A stretch of 20,000 nt of DNA from an uncultured virus (IMG/VR IMGVR_UViG_3300029920_000005) (lineage: Duplodnaviria; Heunggongvirae; Uroviricota; Caudoviricetes): the IMG/VR virus record IMGVR_UViG_3300029920_000005; one strand, written 5' to 3'. Within the stretch, counting starts at the first letter, position 1. Every line of letters starts with the position of its first letter. A program made the position numbers and the translations under genes. Below are positions 1-20,000 of this stretch, one piece after another. The notes under the pieces were generated by a model. It made no database searches and was not told the origin of the DNA. It was given only the letters and a program-made list of their open reading frames with translations.

Positions 1-214
1 CGACCCCGGCCCTGTTTTGACTTTGTCCGGAGCCACAATCAACCCGACTGCGCTGACCGTCGCCGGCAATAGCATTGCCATTGGTGCGGCAGTGCAGGTT
101 GTCGCATCGGGAGGGCTGACTGGCTGCCATTACCTGATTTCTATCACCGTACAGACGAGCAATCCTGACAAAGTGCTGGTGCTGAAAGCACTGCTACCGG
201 TCCTATCGACCTGA
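1..214 (+). CDS. Partial phage tail/baseplate-associated protein (5' truncated)
   Basis: The reading frame is open from the window edge to the TGA at 212-214. It is beta-rich and lies just upstream of the tail fibre gene. Confidence 0.55.
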   Translation, partial: DPGPVLTLSGATINPTALTVAGNSIAIGAAVQVVASGGLTGCHYLISITVQTSNPDKVLVLKALLPVLST

Positions 215-232
215 CGTAAATCAAGCCAATTC

Positions 233-284
233 AACCGCCTCCGGGCGGTTTTTCATTTCTACGGCCGCCAATAGGCGGTTTTTT
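233..284 (+). terminator. Two tandem rho-independent terminator-like hairpins
   Basis: AACCGCC-TCCG-GGCGGTT-TTT (233-253) and CCGCC-AATA-GGCGG-TTTTTT (265-284). Confidence 0.7.
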
Positions 285-297
285 ATTTGGGGATTAC

Positions 298-2235
298 ATG
301 AGACGGATCGAAACCTCGGTCGGGCAGCAAATTTATGAGTGGATGTGGTCTGCGCAAGCCCAGTACACCATGACCGCCATTGCCAAGGCGTGCGCGGCAT
401 TGTTTGGCACGAGCGAAACCGTAGTTAATGGCTTGACCTGCTCTGCGACCAGCCCCGCAACAATGACCGTGCAGATTGGTGCTGGCGAGATCTACCAGAT
501 AGAGCCGATCGAGGCGACCGCCTGTGGTACGTTGCCGCAAAACACGGCTTACAGCATCCTGAAACAGGGCATCCAGCTCGGCACGTACACGACCTCGACG
601 CTCGCCACCCCTGGCACCTCTGGCCAGTCGATCAATTATTTGATCGAAGCGCAGTACCAAGATCAGGATTTGAGTCTTGACCCGACGACCGGCAATAGCC
701 CTGTCGTGCTGCAGTTCTACGACGCCGCGACCCCGTCCTCGCCCTGGTCCGGCCCGAATAATGCCGGCACATCGAGCAATACCTTTCGCGACGGTATCGT
801 TGCATACCAGGTTAAGGCCGGCGTTGCCGCCGCTTCCGGCTCGCAAGTCACGCCGACCCCGGACACCGGCTATGTCGGCCTGTGGGTCGTTACTGTGCCA
901 TACGGCGCCACATCGCTGACCAGCGCCAATATCGCGCAATACGCCGGCGCCCCGATCCTGCAAGACAGCGTGCTGCAGATGCTCCTGAAGGGCAATGGCA
1001 ATTACGCCGTCGATGCCGGTGTCGCAAACGCGTATGTCGTTACTCCGACCGGCCCGGTGCCGGATGCATTGACCGACGGGCTGGAAGTGTCGTTCTATGC
1101 TGCGCACCCGAACACCACGGCCAGCACGCTGAACGCATGGGGTTCCGGCGCCAAGCCGCTGACCGGCATGGCCGGGGCTCTGCAGGGGGGTGAGATCGTC
1201 ACCGGCATGTACCGAGCCAAATATTCGACTGCGACTGGCGGCTTCCAGTTGATCGGGCAGGGTGCAGGCGCCCTGCAGGTCGCCCCCGCCACCCAGTCCG
1301 AGCACGCCGTGCAGATGGGACAGATTCAGGCGCAGGCCGGCACGGCTTTCACGTCAGCTGGTACGGCGCCGGCATATACGATTACGCCGACCCCTGCCGT
1401 TACCAACACCGCGCCAACCCGGCTGCGCGTTAAATTCCCATCGGCCGGCACGACGGGCAGTAATACGCTGGCGGCATCCGGGCAATCAGCGTTACCGCTG
1501 ATGCAGTACGCGCCCGGCGGGACATTGATCCCCGCCACTATCACCGCAGGCCTGTTGAGCGATTGCGAATGCGATGGTACGCATTGGATTGTGCTGGATC
1601 CCGTATCTGCGCCGGGCGGGTTTAGCGGGTACGGGACAATCTCTGCGTCGCGGTCGCTGACCGTCTCAGACATTGGCCAGGCGCTTTTCGCCAGCGCAAA
1701 TAACTGCACGCTCACACTGCCAACGCCGACGAGCTTGGGCGTGGTCAGTGGCGCGGCAGTCCTAATTTTTACAGATGGCGAAACGGGAACCGTTGTCACT
1801 GCCGGGTCTGGGGTAACCCTGAACGGCCCTGGCGGGGCGTCCAGCTCCATCACAATGAATAGCGGCCAATCCATGACGATTGTCGCGGTCGGGACGACTA
1901 CATGGCAGGTCGTCAGCTCAACCGCCTCGCTAGGGGCAAACGGAGATTTTGGCTCGTCGCTCGGCGGAGCCGGATACCAGAAGCTTCCGGGCGGGCTGAT
2001 TATTCAGTGGGGCTATGTGACGACAAATAGCTCAGGTGTTGCCACTTTTACACATCCAATTGCTTTCCCGAATAACAATTTCCGCGTCTTTGTTACGTAT
2101 CAATCCGGAATATTGACGGCAAATTTTGTCAACGGCGGGGGTGGAACGCTGACGGCGTCTACTGCATGCGTATCCAATGTATCGAATGCTGCAGTAAGTG
2201 GTGCGGTCGTAAACTTTTTTGTTATTGGAGACTAA
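298..2235 (+). CDS. Phage tail fibre protein
   Basis: 645 aa, rich in G/A/T/S. It has two internally similar modules (DAGVANAYVVTPT.../SAGTAPAYTITPT...) and a C-terminal GYQKLPGGLIIQWG motif typical of gp53-like fibre tips. Confidence 0.9.
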   Translation: MRRIETSVGQQIYEWMWSAQAQYTMTAIAKACAALFGTSETVVNGLTCSATSPATMTVQIGAGEIYQIEPIEATACGTLPQNTAYSILKQGIQLGTYTTSTLATPGTSGQSINYLIEAQYQDQDLSLDPTTGNSPVVLQFYDAATPSSPWSGPNNAGTSSNTFRDGIVAYQVKAGVAAASGSQVTPTPDTGYVGLWVVTVPYGATSLTSANIAQYAGAPILQDSVLQMLLKGNGNYAVDAGVANAYVVTPTGPVPDALTDGLEVSFYAAHPNTTASTLNAWGSGAKPLTGMAGALQGGEIVTGMYRAKYSTATGGFQLIGQGAGALQVAPATQSEHAVQMGQIQAQAGTAFTSAGTAPAYTITPTPAVTNTAPTRLRVKFPSAGTTGSNTLAASGQSALPLMQYAPGGTLIPATITAGLLSDCECDGTHWIVLDPVSAPGGFSGYGTISASRSLTVSDIGQALFASANNCTLTLPTPTSLGVVSGAAVLIFTDGETGTVVTAGSGVTLNGPGGASSSITMNSGQSMTIVAVGTTTWQVVSSTASLGANGDFGSSLGGAGYQKLPGGLIIQWGYVTTNSSGVATFTHPIAFPNNNFRVFVTYQSGILTANFVNGGGGTLTASTACVSNVSNAAVSGAVVNFFVIGD

Positions 2236-2237
2236 TT

Positions 2238-2795
2238 ATGGGACAAAAATTCGCAGCATACGACGCAAATGGCAATGTGACCGCGTTTTACGACAGCACC
2301 GACAGCCCGGTCCCGGCCGGTGTCAACGCAATTGAGATCACTGATACGCAGTGGCAGACGTGCCTGAATCAGGCAGGCTGGACGGTGGTCAGCGGGGTGT
2401 TGGTTGCGCCTCCCGCTCCAACGGCGGCTCAGTTACTCGCGCAAGCGCAGGTCGCGCAAATCACGAAATTGACCGCAGCATACGAAGCCGCAATCACCGC
2501 TCCGGTCAGTTATACGACGGTCGGCGGCGCGACCGCGACATTCACACAATCTGCGACGAATACGCAGAATTTGCAGAACGCCTTGGTCGCCAGCGCGAAA
2601 TCGCAGTCGTGGCCGCTTAATCTATGGCTCAATTCCAGCGGTCAGCCGGTAACGCCGTTCACCTATGCGGACCTGCAGGGCCTTGCAGCGGCAATGGAGG
2701 CTGCAGATACGCCGGAATACATGGATTTACTGACGAAAGTGGCTGCAGTGAACGCTGCGACCACGGTCGCGGCAGTGCAGTCCGTGACGTTCTGA
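2238..2795 (+). CDS. Tail fibre assembly/chaperone protein (DUF4376-like)
   Basis: ATG at 2238 follows GGAG. The MGQKFAAYDANGNVTAFYD...AIEITDTQWQ N-terminus and the TYADLQGLAAAM...ATTVAAVQSVTF C-terminus are typical of genes that follow tail fibres. Confidence 0.8.
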   Translation: MGQKFAAYDANGNVTAFYDSTDSPVPAGVNAIEITDTQWQTCLNQAGWTVVSGVLVAPPAPTAAQLLAQAQVAQITKLTAAYEAAITAPVSYTTVGGATATFTQSATNTQNLQNALVASAKSQSWPLNLWLNSSGQPVTPFTYADLQGLAAAMEAADTPEYMDLLTKVAAVNAATTVAAVQSVTF

Positions 2796-2821
2796 TCAGA
2801 CATCCCAGCAGCAAACAATAA

Positions 2822-2843
2822 CCCGCCGCGAGCGGGATTTTTT
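2822..2843 (+). terminator. Rho-independent terminator
   Basis: CCCGC-CGCGA-GCGGG-ATTTTTT. Confidence 0.7.
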
Positions 2844-2862
2844 ATGACAGAAATGAGGCGAA

Positions 2863-3108
2863 ATGACAATCACCGAGGTGCTTCTGTCCATCATGAGCGG
2901 GCTGCTGTCGATCCTGCTGGCTGCCATTGGCTGGTGGCTGGTCAACCTGCATGACAAGCACGAAAGGTTGCGCGCAGCGCACGAGGAATTGCGTGTCGAG
3001 GTAGCGGGCCAGTTCTTGAAAAAGGATGAGATCCGGGAGATGTTCAGTGAATTTAAGCGCGACCTCACGGAATTAATTGAGCGCGCAACTGGAAAGGGAA
3101 GGGAATGA
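2863..3108 (+). CDS. Holin-like/membrane protein (1 TM + coiled coil)
   Basis: N-terminal hydrophobic helix and charged C-terminus. Its stop overlaps the endolysin start (ATGA). Confidence 0.6.
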   Translation: MTITEVLLSIMSGLLSILLAAIGWWLVNLHDKHERLRAAHEELRVEVAGQFLKKDEIREMFSEFKRDLTELIERATGKGRE

Positions 3109-3569
3109 ACCAGACATTACTTGAAGCTGAATTGCGCAGGGACGAGGGTGTGCGTTACACGATCTATCTGGACACGGCCACGCCACCTCGGCGGACCGTA
3201 GGGGTTGGCCACAACATCGACGCAAAGCCACTGCCGGCCGGCTGGACCTGTCCGCTGACTGATGCGCAGGTCGACCAGTTGCTGGCCGAGGATCTGCAGT
3301 CTGTTTTCGCTGGCCTTGATGCGCATCTGCCATGGTGGCGCCAGCTTGACGATGTGCGCTCGCGCGTCATCGCGAACATGGCGTTCAACATGGGTACCGG
3401 CGCGCTACTTGGGTTCCCGCATGCGCTCGCTTGCATGCAGTCCGGCGACTATTCAGGGGCCGCTGCGCAGATGGAAGCTAGCGCCTGGTATCGCGAAGTT
3501 GGCGCGCGCGCCGTGCGTCTGTGCCAGGCCATGGCCACCGGCGTGATGCCGGACGAGCCAGCCGTCTAA
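3105..3569 (+). CDS. Endolysin, T4-like lysozyme (GH24)
   Basis: LRRDEG..IYLDT...TVGVGHN catalytic region, NMAFNMG motif, and WYREVGARA C-terminus. Confidence 0.92.
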   Translation: MNQTLLEAELRRDEGVRYTIYLDTATPPRRTVGVGHNIDAKPLPAGWTCPLTDAQVDQLLAEDLQSVFAGLDAHLPWWRQLDDVRSRVIANMAFNMGTGALLGFPHALACMQSGDYSGAAAQMEASAWYREVGARAVRLCQAMATGVMPDEPAV

Positions 3570-3594
3570 ACACATAATTTAATGTGTAAAACAC

Positions 3595-3615
3595 ACCCGC
3601 TTCGGCGGGTTTTTT
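3595..3615 (+). terminator. Rho-independent terminator (UUCG loop)
   Basis: ACCCGC-TTCG-GCGGGT-TTTTT. Confidence 0.8.
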
Positions 3616-3631
3616 CGTTTGTGGAGCCAAT

Positions 3632-4234
3632 ATGCCCGAATCCCTGCAGTCTTTTGACCTGGTCGACCTTGCGCAGTATACGAAAGAGGGCGCGTACTCG
3701 CCCACTGCCTCGAAGGACTTTCACTTGTTCTATGTTGGGCGTGATGACGTCCATGACATCCTGAAGCACGTTCTGTCCCGCGTCACCGTGAGCCTGTACC
3801 TCAACATGTTCGGCTACGACGATGACGAGCTGAACGAAATCATTATGGGCATCGTCCACGACCCGTCGATCACCTGCGTCATCACCCTGGACAAGTCCCA
3901 GGCCGGTGGCGTGCACGAAAAGCGTTTACTGGACTCCGACGCCGCGCGCGACCCGGTGGGCTTCAACACGCACTTTGTCATCGGCAATTCCGCAACCCAT
4001 CAGATCAGCCACACCAAGGGCTTTGTTGCTGACGGCAAGGTCGGAGGCGAAGGCTCAACCAACTGGAGCAACTCCGGCGAGGGCACGTTTGTCGTCAAGG
4101 GGCAGCCTGGCGGCATCGGCTACAAGGCGCAGAACAACACTCAAACCATTTTCACCTGTCCTGATGCGCTCGCCCGGTTCCAAGCCGAACTGCTGGCAGA
4201 ACACATCGCAGCACAGCGCAAAGCATCCACGTAA
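3632..4234 (+). CDS. Phospholipase D superfamily protein, single HKD (Nuc/Zucchini-like)
   Basis: HTKGFVAD (HxKxxxxD) followed by GSTNWS and a later QNN. GGAG RBS. Confidence 0.85.
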   Translation: MPESLQSFDLVDLAQYTKEGAYSPTASKDFHLFYVGRDDVHDILKHVLSRVTVSLYLNMFGYDDDELNEIIMGIVHDPSITCVITLDKSQAGGVHEKRLLDSDAARDPVGFNTHFVIGNSATHQISHTKGFVADGKVGGEGSTNWSNSGEGTFVVKGQPGGIGYKAQNNTQTIFTCPDALARFQAELLAEHIAAQRKAST

Positions 4235-4243
4235 GGAGCCGAA

Positions 4244-4474
4244 ATGCCTAAATTCGATCAGAAGTTCATCGGGGCCGCGCTGATTCTCGCCGCCTGGTAT
4301 GCGCTGGTGCTGCAGGGGTTGGCGCCGGTAACGCAGTTCATCGACACACTGCAGGTGGCGTTGGCCGGTCTGGGCGTATATCACGTCGCCAGTAATCGCC
4401 CGCCGCCCGCGACTACAGTCGCATCCGTGCAAATCTCACCCGCCCAGCAATCCACTCAGGAGTCCTCGCAATGA
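4244..4474 (+). CDS. Small 2-TM membrane protein, holin-like
   Basis: Two hydrophobic segments and an AAGGAG RBS. Confidence 0.6.
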   Translation: MPKFDQKFIGAALILAAWYALVLQGLAPVTQFIDTLQVALAGLGVYHVASNRPPPATTVASVQISPAQQSTQESSQ

Positions 4475-4905
4475 AAAAGATCCTCACCCTGATCGTCGTC
4501 GCATTCGCCTTTTGCCTGGCTGGCTGCGCCTCGCTACCGAAAGCGGCGACCGCTCAAACCCCGGCGCAAGTCGCCGCGCAGGTCTGCCCGTCACTGCAAT
4601 CGGTCGTCTCGGTGTTGTCCGTGCCGGGCGCCATCGATGCGTCCGACGCAGCCAATGTAGCCAAGGCTGCACCGGTCATCGCCTCGGTCTGCTACGCGCC
4701 TGCCGCCGCCACCGCCATCAACCTGAAGTCGTTGCAGGTCGACGCCGTGCCGGTATTGCTCAAAGCGATCCAGGCTGCGCCGAACATCTCTTCCAAGGAT
4801 AAGCAGGACGCTACACTCGGCATCGCCATCGCTCAGGCCGCGATTGCGCCAGTGATCGCTCAAGCCGAGGCGTCTGCGCCGCTGACAGCGAGTGCCGCAA
4901 AATGA
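4471..4905 (+). CDS. Lipoprotein (possible spanin-like)
   Basis: Signal peptide MKKILTLIVVAFAFC followed by lipobox LAGC. Ala-rich helical body with two further Cys. Confidence 0.8.
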   Translation: MKKILTLIVVAFAFCLAGCASLPKAATAQTPAQVAAQVCPSLQSVVSVLSVPGAIDASDAANVAKAAPVIASVCYAPAAATAINLKSLQVDAVPVLLKAIQAAPNISSKDKQDATLGIAIAQAAIAPVIAQAEASAPLTASAAK

Positions 4906-5024
4906 TCCACGACATCCTCATTGCAGTCGGTGGTTTCGTCGGCGGCGTCATTGCGCTGGCCGTTGTTGGTCCGCTCGTAGCTGCGCTGTTCGGCGGCTGG
5001 GTTATGTGGAGGGGTAGCAAATGA
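4902..5024 (+). CDS. 40-aa hydrophobic membrane peptide (not in ORF track)
   Basis: MIHDILIAVGGFVGGVIALAVVGPLVAALFGGWVMWRGSK. It has ATGA overlaps with both neighbours (4902-4905 and 5021-5024). Confidence 0.7.
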   Translation: MIHDILIAVGGFVGGVIALAVVGPLVAALFGGWVMWRGSK

Positions 5025-5818
5025 GCAAAATCCGACTCGCATTCTCGGGGTCGGGCTTCCGGTTGGGGGCGCACATCGGCGCCCTGAAAGCCGTGCTCGA
5101 TGCCGGATATGACGTGGTTGAGGTCGCGGGCACGTCCGGTGGCTCGATCTGCGCCGCATTGTTTGCCGCCGGCATGCCGATTGTCGACATGGTTGAGCTC
5201 GTCTCTACGATGGACTGGTCGCCGCTGCTGACGTTCGATCCGTGGTCCGGTCTGCGCAATGGCGGCTACTGCTCGGGCGACAAGCTGCTGGCGTTTCTGC
5301 ACGGTAAAACCGGTGGCAAAACGTTCGCCGAATTGTCGATCGACCTGAAAATTATCGCGTCCGACCTGGGCGGCGAAAAGCAGGTTGTATTCAGTAAGGC
5401 AACCACGCCTGACATGCCGATTGCCCTGGCCGCGCGCGCCAGCGCGTCGATCCCGTTCGTCTACACTCCGGTCAAATATCAAGGCATGACCCTGGTGGAT
5501 GGCGGGTGCTGTGACAACCTGCCCGCCGACGCACTGACGGTCGACGCCGCGCCGCGCCTCGGCGTTTATCTCCTGTCGGACGATCCGCCGGCTCAAAGCA
5601 TGGATCTGGCCACGATGGCCGGGCGGGTGATCGATTTGATGTTGGCGAGCAATGAAGATTTGCATGTCGCCAGCGCAGAAAAATCCGGCGCGCGAATCGT
5701 GCGCGTTGAAACCGCGTACGCAAACTCGCTGGATCGAAATATGCCGGCGGCGATCCGTCAGCGCCTGTTTGATGATGGATATGCAGCGGCCGACGCGGCA
5801 CTGAAAGGCATGGCATGA
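5021..5818 (+). CDS. Patatin-like phospholipase
   Basis: SGSGFR oxyanion loop, GTSGG nucleophile elbow, ASASIP motif and DGG catalytic Asp motif. Confidence 0.92.
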   Translation: MSKIRLAFSGSGFRLGAHIGALKAVLDAGYDVVEVAGTSGGSICAALFAAGMPIVDMVELVSTMDWSPLLTFDPWSGLRNGGYCSGDKLLAFLHGKTGGKTFAELSIDLKIIASDLGGEKQVVFSKATTPDMPIALAARASASIPFVYTPVKYQGMTLVDGGCCDNLPADALTVDAAPRLGVYLLSDDPPAQSMDLATMAGRVIDLMLASNEDLHVASAEKSGARIVRVETAYANSLDRNMPAAIRQRLFDDGYAAADAALKGMA

Positions 5819-6165
5819 GCAAGCTGCGCGAAGTAGCCCCGGGCTTGATGCGGTTCAAGTGTCCGGGGTGCGGTGGCTTCCATGATATCCCGGTTCGGAG
5901 CGCGTCTGAGCCTGGCTCGCAATGGATCTGGAATGGCAGTGTCGACAGGCCGACCCTGACACCGAGCGTACTGGCTCGATCCGGTCACTACATAGACCCG
6001 GGCAGTTGCTGGTGCAAGTACTACGCAGAGCATCCGGAAAAGACTCCGCATTTCAAGTGCGGAATCTGTCACTCATTCGTCACTGACGGATATATCCAAT
6101 ATCTGACCGATTGCACCCACGCGCTCGCAGGCCAGACTGTAGCGCTTCCTGACATCGAGGAGTGA
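5815..6165 (+). CDS. DUF6527-like Cys/His-rich protein
   Basis: CPGC..H, WNGSVDRPTLTPSVL and CHSFVTDGYIQYLTDCTHALAG motifs. Confidence 0.75.
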   Translation: MSKLREVAPGLMRFKCPGCGGFHDIPVRSASEPGSQWIWNGSVDRPTLTPSVLARSGHYIDPGSCWCKYYAEHPEKTPHFKCGICHSFVTDGYIQYLTDCTHALAGQTVALPDIEE

Positions 6166-6437
6166 ATGTGAAAAAGTACAAAATCAAAAGAATGGCCGCC
6201 ACGCTGGTGCTGCTGCTGATCGGCTTCGCGGTCGGCTGGGACGTGGGCGCATGGCGCGCACCAGTGGTGCGGACGGTCATCCGGTTCGTGCAGCCACTGC
6301 CGACACCGTCGTGTCCGGTCATTAAGTCAGCGGCGACGCCGGCTAAGCATGCCCACAGGCACCATCGGCATCATCATTGGCGCGCGGTCGCGTGCGTCAA
6401 TCCGCCCGGCTCAGCGCCAGCCGTATCCCCTCGCTGA
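6162..6437 (+). CDS. Membrane-anchored protein with Pro/His-rich tail
   Basis: GTG start overlaps the upstream stop (GTGA). Basic N-terminus plus one TM, and an HAHRHHRHHH tract. Confidence 0.55.
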   Translation: MNVKKYKIKRMAATLVLLLIGFAVGWDVGAWRAPVVRTVIRFVQPLPTPSCPVIKSAATPAKHAHRHHRHHHWRAVACVNPPGSAPAVSPR

Positions 6438-6780
6438 CATTCCCGTCACCCAGGCGCTTCGCTGCCTCAAGGCTCGCGGCGTCAAGGTACACATTGACCC
6501 GCTTGCCCCCCTCCATCTCTGCTGGCCGCCCGACTGTAGGCCACTCGATTTCGTCCAGCTTGTCGCGCCAGTAGTCCGCCGTGCCGGGCGTGCGGTCAAA
6601 GCGGTGGAACGCGATCTGGCGATTGCTATAGGTCAGTACGGCGGCGAGCTTCTGCCCGTCGAGGTCGCTCCGATTGACGAGCGCGACAAAAGCCTCGGAG
6701 GCGGCGCCTTGGTCAGCCGTAATGGTCTTCGACTCAGGCAGTACCTGCTGATCGAAGGTGCGCAAATAGACTCGATACAT
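6397..6780 (-). CDS. Hypothetical protein with C-terminal RHH-like DNA-binding segment
   Basis: GGAG RBS. The C-terminal GRPAEMEGGKRVNVYLDAASLEAAKRLGDGNVSEGIRLAL has a strand-helix-helix pattern. Confidence 0.7.
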   Translation of the reverse strand: MYRVYLRTFDQQVLPESKTITADQGAASEAFVALVNRSDLDGQKLAAVLTYSNRQIAFHRFDRTPGTADYWRDKLDEIEWPTVGRPAEMEGGKRVNVYLDAASLEAAKRLGDGNVSEGIRLALSRAD

Positions 6781-6827
6781 GGCGATCTCCGGCGAAAAGC
6801 CCCGGCCTCCCGGGGCGTAATATGGTT

Positions 6828-7109
6828 TTATTTTTGAGTCGCAGCTTTTGCGAAAGCCTTCCCGTACCGGATCGCTGCGGCGGCATCAAAATTCGCGCCT
6901 CCCTCACTCAAAAATTCAAGCTGCGCTTCCAGTGCGGCCTCGTCGACCGCGTACCCGCTTTCGATTTGAGCCTCAGCCGCGTACTGCCCGGCCAGCTGCT
7001 CGGCGGTAAATTCGATGCCCTGCATGCCCTCGGTAAATGGCGCATCGTTGATCAGGTCTACTACGGCGGCAAAGCTTGCGGCGCTGCGGATCGATAGGCT
7101 GGCGTACAT
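6828..7109 (-). CDS. Hypothetical acidic protein
   Basis: ATG at 7109 follows GGAGAATCGC. 93 aa. Confidence 0.7.
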   Translation of the reverse strand: MYASLSIRSAASFAAVVDLINDAPFTEGMQGIEFTAEQLAGQYAAEAQIESGYAVDEAALEAQLEFLSEGGANFDAAAAIRYGKAFAKAATQK

Positions 7110-7193
7110 GCGATTCTCCAAATTTCGTGCGGCATATGCCGCGCTGCCTGTTCGGCAGTGAAGAGGAGGCCCGGTTTCCCGGGCTGTTTTCGA

Positions 7194-7535
7194 TTATTGG
7201 GTTACTTCGGTGGCGACGATCTCGCTGGGGGCGCCAAGCTGCGCAACCATGTCGTCTTCGGACTTGTAACCAGCGTCTTGTGCTGCGATATCGCGGGCCT
7301 GTTGAGCGGTTTCGGCTTCGATCAGGCCGAAATCGCAGGCGTTTGCCGTGACCTGCCAGGTCTTCATTTGATTACCAAGAGCGACGACGCCGTCTTCGTC
7401 AACGATGCGCAGACCGCGCCAGCCCAGATTGCTTTCCAGCTCCGCCAATGCCGATTTTGCTTCTGCCAGGGTTTCGAAATCACCTTCAGCTACGGGTTCG
7501 AACTGAAAGCTGGTGCGCGATTGAATGGTGAACAT
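7194..7535 (-). CDS. Hypothetical acidic protein
   Basis: AAAGGA RBS. First gene after the promoter at about 7610-7637. Confidence 0.7.
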   Translation of the reverse strand: MFTIQSRTSFQFEPVAEGDFETLAEAKSALAELESNLGWRGLRIVDEDGVVALGNQMKTWQVTANACDFGLIEAETAQQARDIAAQDAGYKSEDDMVAQLGAPSEIVATEVTQ

Positions 7536-7609
7536 GATGGCGATCCTTTATCTGATCTTCCCGGAACCCGCCGGTGCGGTGGATGGTGTTGTTTGCCGTC
7601 CATGAGTTA

Positions 7610-7637
7610 ATTATATACACACTAAATTATTTTGCAA
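7610..7637 (-). promoter_or_regulatory. Sigma70 promoter for the leftward 3-gene operon
   Basis: The minus strand reads TTGCAA-16 nt-TATAAT within an AT-rich island. Confidence 0.65.
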
Positions 7638-7676
7638 GAATTATGTATGTATAAAACAAAATATTCTGAGGTGCGC

Positions 7677-8246
7677 ATGAAGAAAGGCAAAGTCTCGAAG
7701 CTCAGACCGACGCAATGCGTCGTCGGCCTGGCTGAGGTCGCGGTCAAAAAGGCCGAGCTGTCGGCGCTATCGCCGCGCAAGCTGGATGAATACTTGCTGG
7801 CGCACCCGATTCCGTGCGTAGTCGGCCCGGGCGAGCATTTACACCTGGTCGATCATCATCACATGGGGCTGGCGCTGACGCAGATGAATCACCCTGACTG
7901 CTACATCGAGGTCGTGCATGACCTGTCGACCGTGCCGGAGGGTAAATTCCATCGCGTGATGCAGGCGCTGGATCTACTGTACCTGCGCGCTGATGGGCAG
8001 GATTTGCCGTTGTACCGACTACCGAAGCGCCTGGCCGACCTGGCTGATGATCCATACCGGTCGCTGGCCGGGTTCGTGCGCAAGCGCGACGGGTTCGTCA
8101 AAGTGCCGGTGCCGTACACTGAGTTCGCATGGGCTGACTTTTTCCGCTCGCGAGTGCGTATCGACGATTGGAGCGCGGCGATTGAGCGGGCGTTAGAACT
8201 GGCGGTGTCGATTGAGGCGCAGTATCTTCCGGGGTTTGCTGGTTAA
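7677..8246 (+). CDS. ParB-like nuclease-domain protein (ParBc_2 family)
   Basis: LRPTQ..VG, GP...LVDHHH, DDPYRSLAG and EFAWADFFR motifs. ATG at 7677 follows GAGGT. Confidence 0.85.
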   Translation: MKKGKVSKLRPTQCVVGLAEVAVKKAELSALSPRKLDEYLLAHPIPCVVGPGEHLHLVDHHHMGLALTQMNHPDCYIEVVHDLSTVPEGKFHRVMQALDLLYLRADGQDLPLYRLPKRLADLADDPYRSLAGFVRKRDGFVKVPVPYTEFAWADFFRSRVRIDDWSAAIERALELAVSIEAQYLPGFAG

Positions 8247-8437
8247 AGCCTGGCGTACCCATGCGCGCGCCGGGTCTTGTCAATCTCGTTCATTCGTTCG
8301 CGGGAATAGGGTTCGGTGGCAGTGCCGCCGCTGCGCGACCACCGGCCACCCCATGATCGAATGATCACGGTCTGGCCGAATAAATCGTGTTGCACAGCGA
8401 CGGCGTAATACCGTGACGGGCTGATATAGATACGCAT
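8243..8437 (-). CDS. Stand-alone WGR-domain protein
   Basis: RYYAVAVQHDLFGQTVIIRSWGG...RRAHGY matches the WGR pattern. The long upstream extension in the ORF track is probably not coding. Confidence 0.7.
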   Translation of the reverse strand: MRIYISPSRYYAVAVQHDLFGQTVIIRSWGGRWSRSGGTATEPYSRERMNEIDKTRRAHGYARL

Positions 8438-8560
8438 GATGATTGCACCAGAGGGGGAGTGGGCGCATTCAGCATGGCAGGGTGATCGGGCTTTGGGAAA
8501 GCTCAAGATGGCGGAATTGCGGGAAATTACGTGAAAGTGTTGCGTTATAACCCATTGTTT

Positions 8561-8632
8561 TTGCTCGCTTGAGCATCTGCGCAACTGAGTATTTGAGCGT
8601 CTGCGCATTTGATCAATTGAGCATTTGCGCAT
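8561..8632. repeat. Nine tandem 8-bp repeats, putative centromere (parS/parH-like)
   Basis: TTGCTCGC TTGAGCAT CTGCGCAA CTGAGTAT TTGAGCGT CTGCGCAT TTGATCAA TTGAGCAT TTGCGCAT. Confidence 0.75.
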
Positions 8633-8874
8633 TACGGATCGCGGCCGCTCGGGTTTTTGATGGGGCCAAGGCCATCGGCGGCACGCAGCAGGTTTAGGCC
8701 TTGGACGATTAGCGATTGCATCGGCTCGTGACGGCTGGTCGCCCAATTCTTGATGGCCTGGTGATCGTCGAAGTAAAGCCAGACGCCGACTTTCACTTTG
8801 TCCGGTTTGGCGATCTCGGCGCGCGCTGGCGCATCATCATCAACCAGGAACGATTTCAGGTCTATTTCCGGCAT
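8632..8874 (-). CDS. Small ribbon-helix-helix partition adaptor (ParG-like)
   Basis: 80 aa, overlapping the parA end. Flexible N-terminus, then a KVKVGVWL strand and two helices (MQSLIVQGLNLL). Confidence 0.7.
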   Translation of the reverse strand: MPEIDLKSFLVDDDAPARAEIAKPDKVKVGVWLYFDDHQAIKNWATSRHEPMQSLIVQGLNLLRAADGLGPIKNPSGRDP

Positions 8875-9488
8875 AGTTCCTCCTTAACCCACGCCCATAG
8901 TGCGGTCATTTCAAGCGCCGCCTTGTCGCGCGGCTTGTATTCGTTGACCGATAGCCCGAGGGAAATAGCGTCCTCAAACGGCAACCGGTCGCCAATCCAG
9001 CACGGGATCACCGCGCCCAGTCCAGCCAGGTCAGCAGCGGTCTTATGCGCCTGATCCCGGCGACGCGCATGCACCCGGGTCAGTAGGAAATAGGGCGCCT
9101 TGCCCGCCGCGCGCGCCATTTTCGCCGAAGCTTGCACGCGGGCTATTTCGAGCGCCGCAGACGGCCTGACCGGGATAATGATCATGTCGGCAGCTTGGGC
9201 GATCTGCGAGGACTCGTGTGCAAGGTGCGGCGGGCTATCAATGACCGCCAGGCTGAAGCCCTTGTTGTGCGCGGTGTGGATCGCCAGCTGCAACTCAGAC
9301 GCATGCACCGCGGTGACGACCGGCGTTTCGGATACGCGCTGGCGCGCCCAGCTGGATGCGGATTTCTGCGGGTCGGCGTCCAGTAGGATGACGCGCTCGC
9401 CATCGTCCTGTGCGCGGCAGCTAGCGTGAATGGCCGTGGTGGATTTCGTTCCGCCGCCTTTCTGGCCGAAAAATGCGATCGTTTTCAT
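8862..9488 (-). CDS. parA: ParA-family ATPase, short type Ib
   Basis: Deviant Walker A QKGGGTKST, LLDADPQ.S, VIDSPP and ADMIIIPVRPS. There is no N-terminal HTH. Confidence 0.9.
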   Translation of the reverse strand: MKTIAFFGQKGGGTKSTTAIHASCRAQDDGERVILLDADPQKSASSWARQRVSETPVVTAVHASELQLAIHTAHNKGFSLAVIDSPPHLAHESSQIAQAADMIIIPVRPSAALEIARVQASAKMARAAGKAPYFLLTRVHARRRDQAHKTAADLAGLGAVIPCWIGDRLPFEDAISLGLSVNEYKPRDKAALEMTALWAWVKEELCRK

Positions 9489-9646
9489 GCGGGCACCTTG
9501 GTGACGTACAGTTTGAAAATGACAACCTGTTTGTGCTGGTCGACGAAATAATTGATGTGTTCGATCCGCTGGTCAGGCGCTTTGAAATCCTTGGCGTAGT
9601 GATCGACCACTTCCGGGAGCGGAACTTCCTCATAGATGATGTCCAT
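9485..9646 (-). CDS. Hypothetical 53-aa protein coupled to parA
   Basis: AAAGGAAACCC-ATG start. Its stop overlaps the parA start. Confidence 0.6.
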   Translation of the reverse strand: MDIIYEEVPLPEVVDHYAKDFKAPDQRIEHINYFVDQHKQVVIFKLYVTKVPA

Positions 9647-9663
9647 GGGTTTCCTTTGGGCGT

Positions 9664-9685
9664 AAAAAAGCCCGCGAGTGCGGGC
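9664..9685 (-). terminator. Terminator after integrase
   Basis: The minus strand reads GCCCGC-ACTC-GCGGGC-TTTTTT. Confidence 0.75.
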
Positions 9686-9715
9686 GGGGTCAGTACACAT
9701 CCGGCAGTGCGCCGG

Positions 9716-10891
9716 CTATTTCTTCAATCGCTGCTGGTCTAGAAAATCAGACCAGTCCTGCATCATCGTGCGGCGCTCATCCATGTATTGCGCGTGGTTG
9801 TACGCCGCTTTGACCTTGTTGCGCTCCAAGTGCGCCAGCTGGATCTCGATCACTTTTTCGGGGTAGCCGAGCTCATGCAGGATTGTTGAGGCGGTCGAGC
9901 GAAAGCCGTGGCCAGAGACAACGCCTTTGAAGCCGATTAGCTCAATGAGCCGGTTGATGGTCGTGCCGGTAATACTGTCATCTGGGCGTCGCGTATTGGG
10001 GAATACGAACGGCCTGCCTCCGTGGAACTTCTGCATGTGGTGAAGAATGGTAATGGCCTGGCGCGACAGTGGGACAATATGATCAGTGCCCATCTTCATT
10101 TTGTCACCGGGGATGCGCCACGTCTGGTCGTCCAGACTGAAGTCATCCCACGTGGCGCGGCGGATCTCGATGGTGCGAACAAAGGTCAGCAGCATGAACT
10201 GTGCGGCGTTTTTTGCCGGGCCATAGCCCTGATAAGCATCGAGCGCGCGCAGGAACTGAGGCAAGTCATCAAGCCGCAGCGGTTTATGGTGACTGACCGG
10301 TGCTCGCTTCACGACACCGCCAAGCGGTGCCGTTGGGTCGTTGTCGCAGCGCAGAGTTGTTATACCGTGCCTGAATGCCGCGCCGGCCCACTGGCGCGCA
10401 TTCCGCGCAACAACCGGCGCGCCCCGTTTTAGTATCGCGTTGATCAGATCAAGACATTGCGCTGAAGTAACGGACCGAATCGGCAAGTCGCCAATACCGG
10501 GATAAACGTCAGCCGCCAGTGTTTTCTCTACTTGACGTTTGTATGGAGCGCTCCAGTGCTGGTTGGCTGCGATCCACTCCTCTGCGACCATGCGGAATGT
10601 ATTCTGATCTTGGTTGATTTGCCGGGCTATGGCTGCTTTTTTTGCCGTGTTCGGACTCTGTCCCGATGCCACCAGTGCGCGCGCCGCTTCCAGTAATTTG
10701 CGCGCATCTGCCAGGCCGACGGAGGGGTATTCTCCAATGGTAAACATACTGGCCTTTCCGTCCAGCCGGAAGCGGTAGCGCCATAGTTTTTGGCCGGATG
10801 GTCGTATCTCGACGCATAGCCCCTTGTGGTCAGCCAAGCGGTAGACCTTATCGGTCGGTTTGGCCTGTCGAATCTTGGTGTCTGACAGCAT
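9716..10891 (-). CDS. int: Tyrosine integrase, P4-like, with arm-DNA-binding domain
   Basis: MLSDTKIRQAKP..YRLAD..GL...KLWRYRFR N-terminus. Catalytic residues FVRTIE (R), KMK (K), HGFR, LAH and AAYNHA (Y). Confidence 0.95.
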   Translation of the reverse strand: MLSDTKIRQAKPTDKVYRLADHKGLCVEIRPSGQKLWRYRFRLDGKASMFTIGEYPSVGLADARKLLEAARALVASGQSPNTAKKAAIARQINQDQNTFRMVAEEWIAANQHWSAPYKRQVEKTLAADVYPGIGDLPIRSVTSAQCLDLINAILKRGAPVVARNARQWAGAAFRHGITTLRCDNDPTAPLGGVVKRAPVSHHKPLRLDDLPQFLRALDAYQGYGPAKNAAQFMLLTFVRTIEIRRATWDDFSLDDQTWRIPGDKMKMGTDHIVPLSRQAITILHHMQKFHGGRPFVFPNTRRPDDSITGTTINRLIELIGFKGVVSGHGFRSTASTILHELGYPEKVIEIQLAHLERNKVKAAYNHAQYMDERRTMMQDWSDFLDQQRLKK

Positions 10892-11161
10892 TGTGAGTAA
10901 GGCCAGGTTAAATTGATCGCCAAATTGCGTTACTCACAATCTTACTCACAATTTAACGCGAAGGCATGCGAAAGGATGCGAATTCATGCGAAGAGATAAC
11001 TCGGGGAAGTTCGCCACGTAAGGATGCTACGCGATAGCATGCAACACAATGAGAGGCCCATGCCGGTTATCGATCATCAACAGCATGGTGTGTGTTGAAC
11101 CCTTGTGGTTGCTGTGTCTATTGGTGTGAGTGCGTGTATCTTACTCACAATCTTACTCACA
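10892..11161. mobile_element. attP site: arm repeats, Xis-like repeats and core
   Basis: 21-bp direct repeat TTACTCACAATCTTACTCACA at 10930-10950 and 11141-11161. Inverted copies at 10892-10901 and 11125-11131 (partial). ATGCG repeats with 10-bp period at 10961-10990. Confidence 0.85.
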
Positions 11162-11338
11162 TTGCCTTTTGATGAGGTTGGCTCGCCATTCATCAAACGC
11201 TTCCTTGGGCCAACGGGACGAGCAGCCATCCTTGATCGGTTTCGGGAACCGCCCGGCCTTCATGCGGCGGTAAATCGTCGCGTGATGATAGCCGGTCAGG
11301 GCGATTACATCCTTGAGAGTATAGAGCTGGCTTTCCAT
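11153..11338 (-). CDS. alpA: AlpA-family excisionase/regulator
   Basis: LYTLKDVIALTGYHHATIYRRMKAGRFPKPIK..SSRW, adjacent to attP. Confidence 0.88.
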   Translation of the reverse strand: MESQLYTLKDVIALTGYHHATIYRRMKAGRFPKPIKDGCSSRWPKEAFDEWRANLIKRQCE

Positions 11339-11462
11339 TATGACTCTTTCAGAAAAATGCCGCCACTGGGCAGCCGAATTGTGATGTGTTAAAAATGAGT
11401 AAACCGGGCAAAGCAAAGGCCGCATCAGCGGCCCGTCAGTTGTTCTTGCGGTAGCGGCATGC

Positions 11463-11922
11463 TCACGCCGCCAACTGCATCCGATCATGCTTTCGGAAAA
11501 ACTCGTCAACCATCTCGTGCGCGTTATCGATGGCCGTCGAGACCATCCCGGTCGGCATTACCGCCAACAGGCCGCGACACAGATCAAACGTCTGGCGTAG
11601 CGCCTCAAGCTCATCGCCCTTCGGCACAAAAGAACCGCGGTCATTGAATCGCACGCCGATATCAGCCAGCACATCTGCCGCAGCCTCGGATCGAGCCTTG
11701 GCCACCATCGCCAGACTGTCGGTGGCCCCGCCGCCACTGTGAGCCAGTACCTGATATCCGAGCTGCCAGATCATGCAATTGGCCTCACTCAGCGCGACGA
11801 ACTGGTGCATCGTAAGATGCCCGGAGCGCAGCTCATCCAGAGCAAGGTAAGCCGGCAACAAGATGTCGCGCTGGGCGTCTGCGGGTAGGTCTGCCTGATT
11901 TGCGCTTGCACTGCTTTTTCAT
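11463..11922 (-). pseudogene. Phage hypothetical protein with frame disruption near the 5' end
   Basis: The RBS-preceded start MKKQCKRK at 11922 is out of frame with the body ...LPADAQRDILLPAYLAL..., and that frame is closed upstream by TGA. A TTG restart at 11861 is possible. Confidence 0.5.
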
Positions 11923-11923
11923 C

Positions 11924-12088
11924 TCAACCTCCAAAAGGCGAAAATGGCGAGAAAATCAGATAGCCGATGAAAACCACGACTTCGCCGGCCAGCAGATACA
12001 GCAGATCCCGATTCGCCTGGCAGAATTGCAAAGCGCCCATGGAAGGGCGCTTGTCGTGGGGCGGAATGGAGTTGGTTGTCAGCGCCAT
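11924..12088 (-). CDS. Small membrane protein
   Basis: 54 aa with a C-terminal hydrophobic segment; tiles between its neighbours. Confidence 0.45.
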   Translation of the reverse strand: MALTTNSIPPHDKRPSMGALQFCQANRDLLYLLAGEVVVFIGYLIFSPFSPFGG

Positions 12089-12261
12089 ATCGGCGCCCCG
12101 TACGTGAGGGCTGCGACAGCCCCGCCAATAAATATTGACATAACAGCACACCCGCCGGCTTCGCTCGTGAACGGGTGTACGCCGCTAATCCAGCTGCAAA
12201 ACCAACCGGCAAGCAAGGTTGCGGCAAAGACGACCCCGGTTGCGATTAAGCGCTGCCTCAT
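12079..12261 (-). CDS. Small 2-TM protein
   Basis: 60 aa with two hydrophobic segments and an overlapping start/stop with the upstream gene. Confidence 0.55.
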   Translation of the reverse strand: MRQRLIATGVVFAATLLAGWFCSWISGVHPFTSEAGGCAVMSIFIGGAVAALTYGAPIWR

Positions 12262-12428
12262 GATTTTGCTCCCGGCTTATGATGAACAAATTCGACGCAC
12301 TTAACGACAACCGTCCCGTCTTTATCGGTTTTCATGACCGGCATGCCTTTAAATGGCAGCGACGAACAATCACGGACGTCGAGGTGCTTGCATGCGGCGC
12401 ACATGCTTCCGCTCGGGCGATGATTCAT
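12258..12428 (-). CDS. Small Cys-containing phage protein (not in ORF track)
   Basis: MNHRPSGSMCAACKHLDVRDCSSLPFKGMPVMKTDKDGTVVVKCVEF...; ATGA overlaps on both sides. Confidence 0.65.
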   Translation of the reverse strand: MNHRPSGSMCAACKHLDVRDCSSLPFKGMPVMKTDKDGTVVVKCVEFVHHKPGAKS

Positions 12429-12622
12429 GGCGCGACCTCCGGCACAGACGGCAGCGGCTCAGGGCATCCGCGATACGCGCGCGTCATGCAACACTTCGTT
12501 ACCGCACCAGTATTGCGACTGCCGGCAGCCCCGCACGCACCGCGGTGTTGATAAAGACCTGGCGACCAGCATTTTCGCTGCGGGCAGTTTTTGTCACAGC
12601 AGTCATACCCGTTGATTTTCAT
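12425..12622 (-). CDS. Cys-rich hypothetical protein
   Basis: 65 aa with 8 Cys, coupled to the downstream gene. Confidence 0.55.
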   Translation of the reverse strand: MKINGYDCCDKNCPQRKCWSPGLYQHRGACGAAGSRNTGAVTKCCMTRAYRGCPEPLPSVPEVAP

Positions 12623-12625
12623 GTC

Positions 12626-12991
12626 TCACCCTCCCGTCGCCGACACAAGATCCGGTTGCGAGTGGCAGATCCCGCATGCGCCGTGATGCGCGGAGTCGGG
12701 GCAGGTCTGGCCGTGGTCGTGAGATGTCAAGGATTCCTTGACGACTGGCGCGGCGAGCATAGCGCGGGATATTCTCGCAGCCCACCAATCCGGGTCTTCG
12801 ATGATTGTTCCGCTGGGCATTTCTCGCCGCAGCCATTCAACAAAGCCATCCGGAACACTCACCGGCTCCTGCGGGATGCTGGCGAGGATGGCATGCGAAT
12901 CCACCGGCTTCCGGTCACAGCCGCAGTCGTGCGCGGCATCAGTTGCATTGATCGCCGCAGTGATGAGTTTCAAATCACGTTCTGCTCTCAT
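12626..12991 (-). CDS. Phage hypothetical protein
   Basis: ATG at 12991 overlaps the upstream stop. Contains FVEWLRREMPSGTIIEDPDWWAARI. Confidence 0.55.
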   Translation of the reverse strand: MRAERDLKLITAAINATDAAHDCGCDRKPVDSHAILASIPQEPVSVPDGFVEWLRREMPSGTIIEDPDWWAARISRAMLAAPVVKESLTSHDHGQTCPDSAHHGACGICHSQPDLVSATGG

Positions 12992-13443
12992 TTCGTCCCT
13001 TTCAGTGCCGCGCGGCTGGCTTGCCAGTGCAGCCACGCGTTGCGCGTTTGCGCGTCGAGGTAATAGCCTTTCTCCGGGTTCCGATCGGTGAGGAATGCCG
13101 TGTACGTCTCAAACTCCGCCCGACTCTGCGCCTCGTCTGGCAGGGTAGGCGGTTGCGATGCGATGTAGAGCTGGGGCGAGTTTTGGTCAGCAACAGGGAC
13201 GGCGTACGTTGCAACCAGTTGCCCATTGTCCAAGTAGTCAAAGCCGATGTGAATTGCTGTCACGGCATTCTCCCCAGGCATCGCCAGCGCGGCGCGGGCT
13301 TGCCATGCAGTCCACATGTCGGCGGTACGGCCCCATGTATAGCGCCCATCTGCGCGCCCCAGCGGCCTGGACTTCTCGCCGGCCAGCAGACGTTGTTGAA
13401 TTTCAGCCCATTGCTTGTCAGTCAGTTTTGACGGGCGCCCCAT
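12988..13443 (-). CDS. Mosaic phage protein with HTH-like N-terminus
   Basis: ATG at 13443 follows GGAG. MGRPSKLTDKQWAEIQQRLLAGE is followed by two W..WQA.RAAL-type motifs. Confidence 0.6.
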   Translation of the reverse strand: MGRPSKLTDKQWAEIQQRLLAGEKSRPLGRADGRYTWGRTADMWTAWQARAALAMPGENAVTAIHIGFDYLDNGQLVATYAVPVADQNSPQLYIASQPPTLPDEAQSRAEFETYTAFLTDRNPEKGYYLDAQTRNAWLHWQASRAALKGTK

Positions 13444-13718
13444 GTCATTCACTCCATGTCTCAATGTTCGCAGTGTAGCGCAGGCCGCCGATTGATGCAC
13501 CCCCGCCGGCACCCGCAATAACCGCCTCGATTTCCGGCGCAATACCTGACGCAGTAACGCAATCATCGAAGTCCAATGCGGTGGTGGTCTTTGATATATC
13601 CCAGATTCATCGTTCACGCTCCCATTGATCTCGGCAATCAGCGTCGCACCAGCGGCGAGGTACTTCAAGTGCTTAGCCGCAGCATAGACAAACCCCGGTG
13701 GCAACCGGCCCGACTGGT

Positions 13719-14264
13719 TTACGGATAGACATCGCGGCGTCGGTCAGCATTTTCGCGCTCCTTCTCTACCATGTATGCTACTTGCTCATCTTCCAGATCC
13801 TCATTGCGGGCAATCCCCGCCGCCTGCACCAACTCATAGTGTCGGCTGGCACGAAGGGTTTCGAGTTCAGCTTTAAGTCGATCAATCTCGTCTTGTTTTT
13901 CATCTAATCTTACAGCTTCAACACGAGTTGATAACAAACGAGCCATTTCTGTATTTTCAGATTTTAGCCTGTCGATTTCGGCCTGTGCGTCTGGTGGATA
14001 TGTGTAGAGCGGAATTGCATCGGATTGTTTATCGCGTTCGTTCCATCCATGGCACAGATACGGAGATACTTTTACTTTTTGCAATTCATCAGGCCGCATC
14101 CAGATAGAAGGATCAGGCTTCGGCAGTACCGTTTCGCTCGGGACGGCGTCAATCCAGTCAAGAGCGGCCTTGAGCGCATTCAGCAAATCCAGCTTATCCG
14201 CTTGGGCGGCTTGCCACGCCTCCCATGCGGTATTGGTTCTAACCAGTATCAGGATGATCATCAC
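13719..14264 (-). CDS. Mosaic phage hypothetical protein
   Basis: AWEAWQAA, DAIPLYTYP and two EIDRLK coiled-coil repeats. Confidence 0.55.
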   Translation of the reverse strand: MMIILILVRTNTAWEAWQAAQADKLDLLNALKAALDWIDAVPSETVLPKPDPSIWMRPDELQKVKVSPYLCHGWNERDKQSDAIPLYTYPPDAQAEIDRLKSENTEMARLLSTRVEAVRLDEKQDEIDRLKAELETLRASRHYELVQAAGIARNEDLEDEQVAYMVEKERENADRRRDVYP

Positions 14265-14734
14265 GCAGCGTCCTTGAATGCCGGCGCAAGCGCCGCGTAT
14301 TTGGCCCAGCGCTCGTCAGCGTTGCCAACGAATGCGGCCCAGGCTGCCACCTCCATGCCGGGCACGAGCTCGAGCAGCGCGCAGGCCAGCTGCCGGAGCA
14401 TGCGCAGCTCGTCGCCATTGATCACCACCCGGTCGTTGATACCATTTCGCCGGCAGCGCTCTGCGGCCTCGATCCATCCGTCGCCGGCGGATTCGGCCGC
14501 CCGCTTGAGCCCGGGGTGGTTGTAATAGAGCGCGGCGTCGTAGGCGGCCGAACAGTAGCGGGTGACGATGCGCGTTGTCGCGCCGTGACCATAGCCTTGG
14601 GCGACCTCGTGCAGGTGCGCGAGGAAGGGTAGTAGCTGGGTGTCGGCGTCCGCAGCACCAACGCGCTGCTTGCCGGCGATCATCAGCATCGGGTTGCGGG
14701 CCGCGCGCGGGATGCGCTTCGGTTTGGTGGTCAT
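14261..14734 (-). CDS. Phage hypothetical protein
   Basis: 157 aa. It shares LLP.L and GDEL..LRQ motifs with the ORF at 11463-11861. Confidence 0.7.
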   Translation of the reverse strand: MTTKPKRIPRAARNPMLMIAGKQRVGAADADTQLLPFLAHLHEVAQGYGHGATTRIVTRYCSAAYDAALYYNHPGLKRAAESAGDGWIEAAERCRRNGINDRVVINGDELRMLRQLACALLELVPGMEVAAWAAFVGNADERWAKYAALAPAFKDAA

Positions 14735-14759
14735 GCGGCACCGCCATCATTGATCTTGT

Positions 14760-15149
14760 TCATGCTGCTTTCTCCTGTTTGAGTATCCCGCGCCCGATCA
14801 TCGTGATTCGCATTCTGGCCGTAGCCAGTCGGCGTTTTGCCGCTTTGCGCTGCTGGATTAAATCGTGTGCGCACAGGCAGGCGGGGCAGATTGCCAGTTC
14901 TTCGCGGATCTCGGAATCGGTTAGGTAGTCGAACTCGCCATCAATAGCCACTGGCTCATATGCGATGTGAAGATGTGTCACGTCATCACCGTCTTTCCAC
15001 TTTCCGTCTTCACCTGAATATTCAAACCGCCCTTTGACGCCATTGCAGCCATGCAGTGCGGACTGAAGGTCTTTCGACAGTCGTTTAACATCAGCTTGCG
15101 CCAGCGCGATATTGCGAATTGCGTCTAAGGCGCGTTGACCTTTATCCAT
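14760..15149 (-). CDS. Hypothetical protein (CxxC)
   Basis: 129 aa, GAGGAA RBS, CPAC motif. Confidence 0.7.
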   Translation of the reverse strand: MDKGQRALDAIRNIALAQADVKRLSKDLQSALHGCNGVKGRFEYSGEDGKWKDGDDVTHLHIAYEPVAIDGEFDYLTDSEIREELAICPACLCAHDLIQQRKAAKRRLATARMRITMIGRGILKQEKAA

Positions 15150-15544
15150 TATTCCTCTCCCGCCTCATACCCAGGACGCATCACCAGCGATTCGCGCCAG
15201 TCGATTCCGATGGTGTCTATTGGCAATATATGATCGATACGCGCTTGAGCGTGCCATGATCCCCACGCACTTGTGCCAACATCTGGGAGAGTGCTATAAC
15301 CAAATACGTGGCCGTCAGCATCCATTGCCACATACACAATCTCAGGCCGCAACACGCCCCAAGGAATGACGAGCTGACGGGGCTTGAGGCGGTAGCAACT
15401 GCTCAGGTGGATAAACGAGTTGCGTTTTCCCATCCACACTCCATCCGGCTGATAAGACTCCACGCTCGCCGGATCAGCAACCAGCGCCTCGACAATCTCG
15501 CTACGCTGTTCAGGCGTCATGTCTCTAAATTTGATCGGTTCCAT
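15149..15544 (-). CDS. Phage hypothetical protein
   Basis: AAGGAG RBS. YRLKP, VAMDADG..FGY..LP and DWRESLVMRP motifs are seen in phage early genes. Confidence 0.75.
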   Translation of the reverse strand: MEPIKFRDMTPEQRSEIVEALVADPASVESYQPDGVWMGKRNSFIHLSSCYRLKPRQLVIPWGVLRPEIVYVAMDADGHVFGYSTLPDVGTSAWGSWHAQARIDHILPIDTIGIDWRESLVMRPGYEAGEE

Positions 15545-15628
15545 TGTTTCCGCTACTCCTTAAAATGTAAGTTGTTAGTTGCCATGGGGCGTTTCCCTTA
15601 CACATTTTGATAAACATTTCTTTTTGTC

Positions 15629-15684
15629 CGGACCGGGCGGCGGACTCGGCGGACCTAGCGGACCGGGCGGACCGGGCGGACCGG
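15629..15684. repeat. Degenerate 9-bp tandem repeat (GGACCGGGC) encoding RSA repeats on the minus strand
   Basis: Lies within ORF 15525-15719 (RSARSARSARSAESAARSG). Confidence 0.75.
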
Positions 15685-15720
15685 AAGGCGCGTTGACCGT
15701 TGTCCATCATCACTCCCATG

Positions 15721-15743
15721 AAAAAGCCGCCTCAGTGGGCGGC
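15721..15743 (-). terminator. Rho-independent terminator
   Basis: The minus strand reads GCCGCC-CACTGA-GGCGGC-TTTTT. Confidence 0.7.
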
Positions 15744-15816
15744 GTGTTAGGCTGTTTAATACCGAGTCGTGATGCCATGCTTCTGCCTGAGCGACATTGC
15801 TCAATAGGAGATAAAA

Positions 15817-15987
15817 ATGCATCAACTCACTCTGCAAGAAGTGCAGAAGGCCATTGCGCAAGCGCAGCCATCTCAACTCATGCTACTGAAGCAATCTGCC
15901 AAAAATTGGATTTATGAAGAACAGAATGGCGTTCTCAAGTTTGAGCTTGGCGTTCGTGATGCGCTTGATCGACTGCTGATAGCGTAA
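15817..15987 (+). CDS. Counter-oriented 56-aa protein (not in ORF track)
   Basis: AGGAG-ATAAAA-ATG start; MHQLTLQEVQKAIAQAQPSQLMLLKQSAKNWIYEEQNGVLKFELGVRDALDRLLIA. Confidence 0.6.
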   Translation: MHQLTLQEVQKAIAQAQPSQLMLLKQSAKNWIYEEQNGVLKFELGVRDALDRLLIA

Positions 15988-16005
15988 GGTCAGGAAGTCC
16001 TCCGG

Positions 16006-16920
16006 TCACGCCGCCACCAGCATCGCCTGAATTACATCCCGCGCGACCGGCGGGCAGACTGCATTGCCGAGCATGTGCATGGCCAACTTTGAAGTTTCCG
16101 GCAGGATGTAATCGGCAGGGAATCCCATCGCCGCCCTGGCCTCTTGCACACTGAGCATGCGCATCCGGTCGCCGTCGACAATCCCCCATCGATCTCGGGT
16201 GGTGATCGTGCCGATCGGGCGGGCGATGCTCCGGCCGCCGCGCTCGTTGCCGTAGTACGCCGTCAAGAACCGCTCACCGTGCTGCCGGCGCCCGTTCTCG
16301 ATCCGCTCCAGTGTCGCAGCGGCTCGCCCGGGCTTCTCGATCTGCGACCACTTCCCGCCGTCGAAGTCGATGATGCCGGACACTGGGACGTGCTCACGCT
16401 GTGGCAGGTTGAGCATCAGCGGGTACTGACTGCGCGTGCCGACGATAAAAAGCCGCTCACGGTTCTGCGGTACACCATGGTCAGCAGCGTCAACGATATG
16501 CGGAGACAGGCAGTAGCCCAGCGCTTCCATGGCCATACGCCATGCTGGGTACAGTGACCACTGCACAAATTCAGGCACATTTTCGATGATGCAGAACTGC
16601 GGACGGTGGTACTCGGCGGCAGAGACGACTGCCCAGGCTGTCGAGCGGCTGGCATCGTGCTGTGGGTTGCCGTGCTCTTTGCCGCGGGCTTTGCTGTGGC
16701 CTTGGCAGCAAGGGCTTGCCATCAGCAGGTCATGTGCCGGCACTTCCATCCACCGCGCCTGATGCAGGTCTTGGCAGGCATGCCGCGCGCCCGGATGATT
16801 GGCTTCGTGAATCTCAACCGCCGATTGCCAGTGGTTTGCGGCCCAGACGACATCGATGCCGGCCATGCGGGCGCCGGTGCTGAAGCCTCCAGCGCCGGCG
16901 AACAGGTCGATTGCTTTCAT
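16006..16920 (-). CDS. DNA (cytosine-5) methyltransferase, orphan
   Basis: Motifs DLFAGAGG (I), SPCCQ (IV), ENV (VI), PQNRER (VIII), MGFP and LGNAV (IX-X). Confidence 0.93.
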   Translation of the reverse strand: MKAIDLFAGAGGFSTGARMAGIDVVWAANHWQSAVEIHEANHPGARHACQDLHQARWMEVPAHDLLMASPCCQGHSKARGKEHGNPQHDASRSTAWAVVSAAEYHRPQFCIIENVPEFVQWSLYPAWRMAMEALGYCLSPHIVDAADHGVPQNRERLFIVGTRSQYPLMLNLPQREHVPVSGIIDFDGGKWSQIEKPGRAAATLERIENGRRQHGERFLTAYYGNERGGRSIARPIGTITTRDRWGIVDGDRMRMLSVQEARAAMGFPADYILPETSKLAMHMLGNAVCPPVARDVIQAMLVAA

Positions 16921-16979
16921 GCGGGTTCCAGATATGAAGAAGCCCGCATCAGCGGGCTTGGTGGGTTAGGGTGGGGCGG

Positions 16980-17237
16980 TCAGACAGGCGCATTTTCCTG
17001 CGCTTTCACGGGCTTGCCGCAGACCGGGCAGAACGCGCACATGAACGACGTTTCTTTGCCTTTTCGGTAGCCGGACTTGTCCGCCTTCACCGTGTAGATC
17101 AGGCGAGGAACCTCATCCAATGTGGCCCCGAACACCATTGCGATTGATTGACACTCGACCGTCGCAGGCTTGCCCAACTTCTCGCTGTAATGCTTGGCCA
17201 GCTTGGGTTCGAGGTCGCGCATACATGTGCATTGCAT
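16980..17237 (-). CDS. Zn-ribbon-like phage protein
   Basis: ATG follows GGAGAAC; MQCTC...FCPVCGK; 85 aa. Confidence 0.75.
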   Translation of the reverse strand: MQCTCMRDLEPKLAKHYSEKLGKPATVECQSIAMVFGATLDEVPRLIYTVKADKSGYRKGKETSFMCAFCPVCGKPVKAQENAPV

Positions 17238-17253
17238 ATGGTTCTCCAGACAT

Positions 17254-17275
17254 AAAAAATCCCGCCGGGCGGGAT
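17254..17275 (-). terminator. Terminator after the DGR remnant
   Basis: The minus strand reads ATCCCGC-CCG-GCGGGAT-TTTTT. Confidence 0.75.
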
Positions 17276-17448
17276 CAGGGTTTTCGGTAAGTCTTGCGTA
17301 TGTCCAAACTGATTGACCGCCCGCGTCGCCGCAGTGCATTGGCCAGTCTGCACCGGTCGTGATGGCTGTTCGTCGCCTGACCGAGCAATCCGAAGTACGA
17401 ATTTGCCGTTTCAAACAGGTCGACTTTATCGATGTCAACCACGCGCCG
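17275..17448 (-). pseudogene. 3' remnant of a DGR reverse transcriptase
   Basis: Startless frame RRVVDIDKVDLFETANSYFGLLGQATNSHHDRCRLANALRRRGRSISLDIRKTYRKP*. NSY.GLL is the RT thumb motif. No YxDD is present. Confidence 0.7.
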
Positions 17449-17608
17449 AATTGGCGCGATAGATCAAGACAACAAGCTCCAAGCATTCGCCGTCCAGCCG
17501 CTTCCCGTGGTCGCGGTAATTGCGCGGGAATTGACTGGCAAGCTTTTTGACTAAAATGGTGAGGTCGTAGGTCACCTTGTAGATCGGCAATTCGGAATGC
17601 AAAGACAT
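17435..17608 (-). pseudogene. avd: 5' half of DGR accessory protein Avd (four-helix bundle)
   Basis: MSLHSELPIYKVTYDLTILVKKLASQFPRNYRDHGKRLDGECLELVVLIYRANSARG*. LPIYK..YDL, PR.Y..G and I.RAN are Avd-family hallmarks. Only 57 aa. Confidence 0.8.
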
Positions 17609-17620
17609 AAGTCAAAACCT

Positions 17621-17638
17621 GCGCGGGCGAGCCCGCGC
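17621..17638. other. GC-rich perfect hairpin/cruciform downstream of the DGR target
   Basis: GCGCGGG-CGAG-CCCGCGC, 16 nt past the target stop codon. Confidence 0.7.
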
Positions 17639-17654
17639 TTAAATGGATGAAGTG

Positions 17655-18260
17655 CTAAATGAACAATCTGCGGACGGCCAGCGCGCGCACCTCGTAGTCC
17701 TTGCTGATGCCGCGTGTGGTGCCATCATAGAAGTCCTGAACGTATGCGTAGAACGGGCTGTACTGCGTGCTGGTCATGTAGCAGCCGGGCTCGATGGCAT
17801 GCTCGCCGCCTTCCTGGAACCCCGGGATGGCGGTCTGGGCCGGGCTATCGGGTGTGTACGGGTATTCCCCGGTCGTCGGGTTGTCTCCATCGCGCCAGGT
17901 GCAATAGTTTTCGTCAGTGGTCGGCTTGAAGTCGCGGTAGATCATTTCGATCTGGTCACGAGCCGGAATGTGTCAGTCGTCGAAACCGCCGATGCGCAAA
18001 GCGCGAACGGTCTTGGCGATTTCGCTACCGGCCTCGATCATGGCCGAGGTGTTGGCCGCGCCGTCGATGCAACTGCGCGCGCCAGTCACATTCTGGCCGT
18101 ACTCCCCCCACGCGCCGCGCAGACGGCCTTCTTTGCCGGAAACGATGACGGCGTACTCTTCTCCATCCAGTGTGTAGCGGCGGCCAAGAAAGCCGCCCTG
18201 GAATGCTTCGCCGATGGATTGGGGCAGCTCGCTGGCGGCGACGTCTTGAATCTTGATCAT
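17655..18260 (-). pseudogene. DUF1566/CLec-fold DGR target protein interrupted by an in-frame TGA
   Basis: The two ORFs join in frame: GGFDD-TGA-HIPARDQIE-MIY, where the usual motif is DW.IP. The C-terminus is STQYS...QDFYDG....K...RALAVRR. Confidence 0.85.
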
Positions 18261-18279
18261 GATGGGTCCCTATGGGCGT

Positions 18280-18300
18280 AAAAAATCCCGCAATCGCGGG
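18280..18300 (-). terminator. Terminator-like hairpin upstream of the DGR target
   Basis: The minus strand reads CCCGC-GATT-GCGGG-ATTTTTT. Confidence 0.65.
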
Positions 18301-18388
18301 CTTGAATTTCATACCCCCGCGCGCTTCGTCCGAATGGACGCCGGCGCGCTGCATGGAACCGGTGAGGGACCGGGCGGGGCGGTGTGGG

Positions 18389-18541
18389 TCAGGCTGATTT
18401 GAGCTCGTTATCGCGCTGATGTTGGGTTGCTTCGCGCTGGGCATCCTCGATCTCTTTCGCCCTGGCTGCACGGTACAGCGCACTCAGGAGTTGGAGCCGG
18501 ACAAATCCTTGTTCTTCCTGTTCCTGCTGCTTGTCGTTCAT
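18389..18541 (-). CDS. Hypothetical 50-aa protein (not in ORF track)
   Basis: GGAGACAAC-ATG start; MNDKQQEQEEQGFVRLQLLSALYRAARAKEIEDAQREATQHQRDNELKSA. Confidence 0.5.
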   Translation of the reverse strand: MNDKQQEQEEQGFVRLQLLSALYRAARAKEIEDAQREATQHQRDNELKSA

Positions 18542-18601
18542 GTTGTCTCCATTTCTTGCGGCATTGCGCGATCCAGTTGGTACTGCGTTGTTGCCTAAGC
18601 C

Positions 18602-19501
18602 TCATGCGCCTTCAAGACCTCCGAGCGCCTCGATCAATCCATCGACCAGGTCGCCCAGCTCCTCGACCATCAGCGTGAACGTGGCTTCAAACAGGCTGGC
18701 GCTGTCGTCGCCCGCCTGGCTGGCTTCATCCTGTAGCACATCCAGAAACTGAATGCGCTTGAGTTGCAGCGTGTCGGTCAGCACAAAGCGCACGCGCTCG
18801 TTCCAGATCAATCCGAGCTTCGTAACCTGCTTGCCGGTGGCGATGTGCTGGCGAATTTCATCCGAGGTCAGATCCATGCGAACGCAGCGGATTACCGCGC
18901 CGTTTTCGCTCGGGTCGCGCAGCTCGACTTCGGCATCCAGCTCAAAACCTTCTGGCGCCTCGCCCGCTGCCAGCCAATCGGTCATGGCGGTGTGCGGCGC
19001 CAGCTTGGTGCGCGGCAGGGCCGCCGGGAAAGGTGGCAACGCCTCACGCAGCTTGCTGACCAGCGCTTCCGCCTTGGTGGACGTGCCCGAGTCGACCATC
19101 AGCCAGCCGCGCCGGTTGTCGATGTAGGCGCTCAGGCGGCTTTCCCGGGTGAGCGCGCGCGGCAACAGGTCGTCGGTGACTTGTTCTTTCAGCGCCGATT
19201 TTTCCTTGCGGCCTACGCTGCGATGCTCGCGCTGTTCGATCTCCAGCGCCTTCTCGTCGACGGCGGCGCGGATCGTCACTACTGGCAGCACCTTGTCCTC
19301 GCGTTTTAGCGAGACCAGCAGGCAGTCGCGGGCCTTGAATACCGGGCTGCCGACGTGGCTTGCCGGCCAGACCCATCCCTCGGCGTACCAGTCGAGGCCG
19401 GCGCATTTGGTGAACGGCGATTTTTCCAGCGATTCGGACAGGGCCGCGCCGTCGACCGGGGCGGACAGGCGGAAAATTGATAATTGCTTGAACCAGGTCA
19501 T
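18602..19501 (-). CDS. rdgC: Recombination-associated protein RdgC
   Basis: WFKQL..FRL, EDKVLP, VGRKEK..LKEQVTDDLLPRA, LREAL, GKQVTKLGLIW and F LM..EL motifs. Confidence 0.93.
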   Translation of the reverse strand: MTWFKQLSIFRLSAPVDGAALSESLEKSPFTKCAGLDWYAEGWVWPASHVGSPVFKARDCLLVSLKREDKVLPVVTIRAAVDEKALEIEQREHRSVGRKEKSALKEQVTDDLLPRALTRESRLSAYIDNRRGWLMVDSGTSTKAEALVSKLREALPPFPAALPRTKLAPHTAMTDWLAAGEAPEGFELDAEVELRDPSENGAVIRCVRMDLTSDEIRQHIATGKQVTKLGLIWNERVRFVLTDTLQLKRIQFLDVLQDEASQAGDDSASLFEATFTLMVEELGDLVDGLIEALGGLEGA

Positions 19502-20000
19502 GCGGCCTCCTGTTGTGCGCGCGCCGATGCGATAAAGGCTTCGGCGTTCTTGATGGCACGTTCGCGGTGAATGTTGCTGCCATCCCTGATGGATTCGATC
19601 AGGTCGAGCATGAGCTTGATGTGCTCGGGGTCGTCGCGGCGCGGGGCTGATGCGGGCGCCGTTGCCACTGATGTGAGCTTGGGCGGCACAACCGCAATCG
19701 GCGCAGGCGCGGTTTCAACGACAACCGGCGCCGGCTTCGGCAGGGCGGCGATGCGCGCCGCTTCCTGCTGGGCAGCCAGTTCGTCCTGCTGCCGCTTGAT
19801 TTCAGCCTGTTGAGCCGCTAAGGCATCGGCTTGCGCCTTGGCTTTGCGCTCCTGCTCTGCGCGCTCGTCAGCCAGTCGCTTGCGCTCGGCAGCGAGGGCG
19901 GCGGCGTCGGCCGCTTGCTGCTTGCGCTGGCGCTCAAATTCGTCGCGTTCCGCCTTGGCCCGAGCCTGCTCGGCTTCGGCCTCCTTGGCGCTGGTCAGCG
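19498..20000 (-). CDS. Partial Ala/Glu/Arg-rich coiled-coil phage protein (5' end outside window)
   Basis: The frame runs from the window edge (AERDEFERQRKQQAADAAALAAERKRLADERAEQ...) to a stop overlapping the rdgC start. Confidence 0.7.
   Translation of the reverse strand, partial: LTSAKEAEAEQARAKAERDEFERQRKQQAADAAALAAERKRLADERAEQERKAKAQADALAAQQAEIKRQQDELAAQQEAARIAALPKPAPVVVETAPAPIAVVPPKLTSVATAPASAPRRDDPEHIKLMLDLIESIRDGSNIHRERAIKNAEAFIASARAQQEAA

What the first reader, a model, noticed from the sequence alone, without database searches (positions are those of the whole stretch)
17254..18260. Collapsed diversity-generating retroelement: target-hairpin-avd'::'RT with TR deleted
Seen in sequence, in order on the minus strand: a DUF1566/CLec-like gene ending ...GCCGTCCGCAGATTGTTCATTTAG, a perfect GC hairpin (17621-17638), a 57-aa ORF with Avd N-terminal motifs (17608-17435), a startless frame with an RT-thumb-like tail (NSYFGLL...KTYRKP, to 17275), and a terminator. 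Established: DGRs are commonly arranged target(VR)-hairpin-avd-TR-RT. Inference: a single deletion removed the 3' half of avd, the template repeat and the RT catalytic core, freezing the element. The target sits in the early region near rdgC, not in the tail module, so the diversified protein was probably not a receptor-binding fibre. The ORF track misses both remnants.
Basis: partly seen in the sequence, partly recalled or inferred. Interest (0 to 1): 0.85.

Follow-up and report, generated by a model that had tools for sequence, protein, structure and literature searches.

The report
Dead diversity-generating retroelement in a phage
A temperate phage from peat carries the wreck of a targeted-hypermutation system (a diversity-generating retroelement) whose reverse transcriptase and template were cut out by one deletion, while close relatives keep the intact, still-varying system.

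Summary
On the minus strand lie a DUF1566/Lcl_C (C-type-lectin-like) gene (18260..17655), a 104-nt variable region (17768..17665), a 7-bp GC hairpin (17638..17621), the first 56 codons of avd (17608..17441), the last 55-58 codons of a DGR reverse transcriptase (17451..17275) and a terminator. A related phage (L011=L012=L031) has the intact cassette: target1-target2-avd-TR-RT. The window's avd piece is 31/56 identical to its Avd (E 9e-22), the RT piece 49/55 identical to RT residues 330-384 (E 7e-34). About 1.38 kb is missing (avd 3' half, TR, RT core). No TR or RT core is found in the window or in two sister contigs.

The target gene carries an in-frame TGA at a conserved Trp, seen in 4 of 4 runs. 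The gene is a hybrid: target1 body with the target2 VR end, so target2 (0.67 kb) is also gone. The same collapsed junction occurs in a sister lineage that keeps both targets.

The VR bears adenine-specific scars. It is a decayed member of a known, Magia-like phage DGR family: ordinary in kind, a clean case of DGR loss.

The parts
17655..18260 (-). DGR target gene, now a pseudogene. It is a 201-codon DUF1566/Lcl_C C-type-lectin-like protein, and a hybrid: the body is orthologous to 'target1' of intact relatives, the 3' end is of 'target2' type.
   Evidence: Translation. Pfam Lcl_C E 1.2e-5. 161/201 identical to L011 target1, E 6e-125. Model pLDDT 95.8 and Z 12.2 to 8q4e. The tail ends RRLFI as in target2 proteins; the four closest target1 orthologues (P0004, P0006-P0008) end RTIHI[VI]H.
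17973..17975 (-). In-frame TGA replacing a conserved Trp codon (residue 96)
   Evidence: That column is W in 47 of 54 aligned homologues, F in 6 and L in 1. TGA is an ordinary stop in 5 of 10 Pfam-supported genes of the window. Contigs identical to the window across this site occur in 4 of 4 runs laid.
17665..17768 (-). Variable region (VR), 104 nt, encoding the C-terminal ligand-binding face
   Evidence: Aligns without gaps to the L011 TR at 84.6%. Of 16 mismatches, 13 are at TR adenines. It is the only place where the window and G001 differ within 9.57 kb.
17670..17691 (-). GC-rich, adenine-free 3' end of the VR (IMH-like), identical in the L011 TR, VR1 and VR2
   Evidence: Alignment A4. It was used as the search pattern.
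17621..17638 (-). GC hairpin (7-bp stem, 4-nt loop), 26 nt after the end of VR/TR homology; the DGR target-recognition hairpin
   Evidence: The same stem follows VR2 in L011, and a different 8-bp/4-nt hairpin follows VR1.
17435..17608 (-). avd remnant: codons 1-56 of Avd, then Gly and TGA created by the junction
   Evidence: 31/56 identical, E 9e-22, to the 118-aa L011 Avd, which hits bAvd PF22296 at E 2.1e-11 and NF033474 at E 2.4e-16.
17441..17451 (-). Deletion junction. In this 11-nt stretch the avd-frame homology (to 17441) and the RT-frame homology (from 17451) overlap.
   Evidence: Alignments A2 and A3. The blastn match starts at window 17451 = L011 3879. Frames.
17275..17451 (-). Reverse-transcriptase remnant: the last 55-58 codons (RT residues 327-384) and the stop. 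The catalytic core is absent.
   Evidence: 49/55 identical, E 7e-34. One search gives the same for G001 and G002 (residues 326-384 only). The L011 RT has RVT_1 at E 1.1e-17 over residues 90-308.
17258..17276 (-). Terminator-like stem-loop plus T-run directly after the RT stop codon
18287..18300 (-). Terminator-like hairpin plus T-run just upstream of the target gene (context only). An annotated terminator sits at the same place in phage Magia.

Best explanation
This is an inactivated diversity-generating retroelement (DGR) in the early-left operon of a temperate phage from peat (order on the minus strand: RdgC, target, DGR remnant, C5 methylase, integrase).

The ancestral cassette, still intact in related phages, was target1(VR1)-hairpin-target2(VR2)-hairpin-avd-TR-RT. 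In that cassette the RT, with Avd, copies the TR RNA into cDNA, misreading adenines. The cDNA then replaces the VR, guided by the GC-rich VR end and the hairpin.

Three lesions are visible here.
(1) One deletion of about 1.38 kb joined avd codon ~56 to RT codon ~327, out of frame. It removed the avd 3' half, the TR and the whole RT catalytic core. A sister lineage (G001/G002) shares it, so it came first.
(2) A crossover inside the shared VR sequence joined a target1 body and VR1 5' part to the VR2 3' end. This removed target2 (about 0.67 kb).
(3) A TGG-to-TGA change truncates the remaining target at residue 96.

Shown: the homologies, the junction, the absence of TR and RT core in the sequence available, and the adenine-specific VR scars. 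Inferred: the order of events, and that the element can no longer diversify.
For: Intact relative and homology. L011 carries the full cassette. The fragment homologies are E 9e-22 for Avd and E 7e-34 for RT; the target is 80% identical to L011 target1.

Length arithmetic. The L011 cassette, from target1 start to RT stop (1016-4055), is 3040 bp. The window span 18260-17275 is 986 bp. The difference of 2054 bp equals the 671-bp VR1-VR2 spacing plus about 1383 bp between avd codon 56 and RT codon 327.

No TR or RT core. No second VR-like copy lies in the window or G001. G001 and G002 hold only one VR and RT residues 326-384, whereas G003 holds TR + 2 VR + full RT.

VR scars. In L011, VR2 differs from the TR at 10 sites, all 10 at TR adenines. 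The window VR differs at 16 sites, 13 at adenines. The window VR and the G001 VR2 differ at 15 sites, 14 where the L011 TR has A (Fisher p 3e-7).

Window versus G001. There are 19 mismatches in 9567 bp, all within 17710-17781; 9490 bp downstream have none.

The junction is not an assembly artefact. It is in the window, in three IMG/VR contigs, and in contigs bridging 17441-17451 in 4 of 4 runs laid.

Frozen versus active. G001, L007 and L008 are identical, VRs included. In the intact lineage, P0004 vs P0008 and P0005 vs P0078 each differ at 12 of 203 residues, all inside the VR (residues 170-189 and 169-191).
Against: Genome coverage is incomplete. The collapsed lineage is seen only as the 20-kb window plus contigs that CheckV rates 31% and 39% complete. 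A second DGR or TR elsewhere in the phage or its host cannot be excluded.

The intact lineage is in the same samples. An L011-type VR2 was seen in 2 of 4 runs laid. The window's GC-rich VR end and hairpin stem are conserved, so trans-homing is mechanistically conceivable.

The data are coarse. Only consensus contigs (Logan) were available, and these drop rare variants. Absence of VR micro-heterogeneity is therefore not shown.

The three identical sister contigs may represent one population.

A database protein, P0009, matches the window's allele exactly over residues 1-158, with W at the TGA position. The nonsense allele may therefore be polymorphic, or that gene call may have used another code.

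No intact element of the window's own lineage was found. The parent is 77-82% identical in DNA, so the exact breakpoints and any microhomology are approximate.
Confidence: 0.9

Rival explanations
1. Orphan VR still diversified in trans. The cassette lost its own RT and TR, but the VR, its GC-rich end and the hairpin remain. A co-resident intact DGR of the same family supplies cDNA, so the 15 VR differences between the window and G001 arose after the collapse.
For: The VR end (22 nt) is identical to that of the L011 TR and VRs, and the hairpin stem is the same as behind L011 VR2. The intact lineage co-occurs in 2 of 4 runs laid. All differences between the window and G001 in the shared 9.57 kb fall in or beside the VR. 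Non-adjacent targets are documented for DGRs (Wu et al. 2018, PMC5758913, passages read).
Against: The gene body upstream of the VR is a different gene in the two lineages: target1 type in the window, target2 type in G001, with 69% DNA identity to G001's own target1. A crossover inside the VR therefore explains the cluster without new mutagenesis.

The window VR and the G001 VR2 share two non-adenine differences from the L011 TR, at positions 15 and 54. L011-type homing would have erased these.

The sister contigs show no VR variation. The target also carries a nonsense codon.
Confidence: 0.05
2. Frozen but still useful. The deletion fixed a favourable VR allele and the lectin-like protein is still made. 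In the window lineage this would be by TGA read-through, or as two separate polypeptides (95 aa and 96 aa, the second from the ATG at 17945).
For: The sister lineage keeps both target genes intact, without stops. An in-frame ATG at 17945 opens a 96-aa ORF covering the VR half. P0009 shows the same allele with Trp at that site. Loss of DGR activity under stable conditions is predicted in theory (bioRxiv 10.64898/2026.02.18.706561, passages read).
Against: TGA is a normal stop in 5 of 10 Pfam-supported genes here. The predicted fold is one compact domain spanning residues 7-199, so half-proteins are unlikely to fold. No read-through signal was tested.
Confidence: 0.1
3. Artefact or chance. The avd/RT resemblance is coincidental, or the junction is a metagenome mis-assembly.
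For: Direct profile searches of the two fragments are weak: Avd E 0.0022, and nothing for the RT piece.
Against: Pairwise E-values are 9e-22 and 7e-34 against proteins of an intact DGR at the syntenic position. The junction was recovered in independent contigs and in 4 of 4 runs at depth 13-60.
Confidence: 0.01

Closest known systems
DGR of Burkholderia phage Magia (MT701587; Magiavirus) and the related cassettes in Pseudomonas, Burkholderia and Shewanella phages
   Same: The RT is 60-63% identical to the RT of the window's intact relative in 9 phage records.

In Magia the cassette sits in the early-left operon: RecT, AAA ATPase, regulator, terminator, 'lectin fold domain protein; potential DGR target', hypothetical protein, Avd-like, RT, then integrase. 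This is the same place and order as here.

The genome announcement notes a potential DGR with RT and Avd and short target reading frames (PMC7883833, passages read).
   Different: Magia's cassette is annotated as complete. The window lacks the TR, the RT core and half of avd, has one hybrid target instead of two, and that target has a nonsense codon. Whether Magia's DGR is active was not tested in the passages I read.
Bordetella phage BPP-1 DGR (Mtd/bAvd/TR/bRT), the prototype
   Same: The parts and logic are the same: a C-terminal VR on a C-type-lectin-fold protein, a GC-rich VR end followed by a GC hairpin with a 4-nt loop, Avd, an adenine-rich TR and an RT. The BPP-1 mechanism is from established knowledge, recalled. 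The model matches Mtd 1yu0 at Z 5.1 and TvpA 2y3c at Z 5.4. Five Bordetella phage records are among the RT hits.
   Different: BPP-1 diversifies a tail-fibre tip protein in the structural module. Here the targets are roughly 200-aa single-domain proteins in the early operon, with no N-terminal hydrophobic signal visible by eye (no predictor was run). The element is also dead.
Category 'd' / CLec2 DGR targets (DUF1566, exemplified by Legionella LdtA) of Wu et al. 2018
   Same: These are DUF1566-type VRs. About half of that category are short proteins consisting of the DUF1566 domain alone (PMC5758913, passages read). The best structural match is the Legionella Lcl C-terminal domain.
   Different: LdtA is a surface lipoprotein of a bacterium. 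These proteins are phage early-operon proteins. I did not align the VR to the CLec2 class.

Membership tests
Diversity-generating retroelement (functional element) | Reverse transcriptase with a catalytic RVT core | tested here: not met
   Only the last 55-58 residues remain. They give no Pfam or NCBIfam hit. No other RT match was found in G001 or G002. In the relative's RT the RVT_1 domain covers residues 90-308, and all of that is deleted here.
Diversity-generating retroelement (functional element) | Template repeat (TR) matching the VR except at adenines | tested here: not met
   No second copy lies in the window or G001 (blastn-short). G001 and G002 each hold one copy, the VR, whereas the intact G003 holds three. 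About 60% or more of the phage genome was not available.
Diversity-generating retroelement (functional element) | VR whose differences from the TR are confined to TR adenines | tested here: met
   Tested against the TR of the relative L011. Of 16 mismatches, 13 are at adenines and 3 at non-adenines, 2 of the latter shared with the sister VR. In L011 itself the figure is 10 of 10 at adenines.
Diversity-generating retroelement (functional element) | GC-rich VR 3' end (IMH-like) followed by a GC hairpin | tested here: met
   Alignment A4. Hairpin of 7 bp with a 4-nt loop, z -2.5, conserved behind L011 VR2.
Diversity-generating retroelement (functional element) | Intact accessory protein Avd (four-helix bundle, about 105-120 aa) | tested here: not met
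   Only residues 1-56 of 118 are retained. NF033474 matches profile positions 1-50 of 104, at E 0.0022.
Lcl_C / DUF1566 (C-type-lectin-like fold) | Pfam PF07603 at the gathering score | tested here: inconclusive
   26.1 bits against a cut-off of 34.9, E 1.2e-5. PF07603 is precomputed for most of the 72 homologues found.
Lcl_C / DUF1566 (C-type-lectin-like fold) | Fold matches a solved Lcl C-terminal domain or C-type lectin | tested here: met
   Model pLDDT 95.8. 8q4e_A at Z 12.2, rmsd 2.8 over 124 residues, with dozens of CTLDs at Z 5-6.5. Foldseek gives E 1.1e-3 and prob 1.00.

The most novel reading that the evidence does not exclude
The interest lies in the family more than the wreck. A conserved cassette of temperate proteobacterial phages places a DGR in the early (recombination and DNA-modification) operon. 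It hypermutates two small, apparently signal-less C-type-lectin-like proteins rather than a tail fibre. These could be intracellular variable binders used in phage-host or phage-phage conflict (anti-defence or superinfection exclusion).

The cassette was seen in 6 further IMG/VR loci and in isolated phages such as Magia.

On this reading the peat lineage records how such a system is lost: first an RT/TR deletion, then a VR-by-VR crossover that fuses the targets, then a nonsense mutation. Intact and dead lineages coexist in the same samples.
Probability: 0.2. Interest if true: 0.7.

Novelty: new member of a known kind. Interest (0 to 1): 0.3.

Why it matters
DGR loss has been modelled (bioRxiv 10.64898/2026.02.18.706561, passages read). 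My two literature searches for defective, inactive, degenerate or remnant DGRs found no described natural case with the parent form beside it.

This locus gives such a case. The deletion can be mapped to an 11-nt junction. The lesions can be ordered across sister lineages. Intact relatives in the same peat samples still vary only in their VRs.

It also shows that VRs made from one TR act as islands of homology, where targets recombine.

For annotation, it warns that short avd-like and RT-tail ORFs after a lectin-fold gene mark dead DGRs, which RT-based DGR finders will miss.

The function of early-operon DUF1566 targets remains open.

Tried and rejected
- Direct profile searches of the fragments were nearly blind: Avd E 0.0022 and nothing for the RT tail.
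- DNA search of the cultured-phage collection found only short, 68-84% partial matches in 9 records.
- The window's own assembly is not held.
I used blastn-short instead.
- The 22-nt VR-end pattern in genome contigs gave 11 loci from unrelated GC-rich taxa. None of the 11 encodes a relative of the RT, Avd or targets by tblastn, so I treat them as chance matches.
- The RT-tail pattern in metagenome contigs found one contig, identical to L011. No intact element of the window's own lineage was found.
- Only Logan contigs, not raw reads, were available. Parts without cover and depth differences there are not interpreted.
- The search of earlier findings returned nothing.
- PADLOC gave no hit for either target protein.
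- Foldseek alone was just above its 0.001 E-value line.
- Trans-diversification, read-through and artefact readings were considered; see the rival explanations.
- Supplementary tables of Wu et al. 2018 and of the Roux et al. preprint were not opened. They may list Magia-like DGRs or partial DGRs.

Full report
**What is in the sequence.**
Read on the minus strand, the region holds these features in order:
- A 201-codon gene, 18260..17655, with an in-frame TGA at codon 96.
- A 7-bp GC hairpin with a 4-nt loop, 17638..17621. It folds at -10 kcal/mol as DNA, and 4 of 200 shuffles fold as well.
- A 57-codon ORF, 17608..17435.
- A frame that ends ...KTYRKP* at 17275.
- A terminator-like stem plus T-run, 17276..17258.

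Read through the TGA, the first gene hits Pfam Lcl_C/DUF1566 at E 1.2e-5, below the gathering score. The 57-aa ORF hits NCBIfam DivGenRetAVD only weakly: E 0.0022, profile positions 1-50 of 104. The last frame hits nothing.

**The intact relative settles it.**
A 22-nt adenine-free stretch from the VR end was scanned through IMG/VR. It matched five contigs.

Two of them, L011 and L012, are identical over 7606 bp. A 63-kb metagenome contig, L031, is also identical to L011. These contigs carry three copies of the pattern about 670-680 bp apart. L011 reads as follows:
- target1, 1016-1627, with VR1 and its own hairpin.
- target2, 1681-2292, with VR2 and a hairpin with the same stem as the window's.
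- avd, 2338-2694.
- An AAC-rich TR, 2861-2964.
- A 384-aa RT, 2901-4055.

The L011 Avd hits bAvd at E 2.1e-11 and NF033474 at E 2.4e-16. The RT hits RVT_1 at E 1.1e-17.

The window's pieces match these proteins:

| Window piece | L011 counterpart | Identity | E-value |
|---|---|---|---|
| 57-aa ORF | Avd residues 1-56 | 31/56 | 9e-22 |
| RT tail | RT residues 330-384 | 49/55 | 7e-34 |
| Target gene | target1 | 161/201 | 6e-125 |

**The junction.**
In the avd frame, homology runs to codon 56, window position 17441. In the RT frame, it starts at the Ile-Arg-Arg-Val-Val stretch, window position 17451, which equals L011 3879. The two homologies overlap by 11 nt, and no unaligned sequence lies between them. 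This is what a single deletion gives, possibly at a short patch of similarity. The two pieces are out of frame, so no fusion protein results.

The deletion removed about 1.38 kb in L011 coordinates: avd codons 57-118, the TR, and RT residues 1 to about 326, including the whole RVT_1 domain.

The lengths add up. The L011 cassette is 3040 bp against 986 bp here. The difference of 2054 bp equals the 671-bp VR1-VR2 spacing plus about 1383 bp.

**A second lesion: the target is a hybrid.**
The body of the window's gene is target1-like, 80-85% identical to P0004 and P0006-P0008. All four of those end ...VRTIHI[VI]H. The window's gene instead ends ...VRRLFI, as target2 proteins do. Everything from 17709 downstream is identical to the target2 flank of the sister lineage.

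The nearest held record, G001, equals L007 and L008 at 100%. It has two DUF1566 genes followed by the same hairpin, avd remnant and RT remnant.

Window 8220-17786 matches G001 1-9567 with 19 mismatches. All 19 lie in 17710-17781, and 9490 bp downstream have none. Upstream, the gene bodies differ: the window has 69% DNA identity to G001's first gene and no counterpart of its second.

The simplest account is a crossover inside the VR. That sequence is shared because both VRs were written from one TR. The crossover joined a target1 body and the 5' part of VR1 to the VR2 3' end, and lost target2. The collapsed avd/RT junction is common to both lineages, so it is the older event.

**A third lesion: the nonsense codon.**
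The TGA replaces a Trp that is W in 47 of 54 homologues, F in 6 and L in 1. TGA ends 5 of 10 Pfam-supported genes in the window, so recoding is unlikely.

Contigs identical to the window across the site occur in 4 of 4 peat-metagenome runs laid. A T>C at 17973 (TGG on the coding strand) is seen only on contigs of a divergent allele, in 2 of those runs.

One database protein, P0009, matches the window's allele exactly over residues 1-158, with W at that site. Its last three residues differ. I could not look at its DNA.

**The VR is a real DGR product.**
- L011 VR2 differs from its TR at 10 sites, and all 10 are TR adenines.
- The window VR differs from that related TR at 16 sites. Of these, 13 are at adenines. 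Of the 3 others, 2 are shared with G001's VR2, as expected if both were written from a slightly different TR that is now lost.
- The window VR and G001's VR2 differ at 15 sites. Of these, 14 are where the L011 TR has A (Fisher p 3e-7). They fall on codon positions 1 and 2, with one exception.

**Is anything left that could run it?**
- No second VR-like copy lies in the window or in G001.
- A search with the RT protein and the TR DNA found only RT residues 326-384 and one VR in G001 and G002. The intact G003 gave the full RT and three repeat copies.
- These contigs are 31% and 39% complete by CheckV, so the rest of the phage and the host are unseen.
- The three sister contigs are identical, VRs included.
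- In the intact lineage, database variants differ only in the VR. P0004 vs P0008 have 12 differences, all at residues 170-189. P0005 vs P0078 have 12 differences, all at residues 169-191.

This fits 'dead versus active', but consensus contigs cannot show rare variants. An L011-type VR2 is present in 2 of the 4 runs laid, so the two lineages share habitats. Trans-homing cannot be excluded. The retained non-adenine differences argue that L011's TR has not overwritten this VR.

**The protein and the setting.**
The target model (54-sequence alignment, pLDDT 95.8, pTM 0.92) gave these structural matches:

| Structure | Entry | Z |
|---|---|---|
| Legionella Lcl C-terminal domain | 8q4e | 12.2 (rmsd 2.8, 124 residues) |
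| Bacteroides fimbrial protein | 4eps | 11.8 |
| Many C-type lectin domains | various | 5-6.5 |
| DGR variable protein TvpA | 2y3c | 5.4 |
| DGR variable protein Mtd | 1yu0 | 5.1 |

The window is a temperate-phage segment. It carries a tail fibre, lysozyme, a patatin-like protein, a ParB-like nuclease, a ParA-like ATPase and an integrase. A minus-strand early operon follows, with a C5 methylase, the remnant, the target and RdgC.

The same cassette (two DUF1566 genes, avd, RT) occurs in six further IMG/VR loci. One of them lies between an AAA_23 ATPase and a PAPS-reductase-like gene. Isolated phages carry an RT 60-63% identical, in 9 records.

In Burkholderia phage Magia the annotated order is RecT, AAA ATPase, regulator, terminator, lectin-fold 'potential DGR target', hypothetical protein, Avd-like, RT, then integrase. 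Its announcement mentions a potential DGR (PMC7883833, passages read).

Wu et al. 2018 (PMC5758913, passages read) place DUF1566-type VRs in their category 'd'. Half of that category are short single-domain proteins.

**Verdict.**
It is extended by the two-target ancestry, the VR crossover and the nonsense codon.

In kind this is a decayed member of a known DGR family. Two literature searches found no described natural example of a mapped DGR collapse beside its intact form, but DGR inactivity and loss are discussed. Interest is modest.

The open and more interesting question is what early-operon, apparently cytoplasmic DUF1566 targets do. No signal peptide predictor was run; that judgement is by eye.

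Noticed in passing
L011:1016-4055 (also L012, L031); L043-L048: A conserved phage DGR cassette with two tandem, roughly 200-aa DUF1566 targets, each with its own VR and hairpin, then avd, TR and RT. It lies in the early, DNA-metabolism region, not the tail module. Six further IMG/VR loci and isolated phages (Magia, Pseudomonas, Shewanella) share it.
   Followed up: partly
window 17665-17709 (crossover interval) and 17710-17786: VRs written from one TR act as homology islands. The window/G001 mosaic boundary lies inside the VR, and target1 and target2 have been fused there.
   Followed up: partly
L005:10083-10874 (G001 first DUF1566 gene): G001's first DUF1566 gene differs from the L011 TR at many non-adenine positions in its C-terminal region. 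It therefore does not look like a VR of this TR family, and it may come from another DGR or be a non-diversified paralogue.
   Followed up: no
window 5021-6165 (+): A patatin-like phospholipase (Pfam E 5e-31; PADLOC phospholipase effector E 1.3e-8) is followed by a DUF6527 protein. They lie between the lysis genes and the integrase and may be a moron or defence cargo.
   Followed up: partly
window 7632-9488: A ParB-like nuclease (PF08857, E 6e-46), a weak WGR-domain ORF and a ParA/MinD-like ATPase sit next to the integrase, giving partition-like genes in an integrase-bearing phage.
   Followed up: no
window 18287-18300 (-): A terminator-like hairpin plus T-run lies directly upstream of the target gene. 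An annotated terminator sits at the same place in phage Magia, which suggests the cassette is a separately controlled unit inside the early operon.
   Followed up: no
window 16900-18700 in runs X1-X4: At least three lineages coexist in the same peat metagenomes: window type, G001 type and intact L011 type. The assembly graph branches at the VR.
   Followed up: partly
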